Positions 1 through 64,000 of a stretch of DNA of 64,000 nucleotides are shown here, piece after piece. Source of the DNA: an uncultured Gammaproteobacteria bacterium. GTDB taxonomy: Bacteria; Patescibacteriota; Patescibacteriia; Patescibacteriales; UBA12465. A program made the translations under genes and the position numbers. Every line of letters begins with the position of its first letter. Within the stretch, counting starts at the first letter, position 1. The notes under the pieces are model-generated. The model was not told the origin of the DNA and did no database searches. It saw only the letters and a list, made by a program, of their open reading frames with translations. The stretch lies in contig CAZTUJ010000001.1 in the NCBI GenBank assembly GCA_964616855.1, positions 256,301 to 320,300 on the forward strand, in the 5' to 3' direction.

Positions 1-182
1 TTCATTTGATTTGTTTTCATCTTCCTGGGTTTTATGGGTGGATATTAAAGTTCTGCTCTATTTTTAGTAGATAATTTGCTTTTTGTCAACTATTCCTTTA
101 TTATCAAAGTGATTGTAATATTTATTGATTTCAACCGTATTCTATAGTAAAGAGGGCTTAAGCTCTGTTTTAATTTTTCTTT

Positions 183-1976
183 ATGGAAAATCCTTCCGAG
201 TTAGAAAACAAGAAAAAACCCAGCCTCAGTTGGCGGGAATTTTGGCAGGAATTGTGGCGACTTTTGTTGCCTTTTCGCCGTTTAATTCATATTATCCTCG
301 CCATTACCGTGTTCGGGGCGGTTTTTGATTTGGCTAAGCCCTATATCCTTAAGCTTTTAATTGATAGTTTATATAATTTTCAGGTGACTGACTTAAATTT
401 TTTAATTTGGCTGATTGCCCTTTATCTCGGCTCTGATCAGATCCGTTCCGTTATTCAGTATTTTGGTGATCGCTCTATTTTAAAATTATTAGTGAAGATA
501 GAATATTACTTGGGTTTAAAAGCACAGTCTAAGTTACTTGATCTCAGTTTAGGTTATCACGAAAAAGAAAATACCGGCGGCAAGATTATTAAGATTGAAA
601 GAGGGGTTGATCGGATTTCTACCTTAGTCAACAATATTGGCTGGGAAGTCGCGCCGACGCTGGTACAACTAGCCTTTACTATCCCGGCTTTATTTTGGGC
701 GGATTGGCGTATCGGTATTTCTTTTTTAATTTTTGCCCCTTTATTTATTTTTGTCACTTATTGGTCTAATCAAAAAATGTATCCGGTGCGCAAAGAGATT
801 TATCGTTCTTATGAAGTTGCCTCCGGCAAGATGACGCAGTCAATTATTAATATCAATGCCGTTCAGTCTTTTGTCCAAGAAGAGCGGGAGTTGTCTGAAT
901 TTGAAAAGATTAAAGCTGGAATTAGAGATAATGAGAATAAGCAGTGGGGCTGGATGATGAAGATTGGTCTGGGCCGCAATTTGATTGTTGATATCGGCCG
1001 GGCCGCTGTTTTATTCCTCGGTGTTTATTTGGTTTATCACGGCACCATTAGCGTTGGTACCTTAATTTTTGCCTTTACTTTGAGCGAGAAAGCTTATGCC
1101 TCCACTTATCGCCTATCTCGTTTTTATGACCGGATGGAAGAAGGCCGCGAAGGTGTTAACCGTCTTTTAATTTTATTTAAAGCCGAGAGTGAGATTGTTA
1201 ATAATGATAAAGCTATTATTCCTAAGACTATTAAGGGCGAAATTGAATTTAAGGATGTCACTTTCCAATACCGCGATGCCAGCATCAAAGCTTTAGACGG
1301 GGTTAGCTGTAAGTTAATAGCGGGGAGCACGGTAGCCTTAGTTGGTCCTTCGGGTGGCGGTAAAACCACTCTAGCGCGTTTGATTTATCGCCATTATGAT
1401 GCCAATTCCGGCCAGGTACTAGTGGATGGACAAGATGTGCGTGATCTTGATCTCTTTGCTTACCGTCGTTTTTTAGCCATTGTTCCGCAAGAGGTGGAAA
1501 TATTTGATGTCAGTGTTAAAGAAAATATTGCCTATGCTCATCCTAGCGCCAGCCAGAAAGAAATTGAGGCGGCGGCCCGCATTGCTAATGCGGAAGAATT
1601 TATTTTAAAGCTAGAAAAGGGTTATGACACCTTAGTGGGTGAGCGGGGGATTAAACTTTCCGGCGGTCAACGGCAACGCCTGGGTATTGCCCGCGCGATT
1701 TTAGCCAATCCGAAAATTTTGATTTTTGATGAGGCTACCTCTAATCTTGATAGTCAGAGTGAGCGTTTAATTCAGGACGCCCTAAGTCATATCGGTCGCA
1801 ATCGTACGGTTATTATCATTGCTCATCGCTTGAGTACGATTAAGCAGGCAGACAAAATTATTGTCTTAGAAAACGGCAAAGTGGTTGAACAGGGGAGTCA
1901 TAGCGAACTCGCTCATGTTTCTGGCGGTCTTTATTCCAAGCTCTTGAAATTGCAAGAATTGGGCGAAGTTGCTTAA
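183..1976 (+). CDS. ABC transporter, fused permease/ATP-binding protein (MsbA/ABCB-type exporter)
   Basis: 597-aa ORF with a hydrophobic N-terminal half. Then Walker A GPSGGGKTT, ABC signature LSGGQRQR, Walker B ILIFDEATS and H-loop IIIAHRLS. Confidence 0.9.
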   Translation: MENPSELENKKKPSLSWREFWQELWRLLLPFRRLIHIILAITVFGAVFDLAKPYILKLLIDSLYNFQVTDLNFLIWLIALYLGSDQIRSVIQYFGDRSILKLLVKIEYYLGLKAQSKLLDLSLGYHEKENTGGKIIKIERGVDRISTLVNNIGWEVAPTLVQLAFTIPALFWADWRIGISFLIFAPLFIFVTYWSNQKMYPVRKEIYRSYEVASGKMTQSIININAVQSFVQEERELSEFEKIKAGIRDNENKQWGWMMKIGLGRNLIVDIGRAAVLFLGVYLVYHGTISVGTLIFAFTLSEKAYASTYRLSRFYDRMEEGREGVNRLLILFKAESEIVNNDKAIIPKTIKGEIEFKDVTFQYRDASIKALDGVSCKLIAGSTVALVGPSGGGKTTLARLIYRHYDANSGQVLVDGQDVRDLDLFAYRRFLAIVPQEVEIFDVSVKENIAYAHPSASQKEIEAAARIANAEEFILKLEKGYDTLVGERGIKLSGGQRQRLGIARAILANPKILIFDEATSNLDSQSERLIQDALSHIGRNRTVIIIAHRLSTIKQADKIIVLENGKVVEQGSHSELAHVSGGLYSKLLKLQELGEVA

Positions 1977-1995
1977 TTTTCTTATCAGTTTTATT

Positions 1996-2028
1996 AACGG
2001 AGGCTGAATCAGCCTCCGTTTTGTTTTT
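1996..2028 (+). terminator. Rho-independent terminator after the ABC transporter gene
   Basis: AACGGAGGCTG-aat-CAGCCTCCGTT is a perfect 11-bp stem followed by TTGTTTTT, 20 nt after the stop codon. Confidence 0.8.
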
Positions 2029-2031
2029 ACC

Positions 2032-2061
2032 TAGACTTTTATTACCTTTTTAGGCTATAAT
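2032..2061 (+). promoter_or_regulatory. Putative sigma70-type promoter of murB
   Basis: TAGACT, an 18-nt spacer, then TATAAT (2056-2061). The -10 box ends 7 nt before the murB ATG at 2068. Confidence 0.4.
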
Positions 2062-2067
2062 ATCTTT

Positions 2068-3090
2068 ATGCTTAAAATTCAGAAACAAATAGATTTAAGC
2101 CCTTATACTACTTTAAAAATCGGTGCCAAGGCCGCTTATTTTGCTGTTATTAGAGAAGAAAATGATTTAGAAGAAGCTCTGGCTTTTGCTCGAAAGCAGA
2201 AACTGCCAATTTTTGTCTTAGGGGGAGGCTCTAATGTTTTGATTAGTCGCCCTTTAAAGGCTTTAGTCCTAAAAAATGAATTAAAAGGCGTACGGGTGGT
2301 TAAGGAAACAGCAACCGCCGCTTGGGTGGAGGCGCGTTCGGGTGAATGGTGGAGCGCTTTGGTTTATTTTGCGATTGAGCGCGGTTGGGGCGGGGCAGAG
2401 AATTTATATTATGTGCCGGGAACAGTCGGTGCCGCCCCGGTGCAAAATATTGGTGCTTATGGCGCGGAGTTGAAAGATGTTTTTGCTAATTTACGCGCGA
2501 TCGATTTACGTAGTGGTAAAGAAAAAGTTTTTAAACTTAAAGATTGTGCCTTCGCTTATCGCAATAGTGTTTTTAAGAATAAGTATAAGGGCCGATATTT
2601 TATTGCCAGTGTCACTTTAAAGTTAAGTAAGCGTCCGGTTTTACGTCTCGACTATGGCGATATCCGCACGAAACTGGCGGAGCAGGGGATAAAAAGTCCG
2701 AGCCTTTTGCAATTAGCAGAAGCAATTAGACAGATTCGGGACAGCAAGTTACCTAATCCTTCTGTGATTGCTAACGCTGGTTCTTTTTTCAAAAATCCAG
2801 AGATTTCTTTAAGCGCTTTTAAAAAATTACAAAAAGCTTTTCCCGAGATTAAATTTTTTCCAGCCTCCAAAGCTAATTTAGTGAAAGTGCCCGCTGGCTG
2901 GCTGATTGAGCAGGCTGGTTTTAAGGGAAGGCGTTTCGGTGCGGTGGGGATGTATGAAAAGCAAGCTTTAATTTTAGTAAATTACGGCGGTGCCACTGCC
3001 CGCCAAGCTTTAACTCAAGTGCGTCGCGTTCAGGCTGGTGTTTTCAAAAAATTTGGCGTTAAAATTGAGCCGGAAGTAAACATTATTTAA
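2068..3090 (+). CDS. murB: UDP-N-acetylenolpyruvoylglucosamine reductase
   Basis: 340 aa with the FAD-binding motif VLGGGSNVL, the C-terminal MurB motif NAGSFFKNP and PAGWLIEQAGFKG. Confidence 0.9.
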   Translation: MLKIQKQIDLSPYTTLKIGAKAAYFAVIREENDLEEALAFARKQKLPIFVLGGGSNVLISRPLKALVLKNELKGVRVVKETATAAWVEARSGEWWSALVYFAIERGWGGAENLYYVPGTVGAAPVQNIGAYGAELKDVFANLRAIDLRSGKEKVFKLKDCAFAYRNSVFKNKYKGRYFIASVTLKLSKRPVLRLDYGDIRTKLAEQGIKSPSLLQLAEAIRQIRDSKLPNPSVIANAGSFFKNPEISLSAFKKLQKAFPEIKFFPASKANLVKVPAGWLIEQAGFKGRRFGAVGMYEKQALILVNYGGATARQALTQVRRVQAGVFKKFGVKIEPEVNII

Positions 3091-3094
3091 TTAT

Positions 3095-3532
3095 ATGAAA
3101 ATTGTTATTTGTGGCAGTGTTGATTTCACCCCTCAAATTGCGGCCGCGGCCGCTGTTTTAAGCAAGGCCGGCCATAGCGTTGAGGTGCCACGCTTAACTC
3201 AGAGAATCATAGCCGGAGAATTGAGTTATGAAGACTTCATTAAAGAGAAACAGGCTAACGGTGATGGTGTTTTTCGCCAAGCGGAGGCAGGTAGTTTGAT
3301 TAAACGTTATTACCAATTAATTCAAGCGGCTGACGCCGTTTTAGTAGTTAATGCCACCAAGAAGGGAATTGATGGCTATATTGGTGCTAATACTTTTTTG
3401 GAAATCGGCTTTGCTCATGTTTTAGATAAGCGTCTCTATCTTCTCAATCCTTGGGCACCTGGTCCTTATGAAGATGAATTGGCTGAAATTGCCCCTACTG
3501 TTATTAACGGTGATCTTAGCTTGATTAAATAA
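3095..3532 (+). CDS. Nucleoside 2-deoxyribosyltransferase-like superfamily protein (function uncertain)
   Basis: 145 aa. Rossmann-like N-terminus MKIVICGS and a late GANTFLEIGFA motif resemble the D/GxxxExG pattern of the Rcl/NDT fold. This is weak, motif-level evidence only. Confidence 0.4.
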   Translation: MKIVICGSVDFTPQIAAAAAVLSKAGHSVEVPRLTQRIIAGELSYEDFIKEKQANGDGVFRQAEAGSLIKRYYQLIQAADAVLVVNATKKGIDGYIGANTFLEIGFAHVLDKRLYLLNPWAPGPYEDELAEIAPTVINGDLSLIK

Positions 3533-3570
3533 TTAAATCCTTTAAGATATTGTTTTAAAGATAAAAACAT

Positions 3571-5451
3571 ATGACTGCTAATGAACTCCGCCAAAAATAT
3601 TTAGATTTTTTTAAGAGTAAGGGCCACGCCATTATTCCCAGCGCTTCTTTGCTTCCGGAAAATGACGCTTCTTTGTTATTTACCAATTCCGGCATGTTTC
3701 CGCTGGTCCCTTATTTATTGGGAGAAACTCATCCGGCCGGTATTCGTTTGGCGGACAGTCAAAAATCTTTTCGTACGGAAGATATTGATGAGGTTGGTGA
3801 TAGCCGCCACAATACTTTTTTTGAGATGTTGGGTAATTGGTCTTTGGGCGATTATTTTAAAAAAGAGCAGTTAGCTTGGTGGTTTGAATTTTTATTTGTT
3901 GAATTAAAAATGGATCCAGCTCGTATTTACCAAACAGTTTATGCCGGTAGTGCTGATGGTAAAATCGCTAAGGACGATGAGGCTATCTCGATTTTACAAG
4001 AACTTTTTGTTCATTACGGTGTTTCCGCTGAAGAGGGGCCAATGACAAGCGGCAAAGGAGCGCTTGGCTCTGGTCAGGAATTAGATTTTTCTCGTCAGCG
4101 AATTTTTGCTTATGGCGATAAGAATTGGTGGCAACGCGGTGATGCCGTTGGGGAACTTGGTGGCCCAGATAGTGAAACTTTTTATGATACCGGCAAGGAA
4201 CATGATGTGGCTTACGGCCCTCATTGCCACCCCAATTGCGATTGCGGTCGTTTCTTAGAAATTGGCAATTCCGTTTTTATGCAGTATCAGAAAAGCGTTG
4301 ACGGCTGGCAGGAATTGAAGCATAAGAATGTTGATTTTGGTGGTGGTTTGGAGCGGGTGTTGATGGTTTTAAGCGGTCAAGACAGTATTTTTAAAACTGA
4401 TCTCTTCATTCGAGCAATCGCGCGTATTGAAGAATTGTCTGGTAAAAAATATGCTGACGATAAGAGAGCTTTCGAAGTAATTGCCGATCACTTGAAAGCA
4501 GCTACCTTTATTGTCGGCGATGACCGGGGCGTGCCTCCCTCTAATACTGATCAGGGTTATATTGTCCGTCGCCTTCTGCGCCGGGCCATTCGCTACGGCC
4601 GCCAAATTGGCATCTCTCAGGAGAAGTGGCTCAAAGAAGTCGCTCAGATTTTTATCGATGACTACGCCTCGGCTTATCCGGAATTAAAAAAGAACCAAGA
4701 ATTTATTTTCACAGAATTTGATAAAGAGGAGGATAAATTTAATCGCACTTTGGAGAAGGGAATGATTGAATTTAATAAATTAGCAGCCCAGGACTTAGAC
4801 GGTGTCGCCGCCTTCAATCTTTATCAGAGCTATGGTTTTCCTTTGGAGATAACGGAAGAATTGGCTGCTGAGCGGGGAATTAAAGTTGATCGTCCCGGCT
4901 TTATGGCTGAACTCCAAAAACACCAAGAACTTTCTCGGACCGCTTCGGCTGGTAAGTTTAAAGGTGGCTTAGCTGACCACAGTGAAGAGACAACTAAGCT
5001 ACATACCGCTGCTCATCTATTGCTGGCCGCTTTACGCAAAGTTTTGGGAGACCATGTTGCCCAGAAGGGTAGCAATATTACGGCCGAGCGCTTACGTTTC
5101 GATTTTTCTCATCCCGAAAAAGTAACTCCGGAACAGATTGCGGCCGTGGAGGAGCTGGTTAATGGGGCCATCAATCTCGGTTTAGATGTCGCTTATGAAG
5201 AAATTCCTCTGTCCGAAGCGAAGGCTACTGGGGCGACTGGTGTCTTTGATTCTAAGTATGGGGAACAGGTAAAAGTGTATACGGTGGGACAAAATAATGG
5301 GGGCAAACAAGCCTCTTGGGATAATGTTTTTTCTCGAGAAATTTGTGGCGGTCCTCACGTCCAAACTTTACAAGGATTAGGTAAATTTAAGATTCAAAAA
5401 GAAGAGGCGTCTTCAGCTGGAGTGCGAAGAATTAAGGCAATTTTAGAGTAA
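3571..5451 (+). CDS. alaS: Alanine--tRNA ligase, short form (catalytic and editing domains, no C-Ala domain)
   Basis: FTNSGMFPL and HNTFFEMLGNWSLGDYFK catalytic motifs. Editing-domain HTAAHLL and CGGPHV metal ligands. Only 626 aa. Confidence 0.9.
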   Translation: MTANELRQKYLDFFKSKGHAIIPSASLLPENDASLLFTNSGMFPLVPYLLGETHPAGIRLADSQKSFRTEDIDEVGDSRHNTFFEMLGNWSLGDYFKKEQLAWWFEFLFVELKMDPARIYQTVYAGSADGKIAKDDEAISILQELFVHYGVSAEEGPMTSGKGALGSGQELDFSRQRIFAYGDKNWWQRGDAVGELGGPDSETFYDTGKEHDVAYGPHCHPNCDCGRFLEIGNSVFMQYQKSVDGWQELKHKNVDFGGGLERVLMVLSGQDSIFKTDLFIRAIARIEELSGKKYADDKRAFEVIADHLKAATFIVGDDRGVPPSNTDQGYIVRRLLRRAIRYGRQIGISQEKWLKEVAQIFIDDYASAYPELKKNQEFIFTEFDKEEDKFNRTLEKGMIEFNKLAAQDLDGVAAFNLYQSYGFPLEITEELAAERGIKVDRPGFMAELQKHQELSRTASAGKFKGGLADHSEETTKLHTAAHLLLAALRKVLGDHVAQKGSNITAERLRFDFSHPEKVTPEQIAAVEELVNGAINLGLDVAYEEIPLSEAKATGATGVFDSKYGEQVKVYTVGQNNGGKQASWDNVFSREICGGPHVQTLQGLGKFKIQKEEASSAGVRRIKAILE

Positions 5452-5474
5452 AGCCTTGTTTTTAGGGCTTACTA

Positions 5475-5503
5475 TTGACAATTTTTGTGCTTGTCTATAT
5501 ACT
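5475..5503 (+). promoter_or_regulatory. Near-consensus sigma70 promoter upstream of infA
   Basis: TTGACA (5475-5480), a 17-nt spacer, then TATACT (5498-5503). Confidence 0.6.
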
Positions 5504-5596
5504 ATTGCCATTGAGATTAAAAATAAGATTAAACAGGAATATTTCTAAAAATTTTGATAAGGCTAGAATTTGTCTTTATCAAATTTTTTTGTGTTA

Positions 5597-5854
5597 ATGT
5601 CAAAAAATAAAACTAAAAATCAGGAAACTGTTGAAACTTTGAACGCCAAAGACTTTTTAGAAATGCAAGGCGAGGTCACGGAGCTAATGCCGGCGGCCAC
5701 TTTCCGGGTGAAACTAGATAGCGGCCATGAAATTTTGGCCCATCTTTCCGGCAAGATGCGGATGAATAAAATCCGTCTTCTTCCCGGCGATCGCGTGCGC
5801 TTACAGATCAGCCCTTACGATTTAAGCAAGGGTCGGATCGTTTTCCGTCTCTAA
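5597..5854 (+). CDS. infA: Translation initiation factor IF-1
   Basis: S1-like core GEVTELMPAATFRVKLDSGHEILAHLSGKMRMNKIRLLPGDRVRLQISPYDLSKGRIVFR. ATG 5597 was chosen inside the longer TTG-initiated track ORF (5570). Confidence 0.9.
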   Translation: MSKNKTKNQETVETLNAKDFLEMQGEVTELMPAATFRVKLDSGHEILAHLSGKMRMNKIRLLPGDRVRLQISPYDLSKGRIVFRL

Positions 5855-5909
5855 GCACGCCCCTTAATTTGGATTTAACCCCTACTTTATTTATTTTTTT
5901 CACGACTTT

Positions 5910-6023
5910 ATGAAAGTAAGAGCGAGTGCCAAAAAAATTTGCAAAGATTGTAAGACTGTTCGCCGTAAAGGCCGTGTCTACGTAATCTGTAAAAATCCTA
6001 AGCATAAGCAAAGACAAGGATAA
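5910..6023 (+). CDS. rpmJ: 50S ribosomal protein L36
   Basis: Translated by hand as [37 protein letters not shown] (37 aa, below the ORF-track cutoff). Sits in the canonical position between infA and rpsM. Confidence 0.9.
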
Positions 6024-6068
6024 TTAAGCATTGGGATCCGCTTTGAGCGGAACCTAAACATTTATATT

Positions 6069-6461
6069 ATGGCTATTAGAATTGCGGGCGTAAGCATTCC
6101 CAACGACAAACGGGTGGATATTTCCATCACCTATATCTACGGTATCGGCAACAGCCGGGCGAAGAAGATTTTAGAGGCGGTCAATATCAAACCGGAAACT
6201 AAAGTTAAAGACTTAAAAGAAGAAGAAGCGAACCTTTTGCGTGAACAGATTGAAAAGAAGCATACGGTTGAAGGTGATTTACGCCGTGAGGTCGCAAGTA
6301 ATATTAAGCGTTTAAAAGAAATCGGTTGCTACCGTGGTTTGCGCCATATGCGCAACTTACCGGTTCGTGGCCAGCGCACTAAGACTAACAGTCGTACGGT
6401 TCGCGGCAATAAGCGCATGACTGCCACTAGCGGTCGTTCCAAAGCCGGCTTGAAGACCTAG
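6069..6461 (+). CDS. rpsM: 30S ribosomal protein S13
   Basis: [16 protein letters not shown] start and basic C-terminal tail [14 protein letters not shown]. Supported by synteny. Confidence 0.95.
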
Positions 6462-6499
6462 TCTGGCGGCTTTTCTAGATTAATTTATTAACAAGCATT

Positions 6500-7093
6500 A
6501 TGTCCGAAGAAAAGAATTTAAATCCTGAAGAAGAAGTCTTACCGGCTACTCCCGCTCCAGCGGAAGCACCTGTCGTTCCTGCTGAAGAAGCGGATGACGA
6601 GCGTGATGAAGCCCCGGCTTTTTCCCTTGATTCTGCCGCTGATGATGAATTGCCGGAAGAAATCAAACAGAAATTAGAAAAAAATAAGCAAGCGCGCGCT
6701 AAGAAAAAATTAGTAAAGAAGCGCAAAAAGCGTGCTGCCCGCACGGTGAAGGTTGGTCGCGCCTATATCAACGCTACCTACAACAACACCATGGTAACTT
6801 TGGCCGATGCTAACGGCGACGTCATTTCTTGGGCCAGCGCCGGTATGGCCGGTTTCAAGGGTGCCAAGAAAGCCACTCCTTACGCCGCTCAAATCATTAC
6901 TAAAATTGCCGTTCAAAAAGCGAAAGAAGAATATGGCTTGCAAGAAGTGAGCGTTTTCGTCTCCGGTGTCGGCACCGGCAGAGAAGCGGCTATCCGCGCT
7001 TTAAATGCCAACGGTTTGGAAGTCTCAGCCATTAAGGATACCACCCCGGTTCCTCATAACGGCTGCCGTCCGAAAAAGCCGAGAAGAGTGTAA
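6500..7093 (+). CDS. rpsK: 30S ribosomal protein S11 with a long N-terminal low-complexity extension
   Basis: Core [45 protein letters not shown]. It is preceded by about 70 aa of acidic, then Lys-rich sequence. Confidence 0.95.
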
Positions 7094-7115
7094 TTAATAA
7101 TCGCAACTAATACAT

Positions 7116-7748
7116 ATGGGAAGAAATTTAGACAGTAAATGCCAACAGTGTCGCCGCGTAGGCGAAAAATTATTCTTAAAGGGCGAACGGTGTAATACTC
7201 CGAAATGCGCCATGGTTAAGCGTAATTATCCCCCGGGCTTTCATGGTCCGACCCGCGGTCGCCGCAAGTTAAGCGATTACGGTACCCAGTTGATGGAAAA
7301 ACAGAAGGCGAAGAAATATTATAATGTCATGGAAAAGCAATTCCGTTTGACTTTTGAAAAAGCTTCTAAGAAGAGCGGTGATTCTGGTAAGAATTTTTTA
7401 CGCCTTTTAGAAACACGTTTAGACAATGTTGTTTTCCGCCTCGGTTTTGCCACTTCCCGCACCCAAGCACGACAGTTAGTTAATCACGGTCATTTTGACG
7501 TTAATGGCGTTAAGACCGATATTGCTTCCTATATTGTGAAGCCCGGACAGGAAATTTCCGTTCGCGTCCGCAGCCGCAAAAATCCTTATTTTAAGCAATT
7601 AGCTGAAAAATTAAAGAAAGCGGAATTACCGGGTTGGCTCAATTTACAAGCCGCCGAATTGAAAGCGAAAGTTTTGCACGAACCGACTGACAACGATCTG
7701 CCTACCAATATCAACGTGCAGATGATCATTGAGTATTATTCAAAATAA
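7116..7748 (+). CDS. rpsD: 30S ribosomal protein S4
   Basis: N-terminal CQQCRRVGEKLFLKGERC and S4 RNA-binding domain RLDNVVFRLGFATSRTQARQLVNHGHF. Confidence 0.95.
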   Translation: MGRNLDSKCQQCRRVGEKLFLKGERCNTPKCAMVKRNYPPGFHGPTRGRRKLSDYGTQLMEKQKAKKYYNVMEKQFRLTFEKASKKSGDSGKNFLRLLETRLDNVVFRLGFATSRTQARQLVNHGHFDVNGVKTDIASYIVKPGQEISVRVRSRKNPYFKQLAEKLKKAELPGWLNLQAAELKAKVLHEPTDNDLPTNINVQMIIEYYSK

Positions 7749-7812
7749 TCTGTCGTCTACCGCGCTGAGGAGGCGCTTGAGTCTTTAGGGGCTTCAGGCG
7801 TAAGACTGTGCG

Positions 7813-8637
7813 TTGATGACATATGTTTCTATGGAAAATATCGCTTTGCCAAAAAAAGTGGATTTCCTCGCAGGAAAGAATGACAACGAGGGTGTAGTAG
7901 TCGTGGAACCTTTGTATCCTGGCTACGGCATGACTTTAGGTAATTCTTTACGCCGCGTTTTGCTTTCTTCTTTACCAGGTGCAGCCGTTGTCGGTGTGAA
8001 AATTAAAGGCGCCAGCCATGAATTCACCACTATTTCCGGCATTCAAGAAGATGTTTTGGAAATCATGTTGAATATTAAGCAATTGCATTTAAAGATGCAT
8101 GGCGATGAAGAACTGCGCTTAGAATTGAAGGCTAAGGGTAAGAAAGTCGTGACCGCCGCTGATATCACTAAGAACAGCGAGGTGGAAATTAAAAATCCGG
8201 AATTAGTTTTAGCCACTTTAACTGAAGAGAAAGCTAGTTTAGATTTAGAGATTTTTGTCCGCCCTGGTCGCGGTTATCGTTTAAGCGAAGGCGCTAAACG
8301 TGAAAATAACGAATTAGGTTATATTGAAATAGATTCCATCTTTTCCCCGGTCTTAGCTGTCAGCTTGGATGTAGAAAATACCCGTGTCGGTAAAATGACG
8401 AACTGGGATAAATTACTGCTTACCTTGAAGACTGACGGTACTCTGAGCCCGATGGAAGCCTTTAATCAGGCGGCTCAAATCTTAGTTGATCAGTTCAATG
8501 CTCTTTTACCTCATGCCCAGGAACCGGCCCCGGTTATCATGGAAGAGGAAGAAGTAGCCGATTTAAATACTGAAGAAGAAGCGGTAATTACCGCTGAAGA
8601 AGTGGAAAAACCGGCGAAAAAGAAAGCCAAAAAATAA
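7813..8637 (+). CDS. rpoA: DNA-directed RNA polymerase subunit alpha (N-terminal domain only; acidic/Lys tail replaces the CTD)
   Basis: EPLYPGYGMTLGNSLRRVLLSSLPGAAV NTD motif. The track start 7813 is TTG, and ATGs at 7816 and 7831 are alternatives. 274 aa at most. Confidence 0.9.
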   Translation: MMTYVSMENIALPKKVDFLAGKNDNEGVVVVEPLYPGYGMTLGNSLRRVLLSSLPGAAVVGVKIKGASHEFTTISGIQEDVLEIMLNIKQLHLKMHGDEELRLELKAKGKKVVTAADITKNSEVEIKNPELVLATLTEEKASLDLEIFVRPGRGYRLSEGAKRENNELGYIEIDSIFSPVLAVSLDVENTRVGKMTNWDKLLLTLKTDGTLSPMEAFNQAAQILVDQFNALLPHAQEPAPVIMEEEEVADLNTEEEAVITAEEVEKPAKKKAKK

Positions 8638-8661
8638 CCGCTTCCTTATAATCCTTAATAT

Positions 8662-9012
8662 ATGCGCCACAGAAATGCGAATAAAATTTTAGACCGGGAG
8701 AAAGGACCGCGCGAGCTTATGCTTCGCAATTTGGCCTCCAGCATCCTGATTTATGAAAAAGTGAAAACGACCAAAGCGAAAGCTCAGGCTGTCCGTCCTT
8801 TGGTGGAGCGAATGATTACCGCCGCTAAGGTTGGTGATTTGAATGCTCGTCGCGGTTTGATTAAAGTTTTGCTCCAAAAGAATGCGATCAAGAAAGCGAT
8901 GGAAGTTTTAGGCCAGCGCTATCAGACCCGCCCCGGCGGCTATACCCGCATGACTAAGCTCGGTCCGCGCCAAGGCGATGGTGCCGAAATGGTGCAGATT
9001 GAACTCGTTTAA
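8662..9012 (+). CDS. rplQ: 50S ribosomal protein L17
   Basis: MRHRNANKILDREKGPRELMLRNLA start. Follows rpoA as in the alpha operon. Confidence 0.95.
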   Translation: MRHRNANKILDREKGPRELMLRNLASSILIYEKVKTTKAKAQAVRPLVERMITAAKVGDLNARRGLIKVLLQKNAIKKAMEVLGQRYQTRPGGYTRMTKLGPRQGDGAEMVQIELV

Positions 9013-9028
9013 TTTTTCGTGCAATTAT

Positions 9029-9385
9029 ATGAATAAAATTGAAAGACAAATCCATAAGCTTGACGCCACTGACCAAGCGGTCGGTCGTTTAGCCAGCCAA
9101 ATCGCCATGATTTTGCGCGGAAAGAACAAACCTGAATTCCAGCCTCATATTGACGGCGGCGACATCGTCGAAGTCAGTAATGCCGGTAAGATGTCATTTA
9201 GTGGTAAAAAGCTTTTACAGAAAAAATATTTCAGCTTTTCCGGTTATCTCAGCGGTTTGAAAACCAAGAGAATGTCCGAAGTTTTCAGCAAAGATCCGGG
9301 TGAAGTTTTGCGCCGAGCGGTGAAGCAGATGCTGCCCCCGACCAAGTTGCGTGACGCGCAGATGAAGCGCTTAATTATTAGATAA
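9029..9385 (+). CDS. rplM: 50S ribosomal protein L13
   Basis: AVGRLASQIAMILRGKNKPEFQPHIDGGDIVEV. ATG 9029 was chosen inside the longer track ORF that overlaps rplQ. Confidence 0.93.
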   Translation: MNKIERQIHKLDATDQAVGRLASQIAMILRGKNKPEFQPHIDGGDIVEVSNAGKMSFSGKKLLQKKYFSFSGYLSGLKTKRMSEVFSKDPGEVLRRAVKQMLPPTKLRDAQMKRLIIR

Positions 9386-9397
9386 TTTCATTGTTTT

Positions 9398-9877
9398 ATG
9401 GAAACGAAACAAAAAACTGTTAAAGAAAAAAAACCGATTGAAGCTGAAGTCGCTAAAGAGGCTCCGGTTGCCGAAACCGTGGAATTTACCGGCGAATATA
9501 TTAAGACTGTCGGTCGCCGTAAGACTTCTGTTGCCCAAGTACGTATGTATAAAGACGGCAAGGGCGCTATCATGATCAACGGCAAGAAAGGCTCTCAATA
9601 TTTTGTCGGCGAAGGCATTAATATTGTTACTCAGTCCTTGAAGTCCACTGGCCATGTCCGCGATCTTAATTTTTCTATCATTGTTAAAGGCGGTGGTGTT
9701 ACCGGTCAGATTGAAGCTTGCCGCCACGGTATTTCTAGAGCTTTAATGATGCTCGACCCTTTATTAAAAGAAACTTTGAAAGTAAATAAATTCTTAACCC
9801 GTGACCCGCGCAAGAAAGAAAGAAAGAAACCAGGCTTCAAGGGTGCCAGAAAGAGACCGCAGTGGAGCAAGCGCTAA
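9398..9877 (+). CDS. rpsI: 30S ribosomal protein S9 (short N-terminal extension)
   Basis: GRRKTSVAQVRM motif and C-terminal KKPGFKGARKRPQWSKR. Forms an rplM-rpsI pair. Confidence 0.95.
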   Translation: METKQKTVKEKKPIEAEVAKEAPVAETVEFTGEYIKTVGRRKTSVAQVRMYKDGKGAIMINGKKGSQYFVGEGINIVTQSLKSTGHVRDLNFSIIVKGGGVTGQIEACRHGISRALMMLDPLLKETLKVNKFLTRDPRKKERKKPGFKGARKRPQWSKR

Positions 9878-9900
9878 TCTCCCTATTTTTATCTTTTGCA

Positions 9901-9931
9901 AAAACGCCTCTGTTTACGGAGGCGTTTTTTT
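9901..9931 (+). terminator. Rho-independent terminator after rpsI
   Basis: AAAACGCCTC-tgtttacg-GAGGCGTTTT followed by TTTT. It lies inside the spurious 5' extension of the track ORF 9896. Confidence 0.75.
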
Positions 9932-9949
9932 ATAGTACTATGGCCTTAT

Positions 9950-11047
9950 ATGGATAATCTGGAAAAAATCATCAATGATTTGGATAATCGCCGCCAGCAA
10001 TTGGCGGCTGATTTGGGTATAAATCAGGGGCAAGAGGAGGCAGATAAATTACGCTTGTTGATGGAGGCTCCAGATTTTTGGCAGGATCAAGAGCAAGCAA
10101 TTATTGTTAGCCGCCGAGCAGAAAATTTGCAAAAGGACTATCAGCAGTGGTTATTTTTGGAAAAGTCTCTGCGAGAAGGCAGGGAACTGGCGAGTTTGGC
10201 GACAGCAGAAAATGATGAGGTCGTTTTAAAAGAACTTAGTCTAAAAATAGAGAATTGGCGTCAGGAATTAGACCACTTGGAAACGGCCTTTCTTTACACC
10301 GGTCCTTATGATGAGCATAATGCTCTTTTGAGTATTAATGCTGGTACGGGCGGTGTGGACGCGCAGGATTGGGCGCAGATGTTGGAACGGATGTATTTGC
10401 GTTTTGCGGAAAGACAGGGTTGGAAGATGGAGATTATTGATCGCCTGTTTGGTAATGAAGCCGGGATTAAAAGTGTGATGTTGAAATTTAGCGGCGATCG
10501 GGTGTATGGCCGGCTAAAGAGTGAAAACGGCACTCACCGTTTATTGCGAAATTCACCTTTTAATGCCGATGGTTTACGGCAAACTTCTTTTGCTTCCGTT
10601 GAGGTGATTCCGGAAATTCCGGCCACCGCGATTGTAATTAAAGATGAAGAAGTGCGCTTGGATGTTTTTCGTTCTAGTGGCCCTGGTGGTCAGAGTGTTA
10701 ATACGACTGACTCAGCCGTCCGTCTCGTTCATCTACCCACTGGTATTAGTATTAGCTGTCAGAGTGAGCGTTCTCAGCATCAGAATCGGGAGAATGCTTT
10801 TGCGATTTTGCGAGCGCGTTTGGTTCAATTAGAATTACAAAAGAAAGATGAAGAAGAAAGACGTTTGAAAGGCGGGGTGGTGAAGGCGGAGTGGGGCCAG
10901 CAAATCCGCTCTTACTGGTTTTATGGTAATCGCTTAGTCAAGGATCATCGTACTGATTTTGAGGATACTGATGTCGACGCCGTCATGGACGGAGATTTGG
11001 ATGATTTTATCAGCGCTTATTTGCACTGGCAGAGAGAAGCTGTCTAG
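9950..11047 (+). CDS. prfB: Peptide chain release factor 2 (single ORF, no programmed frameshift)
   Basis: SPF tripeptide (LRNSPFNADG) and GGQ (SGPGGQSVNTTDSAVR). ATG 9950 lies downstream of the rpsI terminator. Confidence 0.9.
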   Translation: MDNLEKIINDLDNRRQQLAADLGINQGQEEADKLRLLMEAPDFWQDQEQAIIVSRRAENLQKDYQQWLFLEKSLREGRELASLATAENDEVVLKELSLKIENWRQELDHLETAFLYTGPYDEHNALLSINAGTGGVDAQDWAQMLERMYLRFAERQGWKMEIIDRLFGNEAGIKSVMLKFSGDRVYGRLKSENGTHRLLRNSPFNADGLRQTSFASVEVIPEIPATAIVIKDEEVRLDVFRSSGPGGQSVNTTDSAVRLVHLPTGISISCQSERSQHQNRENAFAILRARLVQLELQKKDEEERRLKGGVVKAEWGQQIRSYWFYGNRLVKDHRTDFEDTDVDAVMDGDLDDFISAYLHWQREAV

Positions 11048-11100
11048 ATTTTTAATATTTTTTTAAGTTTTGCTCAGTCTAATTGTTTTATAATCAAGAG

Positions 11101-12624
11101 ATGTTGCCATCTCTTTTTTTGCGCCTAGGCGCTTTTTTTAGCGGCATTATCAGCGCCTCCTTTTGGCTTTGGCCAAAGGCGGGTCTTTACAGCTTAATTT
11201 TCTTTTTTCTATCTTTAGTTTTTCGGCGCTGGCGAAGTTTTTTCTTATTAATTGCCATCTTTTACTTAGCCAACTGGCGGGTTCAATTTTTAGACTCCAG
11301 TCCCGATTATTTAAATTATTATTTCGGGCAGACAGCCGTTTGGGATTTTTGGGTCTGCGCCGATCCCGAGCCAGCTTGGGACAAACAGATTGTGATTTTA
11401 TGTCCCTTACCTCCTTCTTTTTCTAGGGATGTAGCCGCCACTAAGCTGATTGCTAATTTGCCGCTTTATCCTCGAGTAACTTATGGTAATCGCTTGCAGT
11501 TAAAGTGCCGTTTAGAAAAGCCTCCGGTTTTTCCTGATTTCAATTATGCCGCCTATCTCTCGGCTCAGGGAATTGAAGGCATCTGTTCCTGGCCAGAAGT
11601 GAAGGGAAAAGAAGTCTATCCGGCCGCCAATCAAACGATGCTCCGTTTATTTACCGCTAAGCGCTGGGCTTTAGGGAAACTAAACGCCGCTTTACCAGAG
11701 CCGGCAGCGGGTCTGGCCTCCGCTTTGCTTTTGGGCTATAAGAAGACTTTATATCCGGAGACTGAGGAGTATTTTCAAGCTTCCGGTCTCAGCCATATCG
11801 TCGCTATCTCTGGAGGCCACATCAGTTTATTTTTAAATTTATTAATTACTTTAGGTGTCTATTTAGGTTTAAATAAACGTCTCGCTTTGTGGCCGGCTTT
11901 ATTTTTCGCGGGCATCTATGTTTTACTGAGTGGTGCCCAGGCTTCTGCCCTCCGTTCTTTGATTATGGGGAGTATCCTTCTCTATACCTGGCGGCGCGGC
12001 CGTCTCAGTTCTGCCTGGACCCCCTTAGCTTTAGCCGGAGTTTTAATGTTGTGGTATAATCCTGAACTTTGGCGCTATGACTTGGGTTTTCAATTATCCT
12101 TTTTAGCTCTGTCCGGAATGATTGCTCTTAGCCCCATTTTTAACAGTCTGGCTGAGCCTTATTTATATCAGCACCCTTATCGACGCTTACTTTCTCCTTT
12201 GTTTCAAGCCTTTTCTTTATCTTTGTCCGCGCAACTAGCAGTCTGGCCCTTGTTAGCTCTAAAGAGCGGTGGTCTTTCTTTAATCGCTCCTTTTAGCAAT
12301 GTTTTCGCTTTTGGTGTTTTTGGCCCCTTAGTTTTTAGCTTGTTATTGGCTTTAGTCGGTGATTTTTTGGGGGTAGTCGGTGGCTTTCTATATTGGCCTG
12401 CTTATCTTTGTTTACAGTATCTGTTAGCTATCGCTCGTTGGAGCGCTGGTTTACCGGGAGCTTATTGGGAGCTGCCTAATTTTACGGAAGTAAAAGCTTG
12501 CTTATATTATGCTGCGCTCATTACCTTCTTAATTTTGAGACAGCTTTGGCGTCGGCGTCAATTTGAGCGTAGTTCGGAAATAACAAAAAAGCGCCCGAGA
12601 AGGCGCTTCTTTAAGCAATCATGA
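11101..12624 (+). CDS. comEC: ComEC/Rec2 family DNA-uptake channel protein (no metallo-beta-lactamase domain)
   Basis: Polytopic membrane protein with the competence-domain motif SGLSHIVAISGGHISLF. ATG 11101 was preferred over TTG 11083. Confidence 0.8.
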   Translation: MLPSLFLRLGAFFSGIISASFWLWPKAGLYSLIFFFLSLVFRRWRSFFLLIAIFYLANWRVQFLDSSPDYLNYYFGQTAVWDFWVCADPEPAWDKQIVILCPLPPSFSRDVAATKLIANLPLYPRVTYGNRLQLKCRLEKPPVFPDFNYAAYLSAQGIEGICSWPEVKGKEVYPAANQTMLRLFTAKRWALGKLNAALPEPAAGLASALLLGYKKTLYPETEEYFQASGLSHIVAISGGHISLFLNLLITLGVYLGLNKRLALWPALFFAGIYVLLSGAQASALRSLIMGSILLYTWRRGRLSSAWTPLALAGVLMLWYNPELWRYDLGFQLSFLALSGMIALSPIFNSLAEPYLYQHPYRRLLSPLFQAFSLSLSAQLAVWPLLALKSGGLSLIAPFSNVFAFGVFGPLVFSLLLALVGDFLGVVGGFLYWPAYLCLQYLLAIARWSAGLPGAYWELPNFTEVKACLYYAALITFLILRQLWRRRQFERSSEITKKRPRRRFFKQS

Positions 12625-12630
12625 AAATCC

Positions 12631-12807
12631 TTATTTTTCGTTCTTAGCCATTGTCCGTAAACAGCTGGTGCAGAGCTTTAATTTCAAATCGCCAACCTTC
12701 CGACTCTGGAGGTTGATGTTCTGTCTCTTTAAAGTTTGGATCTTGGAATGAGAGCGGCTAGCACCTTTAGTGGCGCCGCGTTTACATAAATCACATCTTT
12801 TTGCCAT
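12631..12807 (-). CDS. rpmB: 50S ribosomal protein L28
   Basis: MAKRCDLCKRGATKGASRSHSKIQTLKRQNINLQ (58 aa). This is an internal ATG of the 95-aa track ORF. Confidence 0.85.
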   Translation of the reverse strand: MAKRCDLCKRGATKGASRSHSKIQTLKRQNINLQSRKVGDLKLKLCTSCLRTMAKNEK

Positions 12808-12969
12808 ATACTTTAGGAAACGGCCGAGAGGAATGCACCAAAAAACGGGCTTTTTTCGGCGGCCGCTATGTTTATAATTTTGATGCTTAAATATTAGCAT
12901 ATTTTTAAAATTAATCAAGATATGCTAAAATAAAGTTAATATTAACTAAGGAGGCTTTAATTTTTTTCT

Positions 12970-13569
12970 ATGCTGGCTTTATTCCAAATCATCGTTTTAA
13001 TCTTTTCCGCCGTTATCCATGAGTATATGCACGGCTGGATGGCAGACCGTCTCGGTGACCCGACGGCCCGTAATGCTGGTCGTTTGACTTTGAATCCGAT
13101 CGCCCATCTGGAATGGTTCGGATCCTTGCTCTTACCGGGTATGATGCTCTTTGCGGGTATGCCCTTTGTTTTCGGCTGGGCTAAGCCTGTGCCTTATAAT
13201 CCTTATAACCTTCGTGACCGCCGCTGGGGCGACGCCAAGGTGGCCTTAGCCGGGCCAGCGGCTAACTTTGCCGTAGCCGTAGTTTTTGCTCTAATTTTAA
13301 GATTTTTACCTTTTATTAGCCTGACTTTTTCCGGCTTAATTGCTTTAATCGTTTATATCAACTTAATTTTAATGGTTTTTAACCTTTTACCCATTCCTCC
13401 TCTTGATGGTTCTAAAATTCTAGCCTCGTTTTTAAGCCCGGCTTGGCAGGAAAAATATCTAAGCCTAGAGCGTTTTGGCTTCATCCTAGTAATCCTTTTT
13501 GCCTGGCTGGGTTTCTCTTATATCTTACCGTTAATTGATGCTCTGTTTCGACTTTTAGCCGGGGTATAA
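12970..13569 (+). CDS. Site-2 protease family (M50) membrane zinc metalloprotease
   Basis: HEYMHG (HExxH) in the first TM helix and NLLPIPPLDGSK second motif. Multi-TM. AAGGAGG lies at 12948-12954. Confidence 0.85.
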   Translation: MLALFQIIVLIFSAVIHEYMHGWMADRLGDPTARNAGRLTLNPIAHLEWFGSLLLPGMMLFAGMPFVFGWAKPVPYNPYNLRDRRWGDAKVALAGPAANFAVAVVFALILRFLPFISLTFSGLIALIVYINLILMVFNLLPIPPLDGSKILASFLSPAWQEKYLSLERFGFILVILFAWLGFSYILPLIDALFRLLAGV

Positions 13570-13610
13570 GAGCAGTGGGAAAAATTTGTAGTGGTAATTC
13601 TTCGCTTATC

Positions 13611-13639
13611 TTGACTTATTTTTTTGATTTTGATAAAGT
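13611..13639 (+). promoter_or_regulatory. Putative promoter of the str operon
   Basis: TTGACT (13611-13616), a 17-nt spacer, then TAAAGT (13634-13639). Confidence 0.5.
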
Positions 13640-13655
13640 AAGCGAGTAATAACTC

Positions 13656-13781
13656 TATCCTGATGAGTCAGGATATTTTGTTATCACAAGAAATTGGTTT
13701 AATAAAAAAAGAGAGCGGTCAGGATAAGATCGTCCCTCTTTTTCCGGGCTCAAACCCTTTAATTTATAAAAATTATCCTGA
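13656..13781 (+). promoter_or_regulatory. rpsL leader element: four copies of an 8-mer in alternating orientation
   Basis: TATCCTGA at 13656-13663 and 13774-13781. Its complement TCAGGATA at 13668-13675 and 13719-13726. The first pair forms a perfect 8-bp hairpin/palindrome with a 4-nt loop. Confidence 0.5.
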
Positions 13782-13805
13782 GGTTTTAATAACCGCTGAA
13801 GCATT

Positions 13806-14231
13806 ATGCCGACAATCAATCAATTGGTCCGCAAGGGCAGAAAATCCAAAAGCCAGCGCCAGTCTTCTTTGGCTTTGCACACGAGCTTAGACTCGCTCCA
13901 TCGCAAAAAGAATGTTAACGCTAAAGGCGCTCCTTTCAAGCAGGGCGTTTGTATTAAAGTTACCACCACTACTCCGAAGAAACCGAACTCCGCTTTACGA
14001 AAAATTGCTCGTGTCCGTTTATCGAATGGCATGGAAGTTACGGCTTATATCCCGGGCATGGGCCACAATTTACAGGAACACTCCATCGTTTTAATTAAAG
14101 GTGGTAAGACTAAAGATCTTCCGGGTGTTCGCTATAAGATTGTCCGTGGTGTTTACGACGCCTCTGGTGTTGAAGCTCGCCGCAAAGGCCGCAGCTGCTA
14201 CGGCGCCAAGAGACCGAAAGCGGCTAAATAA
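13806..14231 (+). CDS. rpsL: 30S ribosomal protein S12
   Basis: [12 protein letters not shown] start and [19 protein letters not shown] motif. Confidence 0.97.
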
Positions 14232-14321
14232 TTTTGTTTATTTCGGAGAGGCATTTTTGCCCTCCTTCATATAATCAGGTGCGCATTAGTAATAGCTGTT
14301 GATGCGACCCTTCAAGCAATT

Positions 14322-14789
14322 ATGAGAGGAAAACAAGCCCCTAAGAGAGATATCGTCGGGGACAGTAAATACAACGATAAAAATATCACCAAACTGATCA
14401 ACTATGTGATGCAGGATGGTAAGAAGAGCGTTTCTGAAAGAATTGTCTATGGCTCTTTTAATTTGATTAAAGATAAGACGAAGCAGGACCCTCGCCATGT
14501 TTTTAACAAGGCGATGAAGAAAGTTTCTCCTTTGGTTGAAGTTCGCGGTAAACGTGTCGGCGGCGCCAACTATCAGGTGCCTTTTCAGGTTCGAGGCGAA
14601 CGTCGCTTTTATCTTGGTTGTCACTGGATGATTACGGCTGCTCATGCCCGCCGTGGTCGCTCCATGGCAGAAAAATTAGCCGGTGAAATTTTAGATGCTT
14701 CCAATGGTGAAGGCGCTGCGGTTAAGAAGAGGGAAGCTGTTCACAAGATGGCTGAAGCCAATAAAGCGTTCGCGCATTTTTCTCGATAA
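14322..14789 (+). CDS. rpsG: 30S ribosomal protein S7
   Basis: VSPLVEVRGKRVGGANYQVPFQV and a C-terminal AHFSR-type end. Sits between rpsL and fusA. Confidence 0.95.
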   Translation: MRGKQAPKRDIVGDSKYNDKNITKLINYVMQDGKKSVSERIVYGSFNLIKDKTKQDPRHVFNKAMKKVSPLVEVRGKRVGGANYQVPFQVRGERRFYLGCHWMITAAHARRGRSMAEKLAGEILDASNGEGAAVKKREAVHKMAEANKAFAHFSR

Positions 14790-14812
14790 ACAAGCTTTTG
14801 TTAAATCTTAAA

Positions 14813-14848
14813 GTTATCAAGCCTGGCTTGGTAACTTTCTGCTTTTTC
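14813..14848 (+). terminator. Terminator-like hairpin between rpsG and fusA (possible attenuator)
   Basis: GTTATCAAGCC-t-GGCTTGGTAAC (one G-U pair) followed by TTTCTGCTTTTT. A TATAAT lies at 14853-14858. Confidence 0.35.
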
Positions 14849-14876
14849 ACTTTATAATTTTCAACTAATAATATTT

Positions 14877-16958
14877 ATGCCTCGCGATTATTCTCTTGAT
14901 AAAATCCGTAACATCGGCATCATGGCTCACATTGATGCTGGTAAGACCACTTTTACCGAACGTGTTTTGTTTTACACCGGTAAAAAGCATAAGATTGGCG
15001 AAGTACACGAAGGTGCCGCCGAGATGGATTGGATGGAGCAGGAGAAGGAAAGAGGCATTACCATTACCTCTGCCGCTACTACTTGTTTTTGGAAGGGGAA
15101 TAAAATCAATATCATTGATACTCCTGGTCACGTTGACTTTACCGTGGAAGTAGAGCGCTCTTTGCGTGTGCTCGATGGTGCTATTGCCGTTTTTGACGGC
15201 CAGGCCGGCGTAGAACCACAATCAGAAACCGTGTGGCGTCAAGCAGATAAATACCAAGTACCGCGCCTTTGTTTCGTTAATAAGATGGATAAGATGGGTG
15301 CTGATTTTTACATGAGCCTTGATTCCATTAAACAACGCTTAAATTCTAAGGCGGTCGCTATTCAGTTACCGATTGGAGCGGAAGATAACCTCAGCGGCGT
15401 CATCGATTTATTAGATCGCAAGGCCTATAATTTTGTTGGTAATTTTGGTGAGACTATTACCGAAGTGCCGATCCCGGAAGAACTTAAAGAGAAGGTAGAA
15501 AAATTCCGCGCAGAATTAGTTGAACGCGCGGTGGAGTGTGAAGAAGCCACGATGGAAAAATTTTTAAATGGTGAAGAAATCAGCGTTGCTGATTTAAAGA
15601 AAGCTATCCGCCAGGGTGTGATCGATAATGCTATCTACCCCGTCCTTTGCGGTACCGCTTTACAGAACATCGGTGTCCAGTTCGCGCTTGATGCCGTTAA
15701 TGAATACTTACCCTCTCCTTTAGATGTTAAGCCGGTAGAAGCTTCTGATGTTGATGATGCCGATAAGAAAACTCCGATTAAAGCTGATGATAATTCTCCT
15801 TTTGTCGGTTTAGCTTTCAAAATTGCCACCGATCCTTTTGTGGGTAAGCTCTGCTTCGTCCGCGTCTATCAGGGCGTCTTACAGGCCGGCTCTTACATCG
15901 TTAATGCCTCTACTGGCAATAAAGAACGCATCGGCCGCTTAGTCCGAATGCACGCCAATCACCGTGAAGAAATTAAAGAGATTTACGCTGGTGATATCGC
16001 TGCCGTTATTGGTCTTAAAAATACTACTACCGGTAACACCTTGAGTGATGAAAATGCTCCAGTCTTATTAGAATCAATTGTCTTCCCGGAACCGGTTATT
16101 AAAATTGCCGTGGAACCGAAGACTAAGGTTGATCAGGAAAAAATGGGTGTGGCTTTATCTCGCTTGGCCGAAGAAGATCCGACTTTCCGTGTCGAAACTG
16201 ACGAAGAAACTAATCAGATTCTTATTTCTGGTATGGGCGAATTACACTTGGATATCATTGTTGACCGCATGCGCCGTGAATTTGGCGTGGAAGCGAACGT
16301 CGGCAAACCCCAGGTGTCTTATCGTGAAACTATTACGCAAGTTGCTGAAGCTGAACATAAATATATCAAGCAATCAGGTGGTCGCGGTCAATATGGTCAC
16401 TGTTCCTTACGCGTCGAACCGGCGGGTGAAGGGAAGGGCTATGAATTTATTGATGAAGTTAAAGGCGGCGTCATTCCGAGAGAATATATTCCGGCGATTG
16501 AAAAAGGTGTTAAAGAAGGTTTACTCTCCGGCGTTGTGGCTGGTTATCCGATGGTTGATGTTAAAGTGGCCGTTTTCTACGGTAGCTATCATGAAGTTGA
16601 CTCTTCGGAAATTGCCTTTAAGATGGCCGGTATTTTTGCTTTTAAAGATGCCTGTCAGAAAGCCAAACCGATTTTGTTGGAACCGGTGATGAAGGTAGAA
16701 GTGACCACCCCGGAAGACTACATGGGTAATATCATTGGCGACCTTAATTCTAAACGTGGTCAGATTGAAGAAATGATTGATCGTCCTAATAAGATTAAGG
16801 CGATTAAAGCGAAGGTGCCTTTGGCGGAAATGTTCGGCTATGTCACCGCTTTACGCTCTATGTCCCAGGGCCGCGCCAATTCGGTGATGGAATTTTCTCA
16901 CTATAGCGAAGTGCCTCGCAATGTTTTGGAACAGATTAAAGAAAAATCCGGCAAATAA
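14877..16958 (+). CDS. fusA: Elongation factor G
   Basis: [10 protein letters not shown]-loop, DTPGHVDF and NKMD. 693 aa. Confidence 0.97.
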
Positions 16959-16988
16959 TCCGCCGCTTGGGAGGGTGGCGCTGATAAT

Positions 16989-17315
16989 ATGCGCGAACAA
17001 TTAAAAAAAGCTTTAAGATTAGCTAGAAAAACTAATGATGCCATCATCTTTTTCGATGCTGAGACGCCAGAAGATTCTTTTGCTATTATTGACCTTGACC
17101 GCTACGAAAATATGGTAAATCCGGCAACTTTAGATAAAAAAGAGGCAGTATTTAAGCCTAATTTGACAGAAGCAGATTTAGCTGATAAAATAAATCGCGA
17201 AATCTCTGAATGGAAAAATGAAGATAATGCCGAATATTTAGCTGAAGAAAGCAAAGCCCGTAAAAATTGGAATATCCCTCCACAGGTGAAGGATAAAGCG
17301 GAAAATAACTCTTAG
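16989..17315 (+). CDS. Hypothetical acidic protein inserted between fusA and tuf
   Basis: 108-aa ORF with no recognised motif. The N-terminal beta-strand pattern (AIIFFD...FAIIDLDRYENM) is faintly Phd/YefM-like. Confidence 0.5.
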   Translation: MREQLKKALRLARKTNDAIIFFDAETPEDSFAIIDLDRYENMVNPATLDKKEAVFKPNLTEADLADKINREISEWKNEDNAEYLAEESKARKNWNIPPQVKDKAENNS

Positions 17316-17399
17316 ATTTAAAAAAATATTAATTAATTTCACGGCTGGTTTCCTCTATATAGGAAAGAAACCCCTTTAGGGGGCCGTAAGCATAAAAAC

Positions 17400-18587
17400 A
17401 TGGCAGAAAAATTTGAACGCACTAAACCCCATGTCAATGTTGGCACTATCGGCCACGTCGATCATGGCAAGACTACTTTGACCGCCGCAATGTTGGCGGT
17501 ATTCGGTGCCAATGGCATGAACGCTTCCAAGAAAGGCGTAAGTGAAATTGATGCCGCCCCTGAAGAACGCGAGCGCGGTATTACTATCGCCACCGCGCAC
17601 GTTGAGTATGAATCAGCTGCTCGTCATTATGCCCACGTTGACTGTCCTGGCCACGCCGATTATGTGAAGAACATGATTACCGGCGCTGCGCAGATGGACG
17701 GCGCTATTTTAGTCGTTTCTGCGACTGACGGCCCCATGCCCCAGACCCGCGAACACATCGTGTTAGCTCGTCAAGTGGGCGTGCCTTATATCGTTGTTTT
17801 CTTGAACAAGTGCGATATGGTTGAAGATAAAGAACTTATCGATCTTGTTGAAGAAGAAATTCGCGATTTATTAAAGAAATATGAATTTCCGGGAGACACT
17901 ACCCCGATTATTCGCGGTAGCGCTTTGAAGGCTTTGGAAAATCCGACCGGCCCTGATGCCGCTCCGATCATGGAATTAATGAAGCAGTTAGACGAATATA
18001 TTCCGTTACCTCCTCGCGATACTGATCATCCTTTCTTGATGCCGGTAGAAGATATCTTCTCCATTGAAGGCCGCGGTACCGTGGTTACTGGTCGTATCGA
18101 ACGCGGTGTAATCAAGGTTGGTGAAGAAGTGGAAATCGTTGGTTTAATGGATACCAAGAAAACCACCATCACTGGTGTGGAAATGTTCAACAAGTCTCTT
18201 GACCAAGGTCAGGCTGGCGACAATGCCGGTTTATTACTCCGCGGCACCAAGAAGAACGAAGTTGAGCGCGGTCAGGTTTTATGCAAACCGGGCACCGTTA
18301 CTCCGCACACTGAATTCGAAGCTCAAATCTATGTTTTGTCCAAGGATGAAGGTGGTCGCCATAAGCCTTTCTTTAAAGGTTATAAGCCCCAGTTTTATAT
18401 CCGTACGACCGATGTTACTGGTGAGGTAGAATTGCCGGCAGGTACCGAAATGGTTATGCCTGGCGATACTGTTACCATCACCGTTAAATTGATCTCTCCG
18501 GTTGCCTTGGAAGAAAAGCAACGCTTCGCTATCCGCGAAGGTGGCCGCACTGTCGGCGCCGGCGCCGTGGTGAAGATTACCAAATAA
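17400..18587 (+). CDS. tuf: Elongation factor Tu
   Basis: [17 protein letters not shown] and NKCD. 395 aa. Confidence 0.98.
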
Positions 18588-18598
18588 GTCAGCACTTA

Positions 18599-18625
18599 AG
18601 CTCGCTCTTCCCGTAAGGGCGAGCT
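18599..18625 (+). terminator. Stem-loop downstream of tuf (weak terminator or processing site)
   Basis: AGCTCGC...GCGAGCT is a 7-bp stem enclosing CC-gtaa-GG. The downstream T-tract is imperfect (TGTTTATTTATT). Confidence 0.35.
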
Positions 18626-18676
18626 CGTAGTGTTTATTTATTAATTTATTTAAGAAATATAAACGTACATTTTTCT

Positions 18677-19015
18677 ATGTCTGAACCCAAGAAAGACGAA
18701 AAGGATTACAAACAGAGAATCCGCATTAAGATCAAAGCTTTTGATCACAAGATTATTGACCAGTCCACGAAGACCATCGTTGACACGATTGAACGCAGTG
18801 ATGCTAATTTTTTCGGTCCGATTCCTTTACCGACGGAAAAGCGCAAATACACCGTTAATCGTTCCACTTTTGTGCACAAGGATGCCCGTGACCAGTATGA
18901 AATGCGTATTCATAAGCGTATTATTGACATCATTGATCCGAGCGGCAAGACCATCGAAGACCTGACAAATTTGAATTTGCCGGCTGGGGTTGACGTAGAG
19001 ATAAAAATGCAGTAA
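18677..19015 (+). CDS. rpsJ: 30S ribosomal protein S10
   Basis: [18 protein letters not shown] start and ...[24 protein letters not shown]. Confidence 0.95.
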
Positions 19016-19191
19016 AATACAATCAAATATTGATTAAGTGCCGCCAAGGCGTTAACTTGTAACTCTTCTCTAATTTTATTGAAGAAAGTGCAAGTAGATA
19101 AATTTGCGGCTTATTGGGAGAAAACAGCAAAAAAACAAACAAAAAATTGAGGGCAAGGAGGAGATGCACAATTTTAGCTTTTGTTTTTAAG

Positions 19192-19218
19192 CTGGTAAAT
19201 TTACCAGTTTTTTGTTTT
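19192..19218 (+). terminator. Terminator/attenuator-like hairpin in the rpsJ-rplC spacer
   Basis: CTGGTA-aatt-TACCAG followed by TTTTTTGTTTT. An overlapping alternative pairing is AGCTT (19176-19180) with AAGCT (19189-19193). Confidence 0.4.
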
Positions 19219-19225
19219 AAAAAAT

Positions 19226-20020
19226 ATGAAATTCATTTTAGGAAAAAAAATGCAGATGACCCAGATTTGGGAAAATGACAAGGTCTTAGCCGTGACTCCG
19301 GTTTTAGCTGGCCCTTGTGTCGTTTCTCAGGTCAAGACTCAGGCTAAAGATAAATATTCTGCTTTACAGTTAGCTTTCGGTGCTCGTAAAGAGAAAAATT
19401 TAAAGAAACCTCAGCGCGGACATTTTCAAAAAGCTGGCGTCTCCCCGATGCATGTGCGTGAATTCAGAACTGAGGGTGATGTGGCCGTTAAAATCGGTGA
19501 CAATATCAGCGCCGCTTCTTTCGCCGCGGGTGACATTATTGCGGTGACCGGTACCTCTAAGGGCCGTGGTTTCCAAGGCGTAGTTAAGCGCCATGGTTTC
19601 AAAGGCGGACGCAAAAGTCACGGTAATAAAGATCAATTACGCATGCCTGGTTCCGTCGGTCCTAAGGGTCCGGCTCATATCTTTAAAGGTATGCGCATGG
19701 GTGGCCGCATGGGCAACGAGAGAGTGACTGTGCAGAATTTAATGGTTGCCTCAGTAGATTTAGAAAATAACATTTTATATATCAAGGGTGCTGTGCCGGG
19801 TGCTAATGGTGGTTTAGTGATGATTAAGGGTAAGGGTGAATTAGTAATCAACGCTGCTCCCTTAGTAACAGAAGCAGTGGAAGCGAAGCTTGAAGCTCCA
19901 GTTGTCAGCGAAGAGGTGGTAGCTACCCCAGAAGTGGTGGCTGAAAGCCCGGTAGCGGAAGCACCAGTGGAAGCTGCGCCCGTGGTTGAAGAAACTAAAG
20001 AAGAGGCTCCGGCCGCTTAA
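19226..20020 (+). CDS. rplC: 50S ribosomal protein L3 with Ala/Pro/Glu/Val-rich C-terminal tail
   Basis: TGTSKGRGFQGVVKRHGFKGG motif. About 55 aa of low-complexity C-terminus. Confidence 0.95.
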   Translation: MKFILGKKMQMTQIWENDKVLAVTPVLAGPCVVSQVKTQAKDKYSALQLAFGARKEKNLKKPQRGHFQKAGVSPMHVREFRTEGDVAVKIGDNISAASFAAGDIIAVTGTSKGRGFQGVVKRHGFKGGRKSHGNKDQLRMPGSVGPKGPAHIFKGMRMGGRMGNERVTVQNLMVASVDLENNILYIKGAVPGANGGLVMIKGKGELVINAAPLVTEAVEAKLEAPVVSEEVVATPEVVAESPVAEAPVEAAPVVEETKEEAPAA

Positions 20021-20043
20021 TCAATTAAGTCCGGTTTAATTAT

Positions 20044-20697
20044 ATGTCAATCAAAGTCAAAGTTTATAATCAAAGTGCCGCTCTTGTTAAAGAGTTGGAA
20101 CTTAACCCCAAGTTTTTTGGCTTGAAGGCCAACGCTGATCTTTTGCATCAGGCGGTTGTCACTCAACAGGCTAATGAACGTCAGGTTTTAGCGCACACTA
20201 AAGATCGCAGCGAAGTTCGCGGCGGCGGTAAAAAACCTTGGAAGCAGAAAGGAACTGGCCGCGCTCGTGTCGGCTCCAGCCGCTCTCCTTTATGGATTGG
20301 TGGTGGTGTTACCTTCGGTCCGACTAAAGATCGTAATTTTTCTAAGAAGTTAAACAGAAAGATGCGTCAGAAAGCGGTGATGATGGCTTTGTCTGACAAA
20401 ATTGCTCAATCCAGTTTAGTTTTGATTGATACTTTAAAAATGGCGGAGTTTAAAACTAAACAGTTTAACGCCATGTTGAAAGCTTTTGAAAAAGAGATTT
20501 TACCGGCTAATCGCCGCAGCTTGCTGGTTATCAATAGCGAGAAGGACGAAAAAGCTAGATATTCTGGCCGCAATCTCAAAGGCATTACCATTATTAATCC
20601 AGAAAATATCAATATTGTTGATTTACTTACTTCCCGCCAAGTGATGATTAGCGAAGAGGGAATGAAGGCTTTGGAAACACAATACGGTAAAAATTAA
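20044..20697 (+). CDS. rplD: 50S ribosomal protein L4
   Basis: RGGGKKPWKQKGTGRARVGSSRSPLWIGGGVTFGP. Confidence 0.95.
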   Translation: MSIKVKVYNQSAALVKELELNPKFFGLKANADLLHQAVVTQQANERQVLAHTKDRSEVRGGGKKPWKQKGTGRARVGSSRSPLWIGGGVTFGPTKDRNFSKKLNRKMRQKAVMMALSDKIAQSSLVLIDTLKMAEFKTKQFNAMLKAFEKEILPANRRSLLVINSEKDEKARYSGRNLKGITIINPENINIVDLLTSRQVMISEEGMKALETQYGKN

Positions 20698-20723
20698 TCT
20701 TTCAATTTTGAATTTTGAATAAT

Positions 20724-21185
20724 ATGGCTTTATTTGGAGCAAAACAAACTAGCGCAAAAAAGACCCCGGTCGCTAAAGCAAAAACTGAAAAAACTGCCCC
20801 CAAGGCTGAGGGCGAATTAAACATGCAAGAGCTTTATGCCGCTGAAAATACGGAGAAGAAGAGTGCCCGCACTAAGAAAGGCGTGGCTGCTTCTCGTTTT
20901 GATGGTTCTTTCCGTGTTTTAGTGAAACCTTTAATTACCGAAAAGGCGACGGAATTAGGCACTCAGAATAAATACGCTTTTGTCGTTACCGGTGCCGCCA
21001 ATAAAATTGAAGTCGCTAAAGCGATTCACGCGGTTTACGGAGTTAAAGCCTTGAGTGTTAATATCATCTGTATGAAGGGTAAAGTCGTTACTCGCGGCCG
21101 CATCAAGGGTCAGCGTAAAGATTGGAAGAAGGCGATCGTCACTCTAAAGAAAGGTGAGAGCATTAAGATTTACGAAGGCGTTTAA
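20724..21185 (+). CDS. rplW: 50S ribosomal protein L23 with N-terminal extension
   Basis: Core LVKPLITEKATEL...YAFVV...KKAIVTLKKGESI. First ATG is 20724 (the track start 20715 is TTG). Confidence 0.9.
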   Translation: MALFGAKQTSAKKTPVAKAKTEKTAPKAEGELNMQELYAAENTEKKSARTKKGVAASRFDGSFRVLVKPLITEKATELGTQNKYAFVVTGAANKIEVAKAIHAVYGVKALSVNIICMKGKVVTRGRIKGQRKDWKKAIVTLKKGESIKIYEGV

Positions 21186-21210
21186 TTTATAAACAAGTAA
21201 CCGATTATAT

Positions 21211-22047
21211 ATGGGTATTAAAAAAGTACAAGCCAATACTCCCGGCCGTCGCAACGCTACTTTTGATGATTGCGTCGACATTACTAAAACCACTCCGGAA
21301 AAGCGGCTGATTGTTATTAAGAAAAAAACCAGTGGCCGTAACAGCCAGGGCAAAATCACTGTTCGCCATCGTGGCGGCGGGGAAAAGAGATATATCCGCT
21401 TAGTTGATTTTAAACGTGATAAATTTGAAATTCCGGCAACTGTGGCTTCGATTGAGTATGATCCTAACCGTGGCGCTCGTCTCGCTTTATTGAATTATGC
21501 TGATGGCGAAAAGCGCTATATTATCGCACCGGTGGCTTTAGTTGTCGGCGATAAGGTCCTTAGCTCTAAGAATTTAATTGAAATTAAAGCGGGCAATGCT
21601 ATGCCTGTTCAGCATATTCCTGCCGGCGTGGCCATTCATAATTTAGAATTTGAACCTGGTCGCGGCGCTAAAGTGGCGCGCGGCGCCGGTAATGCTGTTT
21701 TCGTCATGGGTGTGGAAGGTAAGTATGCTCAGATTAAGATGCCGAGCAGTGAAATTCGTTTAGTAAAAAAAGAATGTTTATGCACCGTTGGTCAGGCCAG
21801 CAATCCCGATAAACGTCACATCGTTTTAGGTAAAGCCGGTCGCAGCCGTCATATGGGTATCCGTCCGACTGTTCGCGGTACCGCGATGAATCCGGTTGAT
21901 CACCCCCATGGTGGTGGTGAAGGCAATCAGTCCATCGGTTTACGCCATCCCAAGACTCCTTGGGGTAAACCCGCTTTGGGTGTTAAGACTCGACGCAAGC
22001 GCTCTTCCAATAAGTTAATCATTAAGCGCCGGGCGAAGAGAAAGTAA
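21211..22047 (+). CDS. rplB: 50S ribosomal protein L2
   Basis: [16 protein letters not shown] and [13 protein letters not shown]. Confidence 0.97.
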
Positions 22048-22089
22048 TATTTATTGTATCAAAAGTTTTATCCAAAATAATAAACGCAT

Positions 22090-22386
22090 ATGTCAAGAAG
22101 TTTGAAAAAAGGACCTTACGTCAATCTGCGCATTTTGAAGAAAGTGCAGGATTTGAAACCGGGCGACAAAACTGTTCTCAAAGTTTGGGATCGGGCTTGT
22201 TCGATTGTCCCGGAAATGGTTGGTCTCACCATTGCCGTTCATAACGGCAAACAGCATGTTCCCGTTTATGTCGTGGAAAATATGGTTGGCCATCGTTTAG
22301 GTGAATTCGCCCCGACTCGGAAATTCGTTTCTCATGGCGGTAAGATGGCGAAGGCTCAGTCTTCTCAGGCTAAGGGTGGCAAATAA
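22090..22386 (+). CDS. rpsS: 30S ribosomal protein S19
   Basis: [11 protein letters not shown] start and [27 protein letters not shown]. Confidence 0.97.
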
Positions 22387-22441
22387 TTAAAATGCGAGGC
22401 GGTTACGCGCAATTGCGCTGATTCCGCCACAAGCGAATCCT

Positions 22442-22975
22442 ATGGAAATTAAAGCAAGTTTAAATCATTTACGAATGTCTCCGCGCAAAGCGCGTTTGGT
22501 TATTGATGTCGTCCGCCATTTGTCGGTTGACCGCGCTTTAGCGCAATTACAATTTCTGAACAAACTGGCCGCTGAACCGATAAAGAAACTGATTGAATCC
22601 GCTATTGCTAACGCCGAACATAACTTCAGCATCGAACGCAGCAATCTTTTAATTAAAGAAATCAAAGCTGATGAAGGAGTTACTCTGAAGCGCTGGATGC
22701 CTAAAGCCCACGGTCGGGCGACGGTTATCCGCAAACGCGGCTGCCACATCCATGTCACTTTGGCGGAAATTGTTGCTAGCGGCAAGAAGACGGCCCGCAA
22801 AGAGAAGGTGGAGGCGCCGGTGAAATTGGAACAGGTAGCGGCTGATGCCGAAAAGAGGGCTTCTGCAGCAACCAAGAAAGAGGGAGGCAAGGCTGACACT
22901 AAGGCTAAGGCTGAGACTAAATCCAGCAAAGGTTTTACTACTAAAGTTTTCAACCGCAAGGCGGGCAGTAAATAA
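22442..22975 (+). CDS. rplV: 50S ribosomal protein L22 with Lys/Ala-rich C-terminal tail
   Basis: LRMSPRKARLVIDVVR and KRWMPKAHGRATVIRKRGCHI. Confidence 0.95.
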   Translation: MEIKASLNHLRMSPRKARLVIDVVRHLSVDRALAQLQFLNKLAAEPIKKLIESAIANAEHNFSIERSNLLIKEIKADEGVTLKRWMPKAHGRATVIRKRGCHIHVTLAEIVASGKKTARKEKVEAPVKLEQVAADAEKRASAATKKEGGKADTKAKAETKSSKGFTTKVFNRKAGSK

Positions 22976-23011
22976 TTTTTAGCTAAAGCAATTAATTCGT
23001 ATAACAATAGT

Positions 23012-23692
23012 ATGGGTAAAAAAGTAAATCCAAACGTAATGCGCTTAGGCGTTACCAAGACTTGGCCTTCCATCTGGTTTGAGAGCGGTAGCAATTATAT
23101 CAAGAATATTCAGCAAGACATTGTCATCCGTAAGCATTTGATCAAGACCATGCGTGAAGCCGGCATCGACCGTGTAGAAATCATTCGCAGTTTGAATAAA
23201 ATTACGATTGATATCTGGACAGGGAAGCCTGGTTTGATTATCGGTCGCGGCGGCAACGGCGTGGAAGATTTAAAGAAGAAGATTCATGATAAATTTCTCC
23301 GCAATTTCCGTATGGGTGAAATCAACCTCAACATCAAAGAGGTTAGTCGCCCGCAGCTCAGTGCTCAGATTGCCGTCCAGGCAACCATCATGGATTTGGA
23401 AAAGCGCATGCCTTTCCGTAAAGTGATGAAGCAATTGATTGGTCGCGTCGAAAGAGGCGGTGCTCTCGGTGTCAAAGTGGTTATCAGTGGTCGTTTAAAC
23501 GGCGCGGAAATCGCTCGGACCGAGAAATTGGTATCTGGCAAAGTGCCTTTACAGACTTTACGTGCTGATATCAACTATGCTCGCGGTGTGGCTCATACTA
23601 GTTATGGCGCCATCGGCATCAAAGTTTGGATTTATAAAGGTGAAGTTTTTGAAAAAGAAAAAGACGGCAAAGGGGAACTCATCGCCGCTTAA
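23012..23692 (+). CDS. rpsC: 30S ribosomal protein S3
   Basis: MGKKVNPNVMRLGV start, a KH domain, and SGRLNGAEIARTE. Confidence 0.97.
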   Translation: MGKKVNPNVMRLGVTKTWPSIWFESGSNYIKNIQQDIVIRKHLIKTMREAGIDRVEIIRSLNKITIDIWTGKPGLIIGRGGNGVEDLKKKIHDKFLRNFRMGEINLNIKEVSRPQLSAQIAVQATIMDLEKRMPFRKVMKQLIGRVERGGALGVKVVISGRLNGAEIARTEKLVSGKVPLQTLRADINYARGVAHTSYGAIGIKVWIYKGEVFEKEKDGKGELIAA

Positions 23693-23721
23693 ATAAAAAT
23701 TAAACGATTTTCATTACCGAT

Positions 23722-24126
23722 ATGTTAATGCCCAAGAAAACTAAATACCGGAAAGACCATAAGCGCCGCCGCGGCGGCATCGCCACTCGGATGGTTGAGG
23801 TCAGTTTCGGCAGCTACGGCTTAAAAGCGACGACCGCCCACTGGGTGACTTCTCGTCAGATTGAAGCCGCGCGCCGGGTCATGACCCGCTATATCAAGAA
23901 GACTGGTAAGCTTTGGATCAGAATTTTCCCGGATAAGCCAGTCACTATCCATGGCGGCGAAATCCCGATGGGTAAAGGTAAAGGTGCTGTCGATCACTAT
24001 GTGGCGGTCGTTAAGCCCGGTACCGTTATGTTTGAACTGGAAGGCTTGGATGAAAAGACGGCGACCGAAGCGATGACTTTAGCGGCCCACAAGTTACCGG
24101 TTAAATGCAAAGTCGTAGGCAAATAA
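23722..24126 (+). CDS. rplP: 50S ribosomal protein L16
   Basis: MPKKTKYRK start, IWIRIFPDKPVT and MGKGKGAVDHYVA. Confidence 0.97.
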   Translation: MLMPKKTKYRKDHKRRRGGIATRMVEVSFGSYGLKATTAHWVTSRQIEAARRVMTRYIKKTGKLWIRIFPDKPVTIHGGEIPMGKGKGAVDHYVAVVKPGTVMFELEGLDEKTATEAMTLAAHKLPVKCKVVGK

Positions 24127-24162
24127 AGACGCCGCGTCCTCAAAATTATTTTAATCAATTAT

Positions 24163-24348
24163 ATGGAAATGAAAGAGCTTACAACTAAAACTACGGCGGA
24201 TCTACATAAGCTGTTAGCCCAATCCCGCGAAAAGTTGCGCGAATTGCGTTTTAAAGATTCAAATCGCCAGCTGAAAAATATCCGTGAAATCCGACAGACC
24301 CGCGAGACGGTGGCTCAGATTTTAACGGTTTTAAACACCAAAGCTTAA
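24163..24348 (+). CDS. rpmC: 50S ribosomal protein L29
   Basis: 61 aa, LRELRFKDSNRQLKNIREIRQTRETVAQI. Supported by synteny. Confidence 0.9.
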   Translation: MEMKELTTKTTADLHKLLAQSREKLRELRFKDSNRQLKNIREIRQTRETVAQILTVLNTKA

Positions 24349-24359
24349 TTTAAACTTCT

Positions 24360-24635
24360 ATGCCCGCACAAAAACAAGCCGTAGCCATTGCTCCGGCGGA
24401 CAATAAAATCATCAAGCGCTTCAGTGGCGTGGTTGTCAGCACCAAGAGCGACAAAACCGCCATCGTGAAGGTGGATTCGGTTAAAATTAATCAAAAATAT
24501 AAGAAACGCTATACTGTTAGCCGTCAATATCAGGTTCATGATGAAAAGAATGTTTGTAAAGAAGGCGATAAGGTAACTTTTATTGAATGCCGCCCTTTGA
24601 GCAAAAACAAACGCTGGCGGGTAATTGAGAACTAA
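24360..24635 (+). CDS. rpsQ: 30S ribosomal protein S17
   Basis: [16 protein letters not shown]...[30 protein letters not shown]. Confidence 0.95.
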
Positions 24636-24688
24636 AGCAGGTTGGCTGTTTCGGCCCCATCTTGGGGACGACAGCGAACGATACTGGT

Positions 24689-25063
24689 ATGATTCAAGTA
24701 CAGACAAGATTAAAGGTAGCCGATAATTCCGGCGCTAAAGAGTTGATGTGTATCCGCGTTTTAGGCGGCTACCGCAAACGCTATGCCCATGTTGGTGATA
24801 TTATCATCGGCACGGTTAAGAGTGCTTCTCCGCATGCCGCTGTTAAGAAAAGCGATGTGGTAAAGGCGGTGGTGGTGCGCACCAGCAAGGAAATTCGTCG
24901 TCAGGACGGGACTTATGTCCGCTTTGACGATAACGCCTGTGTTATTATCGTTGATAAGGAGAAGAAAGATCCCAAGGGTACCCGCATTTTTGGCCCAGTG
25001 GCCAGAGAAGTGCGTCGCGCCGGTTTTGTGAAAATCGCCTCCTTGGCTCCCGAGGTTTTATAA
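24689..25063 (+). CDS. rplN: 50S ribosomal protein L14
   Basis: [30 protein letters not shown] 24689 lies inside the longer track ORF. Confidence 0.97.
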
Positions 25064-25087
25064 TTTTAAGAGGGTCAATTCGAATAT

Positions 25088-25408
25088 ATGAATATCAAGA
25101 AAAACGACAATATTAAAATCTTAGCCGGCAAAGACAGCGGCAAGACCGGTAAGGTTTTGCAGGTTTTGCCCAAAGAAGGCAAAGTGAGCATTGAAGGTCT
25201 CAACCTTTTGGTTAAGCATATGCGTCCGAGTCGCGAAGGCGAAAAGGGTCAACGCATTGAGTTTCCGGCTTTCATCAACGCTTCCAATGTCGCTTTAATT
25301 TGTCCTTCCTGTGGTCGCCAAACCAGAGTCGGCACTAAGATTGTCGCGGGTGAAAAAGGCAACAAAAAATATCGGGTCTGCAAAAAATGCCAGACTGTAA
25401 TCGAGTAA
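25088..25408 (+). CDS. rplX: 50S ribosomal protein L24
   Basis: KOW motif IKKNDNIKILAGKDSGKTGKVLQV. Contains CPSCGR...CKKC cysteines. Confidence 0.93.
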   Translation: MNIKKNDNIKILAGKDSGKTGKVLQVLPKEGKVSIEGLNLLVKHMRPSREGEKGQRIEFPAFINASNVALICPSCGRQTRVGTKIVAGEKGNKKYRVCKKCQTVIE

Positions 25409-25418
25409 TTTCAATACT

Positions 25419-25964
25419 ATGCGTTTAAAAGAAAAATATCAAAAAGAAATCGTGCCGAAATTGAAAGAGCAGTTCGCTTATAAGAACAGCCTCTTGGTGC
25501 CGCGTTTGCAAAAAGTTGTGATTAACATCGGCTTTGGTAAACACGCCAAGGAAAAAGAAGCCATCAGCGCGATTGAAAAGACTCTAACCAAGATCAGCGG
25601 CCAAAAACCGATTATGACCAAGGCCAAGAAATCTATTTCCGCTTTCAAAGTTAGAGAAGGCATGGTTATTGGCGCTGTCGCGACAATGCGCGGCGATCGG
25701 ATGTATGACTTTGTGGAAAAATTGGTCAATATTTCTTTTCCCCGGGTGCGTGACTTCCGCGGTATCAGCGACAAAGGTGTCGACCGCAGCGGTAACATGA
25801 CCGTCGGTTTAAAAGATTACTCTTGTTTTCCGGAACTTAAAGCTGAAGATATCGATCAGGTTTATGGCTTAGAAATTTGTTTGAATACCAACGCGAAAAC
25901 TCGCGAAGAAGGCTTAGCGCTATTTACCGCTTTTGGCTTTCCTTTCAAAAAGAACGAAAAATAA
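25419..25964 (+). CDS. rplE: 50S ribosomal protein L5
   Basis: LQKVVINIGFG, MYDFVEKLVNISFPRVRDFRG and NMTVGLKD. Confidence 0.96.
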   Translation: MRLKEKYQKEIVPKLKEQFAYKNSLLVPRLQKVVINIGFGKHAKEKEAISAIEKTLTKISGQKPIMTKAKKSISAFKVREGMVIGAVATMRGDRMYDFVEKLVNISFPRVRDFRGISDKGVDRSGNMTVGLKDYSCFPELKAEDIDQVYGLEICLNTNAKTREEGLALFTAFGFPFKKNEK

Positions 25965-25978
25965 TTTAAATATTATAT

Positions 25979-26164
25979 ATGGCAAGAACAGCTCTCATCG
26001 TTAAAGCGAAGCGCAAACCTAAGTTTTCTACCCGCAAGATCAACCGTTGCTGGCGCTGCGGCCGCAACCACGGCTTTATGCGCGATTTTGGCTTGTGCCG
26101 TATTTGCTTTCGTGAATTAGCCGATAACGGCGACCTGCCGGGTATTACGAAATCTAGCTGGTAA
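25979..26164 (+). CDS. rpsN: 30S ribosomal protein S14, zinc-binding short (type Z) form
   Basis: 61 aa, [23 protein letters not shown]. Confidence 0.95.
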
Positions 26165-26203
26165 ATACCGGCCGCCAATATTATCTAAACATAGTATAAC
26201 AAT

Positions 26204-26614
26204 ATGACAGATCCAATCGCAGACATGTTTACACGCATCCGCAACGCTTCGGCGGTCAAAAAGACCGAAGTGTTGATGCCGATGAGTAAAATGAAATATG
26301 AAATCGCCAAGATTTTGGAAAAGGAAGGCTGGATTAGCCGTGCCGAAATCGTTGCTGGTGGTTTGAATGCCCGCCATAGTCAGTTTGATCAACTGAAGCT
26401 TGCTTTGAAATACCAAAAAAATGGCCGTCCTTATATCAATGGCATCAAGCGTCTCAGTAAGACTGGCGCCCGCGTTTATGTGGGTAAGGCTGAAATCCCG
26501 ACCGTTTTGAATAATTTCGGTATTGCTATTTTATCTACTTCTTCCGGTTTAATGACTAATAAAGAAGCCCGTCGGCATAATATCGGCGGTGAACTTATCG
26601 GTGAAGTGTACTAA
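26204..26614 (+). CDS. rpsH: 30S ribosomal protein S8
   Basis: MTDPIADMFTRIRNA start and ILSTSSGLMTNKEARRHNIGGELIGEVY end. Confidence 0.97.
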   Translation: MTDPIADMFTRIRNASAVKKTEVLMPMSKMKYEIAKILEKEGWISRAEIVAGGLNARHSQFDQLKLALKYQKNGRPYINGIKRLSKTGARVYVGKAEIPTVLNNFGIAILSTSSGLMTNKEARRHNIGGELIGEVY

Positions 26615-26665
26615 CTAATTTTGCGGACGCTTGAGCCTTTATGGCTAGCGCCGCGCACAGAACAT

Positions 26666-27205
26666 ATGTCTCGTCTAGGAAAATTACCAATTAATCTCCC
26701 TGAAGGCGTTAGCGCCCAGTTTCAAAACGGCATCCTGGTAGTGAAGGGACCGAAGGGTGAACTGTCTCGGGAAATCAAAGCGCCTGCTTCGGTTGAAGTT
26801 GTTGACGGTTCTTTGCGCGTAAGCGTGGACCTGAAAGCTAAAGACGCTAGTGCTTACTGGGGTTTATATCGTGCTTTAGTTGATAATATGGTGACCGGTG
26901 TTAAAGTCGGTTTTACTAAGAAATTAGAAATCAACGGCGTTGGTTACCGGGCGGCGGTTAGTGGTAATAAATTAAATTTAAGCTTAGGCTATTCTCATCC
27001 GATTGAATTTCCTTTACCTACCGGCATTAGCGCGGTGGTGGAAGGTAATGCTATTACTTTAAGCGGCATTGATAATGAACTCTTAGGTAATACTGCCTAT
27101 AAAGTTCGTAAGCTGCGTGTTCCTGAACCTTATAAAGGTAAGGGTGTTAAATATGCTGATGAAGTCTTGCGCCGCAAGGCCGGTAAGACTGCCGCTAAGA
27201 AATAA
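26666..27205 (+). CDS. rplF: 50S ribosomal protein L6
   Basis: MSRLGKLPINLPEGV start and PEPYKGKGVKYADE. ATG 26666 lies inside the longer track ORF. Confidence 0.96.
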   Translation: MSRLGKLPINLPEGVSAQFQNGILVVKGPKGELSREIKAPASVEVVDGSLRVSVDLKAKDASAYWGLYRALVDNMVTGVKVGFTKKLEINGVGYRAAVSGNKLNLSLGYSHPIEFPLPTGISAVVEGNAITLSGIDNELLGNTAYKVRKLRVPEPYKGKGVKYADEVLRRKAGKTAAKK

Positions 27206-27226
27206 GGCAATTGAGATTTAAACTAT

Positions 27227-27586
27227 ATGATGAATGTTATCAAAAAAGAAAAAGCTCGTAAGCTCCGCCGTCAGGTGAGAGTGCGTGCTAAAATCAGTGG
27301 CACGGCTGCTCGTCCGCGCTTAAATGTTTTCCGTTCCAATCGGGGTATGTATTTGCAGCTCATCGATGATACTTCCGGCCGCACTTTAGCTAGTGCGCAT
27401 ACGCGCGAATTGAAAGGGAAGAGTGCTCAAAAGAGCGAAAATGCTGCTGCTTTAGGCAAGCTTTTGGCAGACAAAGCTTTAGCTTTGGGCATCAAAGAAG
27501 TCGTCTTTGATCGTAGCTCCTATCGTTATCATGGCCGCGTCAAAGCAGTCGCTGATAGTGCTCGTGAACAAGGATTAGTTTTCTAA
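27227..27586 (+). CDS. rplR: 50S ribosomal protein L18
   Basis: [20 protein letters not shown] and [26 protein letters not shown]. Confidence 0.96.
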
Positions 27587-27613
27587 ACCTAAATAAGTAT
27601 TAAGATTTTTAAT

Positions 27614-28309
27614 ATGGCAGACGATAACAAAAAAGTAGAAGCCGGCAGTTCCGACCAGAAAGTCGCAGCCGCTGTCGCTAAAGATTTATACGGCGATCGG
27701 GAAAAGCGCAACCGTGGTGGCCGTCCTCCGCGCCGTGATGGCCGTGGTGGCCGCGACGAGAATAAGGATGAATTTGAACAGCGCATCTTGGAAATCGCCC
27801 GCGTTACTCGTGTTATGGCTGGCGGTAAGCGTATGAATTTTCGCGCTTGCGTTGCTATTGGCGACCGTAAGGGGAGCGTGAGTGTAGGCTTGGGCAAGGG
27901 AGCTGACGTGACTATGGCTGTTAACAAGGCTGTTAATCGCGCGAAGAAGACCATGCTTAAAGTTCCGGTTGTTAACGAAACCATCCCTCATGTCGTTCGT
28001 CAGAAATTAGGCGCCGCTTCCATTATTTTTAAACCAGCTAAGCAAGGCCGCGGTGTTATTGCCGGTGGTGTTGCTCGGGCAATTTTAGAATTAGCCGGTA
28101 TCAAGAATGTTACTAGTAAAGTTTTAGGTACTAATAATAAGATTAATAACGCTCGTTGTACCTTAGCCGCTTTGGCCAGCTTGCGCCAACCGGAAAAGAG
28201 ACAGAACTCTGAGAAGAAATCGGAATTAAAGGTAGAGGAAAAAACTGAAGCTCCTGTAGTAGAAGAACAGGCTAAGCCGCTTGTGAAAAAGAGCGCCGTT
28301 AAAAAATAA
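27614..28309 (+). CDS. rpsE: 30S ribosomal protein S5 with N- and C-terminal extensions
   Basis: RVTRVMAGGKRMNFRACVAIGDRKGSVSVGLGKG and GRGVIAGGVARAILELAGIKNV. Confidence 0.96.
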   Translation: MADDNKKVEAGSSDQKVAAAVAKDLYGDREKRNRGGRPPRRDGRGGRDENKDEFEQRILEIARVTRVMAGGKRMNFRACVAIGDRKGSVSVGLGKGADVTMAVNKAVNRAKKTMLKVPVVNETIPHVVRQKLGAASIIFKPAKQGRGVIAGGVARAILELAGIKNVTSKVLGTNNKINNARCTLAALASLRQPEKRQNSEKKSELKVEEKTEAPVVEEQAKPLVKKSAVKK

Positions 28310-28339
28310 GCGCCAATTTTAAGATAATCATTTAATTTT

Positions 28340-28756
28340 ATGCTGTCACTGAATAATCTCAAACGCGCCGTCGGCGCTACTCATAAAAAAAAGCGGGTTG
28401 GTCGCGGTAACGCGTCCGGCCACGGTACTTACAGCACCCGCGGTTTGAAAGGACAGAAGTCTCGCTCCGGTGTCAGCGGTTTGAAGCGTCTTGGTATGCG
28501 CAAACAGCTTTTACAGACGCCGAAATTGCGTGGTTTCCGCTCTCTACAGCCGAAGAACCAGATTGTTTCCGTCAGCGCTATCAATAAGCACTTTAAGGAT
28601 GGTGAAATGGTAAACCCGACCGCTCTCTTCGAGAAAGAACTGATTAAGAATGCCGGTTCTCCCGTAAAGATTTTAGGCAAAGAGAAATTGACGGTGAAAG
28701 CCAAGTTTGAAAAAGTAGCAATGAGCGCGGCGGTCAAAGGCCAGATATCTGCTTAA
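28340..28756 (+). CDS. rplO: 50S ribosomal protein L15
   Basis: [28 protein letters not shown]. Follows rpsE after a 30-nt gap, so there is no rpmD. Confidence 0.95.
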
Positions 28757-28795
28757 GATATTTGGCTTTTGCCTATAATCATAATCAATCGTTTT

Positions 28796-30067
28796 ATGTT
28801 GGCAAAATTAGAACAAATTTGGAAAGCTAGAGATTTACGTAACAGCGTCCTTTTCGTTTTAGGGATGCTGGTAATTTTCCGTTTTGCGGCTCATATTCCC
28901 GTTCCGGGAGTAGATGCGGCGGCTTTAAAGAACCTTTTTGCCTCCAATCAGATTCTCGGTTTGATGAATATCTTTTCCGGCGGTGGTATGGAGAACTTCT
29001 CCATCGTGATGATGGGTATTGCTCCTTATATTACCTCTTCCATTATCTTTCAGCTCTTAGGCATGATTGTTCCGCAAATTGAAGAAATGCAGAAAGAAGA
29101 GAGTGGCCGTCAGAAAATTAACATGTGGACCCGGTGGGCAACTGTACCTTTGGCCGCAATGCAAGCTTACGGCATGATTACGCTTTTGCAACGTTCTAGC
29201 CAAGGAATCTTAGGGAATATTACTCCTTTCGATTTTGGGGCCATTATTATTACTATTACCGCCGGCACCGTCTTCTTAATGTGGATTGGCGAATTGATTT
29301 CCGAAAAGAAAATTGGTAACGGTATTTCACTTTTAATTTTTGCTGGTATCGTGGCTGGTGTTTGGCGCCAGATTCAGCAATTCTTGCTGACTTTTGACCA
29401 GACGCAGATCTTTACCCTGGTTGGTTTTGTCCTTATTGCCATCTTAACGGTGGTCGGTGTGGTTATTATCAACGAAGGCCAGCGCAATATTCCCGTGCAG
29501 TATGCTCGGCAAATCCGCGGTAACCGTACTTTTGGCGGCTCCAGTACCCATTTGCCTTTACGCGTTAATATGGCTGGTGTTATCCCGATTATCTTCGCTA
29601 TTTCTGTTGTCCTTTTCCCGCCGATGATTGCTCAGTTTTTCTTGCACGCTCGTACTACCTGGATTGCCTCTTTAGCGTCTAAGGTGATTGAACTTTTTAA
29701 TAATCAATTGATTTACGGAGTTGTTTATTTCGTTCTAGTTTTTGCCTTTACTTATTTCTACACCGAAGTCATTTTCCATCCTGATCGTATTTCCGAAAAC
29801 CTGCAAAAGCAGGGTGGCTTCATTCCGGGCATTCGTCCGGGCAAGCCGACTAGCGATTATCTTTCCTATACCGCTCACCGGGTAATTTTTGCTGGCGCTT
29901 TATTCTTAAGTTTAATTGCCATTTTACCTTTAGTGATGCAGTATTTTACCGGTTCGCAGTCGATGGCTATCGGCGGCACCAGTTTGCTCATCGTGGTCTC
30001 GGTAGTAATTGAGACTGTTAAGCAGATTGAATCGCAGTTAACAATGCGCGAATACGACGGCCTCTAA
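28796..30067 (+). CDS. secY: Preprotein translocase subunit SecY
   Basis: 10-TM protein with GIAPYITSSIIFQLL and PGIRPGKPT motifs. ATG 28796. Confidence 0.95.
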   Translation: MLAKLEQIWKARDLRNSVLFVLGMLVIFRFAAHIPVPGVDAAALKNLFASNQILGLMNIFSGGGMENFSIVMMGIAPYITSSIIFQLLGMIVPQIEEMQKEESGRQKINMWTRWATVPLAAMQAYGMITLLQRSSQGILGNITPFDFGAIIITITAGTVFLMWIGELISEKKIGNGISLLIFAGIVAGVWRQIQQFLLTFDQTQIFTLVGFVLIAILTVVGVVIINEGQRNIPVQYARQIRGNRTFGGSSTHLPLRVNMAGVIPIIFAISVVLFPPMIAQFFLHARTTWIASLASKVIELFNNQLIYGVVYFVLVFAFTYFYTEVIFHPDRISENLQKQGGFIPGIRPGKPTSDYLSYTAHRVIFAGALFLSLIAILPLVMQYFTGSQSMAIGGTSLLIVVSVVIETVKQIESQLTMREYDGL

Positions 30068-30094
30068 TCTTAAAATTTTCTTAAAAATGATAAC

Positions 30095-30122
30095 AAAAAT
30101 GTAGCTTCAGCTACATTTTTGT
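30095..30122 (+). terminator. Rho-independent terminator after secY
   Basis: AAAAATGTAGC-ttca-GCTACATTTTT perfect stem with a T-run. Confidence 0.8.
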
Positions 30123-30130
30123 GTTATAAT
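30122..30130 (+). promoter_or_regulatory. Extended -10 promoter element
   Basis: TGtTATAAT, 21 nt upstream of the ATG at 30151. Confidence 0.45.
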
Positions 30131-30150
30131 CAGCCTATAAGCTTTATTAT

Positions 30151-30447
30151 ATGGATTTAAAAGATTTTTTAGCTGACATTAAAGATCAGCCTAGCTACAT
30201 CATTGAGCGCAATTTAAATTCGTTGGTACGGCAAAACTACCACTTTCAGAGCCTGAGCTCTGATAATCGGGAAATAGTGTTGTCGCTAGTGAAGAAGTAT
30301 AAGGAAAAGCTGAGAACCGGTGTTGGGGTTTCCCAGTATGTGATTAATCGTGATATGTATAACCTTTATCAGAAAAGACTGGAACTGAAATTAACCGAAG
30401 TTGATCGTGACCATATCCGTGATATTTTGGAAAGCTTTAAGCAATAA
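30151..30447 (+). CDS. Hypothetical protein
   Basis: 98-aa ORF with its own -10 element. No recognised motif. Confidence 0.5.
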   Translation: MDLKDFLADIKDQPSYIIERNLNSLVRQNYHFQSLSSDNREIVLSLVKKYKEKLRTGVGVSQYVINRDMYNLYQKRLELKLTEVDRDHIRDILESFKQ

Positions 30448-30488
30448 TTTTAATATCGGGAGCCTGTTTTTAGACCCCTGCTCATTCT

Positions 30489-31409
30489 ATGTGGCTACAT
30501 TTATTGATTGTTATTGTCGGTCTGTGTTTGTTTGAAATTATCAGTAGCGTCGATAACGCTATTGTCAACGCCAATATTTTAAAGACGATGCCCAAGAAGT
30601 ATCAACGCATCTTCTTGGTCTGGGGTATTTTTTTCGCAGTTTTCGTGGTTCGCGGTCTTTTGCCCTTTGCCATTGTCTGGATGGCCGCGCCCCAGCTCTC
30701 AATCGGTCAGGTTATTGGTGCCGCTTTTTCTAATAGTGGGGAAGTGGCTGGCTATCTGGCCTCTTCCAAGCCTTTATTACTGCTCGGTGGTGGTGTTTAC
30801 CTCTTTTTTGTTTTCCTATCCTGGCTCTTTTTAGAAGAGAAGAAATATGCTTTTTTTGTGGAAGGATTTATCCATCGCCAAGGTGCTTGGTTTTATGCGA
30901 TTTCTTCGATTTTTACCACTTCGGTCGTTTATTTAGCTTTGCAGCGGAATCCAACCTTAGCCCTAGCCGCTACCATTGGCGTTTCCGCTTTCTTTATTAC
31001 TGACGGTTTTAAGAAGAATGCCGAGGAAAAAGAAAAGCAACTGATGAATCCGGCGATGGGGGCCTGGAGTAAAATCCTGTATCTGGAAGCTTTAGATGCC
31101 TCTTTTTCTATTGATGGTGTCATTGGTGCTTTTGCCTTTACCATGAGCGTACCTTTGATTATTTTAGGCAATGGTCTCGGCGCTTTTGTTGTTCGGGAAT
31201 TTACCATCAAGGGTATGAATTTCATTTCTAAATTTGCTTATCTTAAAAATGGGGCGATGTATTCTATCGGTATGCTCGGCGCCTTAATGGTGACCGAAAG
31301 CTTTGGTCATGAATATCCTTTTTGGGTAGCCCCCCTTAATACTGGTCTTCTTTTGGCGGTCTTCTTATTTCTCTCCATTAAAGCCCAGAAGCAGTTGCAA
31401 CAGTCATAA
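30489..31409 (+). CDS. DUF475/TerC-like integral membrane protein
   Basis: FEIISSVDNAIVNANIL...FLVWGIFFAVFVVRGLLPFAIVW pattern, repeated as LEALDASFSIDGVIGAF in the second half. Confidence 0.7.
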   Translation: MWLHLLIVIVGLCLFEIISSVDNAIVNANILKTMPKKYQRIFLVWGIFFAVFVVRGLLPFAIVWMAAPQLSIGQVIGAAFSNSGEVAGYLASSKPLLLLGGGVYLFFVFLSWLFLEEKKYAFFVEGFIHRQGAWFYAISSIFTTSVVYLALQRNPTLALAATIGVSAFFITDGFKKNAEEKEKQLMNPAMGAWSKILYLEALDASFSIDGVIGAFAFTMSVPLIILGNGLGAFVVREFTIKGMNFISKFAYLKNGAMYSIGMLGALMVTESFGHEYPFWVAPLNTGLLLAVFLFLSIKAQKQLQQS

Positions 31410-31413
31410 AATT

Positions 31414-32247
31414 ATGGTTTATATCAAGACAAATGAAGAAATCGCTGCCATTAGAGCCGGCGGCAAAATTTTAGCCAAGATTCTCAAGACTTTAAAAGAG
31501 GCAGTTAAGCCCGGAGTTAATACCGCTGATTTAGAGGCGACGATGATAGAAATGGTGGCGGCGGCTGGTGGTCGCCCGGCTTTTAAAGACTATCCGATGG
31601 GTGGTGGTATTTTTTTCCCCTCCGCTATTTGTGCTTCAATCAATGATGAAGTGGTTCATGGCGCCGCTATCCCTGGTCGAATTTTAGTTGAGGGCGATAT
31701 TATTGACCTGGATATTGGCATGGAATGGCCGGTCTTACCGGAAATCAGAAGGGAACTGGGCTTGCCCACCAATCCTCATTCACCCGGTGGCGGCTTCTAT
31801 ACCGATATGTGCGCTACTGTGCCGGTCGGAGAGATTAGCAAAGAGGCCAAGAAATTATTAGTGGTGACTCAGGAATGTTTAGTGGCGGCGATTAAAAAAG
31901 TGAAGCCGGGGGCTCGTTTGAATGATATTGGCGGTACCGTTCAGCAGATGGCCGAAGACGCTGGCTATGGGGTGGTCCGGGACTTAGTCGGCCACGGTGT
32001 TGGTTACCAAGCTCATGAAGATCCGGAAGTCTATCATTATCTCATCAATCCCCGTTCCACTGCTAATTTGGAGTTAAAGCCAGGCATGGTTATCTGCATT
32101 GAACCGATGATTAACGCCGGCACTCATCAAGTTACGGTTGCGGCTAATGGTTATACCATTATTAGTGCTGATAATTCTTTAAGTGCTCACTTTGAACATA
32201 CGATTGCCGTGACTGATAAAGGACATCAAATCTTAACTTTGGAATAA
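31414..32247 (+). CDS. map: Methionine aminopeptidase, type I
   Basis: INDEVVHG, DIIDLDIG, DLVGHGVG, ICIEPM and FEHT metal-ligand motifs. Confidence 0.92.
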   Translation: MVYIKTNEEIAAIRAGGKILAKILKTLKEAVKPGVNTADLEATMIEMVAAAGGRPAFKDYPMGGGIFFPSAICASINDEVVHGAAIPGRILVEGDIIDLDIGMEWPVLPEIRRELGLPTNPHSPGGGFYTDMCATVPVGEISKEAKKLLVVTQECLVAAIKKVKPGARLNDIGGTVQQMAEDAGYGVVRDLVGHGVGYQAHEDPEVYHYLINPRSTANLELKPGMVICIEPMINAGTHQVTVAANGYTIISADNSLSAHFEHTIAVTDKGHQILTLE

Positions 32248-32248
32248 T

Positions 32249-32644
32249 ATGGTTTTGAGCGAGGATCAACAATATTTGGGGGTCGATTGGGGCGAAAAGC
32301 GCATCGGTTTGGCTTTAGCGGACATTGAAACCAGAATGGCCTTGCCTTTTATTACCGTTCCCGATTTGCGCTCTTTATTGGCGATTATTAAGGCGGAAAA
32401 TATTGGTTTATTAGTTATCGGTTCTCCCCGAAAAATGGCGGGAGCGGAAGCCTCTAATCCTTTATTCCTAAGTTTTTTACAGGCTTTGAAAGCACAATCA
32501 TCGGTGCCGGTGGTGGAAATCGATGAGCGTCTTTCTAGTAAGGCGGCGGATGCTTTGTCAGGGGCAAAACGGGATAAAGCTGGACGTGATGAGATTGCCG
32601 CTGCTATTTTTTTACAAAATTATTTAGATAGTGAACAGCTTTGA
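32249..32644 (+). CDS. ruvX: Putative pre-16S rRNA nuclease / Holliday junction resolvase-like YqgF
   Basis: LGVDWGEKRIGLALAD and VEIDERLSS motifs. Confidence 0.88.
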   Translation: MVLSEDQQYLGVDWGEKRIGLALADIETRMALPFITVPDLRSLLAIIKAENIGLLVIGSPRKMAGAEASNPLFLSFLQALKAQSSVPVVEIDERLSSKAADALSGAKRDKAGRDEIAAAIFLQNYLDSEQL

Positions 32645-33390
32645 AGTCTATGGAATCTACTTTTCCCACCAGGGCAATTATTCTTAATCGACGTGACTGG
32701 CGCGAGGCTGACCGCCTCGTTTCTGTTTATACTCCCGCTCATGGCCGTTTGACTCTTTCTGCCCGAGGTGCCCGCAAACTTGGTTCCAAATTAGCGCCGC
32801 ATCTAGAACCAATTAGCATTAGCCGCTTGTTAGTGGTTAAGGGCAAGGGCTTTGACTTAGTCGGGGCTGCTTTAGTGGAGGAGTCTTTTTTAAATATCAA
32901 ACAAGATCTTAATCGTCTTTATTTCGCTGGCCAAGCCCTGCGTTTTTTTATGCGCTTAGTGCAGGAGGGTGAACCTGATCCAGAGCTTTTTGCTTGGCTG
33001 GAAAAGTGGCTCTTAAATTTAGAAGCGGCCGCGGGGGAGGAAAATCTGCCTAAGGAGGATGGTCGTTTCCGTCTCGCCCTCTTTGCTTGGCGCTTGTTTG
33101 CGCTCTTGGGCTATCAGCCGGAACTGCAGAAATGTGTGGCTTGTGGTGGCATTTTGGCACCAGGAAAGAATAATTTTGACTTAGCCCAAGGCGGCTTGGT
33201 TTGCGGCAACTGTGCTCTTAGCCAGAGCGGGGAAGCTAAAAACGGCGCCCTCCTACCTTTATCTGATAATTGCATCAAGCTTTTACGCTTAGTTGAGGGT
33301 GGTACTTGGAAGAATGTAAAATTCTCCCCTCAGCTCTTAAAGGAGTGGGAGAATTTGAATACGGCCTTGGCTAACTGGTTGCGCTCTTAA
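32641..33390 (+). CDS. recO: DNA repair protein RecO
   Basis: OB-fold N-terminus (AIILNRRDWREADRLVSVYT) and Zn motif CVACGG...LVCGNC. Start is TTG 32641 or ATG 32650. Confidence 0.85.
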   Translation: MKSMESTFPTRAIILNRRDWREADRLVSVYTPAHGRLTLSARGARKLGSKLAPHLEPISISRLLVVKGKGFDLVGAALVEESFLNIKQDLNRLYFAGQALRFFMRLVQEGEPDPELFAWLEKWLLNLEAAAGEENLPKEDGRFRLALFAWRLFALLGYQPELQKCVACGGILAPGKNNFDLAQGGLVCGNCALSQSGEAKNGALLPLSDNCIKLLRLVEGGTWKNVKFSPQLLKEWENLNTALANWLRS

Positions 33391-33531
33391 ATCGAAATTT
33401 TCTTGATTTTTTTCAGGAAAAATACTATTTACTCTTCTTTTTTCTAACTTGCTAAAAGCCCTAAAATGAGTTAAGATAGAGAAAGAAAAATCCTTGAAAA
33501 GAGAGTGTTTTTATAATTAAATTTTGAAAAT

Positions 33532-34836
33532 ATGTCAAAAATAAGCATTGCTGCCGCTAAAACTCAAGCTCAGGGTTCCTGTGAACTTACTGGCTTCGTC
33601 CGTAATCTTCGCTTGATGAAGGGCTTGGCTTTTATTGACCTTCATGACTTGAGCGGTAACATGCAGTTAGTGGTAGAAGAGAAGAGTGGCGCCGCTTATC
33701 AAGCTGCCGAGCGTCTGACTTTAGAAAGTGTTATTAGTGTTAAAGGGGAATTGAAAGAGAAGCCGGCCAAAAAGAATGATCCTAATCCGGTCAAAGATTT
33801 TGAATTGTTAATTTCTGATTTAGAGATTCTAAGTTTGGCTGATGCTAATTTGCCGATTCCGGTTTTAGCGAAAGCTGATAATGAGGCGAACTTAGAAAAT
33901 CGTTTTGATTGGCGTTGGTTGGATTTACGCCGCCCTGAACATCGTCAAATTTTTCAAATTTGGACCAAGCTGGAAGAAGGCTTCCGCGCTCAGCTTCTGC
34001 AGGAGAATTTTACTCAGATTTACACTCCTTGTTTAATGAATACGGCCAGCGAGACTGGTTCCGAAGTTTTTGAAGTAAAATATTTTGAGAAGAAAGCCTA
34101 TCTTTCTCAGTCTCCTCAGTTTTATAAGCAAATGGCCATTGCCGCTGGCTTTGAAAAAGTTTTTATGACTGGTCCGGTCTTTAGAGCGGAAGCTTCCTAT
34201 ACCAGTCGTCACGTGACCGAATTTACCGGTTGGGATTTTGAATTTGCCAACATTGAATCGCACTACGATATTATGGACCTAGAGGAGCGGGCTTTAATTA
34301 GTGCTTTTACTAAAGTGAAAGAGTTAGGGATTGATATCGAAGTGCCCACCGCTCCTTTTCCTAAGTTAAGCTTAGCGGTGGTGAAGGAAAAACTAAAAGC
34401 TTTAGGTGTTAAGAGCGAAAAGGATCATGACTTGTCGCCGGAAGAAGAAAGAGAAATTTGCCGGATAGTTAAGGAAGAAGAAGGCCATGATTTTTTATTC
34501 GTGGTTGACTATCCTATTGCCGCCCGTCCTTTCTACCACATGCGCCATGCGGATAATCCTGGTTTAACTAAGAGCTTTGATTTACTCTATCGCGGTTTGG
34601 AGGTGACCACCGGCGCTCAACGCGAACATCGTTTAGATATTTTGGAAAAGCAAGCGGTGGAGAAAGATATGAATTTAGAAGAACTGACCGACTATCTCAA
34701 CTTCTTCCGTTACGGTTGTCCGCCCCATGGCGGCGTCGGTATCGGTCCGGCCCGCTTGGTGATGAAGATTGCTGGGGTCGAGAATGTCAAAGAAGTTTGT
34801 TTCTTGCCCCGTGATGTTAAGCGCTTACGCCCCTAA
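33532..34836 (+). CDS. aspS: Aspartate--tRNA ligase, archaeal/eukaryal-type short form
   Basis: Class II motif 2 GPVFRAEASYTSRHVTEFTGWDFE, motif 3 GGVGIGPARLVM and C-terminal FLPRDVKRLRP. 434 aa. Confidence 0.85.
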   Translation: MSKISIAAAKTQAQGSCELTGFVRNLRLMKGLAFIDLHDLSGNMQLVVEEKSGAAYQAAERLTLESVISVKGELKEKPAKKNDPNPVKDFELLISDLEILSLADANLPIPVLAKADNEANLENRFDWRWLDLRRPEHRQIFQIWTKLEEGFRAQLLQENFTQIYTPCLMNTASETGSEVFEVKYFEKKAYLSQSPQFYKQMAIAAGFEKVFMTGPVFRAEASYTSRHVTEFTGWDFEFANIESHYDIMDLEERALISAFTKVKELGIDIEVPTAPFPKLSLAVVKEKLKALGVKSEKDHDLSPEEEREICRIVKEEEGHDFLFVVDYPIAARPFYHMRHADNPGLTKSFDLLYRGLEVTTGAQREHRLDILEKQAVEKDMNLEELTDYLNFFRYGCPPHGGVGIGPARLVMKIAGVENVKEVCFLPRDVKRLRP

Positions 34837-34854
34837 GTAAAAATAATTAAATTT

Positions 34855-36243
34855 ATGTATACTGCGATTAAACAACTTTATCGCCAAACTGATTCTTTCT
34901 TGCAGAAGGAAATTACAGTCGCTGGCTGGGTGCGCACGGTCCGTTCTTCGGGCGAAGTCGCCTTTATTGAACTCAATGACGGCTCTTTCTTTAAGGGCTT
35001 ACAGATTGTGGTTAATAATAAGCTGGAGAATTTTGCTATTTTAGAAAAATTAAACATCGGTTCGTCTTTAGAGGCGAGCGGCTTGCTCATTCCTTCACCG
35101 GCAGCTGGTCAGCCTTTTGAACTGCAGGCTCAGTCTGTAACTTTAATTAACGAAGCCCAGGAAGACTACCCTTTGCAGAAGAAGCGTCACAGTTTTGAAT
35201 TCTTGCGGGAAATTGCTCATCTCCGGCCGCGGAGCAATACTTTTGCGGCGGTTTTTCGTTTACGCTCGGCTTTGAGCTACGCGATTCATAAATTTTTTCA
35301 GGAAGAAGGCTTTGCTTATGTTCATACCCCTATTATTTCCACCAGCGATTGCGAGGGGGCGGGGGAAATGTTTCAAGTAACTACGCTGAATTTAAAGAAA
35401 GTGCCACAGACTAAAGAAGGGGCGCCGGATTTTGCTAAAGATTTTTTTGGTCAAGCCGCCGGGCTCACCGTTAGTGGTCAGCTCAATGCTGAAGCTTTGA
35501 TCATGGGTTTAAATAAAGTTTATACTTTTGGTCCGACTTTCCGGGCGGAAAATTCTAATACTACTCGCCATGCTTCTGAGTTCTGGATGGTGGAGCCGGA
35601 GATGGCTTTTGCCGAATTGAAAGACGACATGGATTTAGCCGAAAGAATGTTGAAGTATCTTATCAATTATGTCTTAACGGAATTACCGGAAGAAATGGAA
35701 TTTTTCAATCAGTTTATTGATAACGGTTTAATTGAGCGCTTACAAGCTGTTGCTGCTGCCGATTTTGGTCGAGTGACCTACACGGAAGCGATTGATCTTT
35801 TACTTAAGAGTAAAGAGACTTTTAATTACCCAGTATCTTGGGGCATAGATTTACAAACGGAACACGAACGCTATTTAGCGGAGAAAGTTTTTAATAAGCC
35901 GATGTTTTTAACGGATTATCCCAAGGAAATCAAAGCTTTTTACATGCGTCAAAATGATGACGGCAAGACTGTAGCTGCTATGGATTTACTAGTTCCCGGT
36001 ATTGGCGAAATTATTGGCGGCAGTCAGCGCGAAGAGCGCTATGAATTATTGGAGAGTCGTATTGCCGCTTTAGGGATGAATCCCGAAGACTACCGTTGGT
36101 ATTTGGATTTACGCCGCTATGGTTCCATTAAGCATGCCGGTTTCGGTTTAGGTTTTGAACGGGCTATTATGTATTTATCGGGCATGACTAATATCCGCGA
36201 CGTCATTCCTTTCCCGCGGACGCCGAAGAACGCAAAATTTTAA
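34855..36243 (+). CDS. asnS: Asparagine--tRNA ligase
   Basis: [39 protein letters not shown] and C-terminal [10 protein letters not shown]. Confidence 0.9.
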
Positions 36244-36262
36244 AAATTAATTTTTTAAAAAT

Positions 36263-37180
36263 ATGACTAGTCACAACGCTAAGTATGCTTTTTATTATCT
36301 CCTGTCTTTAGCCGCTTTGATTTTTATGGCCTTATCTGTGGGCATGATTATCTTTGGCGTGATTGATAAGACCGTGATTGACGCTTTAAATTATAACAGT
36401 TATAACAGCGTCGATGCTCAGTTGAAGTTTGCCATCTCCGCTTTATTCATTGCCGCTCCGATTTATTATTTTCTCTCCCGTCTTATTAACCGCGGTTTGA
36501 ATAAGAAGGAATTGGAATTAGATTCGTCTTTACGCCGCTGGCTGACTTATTTCATCATCTTAGTTTCTTCTTTAATTATCCTTGGTGTTTTCATCGGTGT
36601 CATCAATAATTTTCTTTCTGGAGAATTAACGGTGCGCTTTATTCTTAAAGCCGTTACCATGTTAGTTATTGCTGCCGCCGTCTTTTCCTTCTATTTCTAC
36701 GACATCAAGCGCAAGGAAGTAAAGGCACGTGACTTAGTGATGTGTTTGTTTACCTGGATTTCCGCTGCTTTAGTGCTGGCCGCTTTTGTGACTGCCTGGT
36801 TCTTTGTGGAATCTCCGAGTGTGGCTCGGGCTAAGCGTTTAGATCAGATTGTAGTTAATAATATTTATGAATTAGAGAACGCCGTTAACACTTACTATAA
36901 TGAGTATAACCGTCTACCGGTAAATTTGGACGAGATTAAAAATAGTCCTGACATTTATCTTGATGCTAAAAGTTTAGTTGATCCAGAGAGTCGGGAAGCG
37001 ATTGAATATAAAGTATCAGGCGAAAAAGATTTTTCTTTCTGTGCTGTTTTCCGTGCCCCGAGCGATAGTGAAAATGACAGCCGCGCCTATGGTCCTGGTA
37101 ATAAGGAACATGGTGCAGGTTATGATTGTATTGACGGTCAGCTTTGGAGCGATGTTGAAGCTAAAGCGATGATTAAGTAG
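36263..37180 (+). CDS. Polytopic membrane protein with pilin-like C-terminal globular domain
   Basis: Several hydrophobic (TM-like) segments. Then ARAKRLDQIVVNNIYELENAVNTYYNEYNRLPVNLDEI...DPES...Y...FSFCAVF, which resembles the post-helix part of type IV pilins/pseudopilins. Confidence 0.55.
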   Translation: MTSHNAKYAFYYLLSLAALIFMALSVGMIIFGVIDKTVIDALNYNSYNSVDAQLKFAISALFIAAPIYYFLSRLINRGLNKKELELDSSLRRWLTYFIILVSSLIILGVFIGVINNFLSGELTVRFILKAVTMLVIAAAVFSFYFYDIKRKEVKARDLVMCLFTWISAALVLAAFVTAWFFVESPSVARAKRLDQIVVNNIYELENAVNTYYNEYNRLPVNLDEIKNSPDIYLDAKSLVDPESREAIEYKVSGEKDFSFCAVFRAPSDSENDSRAYGPGNKEHGAGYDCIDGQLWSDVEAKAMIK

Positions 37181-37183
37181 TCT

Positions 37184-37900
37184 ATGATAGATTTTAGTAC
37201 CGATAAATTCCAGGGTCCTTTAGGTCTGCTTCTTCAATTAATTGAAAGTGAGCAGATGGATATTACCGAGATTGCTCTGGCCACAATTGCCGATCAGTAT
37301 GTTGCCTACGTTGAACATACGGAAAATATCGATCCGGAAGAGATTGCTGATTTTTTGGTGATGGCCGCTCGGCTTCTCTATATCAAATCTAAAGCCCTTC
37401 TCCCTTATCTCAGTACAGAGGCGGCCGAAGAAGAGGTTGATGATTTAGAGCGCCAGTTACGGATGTATAAGACCTTTGTGGAAGCGAGTTTAAAGATTTC
37501 CGCTTTGATTAACCGCGGTCATTTTTCTTTTTCCCCGGTTTTTGTTAAAGGTGGTCGCCGTGGTCTTCAAACCGAAGCTACTTTTAGTCCTCCCTTAAAG
37601 CTCAAAGCCGCTGACTTGGAAACAGTTTGGCGCCAGCTTTTGGCCCGCTTGCGTCGGCAGGAAAAGAAATTACCAGAAGAAAGACTAGAGGCCAAAATTA
37701 GCATTGACGAACGTATTATCCATATCCGCTCGCTGCTAGCCGAACAGTTATCTTTGAGCTTCCAGCGCTTTTTGGAAAAAGCCCAGAGCAAGGTGGAAGT
37801 AATTGTTAACATCCTCGCCGTCTTAGAACTGGCAAAACAACGGGAGCTGGTGTTTGAACAAGAAGAATTATTTAGTGAAATTAGAGTGTTAAAAATATAA
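37184..37900 (+). CDS. scpA: Segregation and condensation protein A
   Basis: FQGPLGLLLQLIESEQMDITEIALATIADQY N-terminus typical of ScpA. ScpB follows. Confidence 0.88.
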   Translation: MIDFSTDKFQGPLGLLLQLIESEQMDITEIALATIADQYVAYVEHTENIDPEEIADFLVMAARLLYIKSKALLPYLSTEAAEEEVDDLERQLRMYKTFVEASLKISALINRGHFSFSPVFVKGGRRGLQTEATFSPPLKLKAADLETVWRQLLARLRRQEKKLPEERLEAKISIDERIIHIRSLLAEQLSLSFQRFLEKAQSKVEVIVNILAVLELAKQRELVFEQEELFSEIRVLKI

Positions 37901-37907
37901 AATATTT

Positions 37908-38459
37908 ATGTCCACCCTATCATCCCAACTTGAAGCCATTTTGCTAGTTGCCAATAAGCCTTTAAGCTTGAAAGAATTGAGTGCGGCCGCGGGTGCTAAA
38001 AGCGCGGCGGTTGAAGAAGCTTTGGCAGAAATGGCGTCTGAGTATGAACAGTCGGCGCGCGGCTGGCGTTTAACTAGTGCCGGCAATAATTATCAATTAG
38101 CCAGTGCTGGTGAACATGCCGCTTTGATTAAAGATTTTTTGAAAAGTGAAACTACGGGCGAGCTTTCTCAGCCTAGTTTAGAAGCCTTAACTATCATTGC
38201 CTATCGCGGTCCGGTGAGTAAATTGGAGTTAGAAAGGATTCGGGGAGTGAATTGCAGTTTAATTATCCGCAACCTTTTGTTACGCGGTTTAATTGAAGAA
38301 AATTTTGATAAGCAGAAGAACGAAAACTATTATCAGGTAACTTTAGATTTTATCCGTTTCTTAGGTTTAAATAATGTTCAGGAATTACCGGACTACGCCA
38401 GCTTGCACCAACCGGAAGCTTTGGAGCTATCGTTAGCGGAGGAGGAAAAAGCATGCTAA
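37908..38459 (+). CDS. scpB: Segregation and condensation protein B
   Basis: LEAILLVANKPLSLKEL and EALTIIAYRGPVSKLELERIRGV winged-helix repeats. Confidence 0.88.
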   Translation: MSTLSSQLEAILLVANKPLSLKELSAAAGAKSAAVEEALAEMASEYEQSARGWRLTSAGNNYQLASAGEHAALIKDFLKSETTGELSQPSLEALTIIAYRGPVSKLELERIRGVNCSLIIRNLLLRGLIEENFDKQKNENYYQVTLDFIRFLGLNNVQELPDYASLHQPEALELSLAEEEKAC

Positions 38460-39364
38460 GTTTTGCGGCCAACATAGTGGCGGTCTTGCTGTCTGTCTGG
38501 ACTCCGGCCACCACGACAATGTATGCCAGCGGTCCTTGGCGGGGCGTTGACGCTTGTGTCAGCGGTCAGCATTTACCGGCTAATGGCGACCGGCCTTTAG
38601 TAACTAAGCCAGCCCCAGAGATTGCGGCCGTTAGTGCTGCTGTTTTAACTGATGACGGCCATCTTTGGCTCAACACCAAAGCACCGGAACATCGCCAGCC
38701 GATTGCCAGTATTACTAAGTTGATGACTGCTTTAGTTTTTTTAGATCATCAACCAGGCTGGGATAAGAGCTATACCATCACGCGGGCGGATGCGGTTGAG
38801 GGCGGGAAGGTTAATCTGTTTTTGGGAGAGACGGTGCTGGTCAAAGATTTATTCAATGCTAGTTTAGTCGCTTCTGATAACGGCGCCACCTTGGCCCTGG
38901 CTCGGGCCACTGGTCTCAGTGATGCTGATTTCATTATTGCCATGAATCAGAAGGCTCAAGATTTAGGCTTGCTTCAGACCGCTTTCTCTGATCCGATTGG
39001 TTTAAATAATGATAATTTGTCCACCGCTAAAGATGTTGCCCGTTTAGCCCAAGCCGCTTTGAATCAGCCTGATATTGCCGCCGCTGTTTCCCGTTCTAGT
39101 TATCGTTTTCAAACAGAGCAGGGACAGGAAAAGCATTTAGAATCAACTGATTGGCTCTTAGATGGTGGTTCAAAAGATAATTTAGAAACCTTAGGCGGGA
39201 AAACCGGCTATACCGAGCAGGCCGGCTATTGCTTTGTCGGCCGCTTCCGGGATGCTCAGGGTCGTAGTTTAATCGTCGCTGTTTTAGACAGCGGCAGCAA
39301 GAATGATCGCTTTCTTCAGGCCCGCGCTTTAGCCGCTTGGGCCTTCACTTATTGTCAGTGGTAA
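38453..39364 (+). CDS. D-alanyl-D-alanine carboxypeptidase (S11 serine peptidase / low-MW PBP)
   Basis: N-terminal anchor, then SITKLMTA (SxxK), ASDNGA (SxN) and GGKTGYT (KTG). Confidence 0.85.
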   Translation: MLSFAANIVAVLLSVWTPATTTMYASGPWRGVDACVSGQHLPANGDRPLVTKPAPEIAAVSAAVLTDDGHLWLNTKAPEHRQPIASITKLMTALVFLDHQPGWDKSYTITRADAVEGGKVNLFLGETVLVKDLFNASLVASDNGATLALARATGLSDADFIIAMNQKAQDLGLLQTAFSDPIGLNNDNLSTAKDVARLAQAALNQPDIAAAVSRSSYRFQTEQGQEKHLESTDWLLDGGSKDNLETLGGKTGYTEQAGYCFVGRFRDAQGRSLIVAVLDSGSKNDRFLQARALAAWAFTYCQW

Positions 39365-39371
39365 TCTATTT

Positions 39372-39845
39372 ATGCCCATCATTAATCGTCTATACTATCG
39401 TTTCCGCTCTTTTTTTTCCAAATGCTATCCTCGGCTCTTTCATTTTTGCGAGGAGCGTAAAGCCATCATTAAATTTTTCTTTGCCGGTGCTTTTGCGGCC
39501 GCTGTTGATTTAATTGCTTTGTTTATCTTCCACGGAGTTTTTCACTGGCATATTATTGTTGCTACTTCTGTCGCCTTTCTCCTTTCTTTCTTGGTGAGCT
39601 TCAGTTTGCAGAAACTTTGGACTTTCCGTAATTATAGTAACAAGCGTTTACCCCGGCAATTAGTTCTTTATCTTAGTGCCGCTTTTATCAGTCTCAACAT
39701 TAATGCGGCCGCCATGCACCTGTTAGTCAATAATCTTGGTGTTTGGTATTTACTCTCGCAGATTATTGTTAACCTTTGTTTGGGGGTGATTAATTTCTTT
39801 ACTTATAAATTTATAGTTTTTCGTAAAAGCAAAGATGAAGCTTAA
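39372..39845 (+). CDS. GtrA family membrane protein
   Basis: 157 aa, four TM helices, FFFAGAFAAAVDL start and YKFIVFRK end typical of GtrA-like proteins. Confidence 0.65.
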   Translation: MPIINRLYYRFRSFFSKCYPRLFHFCEERKAIIKFFFAGAFAAAVDLIALFIFHGVFHWHIIVATSVAFLLSFLVSFSLQKLWTFRNYSNKRLPRQLVLYLSAAFISLNINAAAMHLLVNNLGVWYLLSQIIVNLCLGVINFFTYKFIVFRKSKDEA

Positions 39846-40308
39846 ATTAGCCTACACACAATTAGGGGGAGTTAGTCCGGCCCAGTGGCTTCGCCGCGCT
39901 GGCTATACTTTTATTGTTGATCGTCAGAGCGGTCAGGAAAGTTTTGCTCGCCGTTTCAACCGTGATTTCTATCCCCGTTTTCATTTATATATTCAGGAAA
40001 CACCAGGTAGTGACACTCTATTTTTCAATCTACACTTAGATCAGAAGAAGGCGAGCTATGCCGGCCAGACCCGCCACAGCGCCGATTATGAAGGGGAATT
40101 GGTAGAGGGCGAAATTGCCCGTTTAAGCGCCCTCCTGGGCCAAGTTTCCAGCAATCCTTCTACCAGGCCAGAAGTGCCGGCAAAGGCCGTCAGCGCCCCT
40201 TTTCAGGCCCCTGCGGGCGATGTTTTAGGGCGTTTGTCCGCCCCTCCTTTAAACTCTTTGCCGCCGGTCCCGCCCCAGCCTTCCTGGTGGCGAAAACTAT
40301 TTTCTTAA
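39835..40308 (+). CDS. Hypothetical protein with Pro-rich C-terminus
   Basis: 157-aa ORF overlapping the GtrA stop by 11 nt. No recognised motif. Confidence 0.5.
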   Translation: MKLKLAYTQLGGVSPAQWLRRAGYTFIVDRQSGQESFARRFNRDFYPRFHLYIQETPGSDTLFFNLHLDQKKASYAGQTRHSADYEGELVEGEIARLSALLGQVSSNPSTRPEVPAKAVSAPFQAPAGDVLGRLSAPPLNSLPPVPPQPSWWRKLFS

Positions 40309-40311
40309 ACT

Positions 40312-42117
40312 ATGTCTCCCGCCGAAGAGATTAAAACTAAATTGGATATTGTCGAGGTCATTCGGGAATATATCCAGGTGAAAGCGGCTGGTGCTAATTT
40401 TCAAGCGCTCTGTCCTTTTCACCGGGAAAAGTCTCCGTCTTTTGTGATTTCTCCAGACAAGCAGATTTGGCATTGTTTTGGTTGCGGTAAGGGCGGTGAC
40501 GTCCTTTCTTTTGTGCAGGAAATGGAAGGCTTGAGTTTTCCCGATACTTTACGTTTACTGGCCCCCAAAGCAGGGGTAGTCTTGAGTCAGGAAAATAAAC
40601 AGGAATATTCGAAACGGGGACGACTGTTAGATTGTTTACAGAGTGCCGCTACCCAGTATACTCATTGGCTGGAAAGCGAAGAAGCGGGTCAGCGCATGCT
40701 CGCCTATCTTCTTAAACGGGGCTTGAGCGCTCAGACAATTAAAGATTGGCAGGTGGGCTATGGTCCAGAGAAATGGACGGCCATGTTGGAATATTTACGC
40801 GCTCAGAAATTTAGTGAAGCGGAAATCTTTGCCGCCGGTTTGGCCGGACGGAGCGAGCGGGGCAGTGCCTATGATCGTTTTCGTGATCGCATTGTTTTTC
40901 CCATCCGTGATGTCAGTGGCAGTATCATTGCTTTCACTGCCCGCGTTAATCCAGAAAAAGCTGACGCTACTCCTGGTGGTAAATATATTAATAGTCCGCA
41001 AACAGAAATGTATGACAAGAGCCGGGTGCTCTTTGCTTTAGATAAGGCCAAGAAAGCGATTAAAGAACGGGGCTTTGCCATTGTGGTAGAAGGACAGATG
41101 GATGCTATTGCTTGTCATCAACATGGCTTCACTAACACTGTCGCCTCTTCCGGCACGGCTTTAACAGCTGAACAATTACGTTTGCTTAAACGCTTTACCA
41201 ACAACATTGCCCTATCTTTTGACATGGATAATGCCGGCCAATTGGCGGCTGACCGCGGTATCCGCGAGGCGATGTCTTTGGATATTAATATTAAAATTAT
41301 TGTTCTTCCTGGGCAGTATAAGGATCCGGATGAATGCTTACAGGCCAACCCCGAAGATTTCAAACAGGCGGTCATTAATTCTCGGCCGATGATGGAATAC
41401 TATTTTGATAAAGTAAAAACAGACAAGGATTTGCGCAAGCTGAGCGACAAGAAGGAGGTAACTAGTTTGATGTTGAATATGATTGTGAAACTGGCCAACA
41501 AAATTGACCAGGACTATTGGTTCCAGCGCTTAGCGGAAAATGTGGGCATCTCTGAACAGATTCTGCGCGAGAGTGTGGCTGGAGCCAAGCTGGAAAAGAA
41601 CGCTCTCCCTAACGCCGAACGCCAAGCCGCCCCTTTGCCCGCTCTAACCAGTGCTACCAGGGAAGAGCGCTTGTCCGAGATTCTCTTAGCTCTGCTTCTC
41701 AAGTCTCCGGACTTCATTGCCTATACCGTTTCCCACTTAGAGCCCGATGATTTAGCCGGGGAAGGCGCCCAGGCGTTTTACAAGAACTTGATTATCTATT
41801 ATAATAAATTTGCCCTGCTTGAATACAATTCTTTTCGCTTATATTTGCAAGAACAAGCCGATGGGAGCGGGGAAATTTGTGACCGTCTCGCCCTCTTGGG
41901 AGAGAAGGACTACTACAGCTATGACGCTAATCAACTGAAGGCAGAAGTAGCGAAAATTCTCCTGGAATTGAAAAAGTTTAGTCTTAAGCGGCGTATTAAA
42001 TCATTGCAGGACCAAATTAGTACGGCTGAAGCCGGTGGGGAAGATAATGGCATGGACCTGTTGATGACGGAAATTAAAAATTTGACCGAGCAGCTCAACT
42101 CGCTGCATTCTCTCTAA
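40312..42117 (+). CDS. dnaG: DNA primase
   Basis: Zn-ribbon [30 protein letters not shown] and [14 protein letters not shown]...DMDNAG. Confidence 0.93.
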
Positions 42118-42125
42118 ATAAATCT

Positions 42126-43457
42126 ATGGCTACTAGCAAAAAAAACAACAAGAAGGGCAAGGCGCCGGTGAAAAAGGCTCCGGCTAAAAAAGCGCCCATC
42201 AAGAAAAAAGCCCCGGTCAAAAAAGCTGCTGTCAAAAAGACGGTGGCTAAAAAAGTGGTGGCCAAAAAGCCCTTAGCTAAAAAAGCCCCGGTCAAGAAGG
42301 CTCCACTGAAGAAAGCGCCGGTAAAGGCGGTGGTGAAAGCCAAGCTGCCGGAAAGACCGCCGCGCGAAGTGGTGCAGCCCAATGAAGAACAGTTGAAGAA
42401 GCTTTTAGAAAAAGGCCGTCTTCGTGGTTTTGTCACGGAAACGGAATTACTATATCTTTTCCCCGAAGTCGAAGAGTATGTTTATGAATATGATGTCTTT
42501 TTAGGGGATTTACAAAAGAACGGCATCCGCATTGCTGAAGATTCCGGTCGGATTTTAGATGTGCAGGAAAAGAATCCCAACATTACCTCGGCGAAAGCCG
42601 CGGCCGCCGTTACCTTCGACCTCTCTAAACTTAGCGCCGACTCCATTCAGATGTATTTGAAAGAAATTGGCAAAGTGCCTTTGCTTAGTGGTGATGAAGA
42701 AGTGGAGCTAGCCAAGAGAAAAGAAAAGGGAGATAAAGAAGCAGAAAAAAAGATTATTGAAGCTAACCTCCGTTTGGTGGTTTCCATTGCTAAGAAGTTT
42801 GCCGGCGCTAAAGGTTTGAGTCTTTTAGATTTAATTCAGGAAGGTAATATTGGTTTGTTTAGAGCGGTAGAAAAATTTGAATATCGCAAGGGCTATAAGT
42901 TCTCCACCTACGCTACCTGGTGGATTCGTCAGGCCATCACCCGCGCTTTAGCCGATCAGAGCCGCACCATCCGTATTCCCGTGCATATGGTGGAAACGAT
43001 TAATAAGTTCCAGCAAGTGCAACGCACTTTAATTCAGGAATTAGGCCGAGAGCCCCTAGCGGAAGAAATTGCTGCCGAAATGGGAGAAGATATTGAAAAG
43101 GTGCGCTATATTATCAAGATTTCTCAAGATACGATTTCTCTAGAAACTAGTATCGGTGATGATGAAGAAGATTCCACTCTGGAAGATTTTATTGAAGATG
43201 TTAAAAATGTCACTCCGGATAGAGCTGCCGCTTTGCAATTGCTTAGAGACTATGTCAAAAATATTGTGGCTCAACTCTCTCCGCGTGAACAGAAGATTTT
43301 AGAGATGCGTTTCGGTTTGGCCGATGGCGTGGCTCATACTTTAGAAGAAGTGGGTCAGGAATTTGAAGTGACGCGCGAACGTATCCGTCAGATTGAAAGC
43401 AAGGCTTTAGAAAAAATCAGGAAGCTCAAAGGCTTGGAGAAGCTGAGAGACTACTAA
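42126..43457 (+). CDS. rpoD: RNA polymerase sigma factor RpoD (sigma70) with Lys/Ala/Pro-rich N-terminal tail
   Basis: Region 2 [18 protein letters not shown], region 3, and region 4.2 [24 protein letters not shown]. Confidence 0.93.
42150..42340 (+). repeat. In-frame Lys/Ala/Pro codon repeats (KKAPxKK units) at the rpoD 5' end
   Basis: Translated as [59 protein letters not shown] mirrored low-complexity ORF appears on the opposite strand. Confidence 0.8.
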
Positions 43458-43467
43458 TTGCTGAAAT

Positions 43468-44508
43468 ATGGCACGCAAAGCCAAAAAAATAATCTTTCGG
43501 AAGAATTTTACTCGCAATACTACCCTGATTCTCCAACAGCTTTGGCCGGTGGTGATGGAAGAGGGCATTGAGGAGTTAAAGATTATTAACCCCTATCGCC
43601 CGACCGTAGTGGACTATATTAATCAGGGTACTTGTGAGATTTGGGAAAACGACCTCGCCGTGGCTTTTATTGCCCGGAAATTTATTGAATATTGTCAAAA
43701 AGAGCCGGAGCAGGCTCTTTTGTTTTTGCAAGGCTATCAGCGGAAAATCAAGAAGATGGAGCCGATTTGGCAAAAGGGAGTTTTAGACAGCCTACCAGCC
43801 CTCAAGAAGTTCATTGCTCTAGTGAAAAAGAATATGGTCGGTGATTTATTCATCGTCTATGTCTCCGAAATTAAGAATATAGACCCTAAAGTCAGGGAAT
43901 TAGTTTTGAAGCTCAGAGCCAGTGATCACTATTTCTCGGCCAGTAATGAAGTTTTTAGTAATACTTTAAAGAAACTCTTTCCTCAAGTGAAGAAATATGT
44001 GGATGTTATTGGTTTAGAAGACTTAGATAAGTTGCCGCCACTGTCAGAACTCAAACAGCGCTATCAAAACTATATCTGTGTGGGTTATAGCTACGGTTGT
44101 ATTCAAACTCTTTCCGATTATGCCAGCATGCATCCGGAATATACTTTTATACAAGAGAAGCTGGCAGTAAAGGATCAGATTATCAGGGGCCGGGCCGCTA
44201 ACTTAGGGCAGGTGCAGGGAATAGCAAAATTAATCTTTACCACCGCTGATTTAAAGAAGGTGAAAAAAGGGGATATTTTAGTCTCACCCATGACTACCGT
44301 TAACTTCATGCCCGCCATCAAGAAAGCCGCTGGCATTATTACTGATGAAGGCGGGATTGCCTGTCACGCCGCTATTGTGGCCAGGGAACTGAAAAAGCCC
44401 TGTTTAATTGCCACTAAGACAGCCACGCAGTTTTTCCAAGATGGGGATTTAGTGGCCCTAGAAGCCGATAAAGGTTGGGCAAAGTTGATAAAAAGAGGGA
44501 GCAAATAG
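43468..44508 (+). CDS. PEP-utilising-enzyme mobile (phosphohistidine swivel) domain protein, paralog 1
   Basis: C-terminus GIITDEGGIACHAAIVARELKKPCLIATK...DGDLVALEADKG. His codon 44365-44367. The N-terminal about 230 aa are helical, with no ATP-grasp motifs seen. Confidence 0.8.
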   Translation: MARKAKKIIFRKNFTRNTTLILQQLWPVVMEEGIEELKIINPYRPTVVDYINQGTCEIWENDLAVAFIARKFIEYCQKEPEQALLFLQGYQRKIKKMEPIWQKGVLDSLPALKKFIALVKKNMVGDLFIVYVSEIKNIDPKVRELVLKLRASDHYFSASNEVFSNTLKKLFPQVKKYVDVIGLEDLDKLPPLSELKQRYQNYICVGYSYGCIQTLSDYASMHPEYTFIQEKLAVKDQIIRGRAANLGQVQGIAKLIFTTADLKKVKKGDILVSPMTTVNFMPAIKKAAGIITDEGGIACHAAIVARELKKPCLIATKTATQFFQDGDLVALEADKGWAKLIKRGSK

Positions 44509-44533
44509 AGCTTTTTCTTTAATTTTAGCATTA

Positions 44534-44561
44534 TTGACATAATGTCCTAATCTGGTATTAT
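44534..44561 (+). promoter_or_regulatory. Promoter of tRNA-Asn
   Basis: TTGACA (44534-44539), a 16-nt spacer, then TATTAT (44556-44561) preceded by TGg (extended -10). Confidence 0.55.
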
Positions 44562-44632
44562 ATTAGTAAATATTTCTGTTGAAATATTTTGTTTTTTGAG
44601 TAAGGAATATCACTCCCGCTACAATTTAATAT

Positions 44633-44707
44633 TCCCAGGTAGCGCAGCGGTAGCGCAGTTGGCTGTTAACCAATTGGTCGTGGGTTCGAATCCCACCCTG
44701 GGAGCCA
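44633..44707 (+). tRNA. tRNA-Asn (anticodon GTT), CCA encoded
   Basis: Hand-folded cloverleaf. Acceptor TCCCAGG/CCTGGGA, D stem GCGC/GCGC, anticodon stem GTTGG/CCAAT with loop CTGTTAA, T arm GTGGG-TTCGAAT-CCCAC, discriminator G and CCA. Confidence 0.9.
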
Positions 44708-44711
44708 AGCC

Positions 44712-44740
44712 AAAAACCCTATTAATATTGGGGTTTTTGT
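44712..44740 (+). terminator. Terminator after tRNA-Asn
   Basis: AAAAACCC...GGGTTTTT is an 8-bp stem followed by GTT. Confidence 0.6.
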
Positions 44741-44810
44741 TATATCTGGAGGGGAGATGGAATTTTTTGGCCAAAAAGCGCAATATATGTGTGCACAATA
44801 CCAGTATATA

Positions 44811-44839
44811 TTGACAAAATCATACCAATATGTTATACT
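44811..44839 (+). promoter_or_regulatory. Consensus-like promoter with about 145-nt leader before ORF 44990
   Basis: TTGACA (44811-44816), a 17-nt spacer, then TATACT (44834-44839). Confidence 0.6.
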
Positions 44840-44989
44840 TTTTAGGTCGTAGAACTTTAATAAAAGAAGAAAAAAATCTACAATATCTTCGCGATAGCTT
44901 AATGTTCTTAATTGTTTGAGATTATTAAACTGCCGCGACGGTAGTCTTTCGGCAATGTTGCCGATTGAACCTGAGAAAGGGAAAAAATT

Positions 44990-45496
44990 ATGTTATTTAC
45001 AAAAAAAATCGAGGTGACTAAGTTAGAAGCTTGTGCCTTAAGTGTGGTTCAATGGTTTGGGGAAGAAGTAATGCCCTTGGGGAATAACAGCGCCCCTCTA
45101 AAGGCTGAGAAAATTTATTTTTCTCAAATCAACTTAAGGGTTGATGAAGATCCAAATCGTTCCGATCACGAAATTCCTGCAGTCAGAAATGGCTACAAAC
45201 ATGATTACAAATTCAAAAGGGTTAGAATTAAGGCCCAATTTCTTTTAGAGGAAAGGATTACTAACAAAAAGTCTCCAAAAGATAAAAAAGACCAGATTTC
45301 TGGTGAAATTGTATTTATGAAGGAATTAAGTTCTGACGACTGGCATCTCTACACGGTGTATATTGAATATAATTTTGTTGATCATTCAAGGAAAGATTGC
45401 ACTGCAAACTTCCTTAGGACATATGATTCAAATTATATAGATCGGATTGGCAAGCGCGCTGACTTGCTAAATCTTGTAGAATATCTGTTAAGTTAA
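44990..45496 (+). CDS. Hypothetical protein
   Basis: 168-aa ORF in an AT-rich block, bounded by a promoter and a terminator. No recognised motif. Confidence 0.55.
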   Translation: MLFTKKIEVTKLEACALSVVQWFGEEVMPLGNNSAPLKAEKIYFSQINLRVDEDPNRSDHEIPAVRNGYKHDYKFKRVRIKAQFLLEERITNKKSPKDKKDQISGEIVFMKELSSDDWHLYTVYIEYNFVDHSRKDCTANFLRTYDSNYIDRIGKRADLLNLVEYLLS

Positions 45497-45504
45497 ATTC
45501 TTGA

Positions 45505-45541
45505 AAAGCCTTGAAGCGTATCAATTACGTTTCAAGGCTTT
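45505..45541 (+). terminator. Long hairpin terminator
   Basis: AAAGCCTTGAA...TTCAAGGCTTT is an 11-bp outer stem with inner CGTA/TACG pairs, followed by TAATTT. Confidence 0.65.
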
Positions 45542-45662
45542 TAATTTGTCTAAAATAATTTTAACAGATGTATATATAAACAATCCTCAATATATATAAT
45601 TTGAAGGGCAAATGGACAAAATAGTTATTTTTATGCTATTTTTGTTATATAAATATTAAAAT

Positions 45663-46319
45663 ATGGATAGCTTAAATTCCATAAGTAGTAGCGGATTAGC
45701 GGTCGACATTGACGAGACTTTGTCTTGGACTATTGGATTTTGGATTGAGGAAATGCAGAATAAATTTGGTAATCCAGAGAATCTCACTATTAAAGAAATG
45801 GTTGAGAAGTATCGATATACCCAAAACGTTCCTTATTGGCAACACGCAGAGGCTCTTGAATGGATAGATAAAAAAATTAATTCCAATGAAACTCAAGAAA
45901 ATTTGCCGTTAATTGATGGTTCTAGTGCCTATCTTAATAGAATAAATCAAATTATTCCCATTGTTGCTTATATTACTATTAGGCCGGAAAGAGTTTTAGA
46001 GGGAACAAAGAATTGGTTAAAAAAACATAATTTTCCCTCAGCTCCAGTTATATGTAGGCCAAATGAACTAGTGCATAATAATGGTAATGAATGGAAGGCT
46101 AAAATTCTAGAAGAGTCGTATCCCAAAGTATTTGGTATTATTGATGATAATGCTAAATTGTTAGATTATCTCGACATTAATTATAAGGGTAAGGTTTTTT
46201 TGTATGATCATCATGATAACCTCGGGTTTCCATTTGCTGTTGCCTGCAAAGATTGGCTACAAGTTTATGAGGAGGTAAAAAAATGTATTTTAGAGAGCAA
46301 TAATATTGTCTCAATTTAA
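45663..46319 (+). CDS. HAD-superfamily hydrolase, 5'(3')-deoxyribonucleotidase-like
   Basis: Motif I VDIDETL (DxDxT) near the N-terminus and a late GIIDDN acidic motif. The subfamily assignment is tentative. Confidence 0.5.
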   Translation: MDSLNSISSSGLAVDIDETLSWTIGFWIEEMQNKFGNPENLTIKEMVEKYRYTQNVPYWQHAEALEWIDKKINSNETQENLPLIDGSSAYLNRINQIIPIVAYITIRPERVLEGTKNWLKKHNFPSAPVICRPNELVHNNGNEWKAKILEESYPKVFGIIDDNAKLLDYLDINYKGKVFLYDHHDNLGFPFAVACKDWLQVYEEVKKCILESNNIVSI

Positions 46320-46334
46320 TATATAAATAAAACT

Positions 46335-46832
46335 ATGATTAAAGTTAAAGAGCCGTCAGCCTTTGCTATCGAGGCTAAGTATTATTTACTTGCGAATTTG
46401 TTAATGTTTATTTTCTTTTTGTCTGTAGCATTTTCACTATCAGGTAGCAGCAATTTTTTTAAAATCTTTTTAGCGATTGCAGTTATATTGGGACTTCCTT
46501 TTTATATTTATATAATATTATTATATAGATCTTGGTCATTTTTGGTTGATGAAAATAGTATAACTATTAATTCCGGAATTATAGTAAAAAAATCCAAAAT
46601 AATACCATTTGATAAAGTTCAAAATATCAGTCAAAAACAAGGGATAATAATGGGAATGTTTGGGATTACCAATTTTGATATTTGGACTTCATCACCGTCT
46701 CAAATTAATATCAATAAAGGACAAACATCTAACAAGCCGGACGGTAATCTAGTTTTAACGACGGAAGACGCTGAGTGGTTGCAGAGATTTATGACCTCTA
46801 AGCCAGGAGATGGTAATAAAGCCTCAGAATGA
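46335..46832 (+). CDS. Membrane protein with bacterial PH (bPH_2/YdbS-like) domain
   Basis: Two TM helices. Then SWSFLVDENSITINSGIIVKKSKIIPFDKVQNISQKQGIIMGMFGITNFDIWTSS, typical of the bPH_2 fold. Confidence 0.65.
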   Translation: MIKVKEPSAFAIEAKYYLLANLLMFIFFLSVAFSLSGSSNFFKIFLAIAVILGLPFYIYIILLYRSWSFLVDENSITINSGIIVKKSKIIPFDKVQNISQKQGIIMGMFGITNFDIWTSSPSQININKGQTSNKPDGNLVLTTEDAEWLQRFMTSKPGDGNKASE

Positions 46833-46854
46833 TTTTATAGACTAAGCGCAAGCT

Positions 46855-46883
46855 AAAACAGAGCCTAAAAGCTCTGTTTTTTG
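46855..46883 (+). terminator. Rho-independent terminator
   Basis: AAAACAGAGC-ctaaaa-GCTCTGTTTT followed by TTG. Confidence 0.8.
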
Positions 46884-46940
46884 CTTCAATTACACAAATA
46901 AAGATGTCTAGACTCACCTTCTATACCGTCCAACAACTTA

Positions 46941-46969
46941 TTGACTAAATTTATTTTTTGTTGTAATAT
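46941..46969 (+). promoter_or_regulatory. Promoter of valS
   Basis: TTGACT (46941-46946), a 17-nt spacer, then TAATAT (46964-46969). Confidence 0.55.
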
Positions 46970-47016
46970 TTAGAGTTAAATCAAACGTAGCATTAACAAC
47001 TTAATAACCCGATATC

Positions 47017-49452
47017 ATGGAGAAAAATTATGAAGCCCCTGCTATAGAGGGCAAATGGATCGAAAAATGGAAAGAGCTGGGCATCTATCGCTTTGCAAGC
47101 GACAGTGAAAAGCCTGTTTTTTCTGTGGACACACCACCCCCCTATGTAAACGCTGATCACCTGCATATTGGACATGCTATGTCCTATATTCAGGCGGAAA
47201 TCATCGTTCGTTACAAGAGGATGAAGGGTTTCAATATCTTTTATCCTATGGGGTTCGACGATAACGGTCTGCCAACAGAACGTTACGTTGAAAGCAAGTA
47301 TAAAATTAACAAACAGGCCATTCCTCGTCAGGAGTTTATTGACCTGTGTATTGAAGAGACCCGAAAAGGGGCAATCAACTACCAAAAATTCTGGGAATCT
47401 TTAGCCATTGGCGTTGACTGGTCATTGAACTACAACACCATCGGTGAACTTTCACAGAAAACTGCGCAACGGTCATTTATTGACCTCTTCAAGAAAGGCT
47501 TAGTTTACCAACAGGAAGCACCAACTTTTTGGTGTCCCAGTTGTCAGACCGCCTTGGCTCAAGCTGATTTGGAAGACAAAGAAGAAAAAGCGAAGATGTT
47601 TTATCTCAACTTTTCCATCCTTGGCTCTGATGAAGCCTTAACTATCGCTACCACCAGACCGGAATTGCTTCCGGCCTGCGTTGCCCTTTATGTTAATCCT
47701 AACGATGAGCGTTATGCTCGCTGGATTGGCAGTAAAGCCATTGTGCCCATGTTCAACCACGAAGTCGCAATTTTATCAGATGATGAAGTTGAGATGTCGG
47801 TTGGTACGGGGGCAATGATGGTTTGCACCTGGGGTGACGCTGAAGATGTTCGTCGCTGGAAAAGCGACAAACTGGAAACCCGCACTCTTCTTGGCCGAGA
47901 CGGCAGACTGAACGAGAACGCTGGCGAATTTCAGGGACTGAAATCTCCGGCCGCCCGTCAGGCAATTGCCCAGAAGCTGAGGGAACTTGGCTTACTCGAT
48001 CATGAAGAAGAAATTACCCACAGCAAAAAGGTTCACGAAAGGTGCGAAACACCGGTTGAATTTTTGTCTTCAAGGCAGTGGTTTATCAATGTTTTGACCA
48101 GCAAAGAAGAATTTCTGCGCTTAGGCCAGACGTTTAACTGGAATCCGGATTCAATGAAAATCAGGTATGATGACTGGGTGTCCAACCTTAAATGGGATTG
48201 GTGCATCTCCCGTGACCGCTACTATGGCGTACCTTTTCCGGTATGGCATTGTACTGATTGTGGTCAAATCATTTTACCCGAAGATTCAATGTTGCCGGTT
48301 GACCCTCGTGACGAAGGCCCTGCGGACATTAGCTGCCCTCATTGTGGCGGTAATAATTTCCGTGGCGAAACTCAGGTAATGGATACCTGGATGACTTCCT
48401 CACTGTCACCGCTGATCAACGCCAAATGGATGGAAGAAGACAGCTTGATGGCCAAGATTTACCCCTTTAGTTTAAGAGTACAGGCTTTCGAAATTATTCG
48501 GACCTGGCTTTTTTACACGGTGGTAAAATCCTGGTTCCATACCGACTCCATTCCTTGGAAGGAAGTAATGATTTCCGGCTGGGGTTTGGATAAAAACGGC
48601 AAGAAGATGTCGAAATCAAAAGGGAACATCGTTAAGATTGATGATGCTGTTAAGCAGTATTCAGCTGACGCTGTTCGCTGGTGGTCCACTGGTTCTGCTT
48701 TGGGTAACAATTTGCGTCATTCCGAAGTTGATTTGCAAGCCGGTCGTAAACTGGTAAACAAACTTTGGAACGTAGCTCGTTTCGTTAAGCCCTTATTTGA
48801 TTCCATTCCTCTGACACAGCCCAACCCCGTATTGGTTAATTTTTCCGATCGTTGGATTATGGCGGAATTACAGAAAGTAATTGCCGAGTGCAGTAAGGCT
48901 TTAGAAGTTTGTAACTTCAATAAAGCTAGAGTTACTCTGGAAAAGTTTTTTTGGTCAAAATATTGCGATAATTACCTTGAACTTTGCAAGGATCGCGTTT
49001 GGAAATCCGAAAAATATTCTACCGAGGAACTTGACTCGCTCCGTTACTCCCTGGCTCTGTCCATGGAAACCATCCTTAAACTGTTCGCGCCGATCATTCC
49101 TTTCGCTAGCGAAGAAATCTACCACGTTCTTTTTGAAGAGCCAGACACGACCTCAATTCACGTTGCTGCCTGGCCCGAAGCAAGTGCTGACTATGAAAAT
49201 GAGGACTTACTCAACTTTGGTCCGAATCTGCTTGATATTATCAGCAAAATCCGCAATTTCAAAAGTGCAGAAATCAAAAATCTGCGGGCGGAAATCGCTT
49301 GTATCTCAATCGTTTCGGAAAACCCACTGATGGCAGAAGCTCTCAATGACCTGTCCGCCTTAGCCGGAGCCAAAGAACATCGCCTCAATGAGGTAATAGT
49401 CGGAGCTTCTCTTTATGAAAGCTATGACTCCTACCTTTATTTATCGCTTTGA
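47017..49452 (+). CDS. valS: Valine--tRNA ligase, archaeal-like type (class Ia aaRS)
   Basis: PPPYVNADHLHIGHA (HIGH), FDDNGLPTERYVE, DWCISRDRYYGVPFPVWHC..CG and KMSKSKGN. 811 aa. Val versus Ile/Leu specificity was judged from motif style only. Confidence 0.7.
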   Translation: MEKNYEAPAIEGKWIEKWKELGIYRFASDSEKPVFSVDTPPPYVNADHLHIGHAMSYIQAEIIVRYKRMKGFNIFYPMGFDDNGLPTERYVESKYKINKQAIPRQEFIDLCIEETRKGAINYQKFWESLAIGVDWSLNYNTIGELSQKTAQRSFIDLFKKGLVYQQEAPTFWCPSCQTALAQADLEDKEEKAKMFYLNFSILGSDEALTIATTRPELLPACVALYVNPNDERYARWIGSKAIVPMFNHEVAILSDDEVEMSVGTGAMMVCTWGDAEDVRRWKSDKLETRTLLGRDGRLNENAGEFQGLKSPAARQAIAQKLRELGLLDHEEEITHSKKVHERCETPVEFLSSRQWFINVLTSKEEFLRLGQTFNWNPDSMKIRYDDWVSNLKWDWCISRDRYYGVPFPVWHCTDCGQIILPEDSMLPVDPRDEGPADISCPHCGGNNFRGETQVMDTWMTSSLSPLINAKWMEEDSLMAKIYPFSLRVQAFEIIRTWLFYTVVKSWFHTDSIPWKEVMISGWGLDKNGKKMSKSKGNIVKIDDAVKQYSADAVRWWSTGSALGNNLRHSEVDLQAGRKLVNKLWNVARFVKPLFDSIPLTQPNPVLVNFSDRWIMAELQKVIAECSKALEVCNFNKARVTLEKFFWSKYCDNYLELCKDRVWKSEKYSTEELDSLRYSLALSMETILKLFAPIIPFASEEIYHVLFEEPDTTSIHVAAWPEASADYENEDLLNFGPNLLDIISKIRNFKSAEIKNLRAEIACISIVSENPLMAEALNDLSALAGAKEHRLNEVIVGASLYESYDSYLYLSL

Positions 49453-49480
49453 TACATTAATCGTACTTTAATTTTGTTCG

Positions 49481-49512
49481 CTCCCCCTTTGCAAAGAGGG
49501 GGAGTTTTTTTT
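49481..49512 (+). terminator. Rho-independent terminator after valS
   Basis: CTCCCCC...GGGGGAG is a GC-rich stem followed by T8. Confidence 0.8.
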
Positions 49513-49539
49513 GACTTTTTTTGCGTTTTATAGTAATTT
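49511..49539 (+). promoter_or_regulatory. Putative promoter of the NTase/radical-SAM unit
   Basis: TTGACT (49511-49516), a 17-nt spacer, then TAATTT (49534-49539). The -10 box is weak. Confidence 0.4.
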
Positions 49540-49569
49540 CAAGGTAAATATATACCTAAAACATATTTT

Positions 49570-51060
49570 ATGACGGCCGAAAACAAGCACTTGCGCGAAA
49601 CCTTACAGAAGCTGATTTCATCAGACTCTCTTTTGTCGGCCACGATTGTGAGCGTCTATATTTATGGCAGCTTCATTACTAATGAGTTAACGGAAAAAAG
49701 TGACATTGACTGTTTGGTGGTAGCGAGGGAGATAAGTCCAGAATTGCTTAGCAAAATCAAGTTAATGAAAGCGGCGATTGAGATGGAAATGAAACGGGAG
49801 TTTTTTGTTAATATCGCTGCCAAAGATGATTTTTCGCCGGAGAACTTTGCTCAAGGTTTTTTTACGCATCGCGAACGCCCCTATTATTTCTTATTTGAGT
49901 TAAAGTATAACTTCCAGCTGTTTTATGGAGCTGACTTTGTTGCCCAAATCCAGTTTCCGGAGATGTTAGAATTGCGGGTAAAAGAGGAGTGCGTGCGTTT
50001 AATGAAAAATTTACAGTATATTAATAATAAGCTGTTAATTAATAGTGAAACAAATTTATATTCTAAAGACGCGGCTTTAAAAAATATCCTTTTTGCTGTA
50101 AAAATTTTTCAGATATTCTATCAATACCGCTTTAACAGCTATCAGGAGAGCGCCGCTTTAGCCTCGCAGGTTTTAGTCTCTCAGTTGCCTGTGACCGTTT
50201 ATAATTACGTTAAAAAAAATCTGGGAAATGCTGAGACTATAGAAATTAGAGCTGCTGACTCCATCGCCTTTTATCAAGCTGCGATCAGATTGATGACCGA
50301 GCAGATCGGACCGGATAAGAAGACTAAGGGCTGTTTGGCTTACAATGATTGTCTGGGTTATTTTTCTGGCAAGCAAGAGCTTATAGCTGGCGGGGAAGCA
50401 CTTGATGTGATTATTTTTTTAAACGGTTTGCCGCGGCCGGCACAAACTCAGGAGATATCTGACTACTTTGTCAGGAATGGTTATTTATTTATAAATTTAT
50501 ATTATCCCGGCTACTGGGAGGCTCCGGGAGAAATGAGCTTTTCTAATTTAGGCGCGCAAGTAATCGCTTTTGCTCAGGCCCTTAAGGCAGGTGAAATGTT
50601 TGAGGCTTTTTCTGGTCGTAATCTGACCTTGAAGATTGGTAAGATTTTTTTAGTAGGTTCTAGTTTTGGGGCTTCCGTTTCCTTGGCAGCCCAAGATGAT
50701 GCCTTCTCTAAAATTGTGGCGGTCAGCCCCTTAATTGACTTTTCGGCTCATCAAGAGACTATTGACATATTAAGGGATAAGCTGGTATTCTTCAGGGAAG
50801 TCGTGCGCCTATCTGCAGACAGTCAGACTGAGGAAAGTTTGTTTGTTTTAGACCAAAAGTCTCAAAAATTACGCTTATCACCAGAGAAAATCCTCTTGGT
50901 TGCTGATAAGTTAGACAAGCAAATAAATTTTGCCAGCGTGCAAGAATATGCTGACAGTCATAAGATTAGTCTTTTGAAGACTGATAGCGGCGACCACGGC
51001 TATAAGATTATTAAACAAGATCGTATTTTTGAACAGATTTTTAACTTCATTAAAAACTAA
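49570..51060 (+). CDS. Fusion protein: Pol-beta-type (ANT/AadA-like) nucleotidyltransferase plus helical domain plus alpha/beta hydrolase
   Basis: N-terminal VYIYGSFITNELTEKSDIDCLVV (GS-x10-DxD). C-terminal nucleophile elbow LVGSSFGAS and terminal SGDHGY His motif. Confidence 0.7.
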   Translation: MTAENKHLRETLQKLISSDSLLSATIVSVYIYGSFITNELTEKSDIDCLVVAREISPELLSKIKLMKAAIEMEMKREFFVNIAAKDDFSPENFAQGFFTHRERPYYFLFELKYNFQLFYGADFVAQIQFPEMLELRVKEECVRLMKNLQYINNKLLINSETNLYSKDAALKNILFAVKIFQIFYQYRFNSYQESAALASQVLVSQLPVTVYNYVKKNLGNAETIEIRAADSIAFYQAAIRLMTEQIGPDKKTKGCLAYNDCLGYFSGKQELIAGGEALDVIIFLNGLPRPAQTQEISDYFVRNGYLFINLYYPGYWEAPGEMSFSNLGAQVIAFAQALKAGEMFEAFSGRNLTLKIGKIFLVGSSFGASVSLAAQDDAFSKIVAVSPLIDFSAHQETIDILRDKLVFFREVVRLSADSQTEESLFVLDQKSQKLRLSPEKILLVADKLDKQINFASVQEYADSHKISLLKTDSGDHGYKIIKQDRIFEQIFNFIKN

Positions 51061-51067
51061 ATTAACG

Positions 51068-52132
51068 ATGAAAACAGATGACTACTTCAGCACGAGCAAG
51101 TGGAACTGGCTGGTTTCTTATATTAAAGATATAGACCGGAATAATTCTGCCTTGCCTTTTACCCTGCGCCTTGACCTGACGGCCGATTGTAACTTTGGCT
51201 GTCCTAATTGCTTGTATCAAAGCAAATCTTCCACCATCCAGAAGGATGTCCGTTATTCCTACCCCGGTTCACAGGAACTGGACTATTCCCGCCTAATCAA
51301 ACTCATTAAGCTGTTTGCTAAGAAAGGGCTTAAATCCGCTATCATTACCGGTGGCGGCGAACCCTTTGTTTACGAAAAGTTTGAAAAAGTGCTTGATGCT
51401 TTGTTCAGATGCAAGATCGAAGTGGGTATTATTACCAACGGGACCAAGTTGACCCCAGCTTTTATCAAAAAGTATTCTGCTAACAAGTATCTGAAATGGA
51501 TCAGAATCTCTCTTGATTCTGCCACCGCCGAAACTTGGAGCCGCGTCCATCGTCCCGCCGATAACTCCTCTTTTGAGGAATTAATCGAGAATATCCGGCT
51601 GCTGGCCAGCGACAAAGACCGTAATTTCCTGGTTGGCATAAACTTTCTGGTTATGCCCATTAACTACAAGGAGATTGTTCCTGCTTACCATTTGGTTGAA
51701 AGTTTGGGGGTGGATAACATCAGATATACCCCTGTATTTACCAAAGCTGGTAAAAAGATTTATGAGGGCATCAGGGAAGACATGGATAGTAAACTCCAGG
51801 AAGTTATTGGTTTAATCAATCCCCGCGCCCAGGTTAATTTACCCAGATTTAATTTTCTGGACACACCTAATAGTACGGAGCGTTGCTGGTTTTCCCATTT
51901 TTCCATTAATCTCGGCATTGATTCCACTCTTTATCCCTGTTGCCTGAAGAAATATGTTAAAGGCATGGGTACGCCCCTTACTCCTGAAAATTTTGATAAA
52001 GACCTGCGTTCCTATTTCCGGAAGATGAAGAAGTTTGACGCTCTGTCCTGCCAAGATTGCATGTATAAGAAGTTTAACGAATTTTCCGAAGAAGCCAGGC
52101 ATAATGGCAGTCTGGATAATTTCATACCTTAA
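51068..52132 (+). CDS. Radical SAM enzyme with C-terminal SPASM/twitch-like Cys motifs
   Basis: CNFGCPNC (CxxxCxxC), GGGEPF and IRISLDS. The C-terminus has CWFSHFSINLGIDSTLYPCC and CQDC. ATG 51068 is 8 nt after the upstream stop. Confidence 0.8.
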   Translation: MKTDDYFSTSKWNWLVSYIKDIDRNNSALPFTLRLDLTADCNFGCPNCLYQSKSSTIQKDVRYSYPGSQELDYSRLIKLIKLFAKKGLKSAIITGGGEPFVYEKFEKVLDALFRCKIEVGIITNGTKLTPAFIKKYSANKYLKWIRISLDSATAETWSRVHRPADNSSFEELIENIRLLASDKDRNFLVGINFLVMPINYKEIVPAYHLVESLGVDNIRYTPVFTKAGKKIYEGIREDMDSKLQEVIGLINPRAQVNLPRFNFLDTPNSTERCWFSHFSINLGIDSTLYPCCLKKYVKGMGTPLTPENFDKDLRSYFRKMKKFDALSCQDCMYKKFNEFSEEARHNGSLDNFIP

Positions 52133-52150
52133 AACTAAATTTTAGAAATG

Positions 52151-52181
52151 AAAAAGCTATCCTTATTGGGGATAGCTTTTT
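52151..52181. terminator. Bidirectional terminator between convergent genes
   Basis: AAAAAGCTATCC-ttattgg-GGATAGCTTTTT, with A/T runs on both sides. Confidence 0.8.
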
Positions 52182-52196
52182 AAATTTCGAAAGTTA

Positions 52197-53453
52197 TTAT
52201 AGGATTGTTGGTAGCAATTCTCTGATTTTTTTTAAGCCAGAGTTACTGCCTTGATTGTTACGAAGTTCCGAGATATATCTTCGTGAAAGGAGGTCGAACC
52301 AGAGGTCGTGGTAGCTTGAGTAGAATTCAAACAGTTCTAGTTGTGAGAGCTTTCTAATTAGTTTTTGACAGCTCTTAACAATTTCCATTTCCGTTTCACT
52401 CCGTTCATCAGCCGGTAATTTTTTCTGTGCGTCAGTTTGTTCCAAAAATAAGAGGACGTTTTTCTTCTTGATTACCAGTTTGGAGACATCAATTATCTTT
52501 TGGTCAAAATCAATCGCTTGTCCGATATTGGCCGAAAGGTAGAGGAGTTTCAAATGTTCCCAGGAGTATTTTTCCAGGAATTTGTTGATATCGGTAATTT
52601 CCGGAAAGTTTCCGTATTTACTGATTTTTTTACCGGCGCGCGTGAGCATGCCGTGAACAATTACGTTAATTTCTGGGTCCAGCACTGGCTGGTTGTTGGC
52701 CAGAAAGTAATAAAGGTAGCGCCCCAAGATGTCTTGCCCTAAAATCACAGTTTTTATCGGCGGCAGGTCCAGCTTAACGGCGAGAGTCGGGAAAAGGGAA
52801 TAGACAAATTTAGGGTCAAACACTTTGCCTTTAAGGAGTCCGTTGATAGGTTCGGCGGAAAAGCCGTCGGTTCTTTCTTTGGTAATGATAAATTCATCTG
52901 GCATGTCAGAAAATACGCCTAAAAATTTGTTTTTCATCTTCTCGGGAATGAAAACAAAATTTTCAGTTAATGCTCTGATTGATTTTTTATCAATCTTGAT
53001 AAAAAGATCGGTGGCCATTTTTTGGGTAAGGGACGTAGAACATTGTTTGCACAATTTTAAAGGTTGTTCAGCTGGTCCCAGGTAGGAATTACAGGTTTCA
53101 CAGTACCAAGCATTATACTCCTTGATTTTTACTGTTTTCTCGGAGATCATTTTTGATACAATTTCTAAGATGTAATTATAGACTTCAGGGTCGTCATCCA
53201 AAAAGTGGATATAGTTGTTTGGTTGGCAATAGCCATCCACCAACGCTTTTGCTCTATCAAATAAAAGATTGAAAGCTTCGGCGTTGTTTGTTCCATCTTT
53301 CTGTCTGAATTTACCCAGCGCGTTCCATCCGATTACTATTTCTGTATCCGGATTAAAGCGCTTGATGAGGTCTAAGAGTATTACATCCATAAAGCTGCCA
53401 ATATGCATTTCCTGTCTTAACTGCATAGGAGCGTTAACGGCTGTTGTTTTCAT
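52197..53453 (-). CDS. Truncated MetRS-like class I aminoacyl-tRNA-synthetase paralog (degenerate HIGH)
   Basis: 418 aa. MHIGS sits in place of HIGH. Zn-knuckle-like WYCETCNSYL...CKQCSTSL. VHGMLTRAGKKISKYGNF sits in the KMSKS position. Short helical C-terminus. Confidence 0.6.
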   Translation of the reverse strand: MKTTAVNAPMQLRQEMHIGSFMDVILLDLIKRFNPDTEIVIGWNALGKFRQKDGTNNAEAFNLLFDRAKALVDGYCQPNNYIHFLDDDPEVYNYILEIVSKMISEKTVKIKEYNAWYCETCNSYLGPAEQPLKLCKQCSTSLTQKMATDLFIKIDKKSIRALTENFVFIPEKMKNKFLGVFSDMPDEFIITKERTDGFSAEPINGLLKGKVFDPKFVYSLFPTLAVKLDLPPIKTVILGQDILGRYLYYFLANNQPVLDPEINVIVHGMLTRAGKKISKYGNFPEITDINKFLEKYSWEHLKLLYLSANIGQAIDFDQKIIDVSKLVIKKKNVLLFLEQTDAQKKLPADERSETEMEIVKSCQKLIRKLSQLELFEFYSSYHDLWFDLLSRRYISELRNNQGSNSGLKKIRELLPTIL

Positions 53454-53634
53454 TGCTTTTCAATTTGTTAAAGAATCTAAAATCTTACAATAATAGGGGG
53501 CCTATTGTCAATTTTATTGTTTAGTATTGACAAATATACGTCTTTCTGATATTTGCAAAATATATATCTATATTTTAATTAAATAGACAATAATAGTGCT
53601 TATATGCTATTTTTATTTTATAATATTTTAAAAA

Positions 53635-54510
53635 ATGATTTGGTTTATTCTTGTTATTACGGCTGTAGTTTTTGTCGTAATTGAAACTATTTTAGAAAAA
53701 AAAGCTTTAAGCGATGCCCGTACTTTCAACTTTACGGCCATGTTTGCGTTTGGTAACGCAATTATTTCTATCCCCTTATTATTGGTAGCAGATCTTACGC
53801 CGATTAATTGGCAAATACTAATACTCATTTATATTGCCTCGGTGTTTTCGACGATAACATCTTTACTCATTTTTAAAGTGATAAAACACGAGTCAATTAG
53901 TGAGGTGGCACCTATTTTAGCCATATTACCTTTAGTGGTCTCACTATTTGCCTATCTTATTTTGGGAGAAACATTAAGCCTTTTTCAAGCCTCAGGGCTA
54001 ATACTAATGGTGGGCGGCATATTAATCCTTGAATTTAGTAATTACAAATACAGCAACGGCATTTTTAGAAAAGGCAGGAAAAAATATATTCTCTATATTA
54101 TCCTCAGTCTTATTTTAGGAGCAATTGGCGTAATATTTGATAAAGCACTTCTTTCAAATTTTAATGTTAACCCACTTGCTTACCTGGCGCTGATACAACT
54201 ATTTATCGGTATAAACTATATATTTTTTATTGGCATTAAGCCTAAATTATTTCCAAGTTTTAAGAGTGATCTCTCCAGGTATTGGCAAATACTCATATTA
54301 ATTGCTTTATCAGTGGTCATTCATCGTTATTTATATTTATCCGCGATAAAAATTGCTGCAAGTGCTGGTCTAGTGGTGGCTGTATTTAAATTATCTGCGC
54401 TTTTTAATGTTTTTGTTGGTAAGAAATTTTTTGCTGAAACTGGTATATTAAAAAAAGTCTTAGCTACTTTTGTTGTGCTTGTGGGATTATTTATGTTGAT
54501 TTTAAACTAG
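53635..54510 (+). CDS. EamA/DMT-superfamily transporter
   Basis: 291 aa, about 10 TM helices in two similar halves, each ending in a ...G(G)ILIL/VGLFMLIL segment. Confidence 0.6.
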   Translation: MIWFILVITAVVFVVIETILEKKALSDARTFNFTAMFAFGNAIISIPLLLVADLTPINWQILILIYIASVFSTITSLLIFKVIKHESISEVAPILAILPLVVSLFAYLILGETLSLFQASGLILMVGGILILEFSNYKYSNGIFRKGRKKYILYIILSLILGAIGVIFDKALLSNFNVNPLAYLALIQLFIGINYIFFIGIKPKLFPSFKSDLSRYWQILILIALSVVIHRYLYLSAIKIAASAGLVVAVFKLSALFNVFVGKKFFAETGILKKVLATFVVLVGLFMLILN

Positions 54511-54567
54511 AATAATAATAGCGACTGTACAGTATTTAATGTTTAATCAAATAGTTGATTGATTAAT

Positions 54568-54600
54568 AAAAATAGACTAATATCAGTCTATTTTTTGTTT
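54568..54600 (+). terminator. Rho-independent terminator after the DMT gene
   Basis: AAAAATAGACT-aatatc-AGTCTATTTTT followed by TGTTTTT. Confidence 0.8.
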
Positions 54601-54612
54601 TTACTAGATTGA

Positions 54613-54621
54613 TGTTATAAT
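54613..54621 (+). promoter_or_regulatory. Extended -10 promoter heading the swivel-protein operon
   Basis: TGtTATAAT. The -10 box ends 9 nt before the ATG at 54630. Confidence 0.45.
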
Positions 54622-54629
54622 TAACTTAG

Positions 54630-54836
54630 ATGATTTCCGGCAACATAAAATATATTATTTTAAATATGAGCGAAAAAATACCAGCTTTTTATCACAATCA
54701 ACATCTTCTTATCAAAGAAATTTTTAACCGCATTAAGGGAATTGTTTTAATATTAAAAAAGCAAAAAGATGAGATCGAAATACGACAAGCGCGGCAGTCT
54801 TTAGAAAATTATTCTGAAAATTATGAAAAAAAATAG
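54630..54836 (+). CDS. Small hypothetical protein (possibly leaderless; alternative ATG 54666)
   Basis: 68-aa ORF overlapping the next gene by 14 nt. No motif recognised. Confidence 0.35.
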   Translation: MISGNIKYIILNMSEKIPAFYHNQHLLIKEIFNRIKGIVLILKKQKDEIEIRQARQSLENYSENYEKK

Positions 54837-56604
54837 TGTTGAAAACTACACAAGTGAAAAAAATTCGGAAGAAGTTTCTGAACTAATTGCGGCCGAGCAA
54901 GAAGCTTCCCAGGAGAATGTTTTAGAAGAATTAAATTCGGACTTTTCTGAAATAGAAAAGGATTGTGCCGAAATCATGGATAATCCAGAGGCTAGTCCAG
55001 CGGAAAAGACGCAGGCTTCAATTTGGCGGACGCGGGGCAAGAATTTGCTCTATCGGGGTCTAGCTCTTCTGTCTTTATCAGCCCCGCTTCAGGCGGCCGG
55101 GCAAGCGGAGTTTTCTACTGACTTTAATCAGCCTCAAAATGAGATTAGTGTGACTCCGTCTAGTCAAGAGAAGTTTAAGACCGAGTTGGAAGGATATAAG
55201 GATTTTGGGCCCCTAATGGCCTATAATCTCGCCTCGGAAAAACCAACCGCCTATCAAACTGCAGAAATAAAAAAGTTAGAAGATGGTATTATTGCTGATC
55301 TTAATGGCCGAAAATTTGCTTCTATGACCGAAATGGTGGCTTATATCAATAATGCCATTAGTAGTGATTTTTCAGAACAAGCCAGTACTATTTATATTAA
55401 AGATGCCTTCCCGGAAAAGCCGGGAGCCAAAGCTAAGGGTTCTTTTGACTGTGATAGCCGTCTGCTTATTACACTGTCTATATTAGATAAAATAGGTATT
55501 ACTGGCGACCAAGCGGAGTTTTGTTTGCTGGAGGGGCATGCTTTGTTAAAGATAGAGGGGGATAATGTTTTTTTTGAAATGACGAGTAATAGCGCTAGGG
55601 AATTAGATCAAGATGAACGCTTGCAATTAAGTAAGATTAACTCTCTGGATAAATATAAAGCCTATCTCTTAGCCAAAGAAGGTACCGCTTTAGCCTCAGA
55701 AGCGACAGGCAGTATTCTTAGTGGGGAAAGAGATGATGATCAAAAAATTGACCTGGCCTTAAATAAGATGATTGCCGCCGCTGAGATTGATCCTAATAAT
55801 TTAACTAATAATTTAAACTTATTGACCTTACTAAAAAAGACTAAGTACCGAGCCACTGATGATAAATCAGCATTGAATGAATTAGTCCTAAAAGTTAGCG
55901 AAAACGTTAAAAGAGGTTTACTTAATAATTATTATAAAATAAACCCTGATGGGGAAATGGATAATACTCTGGTTTTGCAAGCCCAAGAGATAAATATTCA
56001 AAAAGTTGAGCCTAGACGCTTAGAAGATTTAGGCCCGCTAGAGGCTTTGACCACCAAAGCTCTAAGCGAAAATGATTATTTATCAAGAAAATTTATTGAT
56101 TTAGGTAGCGATCTCCTTTATGACTTTCAAAATCCTAAAGCCGCCTTGCCGATTTTTAAAGCACTAGCTAGTGCCGAGAATAATAACAAAGAAAAGAGGG
56201 AGTCTGCTGACTATTGTTTTTATCAGGGGATGGTGGCTGATTGTCATTTTAATCTCCAGGAATATGATAAATATTTAGATTTATCGCAGAAAGAGTTATA
56301 CCAACTGCTATCAACTAACATGAAAAATGATACCGAAGCGGGATATTATTTTAAGGGGAAATTTAATGAAGAGAATTTAAAGATTACGGCAGCTAATGTG
56401 ATGGCAGGGAAGATAATTATCAATGAAGAGACGGTGGCCGACTTTTGCAAAAATTATCAAGACGACCCTTTATTTAGTGGCTTTATATCCGGCAAGCAAC
56501 AATGGCATATTTCGGCCATCGATGCCGTAGAGGCTCTAAAAGCTTGGCCGGGCTTTGAGGGAATGATTAAAGTGTTGGATGAGTATAGAAAAAATGAAAA
56601 ATAG
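54823..56604 (+). CDS. Large hypothetical protein: acidic N-terminus, one hydrophobic anchor, transglutaminase-like Cys/His core?, helical-repeat C-terminus
   Basis: 593 aa. Anchor LLYRGLALLSLSAPLQAAG. GSFDCDSRLLITLSILDKIGI...EGHALLKIEGDNVFFEMTS resembles the C...H...D/E pattern of transglutaminase-like folds. Confidence 0.6.
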   Translation: MKKNSVENYTSEKNSEEVSELIAAEQEASQENVLEELNSDFSEIEKDCAEIMDNPEASPAEKTQASIWRTRGKNLLYRGLALLSLSAPLQAAGQAEFSTDFNQPQNEISVTPSSQEKFKTELEGYKDFGPLMAYNLASEKPTAYQTAEIKKLEDGIIADLNGRKFASMTEMVAYINNAISSDFSEQASTIYIKDAFPEKPGAKAKGSFDCDSRLLITLSILDKIGITGDQAEFCLLEGHALLKIEGDNVFFEMTSNSARELDQDERLQLSKINSLDKYKAYLLAKEGTALASEATGSILSGERDDDQKIDLALNKMIAAAEIDPNNLTNNLNLLTLLKKTKYRATDDKSALNELVLKVSENVKRGLLNNYYKINPDGEMDNTLVLQAQEINIQKVEPRRLEDLGPLEALTTKALSENDYLSRKFIDLGSDLLYDFQNPKAALPIFKALASAENNNKEKRESADYCFYQGMVADCHFNLQEYDKYLDLSQKELYQLLSTNMKNDTEAGYYFKGKFNEENLKITAANVMAGKIIINEETVADFCKNYQDDPLFSGFISGKQQWHISAIDAVEALKAWPGFEGMIKVLDEYRKNEK

Positions 56605-56635
56605 GGAGAGTAATAATCCCATCTTAACTTAATAT

Positions 56636-57706
56636 ATGAAAACAAAAGCAAATATCTCTCAAATTAAATCAGAAAAGTGGGTTAAAAATTGGTCAGGCAA
56701 TTGGCACACAGCCTTTACCACTCTATATTATGCCTATACAGACGGCTTAAAGCCTTATATTGGAAAAAATTTAGATACCAATTTATTAATCTGCGAGCAA
56801 AAGGTGAGTTCAAACTATATCGCTAAAAGAGTGTTGGATAAATATGGTAAATACATAGCTGCTTTAATTGTGAAGGATAATAAATTGGCCGCCAAGTTGG
56901 CAAAAGATACCGTTGTTACGGCTGAAAATCTATTTAAAATAATGGCGAGACTAAAAAATAACAGCGATCTCACCCTGTATAATTTATTAGAGCTTAAATC
57001 TAATTTTTATCTACACGTCCCTCCTCATTTTTCCATGAAAAAAGTGGTCGACTATTTGCCCGAAAGATTACAAAAAAAGTTAAGCCCTGGGCTTATTGCC
57101 GCCAGACTAAAAACAGAAAATTTATTTAACGCCGTCGATTTAGCTTTAAGAAAATATACAGAATTAATCGCTAAGAAAACTGGATATCCCTTAGCACTAG
57201 CAGATTTTTTAACAATAGATGAGATGGAAAATTATTTAAAGAATAATAAATTACCATCCAAGAAAGAGCTTACTAGTCGCTCTAAAGGTTTGGCGTTCTT
57301 TTGTGCAGGAAAAAATGTAAAGCTACTGACCGGCTCTTCTTATAAAGATTTACAAAAATACCTCGTGAGTTTTTCTGGTAACGAATTAAAAGGAGCTATC
57401 GCCTATAAAGGTTTAGCCAAGGGAAAGGCCAGGATTGTACTCGACCCCTTTAAAGTAAAAAAATTTGATAAAGGGGATGTTTTAATTACAGGAATGACCA
57501 GACCGGAATTTTTGTCTTTAATGAAAAAAGCCTCCGCTTTTGTGACTGACGCTGGCGGTTTGTTATCACATGCGGCAATTGTCGCTAGGGAATTAAAGAA
57601 GCCATGTATTTTAGCCACTGAAAATGCTAGTAAGGTGATAAAAGATGGTGATTTGGTGGAGGTGGATGCAAATAAGGGGATAGTGAGAATTTTAAAAAGA
57701 GCTTAA
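56636..57706 (+). CDS. PEP-utilising-enzyme mobile (swivel) domain protein, paralog 2
   Basis: C-terminus AFVTDAGGLLSHAAIVARELKKPCILATE...DGDLVEVDANKG. His codon 57569-57571. Confidence 0.8.
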   Translation: MKTKANISQIKSEKWVKNWSGNWHTAFTTLYYAYTDGLKPYIGKNLDTNLLICEQKVSSNYIAKRVLDKYGKYIAALIVKDNKLAAKLAKDTVVTAENLFKIMARLKNNSDLTLYNLLELKSNFYLHVPPHFSMKKVVDYLPERLQKKLSPGLIAARLKTENLFNAVDLALRKYTELIAKKTGYPLALADFLTIDEMENYLKNNKLPSKKELTSRSKGLAFFCAGKNVKLLTGSSYKDLQKYLVSFSGNELKGAIAYKGLAKGKARIVLDPFKVKKFDKGDVLITGMTRPEFLSLMKKASAFVTDAGGLLSHAAIVARELKKPCILATENASKVIKDGDLVEVDANKGIVRILKRA

Positions 57707-57740
57707 AATTTTATTTTTAACTGTATCTTATTTTTTTAAT

Positions 57741-58355
57741 ATGCAACTAAAAGATAAATTAAACCCTAAGCATACGGCTATTTTGGTAATTGATATCCAG
57801 AAAGATTTTGCCGCCCCTGACGGCTTGTTGGGACGAAGAGGGCGTGATTTAAGTATGGTCGAACCGATGATAGATAGGTTAGAGGAATTTATCAAGTCCG
57901 CTAGCGCTACGGGCGCGCCCATATTTTACGGCCAGCAGATTTATGACCGTTCTAAGCTCACGGAACTACAAAAAGAGCAGTATGACCTTGACGGCCGTTA
58001 TATTACTTGTGATATCAATAGTGACGGTTATTATTTCTATCGCCTTAACCCTCCAGCCGAAGACGTGTTTGTAAAATATAACTATAATATTTTTTCTAAT
58101 CCGGAGCTGGAAAAGAGATTATCTGCCCAGGGCATAAAAACTTTAGTTATCACTGGCATGGATAGCTACTGGTGCGTGGAGACGGCTATCAGGAATGCTT
58201 TTGATTTAGGTTATAAGGTAGTAGTTCCTAAAGATTTGCTTGCTTGTGGCGGTCGGCATGAAGATTTACATAATCGGACCCTAGAATTAGTTCAGAAGAC
58301 TTTTGGTGTGGTTACGACCGCGGCTGAGATTGTTAAGATTTGGCAAAATAATTAA
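57741..58355 (+). CDS. Isochorismatase-family cysteine hydrolase
   Basis: AILVIDIQKDF (catalytic Asp region) and TLVITGMDSYWCVETAIRNAFDLGYKVVV (nucleophile Cys). Confidence 0.8.
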   Translation: MQLKDKLNPKHTAILVIDIQKDFAAPDGLLGRRGRDLSMVEPMIDRLEEFIKSASATGAPIFYGQQIYDRSKLTELQKEQYDLDGRYITCDINSDGYYFYRLNPPAEDVFVKYNYNIFSNPELEKRLSAQGIKTLVITGMDSYWCVETAIRNAFDLGYKVVVPKDLLACGGRHEDLHNRTLELVQKTFGVVTTAAEIVKIWQNN

Positions 58356-58390
58356 TTTATACTATTTTTCAGGTTTCATCACTTCCATAT

Positions 58391-59860
58391 ATGCCCGCTA
58401 AAACCAAAAGATTCGAAATATTATTTGAAGAATATAACATCGTCCCTCAGGTGGCTTTTTGTTTGGGTAATGCCGTCAGTTCTGAGATTTCTAAATATGG
58501 CTGTGGCCGGGCAGATAGTGCCGTTACTCTCTGGGAGGGCTGGGATAGGCAGTTTATCTGTATTGATAGTAATTCGGGCTTGCAGCTAGCGGAGAGGCTT
58601 TTTATAAAAATTAAAGCTGAGCCTCAATTCGGTCGGGAGGTAGTAGCTGAGATTAAAGATAATAGTGATGAAATTTTATTTCACAGTAAAAAGAATTTTC
58701 CTAAAGACATTAAGAGTATTTCTAATCGGGAACTATATCGGCTGTATCAAGATTTTTTAGATTTAACGCAAAAACAATTTGTCTCCGGTTTAGTACCGAT
58801 GCTTATTGAAGCAATAGACGGCCATCTGTCCGGCTACATGCTTCAATACTTGCTGGACAAGACTCAGGATCTTAGCTTGGCTAATAATCTCTTTAGCTTA
58901 TTATCCACTTCTAGCCAAAAAAGTGATTTAAAAAAAGAAGAGGCAGATTTTATTAAATTAGTTAAAGATAATTCTTTACAGGGAGTGCAACTGGAAAGAA
59001 AGTTAAAGAGCCATTACCGCAAGTATTTCTGGATACCTTATGACTTTCGAGGCCCGGGTTGGAGTTTAGATTACTTTATTACCCGCTTCCATGAATTGAA
59101 GAAAGAAAGGATTAATTGGGACAAAAAGCTGGCGGCCGATTACTTGCAGGCCAAGCAATTACTGAGCAGGCAAAAAGAAATAATTAGTCAGTATCAGATT
59201 GATAAAAAACATCAGCAGTTATTTGAAGTTTTACGGGGCTTCCTTTTTTCCAAGCCCTATCGCAAGGGGCGCTATACCCATTCCTGCTATTATCATAATC
59301 AAGTTGGCAAGGAAATTGCCCGGAGACTGAATATTACCTCTAAACAGGTTTGGTTTCTATTACTCGAAGAAACTAAAGAAATGTTGTTGAAGAAAAAAGA
59401 GCCTGATGTTAATCTTCTCAATGAACGCATGAATTATTCGGTAATTTTGTCGGAGCAAGGAGTTAGTAAATTTATTGTCGGTAAAGAGGCAAAAAAGATG
59501 GCAGAAAGAATTAATATGAAGACGGTCGATGAAAGTGCTCAAGAAATATCAGGGCAAGTTTCGCAGCCGGGCAAGGTCAGGGGAATTGTAAAAATTATCT
59601 TGGAAGTCAAAGATATTGAAAAAATAAAAGAAGGTGAAATTTTAGTTTCTATTGCTACTAATCCAGATTTATTGCCGGCCATGAAAAAAGCAGCCGCCAT
59701 CGTTACCGATGCGGGCGGCATCACCTGTCACGCCGCGATTGTTTCCCGAGAGTTAGGCACCCCTTGTATTATTGGCACTAAAATTGCGACCAAAAGATTA
59801 AAAGATGGCGACTTAGTAGAGGTGGATGCTAATCAGGGATTAATTAGGATATTAAGTTGA
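58391..59860 (+). CDS. PEP-utilising-enzyme mobile (swivel) domain protein, paralog 3
   Basis: C-terminus AAIVTDAGGITCHAAIVSRELGTPCIIGTK...DGDLVEVDANQG. His codon 59729-59731. Confidence 0.8.
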   Translation: MPAKTKRFEILFEEYNIVPQVAFCLGNAVSSEISKYGCGRADSAVTLWEGWDRQFICIDSNSGLQLAERLFIKIKAEPQFGREVVAEIKDNSDEILFHSKKNFPKDIKSISNRELYRLYQDFLDLTQKQFVSGLVPMLIEAIDGHLSGYMLQYLLDKTQDLSLANNLFSLLSTSSQKSDLKKEEADFIKLVKDNSLQGVQLERKLKSHYRKYFWIPYDFRGPGWSLDYFITRFHELKKERINWDKKLAADYLQAKQLLSRQKEIISQYQIDKKHQQLFEVLRGFLFSKPYRKGRYTHSCYYHNQVGKEIARRLNITSKQVWFLLLEETKEMLLKKKEPDVNLLNERMNYSVILSEQGVSKFIVGKEAKKMAERINMKTVDESAQEISGQVSQPGKVRGIVKIILEVKDIEKIKEGEILVSIATNPDLLPAMKKAAAIVTDAGGITCHAAIVSRELGTPCIIGTKIATKRLKDGDLVEVDANQGLIRILS

Positions 59861-59876
59861 GAAAATAATTATTTAT

Positions 59877-60650
59877 ATGACCGTCACTTCTTTTACCCAG
59901 GGAAAAAATAAAGACAGAAATGAAGATTGCTTCGGCTATAACGATGAGACTTTTGTGTTGGCGGACGGGGCGACTGATAAGAGCGGCCGGCAATATGAAG
60001 GCAAGACAGGCGGAGAAATTATTTCCCGTTTAGTGGTTGACGAGACTCTAGGCTGTTCTTTAAATGGAGTAGAATTAGTCTCTCATCTTAACCAAAAGCT
60101 GGCCCAGGTTTATGAAGATTTAGGAATAATGAATGATGTGCTTGAGCCCAAATATCGCTTTACTTGTTTCTTTGTGGCAGTAAGAATTGTCGGTACTAAT
60201 TTTCTAATCACTTATCTCGGTGATACCGCTTTGCGAATCAATGGCGATAAAGTCTATCGTGACCCTAAGCAAATTGACTTTGAAGTTGCTCAGGAAAGAG
60301 CGCGCTATATTGAAGAAACGGGAGATATTGCCGGCAGTCGGGAGCATATAATGCCTTTGCTCTTGGCGCAATTTACCTATCAAAATAATCCCGAGGCCCC
60401 TTTGGGCTATGGCGCCATTGACGGCTTTAGCACTCCCGATAAGTTTGTAAAAACCTTAGAAATTCCTAGAGAGCAAATACAACTCATTGAGCTTTTCTCA
60501 GACGGCTACCCGGCTATTCCTAGCGGTAGTACTATTGAAGATTGGGAAAATGCTTTTAAGGAGGCAGAAAGGGAGGACCCGGATAGATGGAAAAAATATC
60601 AATCAACGAAGCCTAAAGATGACCGGACGGTGGCAATTGTGAGATTTTAG
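59877..60650 (+). CDS. PP2C-like (PP2C_2-type) metal-dependent phosphatase-fold protein
   Basis: KNKDRNEDCFGY...FVLADGATDKSG, then LFSDGY and DDRTVAIVRF. This matches the spacing of PP2C acidic metal-binding motifs. Confidence 0.6.
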   Translation: MTVTSFTQGKNKDRNEDCFGYNDETFVLADGATDKSGRQYEGKTGGEIISRLVVDETLGCSLNGVELVSHLNQKLAQVYEDLGIMNDVLEPKYRFTCFFVAVRIVGTNFLITYLGDTALRINGDKVYRDPKQIDFEVAQERARYIEETGDIAGSREHIMPLLLAQFTYQNNPEAPLGYGAIDGFSTPDKFVKTLEIPREQIQLIELFSDGYPAIPSGSTIEDWENAFKEAEREDPDRWKKYQSTKPKDDRTVAIVRF

Positions 60651-60656
60651 CCTTAG

Positions 60657-60686
60657 AAAGACGGGTGTCATCCCGTCTTTTTGTTT
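60657..60686 (+). terminator. Rho-independent terminator ending the swivel operon
   Basis: GACGGG-tgtcat-CCCGTC flanked by AAA/TTT, then TTTTTGTTTT. Confidence 0.8.
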
Positions 60687-60690
60687 TATC

Positions 60691-60719
60691 TTTACAAAGC
60701 CGGTTTTAGTATTTATAAT
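60691..60719 (+). promoter_or_regulatory. Promoter of the wHTH-swivel gene
   Basis: TTTACA (60691-60696), a 17-nt spacer, then TATAAT (60714-60719). Confidence 0.6.
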
Positions 60720-60750
60720 TCATAGTAGCTATTAACTATGAACTAAAAAT

Positions 60751-62427
60751 ATGAAGACTAATACCAGCGAGAAAATCAAGCAGTATTTGCAGGAGCATAA
60801 ATTTGCTAGCGCCAAGAGCCTGACGGATTTTACCAAGTTGAGCCCGCGGGCGATGTTTAAGCAACTAAAGAATCTCCTGGATCAGGGTGTGGTCGGCAAG
60901 ATGGGTCAAGCACCCAAAGTCTTGTATTATTTGGCAACTGCCAAGAAAAAAATCGACATCCCCTATCAATCCGAGTGGCTCGTTTTGGAAAAAGAAGATT
61001 ATGCCAATTATCTTTTTGTGGCCGCCGCTTGGGAAGGTTATACGGTAATGGCAAAAAATTGGGGATTCATTAATGGTAATTTTTTAAGCGCTGAATATAT
61101 TAAGCGTTCCTGCAATCTTTTCGCTTCTAAGTTAGAATATCAGAAAATGAACAATGTTCATTTTTCCATGCTTTTTAACAACCCTAAAGCCTGGGACCGT
61201 TTGCATAGAATCACTTTTAATAATTCTAAGCGGATGTTTGCCTGGGCACAGAGCAAGCTGAGCCTTAATGAAAAGAAATTGAGTGACAAGAAAGTGGTGG
61301 ATATTATTGAAAGATTTAATCAGCTGCAAAAAGATGTTCACTGTCCGCGCGGACCAATGTGGTGTCTAGAAACACCTTCTAATCTGGTGAGTGATTATTT
61401 GCGTAATTATTTAGAGGAACAAGCCCGTGAAGTCGGCAAGACAAAGATTAAACCGTATTTAGCCTTTCAGTCTTTAAGTGCATCTTTGTCCGATAGCATT
61501 TGGACCAAGGAGGAACTGGCCCTTATTAAAATTTGTAAGATTGTTGATAAAAAGAAAAGATTAAAAAAATTAGAGGAACACGCCCGGCAGTATGAATGGC
61601 TGGAGTACGGCTTAGAGGGGAAGAAAATGAGCCTTAAAGATTTTACAGAGCGGATGAATAAGATTTTGAAAAAGAATCCGGATCTCTTAGCGCGTAAGCT
61701 GGCTAAGGAAAAGAAAGATTTGGCTCGCAGTCAAGAAAAAATTATCCGTGAATATAAGATTGACGAGAAACATCAAAAGATTTTTGCCATTGTTAGAGAT
61801 TCGGTGGCTGCCCGCCTTTATAGTAAAGATTCTCAGTTTTTCGGCTATTACGCTTTAGAGAAAATTTTGGAGGAGTTTGGACGGAGAACCGGCCTTAACT
61901 TAGAGCAAGTACGTTTTTTGGCACCGCGAGAATTCCGGCAGGCCTTACTGGAAAAGCAAGATTTTAGCACCCTTACAAAAGCTAGGATGGACTATAGTCT
62001 TCATGCATCCAATGAAGGCAATACCGTTTTTTTTCAGGGGGAGCAAGCAAAAAAAGTAAAAAAGAAAATGAATTTTAATTTGCATCAAGATGACCTTAAG
62101 GAATCTAAGCTTGTCAGCGGCCAACCCGCCTATCCAGGAATAGTTAGGGGGAGGGTAAAGATTGTTAATACGATTAACGAGATATTTAAAGTCCATCAGG
62201 GAAATATTTTGGTCTCCCGGATGACTAATCCAAGTATTTTGCCGGCCATGAAGAAGGCGGTTGCTATCGTGACGGATATCGGCGGTATTACCTGTCACGC
62301 CGCTATCGTTGCCAGAGAATTAAGAAAGCCCTGCATTATTGGCACCAAGGTGGCCACCCAAATCTTTAAAGATGGGGATGAAATTGAAGTTGATGCTAAT
62401 GAAGGCAGAGTCTATCTTTTAGATTGA
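60751..62427 (+). CDS. Winged-HTH plus helical domain plus PEP-utilising mobile (swivel) domain protein, paralog 4
   Basis: N-terminus IKQYLQEHKFASAKSLTDFTKLSPRAMFKQLKNLLDQGVVGKMG is wHTH-like. C-terminus VAIVTDIGGITCHAAIVARELRKPCIIGTK...DGDEIEVDANEG. His codon 62296-62298. Confidence 0.8.
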   Translation: MKTNTSEKIKQYLQEHKFASAKSLTDFTKLSPRAMFKQLKNLLDQGVVGKMGQAPKVLYYLATAKKKIDIPYQSEWLVLEKEDYANYLFVAAAWEGYTVMAKNWGFINGNFLSAEYIKRSCNLFASKLEYQKMNNVHFSMLFNNPKAWDRLHRITFNNSKRMFAWAQSKLSLNEKKLSDKKVVDIIERFNQLQKDVHCPRGPMWCLETPSNLVSDYLRNYLEEQAREVGKTKIKPYLAFQSLSASLSDSIWTKEELALIKICKIVDKKKRLKKLEEHARQYEWLEYGLEGKKMSLKDFTERMNKILKKNPDLLARKLAKEKKDLARSQEKIIREYKIDEKHQKIFAIVRDSVAARLYSKDSQFFGYYALEKILEEFGRRTGLNLEQVRFLAPREFRQALLEKQDFSTLTKARMDYSLHASNEGNTVFFQGEQAKKVKKKMNFNLHQDDLKESKLVSGQPAYPGIVRGRVKIVNTINEIFKVHQGNILVSRMTNPSILPAMKKAVAIVTDIGGITCHAAIVARELRKPCIIGTKVATQIFKDGDEIEVDANEGRVYLLD

Positions 62428-62460
62428 AAAATCTCTCTATTCGTCTTAAATAGAATTATT

Positions 62461-62488
62461 AAAACGAGCCTTATCAGCTCGTTTTTTT
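62461..62488 (+). terminator. Rho-independent terminator after paralog 4
   Basis: AAAACGAGC-cttatca-GCTCGTTTT followed by TTT. Confidence 0.8.
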
Positions 62489-62504
62489 GTACCCTTAAGG
62501 CTAA

Positions 62505-62537
62505 TAAAAAGCAGGTAACTCAGAGAAAGTTACCTGC
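62505..62537 (-). terminator. Rho-independent terminator of the minus-strand 359-aa gene
   Basis: GCAGGTAACT-cagagaa-AGTTACCTGC is a perfect 10-bp stem. The T-run is on the minus strand (plus-strand TAAAAA at 62505-62510). Confidence 0.8.
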
Positions 62538-62556
62538 AGTAAAGCGTTTGATCTGC

Positions 62557-63636
62557 TTATAATAAGCCAATGTAGTCGTAGGGGTAGCGATAGGCGCCTT
62601 TTTGGGCTTGAACTCCTTCTTCCCATTGTCCTTGGTAGATTGCTCCTTCCAGACATTTCCGGTCATGGTCGAAGCTGGAGAAGTCATTACCGGTAAGGTA
62701 GGCTTTGCCATCAGCCACTCTCCAGATATTAAGGTAGCAGCGGGGCTGAGCGGGACTCACCAAAATTATCTGAACGGTGCCGGGAGCATTTTCATCGCCT
62801 CTTTTTAAGCGTTTTTTTACTTTTATCTCAATCAGAGACAGGGGTGGTAGATCGCTAATTTCATTCTTGCGGATAAGGTCTCCCGGTTTGAAGATTTTGG
62901 GGATCCTTTCTTTAAAGGCTTTTTTAGGATCAGTTGGCAGTGGTGCTAAATCTCTTTTTTCCAGAGCGGAGATGATGGCTTTAATCAGCTCTTCATTGAT
63001 AGTTTTACTGGTGGCAGCAAATTGGGCGGAGTAGGGAATATTCCAGTTATCGTCACTTTCAGCACTGACTCTCTCTTTTAGTTTGGAATCATATTGCATG
63101 AAAAGTTTGGAGACCGTGCTCCAGTCATCAAAGAGAATTAAGGCTACGGATCTCACCTGAGCTTCGTTCCAGCCGGAGTCTTTGTGGAAATAGCCAAAGC
63201 CTTCAAGTTTATCCGCTTTTCCACCGGCCACTTTGTTACCTCTGAGAAATTTTACAAAAGCAGTTAGGGCCCAGTTGCGGTGGGCCACCAGGATCGCCTT
63301 CAAAAACATGTGGAGATAGCGGCGGTTGAGGGGGTTTTCATAGCCTTTAAGGATATTGAGATAGGCTTCGTTATCTGCATGAGAGAAGCCTTGCCAAACA
63401 GGGATGTCGCCCCGTTCGCCTTTGCTGCCAACGATAATCAACAGATAGTTGATGAAATCTTCTATTCGATCCTGGGAAATTCGTGAGACTGCTTGCGCAA
63501 AAAAGGCGTTGTTCACAATATTTTTTGCAGCCTCTCTGCTGTGGTAGTCAGGAAAAGTGAGGCGATCGGTTTCAATTTCCTGTAATCTTTTTTTAAAAGA
63601 AGAAATTTCTTCTTCGGTGAAAATTGGTGTTGCCAT
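62557..63636 (-). CDS. Hypothetical protein
   Basis: 359-aa ORF with its own terminator. No recognised motif. Confidence 0.6.
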   Translation of the reverse strand: MATPIFTEEEISSFKKRLQEIETDRLTFPDYHSREAAKNIVNNAFFAQAVSRISQDRIEDFINYLLIIVGSKGERGDIPVWQGFSHADNEAYLNILKGYENPLNRRYLHMFLKAILVAHRNWALTAFVKFLRGNKVAGGKADKLEGFGYFHKDSGWNEAQVRSVALILFDDWSTVSKLFMQYDSKLKERVSAESDDNWNIPYSAQFAATSKTINEELIKAIISALEKRDLAPLPTDPKKAFKERIPKIFKPGDLIRKNEISDLPPLSLIEIKVKKRLKRGDENAPGTVQIILVSPAQPRCYLNIWRVADGKAYLTGNDFSSFDHDRKCLEGAIYQGQWEEGVQAQKGAYRYPYDYIGLL

Positions 63637-63740
63637 GACTTGATTGTTTAAAGGGTTGATAAAGGACTATTACTATTAACTATCACTGTTGTATTACCAT
63701 AAATGTATTTCGTTGTAAAGTAAGGCTTTATTTACTTATA

Positions 63741-63769
63741 TTGACAAAAAAGTATATTTATAGTACACT
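63741..63769 (+). promoter_or_regulatory. Promoter of the terminal partial ORF
   Basis: TTGACA (63741-63746), a 17-nt spacer, then TACACT (63764-63769). Confidence 0.5.
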
Positions 63770-63817
63770 TTTTTGATAGTTAAAATAGTATTTTCAAATC
63801 ATAAAAACCATCGCATC

Positions 63818-64000
63818 ATGTCTTCAAACAAAATTATTTACTGGCGCCCGGACTTGGCAAAAAATGAAAAAAGCGAACAATTCGCTAATGTCCACCTGAT
63901 ACAGCGCAATATGGGCAGTATCACTGATTTTCAAAAAATGGCGGATGAAATCCGCGCTACCTTCCCGCAGGCTGATTATGGAAGCATTTGTGCCAGCACG
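63818..64000 (+). CDS. Hypothetical protein, 5' fragment (runs off the window)
   Basis: ATG 63818 then an open frame to the window end (MSSNKIIYWRPDLAKNEKSEQF...). Translated by hand. Confidence 0.45.
   Translation, partial: MSSNKIIYWRPDLAKNEKSEQFANVHLIQRNMGSITDFQKMADEIRATFPQADYGSICAST

Follow-up and report, generated by a model that had tools for sequence, protein, structure and literature searches.

A conserved hairpin with a U-tract in the rpsL leader of Falkowbacteria-like Patescibacteria as a candidate promoter-proximal attenuator

The leader of rpsL, the first gene of the str operon, carries four copies of one 8-mer in alternating orientation between positions 13656 and 13781 of the window (by which we mean the whole stretch of DNA analysed here, 64,000 nucleotides in length), and the question is what such an arrangement might do at the head of so important an operon. 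The first-pass annotation of this DNA had offered two ideas: that the four copies build mutually exclusive RNA structures, as in an attenuator or a mimic for ribosomal-protein autoregulation, or that the first two copies, read as DNA, are an operator-like palindrome. The genes and signals that frame the leader are the following.

12970..13569, + strand: gene of an M50-family membrane peptidase (Pfam PF02163), the upstream neighbour of rpsL
13611..13639, + strand: rpsL (str operon) promoter, found by a promoter scan
13611-13616, + strand: its -35 element TTGACT, with a 17-nt spacer to the -10 element
13631-13639, + strand: its extended -10 element TGATAAAGT, i.e. TAAAGT with TG ahead of it
13806..14231, + strand: rpsL, encoding ribosomal protein S12 of 141 aa (Pfam PF00164)

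The frame proposed previously was thus found to hold, as the putative promoter (TTGACT/TAAAGT, 13611-13639) was recovered by the promoter scan and is conserved in orthologous leaders, and the rpsL ATG at 13806 is confirmed. Transcription is predicted to start at about 13646. The conserved promoter motif can be written as TTGACTTAT-N9-TTTGNTAAANT; it is present also in those leaders that were found via the S12 protein alone (L001, L067, L105, L110 and L113), and elsewhere in the window TTGACTTAT is no commoner than expected by chance. Other metagenome genes with the same promoter type (e.g. rplU in L161) are without the hairpin described below. The str operon has the order rpsL-rpsG-fusA-(108-aa ORF)-tuf-rpsJ, and ahead of it lie genes for a prfB-like RF and comEC, a short minus-strand ORF and the M50 peptidase gene, the last separated from rpsL by a spacer of 236 nt; the M50-rpsL synteny is retained in most relatives. 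The same 64 kb also carries the S10 operon (rpsJ, rplC) and probably more ribosomal-protein genes downstream. The nearest S12 homologues come from MAGs of Patescibacteria / Candidatus Falkowbacteria, and the lineage, from a group of ultra-small and uncultivated bacteria, is Patescibacteria (CPR), near Candidatus Falkowbacteria.

The repeat cluster itself is real and chance is ruled out. Copy 1, TATCCTGA, occupies 13656-13663 (+) and copy 2, its complement TCAGGATA, 13668-13675 (counted as -), while the core of copy 3, again TCAGGATA, is found at 13719-13726 (counted as -) and that of copy 4 at 13774-13781 (+); the latter two can be extended to 9 nt (TCAGGATAA and TTATCCTGA). All four positions are exactly those reported before, and our exact search of the 64 kb agrees with the earlier statement that the motif occurs nowhere else in the window: TATCCTGA or its complement has 4 matches, every one of them inside 13656-13781. 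Shuffled windows give 1.6 matches, dispersed across the 64 kb. When any 8-mer family with at least four non-overlapping copies in a span of at most 130 nt was searched for, the window contained only one cluster besides that of the rpsL leader, namely AAAAAAGC at 42186-42279, a low-complexity coding repeat rich in lysine and alanine, and 200 shuffles produced no cluster of the complexity seen in the leader. A mobile element, such as a MITE with terminal inverted repeats, was also considered and rejected, since the palindrome is present in a single copy per rpsL locus, and no further copy was found in the rest of the 64 kb or in the fetched loci. When viral contigs were scanned for the palindrome, 18 unrelated matches came up, which lack a U-tract and look like chance palindromes.

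Folding of 13640-13810, which the first-pass annotation had recommended, indeed turned copies 1 and 2 into the arms of an 8-bp hairpin with a 4-nt loop, which we call T1 (-8.7 kcal/mol). The minimum free energy fold (z = -2.9) holds three further hairpins, here called T2, P3 and P4, so that the leader can be described by these elements:

13656..13675, + strand: hairpin T1, TATCCTGA-TGAG-TCAGGATA, from folding and covariation
13676..13686, + strand: U-tract and conserved tail UUUUGUUAUCA, directly 3' of T1
13706..13743, + strand: T2, a second terminator-like hairpin, from folding (-12.5 kcal/mol)
13746..13757, + strand: hairpin P3, GGG-CUCAAA-CCC, from folding
13773..13781, + strand: copy 4, UUAUCCUGA, which adjoins GAGG (13780-13783)
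13782..13794, + strand: hairpin P4, GGUU-UUAAU-AACC, from folding, between copy 4 and the start codon

Thermodynamic modelling gives the pairs of T1 probabilities of 0.78-0.99 (at least 0.9 for 7 of the 8), and T1 can be lengthened by a lower stem of about 13646-13653 with 13680-13687. UUUUGUU follows the copy 1:2 hairpin directly and gives it the shape of a terminator, a feature that had been missed before. A scan for terminator-like sites listed two in the leader, T1, followed by TTTTGTTATC, and the copy-3 hairpin T2, followed by CCCTCTTTTT. At gene ends in the window, terminators consist of a stem followed by UUUUGUUU or UUUUUGUU, with energies of -8 to -20 kcal/mol, and T1 resembles the weak end of these hairpin-plus-UUUUGUU structures. 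The leader element is confined to rpsL within 64 kb that also hold the S10 operon: covariance model R1 has its sole significant + strand match in the window at the rpsL leader, and its only other match at E < 0.1 is the minus-strand mirror over the T1 bases (E 0.02). The motif TTTTGTTATCA has a second exact match in the window, at 30088-30098 (-), which was rejected as a related element, for it is the back of an ordinary bidirectional terminator.

Our preferred reading, to which we would assign a probability of about 0.55, is that T1 together with its U-tract may act as a promoter-proximal attenuator of the intrinsic-terminator type in the str (rpsL) operon of Falkowbacteria-like Patescibacteria. 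The evidence that bears on it comes mostly from orthologous leaders, which were collected by two routes. One of them consisted of exact-protein look-ups of S12 variants, 87-100% identical, to which the genome-scan loci L001 and L067 were added; the whole-protein S12 scan of genomes yielded, among the matches listed, mostly Firmicutes and other phyla, and only these two loci were useful. The other route was a metagenome scan for the promoter TTGACWTAT-N9-TTTGNTAAANT alone, with the downstream sequence left free, and it gave 120 matches, 11 of which lie before rpsL according to an automatic screen; reading through the sequences brought in L122, L172, L223 and the truncated L228 as well. Essentially every recovered leader has a short hairpin and then a U-run, placed 13-29 nt past the -10 element. 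The clearest exception to T1 is L153, and L134 has a weak equivalent only.

In alignment A3 (MAFFT, 21 distinct leaders, hand-trimmed around the hairpin, the first 12 of them picked by a regular expression requiring pairing), 94.5% of the pair cells are paired and 6 of the 7 pairs have changed on both sides. None of 500 shuffles attains any of the five pairing measures used for A3, and pairing falls to 28-52% when the 3' arm is shifted by one to three columns. Among the 8-mers, whose covariation in orthologous leaders the first-pass annotation had proposed to test, the T1 arms do show compensating changes, and the copy 1:2 hairpin is supported, by this comparison of leaders, as an RNA structure under selection. 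The variety of its stems can be seen from the following list.

ATCCTGA / TCAGGAT: the window and many other loci
ATCCCGA / TCGGGAT: L151
ATCCCGA / TCGGGGT: L206 and L218, containing G·U
GTCCTGG / CCAGGAC: L122
ATCCTTG / CAAGGAT: L241
AACCTTT / GAGGGTT: L001, with three G·U
TCTCGA / TCGAGA: L223
CCCG / CGGG: L067

Each of the 43 rpsL loci with the exact form ATCCTGA-N4-TCAGGAT has it a single time, and the loops, 3 to 6 nt long among the orthologues, read UGGG, UUAU, CUAU, GGAU, ATAA and others.

These stems also bear on the DNA reading, in which 13656-13675 would be a 20-bp palindromic operator for a dimeric repressor, placed at +10 to +30 and accompanied by half-sites at copies 3 and 4. Such an idea is not without appeal, as the palindrome is perfect and lies at an operator-like position, its ATCCTGA stem is retained across fairly distant leaders, and a related sequence, TATCTTGAC, overlaps the -35 element. 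However, in L206, L218, L001, L225 and L223 the helix is kept only via G·U pairs of the + strand, which as DNA would be mismatched half-sites. A3 contains G·U and U·G cells and a single A·C cell (L241), the latter being an alignment artefact in which the seventh pair falls in an inserted column. With wobbles present and no real A·C mismatch among the 21 leaders, the helix therefore works only as + strand RNA, which speaks against a minus-strand RNA as much as against a DNA palindrome. The loop varying in length, a conserved U-tract that is strand-specific, stems that are wholly different in L001, L067, L223 and L207, and the lack of another copy in the 64 kb all point the same way. The operator-like palindrome suggested at first is thus disfavoured, and we consider a role as a DNA operator very unlikely.

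As for the U-tract, columns 30-33 past the stem in A3 are T in 20, 21, 20 and 17 of the 21 sequences, respectively, and a run of at least 4 U begins 2-3 nt past the stem in 17-21 of the 21, often with 1-2 non-U bases between it and the stem. The conservation holds also where the 5' flank is not A-rich, e.g. in L122, L223 and L218. In many lineages, on the other hand, the 5' flank is A-rich and able to pair with these U residues, so that a longer hairpin with this flank, and not termination, could account for some of the U conservation. Energies of T1 across lineages range from about -3.6 to -10 kcal/mol, with some orthologues at only -3.6 to -5.5; such weak stems, together with the -8.7 kcal/mol of the window's own T1, are a weakness of the attenuator reading. 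The distance from hairpin to ATG is anything from 15 nt (L149) to 134 nt (L206), with 130 nt in the window, and since the distance to the promoter stays within 13-29 nt, T1 is tied to the promoter and the 5' end and not to the ribosome-binding site. Short leaders, such as that of L149, in which the hairpin ends 15 nt before the ATG, leave no room for a promoter after it, and so the rpsL mRNA must contain the hairpin.

A different account of the same observations is that T1 is a conserved RNA hairpin which does not terminate transcription at all, being bound instead by a ribosomal protein that acts on translation, or serving as a stabiliser that guards the 5' end from 5'-end-dependent RNases or as a pause site, with the U-rich tail as its lower stem or as a landing site for S1 or the ribosome. 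The weak hairpins would suit this, and so would the A-rich 5' flanks which in many lineages could pair with the U-tract, as well as the short leaders, whose hairpins end 15-40 nt ahead of an ATG lacking a Shine-Dalgarno sequence. Moreover, autoregulation of ribosomal proteins through leader hairpins is classical. What is difficult to reconcile with it is that the hairpin stays by the promoter, and not by the start codon, as the leader grows to 130 nt, that it starts about 8-23 nt past the predicted start, whereas stabilisers usually stand at the very 5' end, and that the U-tract is retained in L122, L223 and L218 without an A-rich partner. We regard a hairpin without termination as possible but doubtful.

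It could also be argued that T1 is merely the intrinsic terminator of the M50 gene, with the rpsL promoter caught in between and no role of the hairpin in rpsL expression. In the window, no terminator of the M50 gene's own was found ahead of the rpsL promoter, and the nearest terminator-like hairpin past its stop codon is T1, 87 nt downstream; a co-directional M50 gene upstream and no other terminator before T1 is the situation in most loci, and T1 does look like the gene-end terminators of the window. But L122 and L162, whose nearest upstream gene lies on the opposite strand, have retained the hairpin, so it is not only the terminator of an upstream gene. The promoter distance is held to 13-29 nt, and a working terminator located past the promoter would necessarily act on rpsL transcripts too. 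It thus seems quite unlikely that the M50 gene alone accounts for T1.

Copies 3 and 4 and the hairpins around them present a different picture. T2 has a lower stem AAAAAGAG/CUCUUUUU and an upper stem GCGGUC/GAUCGU, and copy 3 (13719-13727) provides its apical loop AGGAUAA and the closing UC. Changes in the 3' arm of T2 in L082, L096, L097, L107 and L108 all retain pairing (G·U to G-C, U-A to U·G), and in L110 the lower stem is retained while the apical part, copy 3 included, is replaced by AU-rich sequence; in L105 and L239 the T2-P3 module is wholly missing. From such changes T2 itself looks selected. P3 has orthologues of the form GGGC-UUUUU-GCCC (L096/L097) and GGGG-UACG-CCCC (L107-L109), in which the fourth pair swaps from C-G to G-C, and a hairpin with another loop stands at the position of P4 in L237 (GGUUUUCAAAACC) and L105 (GGUUUACAACC). 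RNAalifold, applied to the window's clade with 12 leaders, long ones as well as short, retained T1 and P4 and dropped T2 and P3, because L105, L110 and L237 break the alignment; the support for T2 and P3 is a direct reading of the sequences and not the RNAalifold consensus.

The 8-mer in T2 fares worse than the hairpin that contains it. An exact copy 3 is confined to the window's own clade and to L108/L109. In L096/L097 an insertion disrupts it (TCAAGGATA) and neither copy 1 nor copy 4 compensates, and in L107 it has an uncompensated substitution (TCAAGATA), although it is intact in the sisters L108 and L109; it is missing in L105, L110, L237 and L239-L241, and L237 has GGUAAAU instead. Judged by this comparison, copy 3 is not selected as an 8-mer. 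Copy 4 is better preserved. It pairs with copy 3 over 9 bp, but its best partner, if the AAA flank is included, is copy 2 plus the T1 U-tract (11 of 12 nt complementary), and the block TTATCCTGAGGTTTT is invariant in four sublineages (window, L096, L107, L237) despite differing flanks; L237 keeps the copy 4 block with copy 3 missing. In L105 copy 4 is cut to TTATCCGG, and in L110, L113 and L239-L241 it is missing. The leaders compared here thus speak for some selection on the copy 4 block, which sits 25 nt ahead of the ATG and 100 nt of transcription after T1, and a long-range helix might form near the start codon. All of the short leaders lack copies 3 and 4 and keep T1.

Our conclusion is that one clade acquired the four-copy arrangement recently, the extra copies 3 and 4 having probably arisen by local duplication of the T1 sequence. 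A comparison of the hairpin TATCCTGAGG[ATTCAGGATTG]TTTTAATA of L119 with the window's TATCCTGAGGTTTTAATA, which is too short to carry much, is suggestive of copy 4 being the relic of a duplicated T1 with its 3' arm deleted.

With this in hand, the switch proposed by the first-pass annotation can be weighed. According to it, the 8-mers pair either as 1:2 and 3:4 or, to the exclusion of these, as 1:3 or 2:4, and so switch the leader between a terminating or closed state and a read-through or open one; in a variant, an identical 8-bp helix exists two times, first as T1 and then, near the start codon, as 2:4 or 3:4. Four exact copies in 126 nt are not chance, the complementarity reaches 9 bp for 3:4 and 11 of 12 nt for 2:4, and a 1:3 helix would be incompatible with T2. 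Four sublineages, among them L237 without copy 3, have copy 4 and its GAGGTTTT flank unchanged, and candidate antiterminators exist in other rpsL leaders (Naville and Gautheret, PMC2965389). As far as complementarity goes, then, the 3:4, 1:3 and 2:4 pairings are possible, as had been claimed, but in the thermodynamic model forcing 3:4, 2:4 or 1:3 costs +5.7, +4.2 or +10.3 kcal/mol, respectively, and the alternative folds, at a cost of 4.2-10.3 kcal/mol, have probabilities below 1%. A further observation is that copy 1:3 formed together with 2:4 is a pseudoknot and not a simple alternative fold.

The relatives, too, tell against mutually exclusive four-copy structures. Copy 3 has been disrupted on two independent occasions with nothing to compensate, most of them lack it, T2 of L110 survives without it, all short leaders have T1 without copies 3 and 4, and the 8-mers are either identical or broken, which leaves no covariation to be scored. 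In addition, copies 3 and 4 are transcribed once RNA polymerase is past T1 and are hence unable to serve as its antiterminator; with only about 10 nt of transcript ahead of T1 and the later copies made after the termination decision, T1 can have no antiterminator of the usual kind. For T2 the candidate antiterminator would be the 1:3 helix, which costs +10.3 kcal/mol and involves the unconserved copy 3. We therefore think a four-part switch unlikely. What stands of the original suggestion of an attenuator or an autoregulatory mimic is a transcribed leader with a selected hairpin and the precedent of rpsL; the four-part switch is the part that does not.

Returning to T1 as an attenuator, what the sequences show is the hairpin itself with its conservation, its covariation and its U-tract, and from these we infer that termination would occur at T1, that it would be regulated, and what kind of factor might act on it. 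RNA polymerase would start at about 13646, be through T1 at about +30 and through the U-tract at about +37, where a fraction of the complexes would pause or terminate, with the remainder reading into rpsL-rpsG-fusA-tuf. As the hairpin is weak and an upstream antiterminator is not possible, the read-through fraction would most likely be set by a trans-acting factor; by analogy, S7, S12 or another ribosomal protein might be a candidate, as might NusA/NusG. Transcripts from the co-directional M50 gene upstream would be stopped at T1 too. In the window's sublineage the leader has grown by about 90 nt, gaining T2, P3, P4 and two copies of the T1 arm sequence, and these lineage-specific copies 3 and 4 would add at most a secondary, unproven long-range pairing. 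A point against this mechanism is that a terminator on a very highly expressed operon needs to be overcome, and no means for this is visible in the sequence.

An attenuator at this place has precedent, as premature terminators before rpsL are reported to rank among the most frequent bacterial attenuators (PMC2965389). Naville and Gautheret (2010) found rpsL near the top among genes preceded by premature terminators, called the rpsL-leader 'multiform', i.e. with no sequence or structure common across phyla, and asked whether S7 or other proteins are its effectors (PMC2965389); according to the account given there, rpsL attenuators had been predicted in 24 species by Merino and Yanofsky in 2005. 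Like those terminators, T1 is a hairpin with a T-stretch that lies after the promoter and before rpsL as the first gene of rpsL-rpsG-fusA-tuf, and it is conserved in its clade and unlike between phyla (PMC2965389). Its position on the coding strand between the promoter and the rpsL ATG is the same in all recovered leaders, the T-stretch follows the hairpin directly, though the hairpins are weak, and conservation among relatives extends over 21 leaders. One difference is that the published leaders (Listeria, Xanthomonas, Pseudomonas, Rickettsia) each have a candidate antiterminator and T1, which begins about 10-20 nt into the transcript, leaves no room for one upstream; antiterminators were, however, reported for examples and not made a criterion (PMC2965389). 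Others are that Patescibacteria lie outside the published rpsL-leader studies and that the window's clade has two tandem terminator-like hairpins. The best reading is that T1 belongs to the known class of rpsL-leader attenuators as an antiterminator-less member previously undescribed in Patescibacteria.

T1 also shares with the rpsL_psuedo and rpsL_ricks families and with the Pelagibacter rpsL motif that it is a structured RNA in the rpsL 5' UTR with presumed ribosomal-protein control, although the Pelagibacter motif consists of a junction of three stems and has no terminator (Meyer et al. 2009, PMC2704228), and T1 is a single hairpin with a U-tract. Rfam ribosomal-protein leader models, the search of which had been advised, matched no part of the window at the gathering level, rpsL_psuedo and rpsL_ricks included, and with E up to 10 the region 13560-14340 gave no such leader and noise only. 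Two other identities were tried and rejected. A hammerhead ribozyme, brought to mind by the loop CUGAUGAG (core CUGAUGA...GAAA and three stems), has no model match at E up to 10 and its loop is unconserved; a leader peptide could begin at an ATG at 13663, which opens a 75-codon ORF running into rpsL, and this ATG is absent in most orthologues.

Among well-studied systems, the leader of the E. coli S10 operon is one in which L4 (with NusA) raises termination and also represses translation through the same leader, and in the infC leader of B. subtilis L20 acts on a leader attenuator. The likeness of T1 to these is an analogy only, as the operon is different and there is no similarity of sequence or structure; if the analogy holds, a ribosomal protein raising termination, with no metabolite sensor, would be what they share. 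In E. coli the str operon itself is controlled by S7 at a site between rpsL and rpsG, which acts on translation. T1 concerns the same operon and presumably the same feedback purpose, but it lies upstream of rpsL, by the promoter. In L113 the rpsL-rpsG spacer is only 16 nt, and therefore an S7-type site cannot exist there.

Premature terminators before rpsL are among the commonest predicted bacterial attenuators, and in this sense T1 brings no new principle. Still, Patescibacteria have tiny genomes with few recognisable regulators, the control of their ribosome synthesis is almost unstudied, and our search of the literature on attenuation or leaders in Patescibacteria turned up nothing relevant. 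T1 is a concrete candidate for a cis-element heading their main translation operon, which can be tested in vitro, and it extends the idea of a 'multiform rpsL-leader' attenuator to a deep bacterial radiation.

One more hypothesis concerns the helix UAUCCUGA/UCAGGAUA, which might be presented twice, once as T1 and once as the long-range pairing of copy 4 with copy 2 or 3. In the manner of L4 on the E. coli S10 leader, a single protein of the ribosome, S7 or S12, might in that case govern termination and translation alike, although we find this rather improbable. The protein might recognise the helix through its likeness to the 5' end of 16S rRNA, where AUCCUGGCUCAGGAU of the 27F primer region would offer the stem of T1, AUCCUG/CAGGAU.

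The -35 region of the rpsL promoter (13607-13615, TATCTTGAC) differs at one position from the 8-mer TATCCTGA and is thus a degenerate fifth copy. The promoter is also flanked on both sides by an imperfect inverted repeat (GTAATTCTTCGCTTA / TAAGCGAGTAATAAC, 13594-13653), which is absent as such from the compared leaders of two relatives, L105 and L110. Within the leader, the stem AUCCUG/CAGGAU of T1, the hairpin formed by copies 1 and 2 (13656-13675, + strand), is presumably the same as that of a potential hairpin found at the 5' end of 16S rRNA in many bacteria (AUCCUGGCUCAGGAU, the 27F primer region); in L122 and L162 the corresponding T1 sequence is CCUGGC...CAGG.

No recognisable Shine-Dalgarno sequence precedes rpsL, either in the window (13798-13805) or in leaders L113, L149 and L151. 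At 4 nt from the start codon the window has GAAG alone, and in many relatives this place is pure A/U; the GAGG that adjoins copy 4 is 22 nt upstream of the ATG. The encoded S12 protein (rpsL, 13806-14231) has 141 aa, while that of E. coli has 124 aa and is thus about 17 residues shorter. The Falkowbacteria-like homologues (139-146 aa) share the additional segment, which is located around residues 17-45.

Three features lie further downstream:

14232-14321, rpsL-rpsG spacer, 90 nt
16989-17315, 108-aa ORF between fusA and tuf
19016-19225, rpsJ-rplC spacer, 210 nt, unusually long

Folding of the rpsL-rpsG spacer, which occupies the position of the E. coli S7 operator, gives a pair of hairpins (z = -2.1): one is GGAGAGGCAUUUUUGCCCUCC, and the other has a 10-bp stem around 14282-14306. 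Because this spacer is just 16 nt long in the relative L113, as against 90 nt in the window, any putative S7 site here would be lineage-specific. The 108-aa ORF has no Pfam match, and apart from its presence the str operon is canonical. Only 16 nt upstream of the rplC start, the rpsJ-rplC spacer has a hairpin that resembles a terminator (19189-19210; AAGCUGGUAAAUUUACCAGUUU, then UUUGUUUU), and it may be a further intra-operon attenuator.

Besides the rpsL leader cluster, the window contains a sole other 8-mer cluster:

42120-42340, repeated KKAP/KKAV units in coding sequence, with four copies of AAAAAAGC

These repeat units suggest a lysine/alanine-rich product, a histone-H1-like or DNA-binding protein.

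Follow-up and report, generated by a model that had tools for sequence, protein, structure and literature searches.

What kind of compound is handled by a locus in which a nucleotidyltransferase (NTase) fused to a hydrolase is followed directly by a radical SAM enzyme? The locus lies in a 64,000-nucleotide stretch of patescibacterial DNA, referred to here as the window. Gene 1 (49570..51060, + strand) encodes a 496 aa protein in which an NTase and helical module is fused to an α/β-hydrolase, and gene 2 (51068..52132, + strand) encodes a 354 aa radical SAM enzyme. The two are separated by 7 nt, with coordinates and sizes as originally predicted, and the motifs quoted for both proteins are all present, most being invariant across homologues. 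Gene 2 begins at ATG 51068 and not at an upstream TTG (51029), as homologue alignments begin at MKTDDYF.

The 5′ boundary of the transcription unit is an intrinsic terminator (49480..49513, + strand) with an 11-bp G+C-rich stem (49480-49505) followed by a T8 run, and a folding energy of −20.2 kcal/mol (z −3.8). This strong terminator ends the upstream ValRS gene, so a new transcription unit begins with gene 1. The promoter proposed for it at 49511..49539 (+ strand) is unsupported but not excluded. It has a good −35 element (TTGACT) and a weak −10, the sole candidate at 17-nt spacing being TAATTT, which on direct reading of the sequence agrees at 3/6 positions. The site is absent from the output of a consensus promoter scan, and promoter-like sites are not enriched in the region (11 found vs. 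10.5 expected from shuffles). At the 3′ end, the predicted bidirectional terminator (52151..52181, both strands) is borne out by a hairpin with U-runs on both strands, folding energies of −22.7 (+) and −17.3 (−) kcal/mol, and z-scores of −5.6 and −5.5, with 0/200 shuffles folding as well. This hairpin is common to gene 2 and a convergent gene (52197..53453, − strand) encoding a 418 aa protein resembling class-Ia aminoacyl-tRNA synthetases (aaRS). The locus had been described as a two-gene unit, a view that has to be widened since this aaRS-like gene belongs to the conserved core.

Together the three genes form a rare, uncharacterised enzyme module. Genes 1 and 2 are adjacent in all relatives, mostly overlapping or nearly abutting, with a 4-nt overlap in L003, L004, and L008 and gaps of 1–7 nt in L006, L007, and the window. 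Wherever a contig extends far enough to show neighbours, the aaRS-like gene is found with the pair. It is kept in L001 and L004–L010, while L003 carries a remote homologue (hhalign 93%, tblastn E 1e-7). The three families are tiny, each comprising ~10–13 clusters among 5.8 billion proteins (10 for the aaRS-like family), and none of the proteins reaches the curated-family cut-offs for viperin, MoaA, ANT, or MetRS/ValRS. The aaRS-like clusters fall on contigs that correspond in length to those bearing genes 1 and 2. The hosts are ultra-small symbionts, namely Falkowbacteria-like Patescibacteria and at least one archaeon (contig L128). The archaeal radical SAM and NTase-hydrolase genes are recovered by hhalign at probabilities of 100% (E 2e-52) and 99.6%, respectively. 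The intervening gene encodes a protein of 402 aa that carries NIGT and KKLSKY motifs and is linked to the aaRS-like family by motifs and position only (hhalign probability 4%).

The module adjoins ValRS in the window, L001, L004, L007, and L009, and L007 and L004 keep this synteny although an inversion separates them. The radical SAM enzymes of the window and L004 are 58% identical, and their ValRS proteins 53–60%. The G+C content of the module is similar to its surroundings and no close relatives were found in viral contigs. From these comparisons the module appears to be vertically conserved rather than mobile.

The N-terminal module of gene 1 (aa 1–248; 49570..50313, + strand) consists of a Pol-beta-type NTase core and an α-helical domain. 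The NTase prediction is upheld by Pfam profile searches, in which PF18765 (29.6 bits vs. a cut-off of 26.9) and PF01909 (28.1 vs. 21) both score above threshold. The protein also carries the hG[GS]-x9-13-Dh[DE]h motif that, with the HMM score, characterises the Pol-beta nucleotidyltransferase superfamily. The motif takes the form Y32-G33-S34...D45-x-D47, and the helical domain carries a conserved F-x-H-R-x-R motif; G33, S34, D45, D47, F98, H100, R101, and R103 are invariant across homologues. A third metal-binding carboxylate was not identified in the NTase. The module is a stand-alone protein of 240–250 aa in L001, L094, and L126, and no more than 175 clusters came out of an exhaustive profile search. 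Wider relatives are fused to NUDIX (6/58), HAD, or His_Phos_1 domains, all nucleotide or phospho-ester hydrolases.

The original description of this module as ANT-like holds for the generic NTase core but not for the family. Gene 1 resembles ANT(3″)/ANT(9) (AadA type) and MNT/MntA proteins in its hG-S-x10-D-x-D core and in the order of an NTase and then a helical domain, together ~250 aa. However, only a ~60-residue core is alignable, and the gene 1 family differs in its own F-x-H-R-x-R signature, its fusion to an α/β-hydrolase, and its lack of a HEPN partner. These likenesses raise the idea of detoxification, in which an ANT-like NTase and an APH-like kinase would inactivate an aminoglycoside- or aminocyclitol-type compound from neighbouring organisms. 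The NTase core has ANT(9) as its best NCBIfam match, its ~250 aa module shares the ANT(3″)/(9) NTase-plus-helical architecture, and APH-family kinases adjoin the module in four relatives. This function is nonetheless extremely improbable. The ANT(9) match, confined to aa 12–93, reaches 29 bits where the cut-off is 340, other ANT models score ≤17 bits, a Pfam search gave no DUF4111 match in gene 1, and the PDB AadA profile aligns to aa 18–75 only (E 0.01–0.04). In addition, the APH genes are nearer to CotS or homoserine-kinase types than to APH(3′), and neither a radical SAM enzyme nor an aaRS-like ligase has a role in known resistance mechanisms. A HEPN-MNT (type VII) toxin-antitoxin identity was also rejected, with MntA at 20 bits vs. 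a cut-off of 60 and no HEPN domain found by Pfam in gene 1 or its neighbours; the 496 aa length and the hydrolase domain further disfavour it.

The C-terminal module of gene 1 (aa 250–496; 50317..51060, + strand) is predicted to be a serine hydrolase of the α/β-hydrolase fold, as had been proposed. The nucleophile elbow is GSSFG (G363-S364-S365-F366-G367), an instance of GxSxG in which Ser365 is encoded at 50662-50664. S365, D446, D449, and H476 are invariant across homologues, H476 forming part of an H476-G477 motif, and the catalytic Asp is probably Asp446 or Asp449. An AF2 model (pLDDT 87) matches esterases and thioesterases in the PDB by Foldseek with E-values of 4e-9 to 1e-7 and a best probability of 1.0. 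Pfam HMMs remain below cut-off, Abhydrolase_6 scoring 15–17 bits vs. 26.3. At least 10 independent assemblies carry the NTase-hydrolase fusion, which speaks against the assembly or frameshift artefact considered in the original prediction. In L091 and L126 the hydrolase is a gene of its own beside the radical SAM gene, and NTase, hydrolase, and radical SAM are separate neighbouring genes in L091, L094, and L126. As transferase and hydrolase are encoded separately in some relatives, the fusion is evolutionary rather than artefactual, and as those genes are neighbours, it joins functionally linked proteins. The hydrolase domain is absent in L001, whose lineage appears to have lost it.

Gene 2 has the hallmarks of the radical SAM superfamily, with PF04055 at 71.7 bits vs. 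a cut-off of 29.5 (E 1e-19) and invariant C41-x3-C45-x2-C48 and G95-G96-G97-E98 (GGGE) motifs. Its C-terminal cysteines are C273, C291 (C292), C328, and C331, of which C273, C291, C328, and C331 are invariant with the spacing C-x17-C-x36-C-x2-C. Twitch-type enzymes have a shortened SPASM fold whose cysteines bind one auxiliary Fe-S cluster, and a similar C...C...CxxC pattern binds the single auxiliary cluster of BtrN. We predict that gene 2 is a radical SAM enzyme whose auxiliary-cluster cysteines follow a twitch-type pattern. Of the earlier SPASM/twitch label, the C-terminal auxiliary-cluster cysteine set stands, in a four-cysteine twitch-type pattern, while the SPASM domain (PF13186/TIGR04085) does not, as there is no PF13186 match at E ≤ 1 and there are 4–5 C-terminal cysteines in place of the seven that mark two auxiliary clusters. 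Distant homologues of gene 2 do match PF13186. Against the NCBIfam twitch family NF033640 the score is 50 bits vs. a cut-off of 170, and the fold matches SkfB, BlsE, and anSME.

An AF2 model of gene 2 (pLDDT 83) gives Foldseek matches to SkfB (top), CteB, DesII, SuiB, BlsE, viperin, MoaA, and anSME. The top sequence-level matches are MoaA and viperin, which act on nucleotides. MoaA itself (GTP 3′,8-cyclase) was rejected, as gene 2 scores 58.9 bits vs. 284, the PDB profile covers aa 32–255 only, and the cysteine spacing is unlike the C-terminal CX2CX13C of MoaA. Gene 2 matches no curated housekeeping family; such a match would have counted against the original prediction.

The viperin match raises the possibility of anti-phage defence or conflict, with a viperin-like radical SAM enzyme making a modified nucleotide and the MNT-type NTase and hydrolase acting as effector or regulator. 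Prokaryotic viperins are the best NCBIfam and PADLOC matches of gene 2 (69–71 bits), and the NTase core of gene 1 matches the PADLOC candidates PDC-S09 and PDC-M05A as well as the MntA antitoxin family. The NUDIX fusions of NTase relatives also fit, as NTase-NUDIX pairing is common in conflict systems, and a toxin-antitoxin pair and phage-like genes are found near the L006 module. However, pVip (NF038283) scores 69.4 bits vs. a cut-off of 180 and aligns to the radical SAM core only (aa 37–203), as does PADLOC pVip at 71 bits. The auxiliary-cluster cysteines are invariant in gene 2, while viperins, which have an NTP-binding C-terminal extension, are not known to carry them. The module is distributed narrowly, with retained synteny and vertical descent; its conservation resembles that of ValRS and its occurrence lacks the patchiness typical of defence islands, no close relatives were found in viral contigs, and its G+C is unremarkable. 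A defence role is accordingly very unlikely.

A role in protein or peptide maturation is also quite unlikely. Here the radical SAM enzyme would modify the hydrolase or NTase domain of gene 1, the aaRS-like protein, or an unrecognised peptide, as in anSME, QhpD, tungsten-enzyme maturases, and RiPP enzymes. SkfB, CteB, SuiB, and anSME are among the top Foldseek matches, a tungsten-cofactor oxidoreductase maturase is the second-best NCBIfam match (260 residues aligned), and the translational coupling of genes 1 and 2 suggests matched stoichiometry. However, every maturase family scores far under its cut-off, and the radical SAM gene is kept in L001, where the hydrolase domain is lost. A RiPP maturase was rejected on two grounds. 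Neither intergenic region (5′ of gene 1; 3′ of gene 2) holds a credible or conserved micro-ORF, which agrees with the earlier view that no precursor peptide is encoded beside gene 2. Secondly, the radical SAM core starts at ~residue 30, vs. ~100 in SkfB, SuiB, and TigE, so there is no room for an N-terminal RRE of ~100 aa. Gene 2 thus differs from SkfB in having no RRE. Furthermore, outside relatives of gene 2 lie in sugar clusters and not in peptide clusters.

These outside relatives (29 loci analysed) align over the full length of gene 2 at 25–31% identity and share its C-terminal cysteines. They are tandem rSAM-SPASM genes of NDP-sugar clusters in Lachnospiraceae, Selenomonas, and DPANN archaea. 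Their flanks carry a second rSAM-SPASM gene, a split transketolase (16/116 flanking genes), NDP-sugar epimerases/dehydratases, RmlD, DegT, and HldE-like genes, but no NTase-hydrolase or aaRS-like partners. The tandem genes are likewise uncharacterised. Among known structures, BlsE gives the best TM-scores (0.69/0.74 over 349 columns) and a sequence-profile E-value of 3.5e-10. BlsE and DesII, whose substrates are nucleoside- or nucleotide-sugars, are likewise radical SAM enzymes, and both share with gene 2 a radical SAM core followed by a C-terminal extension. They differ in that identity to gene 2 is only ~18% and the sequence match is limited to the core (aa 33–215). The locus holds no other blasticidin-type genes, and the NTase-hydrolase and aaRS-like partners have no counterpart in the BlsE or DesII pathways.

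In the aaRS-like protein the HIGH motif reads HIGS and the KMSKS motif reads KISKY, and a CxxC...CxxC knuckle is present. The protein has no editing domain, and its C-terminal helices span only ~100 aa. It is related to Aquifex aeolicus MetRS (E 1.3e-7, PDB profile), to NCBIfam ValRS (E 3e-9 over aa 239–381), and to the adjacent ValRS (hhalign probability 87%). A canonical MetRS or ValRS was rejected, with ValRS NF009687 at 35.7 bits vs. 738 and MetRS at ~20 bits vs. 336–598. There is no Anticodon_1 match, and PF09334 scores 20.2 bits without a significant stretch. The protein is best described as a predicted truncated class-Ia homologue that retains the catalytic core only. The class-Ia Asp that binds the substrate α-amino group seems to be replaced by an invariant Asn44, a tentative observation from manual alignment. 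MshC, GluQ-RS, and EpmA/EpmB offer parallels, being truncated synthetase cores with HIGH-/KMSKS-like motifs found beside tailoring enzymes. MshC is a cysteine ligase, and EpmA/EpmB pairs an aaRS paralogue with a radical SAM enzyme. The window protein differs in deriving from the Met/Val branch of class Ia and not from CysRS, GluRS, or LysRS, and has no detectable similarity to these paralogues. By analogy with them, it may nevertheless carry out adenylate-forming ligation onto a non-tRNA acceptor.

It may be that the module instead acts on tRNA or RNA 3′ ends, although this is unlikely. The aaRS-like protein would charge a tRNA or tRNA-like RNA, the NTase would extend RNA 3′ ends by nucleotide addition, the hydrolase would deacylate, and the radical SAM enzyme would modify a base, ribose, or aminoacyl group, with the kinase and CysQ-like phosphatase handling 2′/3′ phosphates. 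The aaRS-like protein is of class-Ia origin and still has its HIGS and KISKY motifs and its zinc knuckle, and the persistent adjacency to ValRS despite inversion points the same way. The best score of the IMPase-like neighbours is to CysQ, a 3′-phosphoadenosine phosphatase, and the Pol-beta superfamily includes CCA-adding enzymes and tRNA-nucleotidylating toxins. However, the region corresponding to the anticodon-binding domain is down to ~100 aa, the HIGH motif is degenerate in L003 and L128 (NIGQ, NIGT), and the Asp that binds the α-amino group seems to have given way to Asn44. An RNA role is hard to square with the UGDH-like gene and with the NDP-sugar surroundings of gene 2 relatives. In addition, no conserved RNA gene was found near the module, and the ValRS adjacency can be explained by one block inversion in genomes that rearrange slowly.

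The reading we prefer, at a probability of roughly 45%, is that the module makes or modifies a small molecule linked to a nucleotide or sugar, either a metabolite or a cell-surface glycoconjugate precursor. The original suggestion of a small-molecule or nucleotide-modifying module is therefore still the best supported, as a reading drawn from context. In favour are the NDP-sugar clusters around outside relatives of gene 2, the BlsE TM-score, the nucleotide-acting MoaA and viperin as top sequence-level matches, the lack of an RRE, the accessory genes, and the NUDIX, HAD, and His_Phos_1 fusions of NTase relatives. Against this, the functional assignment draws on context and remote similarity, the NDP-sugar association is a feature of paralogues at only 25–31% identity, and the peptide-modifying SPASM enzymes SkfB, CteB, and SuiB fit the gene 2 fold roughly as closely as do BlsE and DesII. 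L001 lacks the hydrolase domain, the window lacks the accessory genes, and the aaRS-like protein and its ValRS adjacency are equally compatible with a tRNA-related role.

The genes with their domain make-up, catalytic motifs, constant co-occurrence, and rarity are established; for tailoring of such a compound we infer a substrate class, an order of steps, and a chemistry as follows. In the first step, the NTase module would nucleotidylylate the substrate at a hydroxyl or phosphate. Removal of a hydrogen atom from a sugar-like carbon by the twitch-type radical SAM enzyme would follow, with an outcome of oxidation, decarboxylation, dehydration, or epimerisation if the enzyme resembles BlsE and DesII. 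The aaRS-like protein would use ATP to form an acyl- or aminoacyl-adenylate to be ligated to the intermediate, and the Ser-Asp-His hydrolase could finally take off an ester-linked group. A more specific form of this proposal is possible but doubtful. In it, CPR bacteria and DPANN-like archaea would share a hitherto unknown pathway in which a synthetase-derived ligase that has given up tRNA (or α-amino acids) works with a nucleotidyltransferase-esterase and a twitch radical SAM enzyme to yield an acylated or aminoacylated nucleotide-sugar-type compound. This product might serve as a new surface decoration or as a metabolite in the episymbiotic lifestyle, and the aaRS-like protein would be the founder of a new functional family among class-I synthetase paralogues.

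Accessory genes may extend the tailoring chemistry in some relatives. An IMPase-like phosphatase and an APH-like kinase, found in L004, L006, L007, and L008, would add phospho-transfer steps, and a UDPG_MGDP_dh-like (UDP-glucose-dehydrogenase-like, UGDH-like) gene in L127 and L128 would add an alcohol-to-acid oxidation. None of these is present in the window genome within 64 kb, and therefore the accessories are not obligatory. BlsE is the cytosylglucuronate decarboxylase of the blasticidin S pathway and acts on a glucuronate-derived substrate (PMC3715490). The UGDH-like gene of the archaeal module relatives, which would make a uronic acid, presents a possible parallel to this substrate (PMC3715490).

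The nucleotidyltransferase (NTase)-hydrolase fusion of gene 1 (49570-51060, + strand, 496 aa) and the radical SAM (rSAM) enzyme of gene 2 (51068-52132, + strand, 354 aa) are encoded 7 nt apart, as stated in the original prediction. The start of gene 2 is assigned to the ATG at 51068 and not to an upstream TTG at 51029, because alignments of homologues open at MKTDDYF. The preceding valyl-tRNA synthetase (ValRS) gene is closed by a strong terminator (49480-49505 with a T8 run), and gene 1 therefore starts a new transcription unit. The promoter proposed for it at 49511-49539 is doubtful: the -35 element is good, but the -10 element at proper spacing matches only 3/6 positions. A consensus scan did not report this promoter and found promoter-like sites at the frequency of shuffled sequence. 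The proposed bidirectional terminator at 52151-52181 is borne out by a hairpin whose fold on either strand is much more stable than that of shuffled sequence (z about -5.5), and it is common to gene 2 and a convergent gene. This third gene (52197-53453, - strand) encodes a truncated class-Ia aminoacyl-tRNA synthetase (aaRS)-like protein of 418 aa and is found with the pair in relatives, so that a unit of two genes was too small. Each domain of the module is of a known superfamily and none qualifies for any curated family. Rfam and tRNA scans matched only a tRNA-Asn at 44633-44707, unrelated to the module, and the G+C content gave no signal of horizontal transfer.

Two Pfam models of Pol-beta NTases match the N-terminus of gene 1 above their cut-offs (PF18765, 29.6 bits vs 26.9; PF01909, 28.1 bits vs 21). 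Hence the NTase half of the predicted ANT-like enzyme stands, but the likeness to ANT is confined to the generic core: the top NCBIfam match, ANT(9), spans residues 12-93 and falls far short of its cut-off (29 bits vs 340), and DUF4111 gives no match in gene 1. Aminoglycoside-type resistance is hardly credible given ANT scores so far under the cut-off, and would leave the rSAM enzyme and the ligase without a role. In an AF2 model (pLDDT 87) the NTase core is followed by a domain of five helices, which reaches about residue 247, and then by an alpha/beta-hydrolase domain. The hydrolase domain resembles esterases, thioesterases, and lipases in Foldseek (E 4e-9 to 1e-7), and Ser365 (in GSSFG), Asp446/Asp449, and His476 are invariant, in keeping with the serine-hydrolase fold first proposed. 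Within the helical domain, F98-x-H100-R101-x-R103 is an invariant signature, which in the wider family becomes F-x-H-x-x-R. With the whole model, the best 50 Foldseek matches concern the hydrolase only and none the NTase or helical domain, while a sequence-profile search of the PDB with the N-terminal module matched only the MNT/ANT core.

The fusion is evolutionary and no artefact of assembly or frameshift, as it recurs at 496-504 aa in at least 10 independent assemblies. Its parts also occur separately. The lineage of locus L001 has a 250-aa NTase lacking the hydrolase domain, 60% identical to residues 8-247 of gene 1. Elsewhere the hydrolase is its own gene divergent from the rSAM gene (L091, E 3.5e-18), the NTase is a 240-aa gene convergent with it (L094), or hydrolase, NTase, and rSAM genes are three separate neighbours (L126).

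Gene 2 encodes a radical SAM enzyme (PF04055, E 1e-19) outside the well-characterised housekeeping families. Its scores fall far under every curated cut-off, including those for viperin (69 bits vs 180), tungsten-cofactor maturase (69 vs 380), MoaA (59 vs 284), and the twitch family NF033640 (50 vs 170); anSME, PqqE, TYW1, and others were likewise rejected, and PADLOC defence families match at the level of the core only. All sequence motifs quoted in the original prediction are present and conserved, in gene 1 (YGS...DxD, GSSFG, HGY) as in gene 2 (CNFGCPNC, GGGEP, C-terminal cysteines). In gene 2 the invariant residues are C41, C45, C48, the GGGE motif, C273, C291, C328, and C331, and several basic residues (K11, R34, R146, R219, R260, K294/K295) are conserved. 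The C-terminal cysteines form a four-cysteine, single-auxiliary-cluster pattern of the twitch type; the seven-cysteine SPASM motif is absent and PF13186 has no match in the gene 2 product itself, although distant homologues do match. Of the SPASM/twitch layout first suggested, the cysteine pattern thus favours the twitch alternative. The AF2 model (pLDDT 83) matches the fold of SkfB, CteB, DesII, SuiB, BlsE, viperins, MoaA, and anSME, with the best TM-scores for BlsE (0.69/0.74). The aligned rSAM core begins at about residue 30 in gene 2, in contrast to about residue 100 in SkfB, SuiB, and TigE, leaving no RiPP recognition element. Maturation of a protein or peptide, a role known folds of this kind might suggest, is improbable on this count and because a precursor peptide is missing: as originally predicted, neither intergenic region holds a credible micro-ORF.

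The aaRS-like protein matches Aquifex aeolicus MetRS in PDB profiles (E 1.3e-7, residues 90-323, including the KMSKS region), ValRS as its top NCBIfam model (E 3e-9), and the adjoining ValRS with an hhalign probability of 87%. HIGS, two CxxC knuckles, and KISKY are invariant in the family, for which Pfam and NCBIfam contain no model, and neither an editing domain nor an Anticodon_1 domain was detected. In class-Ia enzymes the aspartate of the [FW]-D-x-x-G motif contacts the alpha-ammonium group of the substrate. Manual alignment to the neighbouring ValRS tentatively places an invariant Asn44 at this position.

Queries with the three genes against 5.8 billion protein clusters returned 11 relatives of gene 1, about 13 of gene 2 at ≥31% identity, and 10 of the aaRS-like gene, on contigs whose lengths agree between the queries. 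The trio was seen by direct inspection in L001/L010, L004/L005, L006, L007, L008, and L009 (Candidatus Falkowbacteria), and genes 1 and 2 occur together in all of these loci. In most, a 4-nt overlap or a gap of 1-7 nt between the two indicates translational coupling. L003 is the most divergent bacterial locus (rSAM identity 39%); its three genes all run in one direction and overlap, and the third protein is a remote aaRS-like homologue (hhalign 93%, E 3.5e-7; tblastn E 1e-7). Partner genes were found beside none of 80 more distant rSAM relatives. Viral collections contain no close rSAM relative and no aaRS-like relative. This absence from viral contigs, together with a vertical and syntenic distribution, the missed viperin cut-off, and the auxiliary cluster predicted from the cysteines, makes viperin-like defence very improbable.

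The module apparently extends to archaea, with a counterpart on contig L128, which is archaeal by its genes for L7Ae, S28e, L24e, and Spt5. Its rSAM gene matches the family with an hhalign probability of 100% (E 2e-52) and its 471-aa NTase-hydrolase with 99.6% over 438 columns. Between the two lies a gene for a 402-aa protein with TPPLGIKLNIGT and KKLSKY motifs, which parallel NAPMQLR...HIGS and KKISKY of the window's protein; the N-terminus of this type of protein is also encoded next to fusions in L125 and L127. Common motifs and position make it a probable homologue of the aaRS-like family, with weak similarity (hhalign probability against the family profile only 4%). The L128 rSAM gene, called at 331 aa, probably begins earlier, because an ORF in the same frame that opens at 5574 would encode 384 aa. 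The stretch of about 1.7 kb on its upstream side (L128:3823-5574) contains tiny ORFs only and no called gene.

Accessory genes differ between loci. In L004, L006, L007, and L008 an IMPase-like phosphatase, scoring highest with CysQ, HisN, and FBPase/IMPase, and an APH-like kinase, likest CotS and homoserine-kinase types, are divergent from gene 1, and in L006 and L008 they are joined in one gene. In L127 and L128 the fusion is followed by a 273-278 aa protein of the UDP-glucose/GDP-mannose-dehydrogenase family with the N-terminal and central domains only. None of the IMPase, APH, GT2, PNP, or UGDH-like genes was found by tblastn within the 64-kb window.

The nearest rSAM relatives outside the family (25-31% identity) belong to Lachnospiraceae, Selenomonas, and DPANN archaea. 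Prominent among their neighbours are a second rSAM-SPASM gene, split transketolase (16 of 116 flanking genes), NDP-sugar epimerases/dehydratases, RmlD, DegT, an HldE-like kinase/cytidylyltransferase, and methyltransferases. Among 1.84 billion representatives searched exhaustively with a profile of the NTase-helical module, just 175 clusters matched. The 58 best NTase relatives outside the core family include fusions to NUDIX (6), HAD, and histidine phosphatase domains, all nucleotide or phospho-ester hydrolases. BlsE, the closest structural match of gene 2, is the decarboxylase of cytosylglucuronate (PMC3715490). Sugar context, NTase fusions, and the BlsE match together make a nucleotide- or sugar-linked small molecule a likelier substrate than a peptide. 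The small-molecule or nucleotide-modifying role first proposed is thus favoured, and a tailoring pathway for such a molecule is the leading reading at a probability of about 0.45. In such a pathway the NTase would nucleotidylylate the substrate, the putative twitch-type rSAM enzyme would perform radical C-H chemistry, the synthetase-like ligase would acylate or aminoacylate via an adenylate, and the fused hydrolase would cleave an ester, with optional kinase/phosphatase or dehydrogenase steps. A system directed at tRNA or RNA, to which the synthetase ancestry and ValRS adjacency could point, is unlikely; the adjacency is kept through an inversion between L007 and L004, but a single block inversion could account for this.

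The distant rSAM relatives in L011-L088 (e.g. L034:3708-11471) are mostly tandem rSAM-SPASM pairs with an SIS isomerase among the neighbours, and appear to represent an uncharacterised pathway for a branched or modified NDP-sugar.

The genomes of CPR bacteria and DPANN archaea are minimal, and much of their retained content is without assigned function. The module, a proposed radical-SAM-centred tailoring cluster, is most unusual for its synthetase-like family and CPR/archaeal distribution, and no described counterpart of the gene combination, nor anything relevant on the sugar-cluster rSAM relatives, was found in the literature. With four or more catalytic domains, it has been conserved over a sequence divergence of 30-90% and, it seems, in two domains of life. 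These properties and its extreme rarity in public data make it a tractable entry to lineage-specific CPR/DPANN biochemistry. It includes a class-I synthetase paralogue family, and the nearest relatives of its rSAM clade belong to NDP-sugar clusters of gut Firmicutes that are themselves uncharacterised; a function established for one of these could be used to annotate the others. Should the module be an ordinary surface-glycan tailoring step, its value would be modest and lie chiefly in better annotation.

Several neighbouring features were also observed. The module-adjacent ValRS in L004:10553-12580 (-) and L005:5927-7954 is only 676 aa; by BLAST against the window's 811-aa ValRS, the L004 protein is missing the region of the CP1 editing domain (residues 192-337) and is otherwise 53-60% identical, and may be an editing-deficient enzyme in a CPR bacterium. 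Directly past the aaRS-like gene in L006 (6516-12796), a ParE/Phd toxin-antitoxin pair, a Phage_CRI replication initiator, and an HTH_17 gene suggest an integrated mobile element at the module border. In the window, four paralogues flank the module on both sides (43468-44508, 56636-57706, 58391-59860, and 60751-62427, all +) with a C-terminal mobile (swivel) domain of PEP-utilising enzymes (E 1e-22 to 1e-25) and N-terminal regions with no Pfam match. An EamA gene of the drug/metabolite transporter family (53635-54510, +), divergent from the aaRS-like gene, could be an exporter or importer of the module's substrate. Upstream of the ValRS gene (45663-46319, +) is a HAD-type NT5C-like 5'(3')-deoxyribonucleotidase homologue (25.0 bits vs 24.8), which agrees with the nucleotide-scavenging lifestyle usually credited to CPR bacteria.
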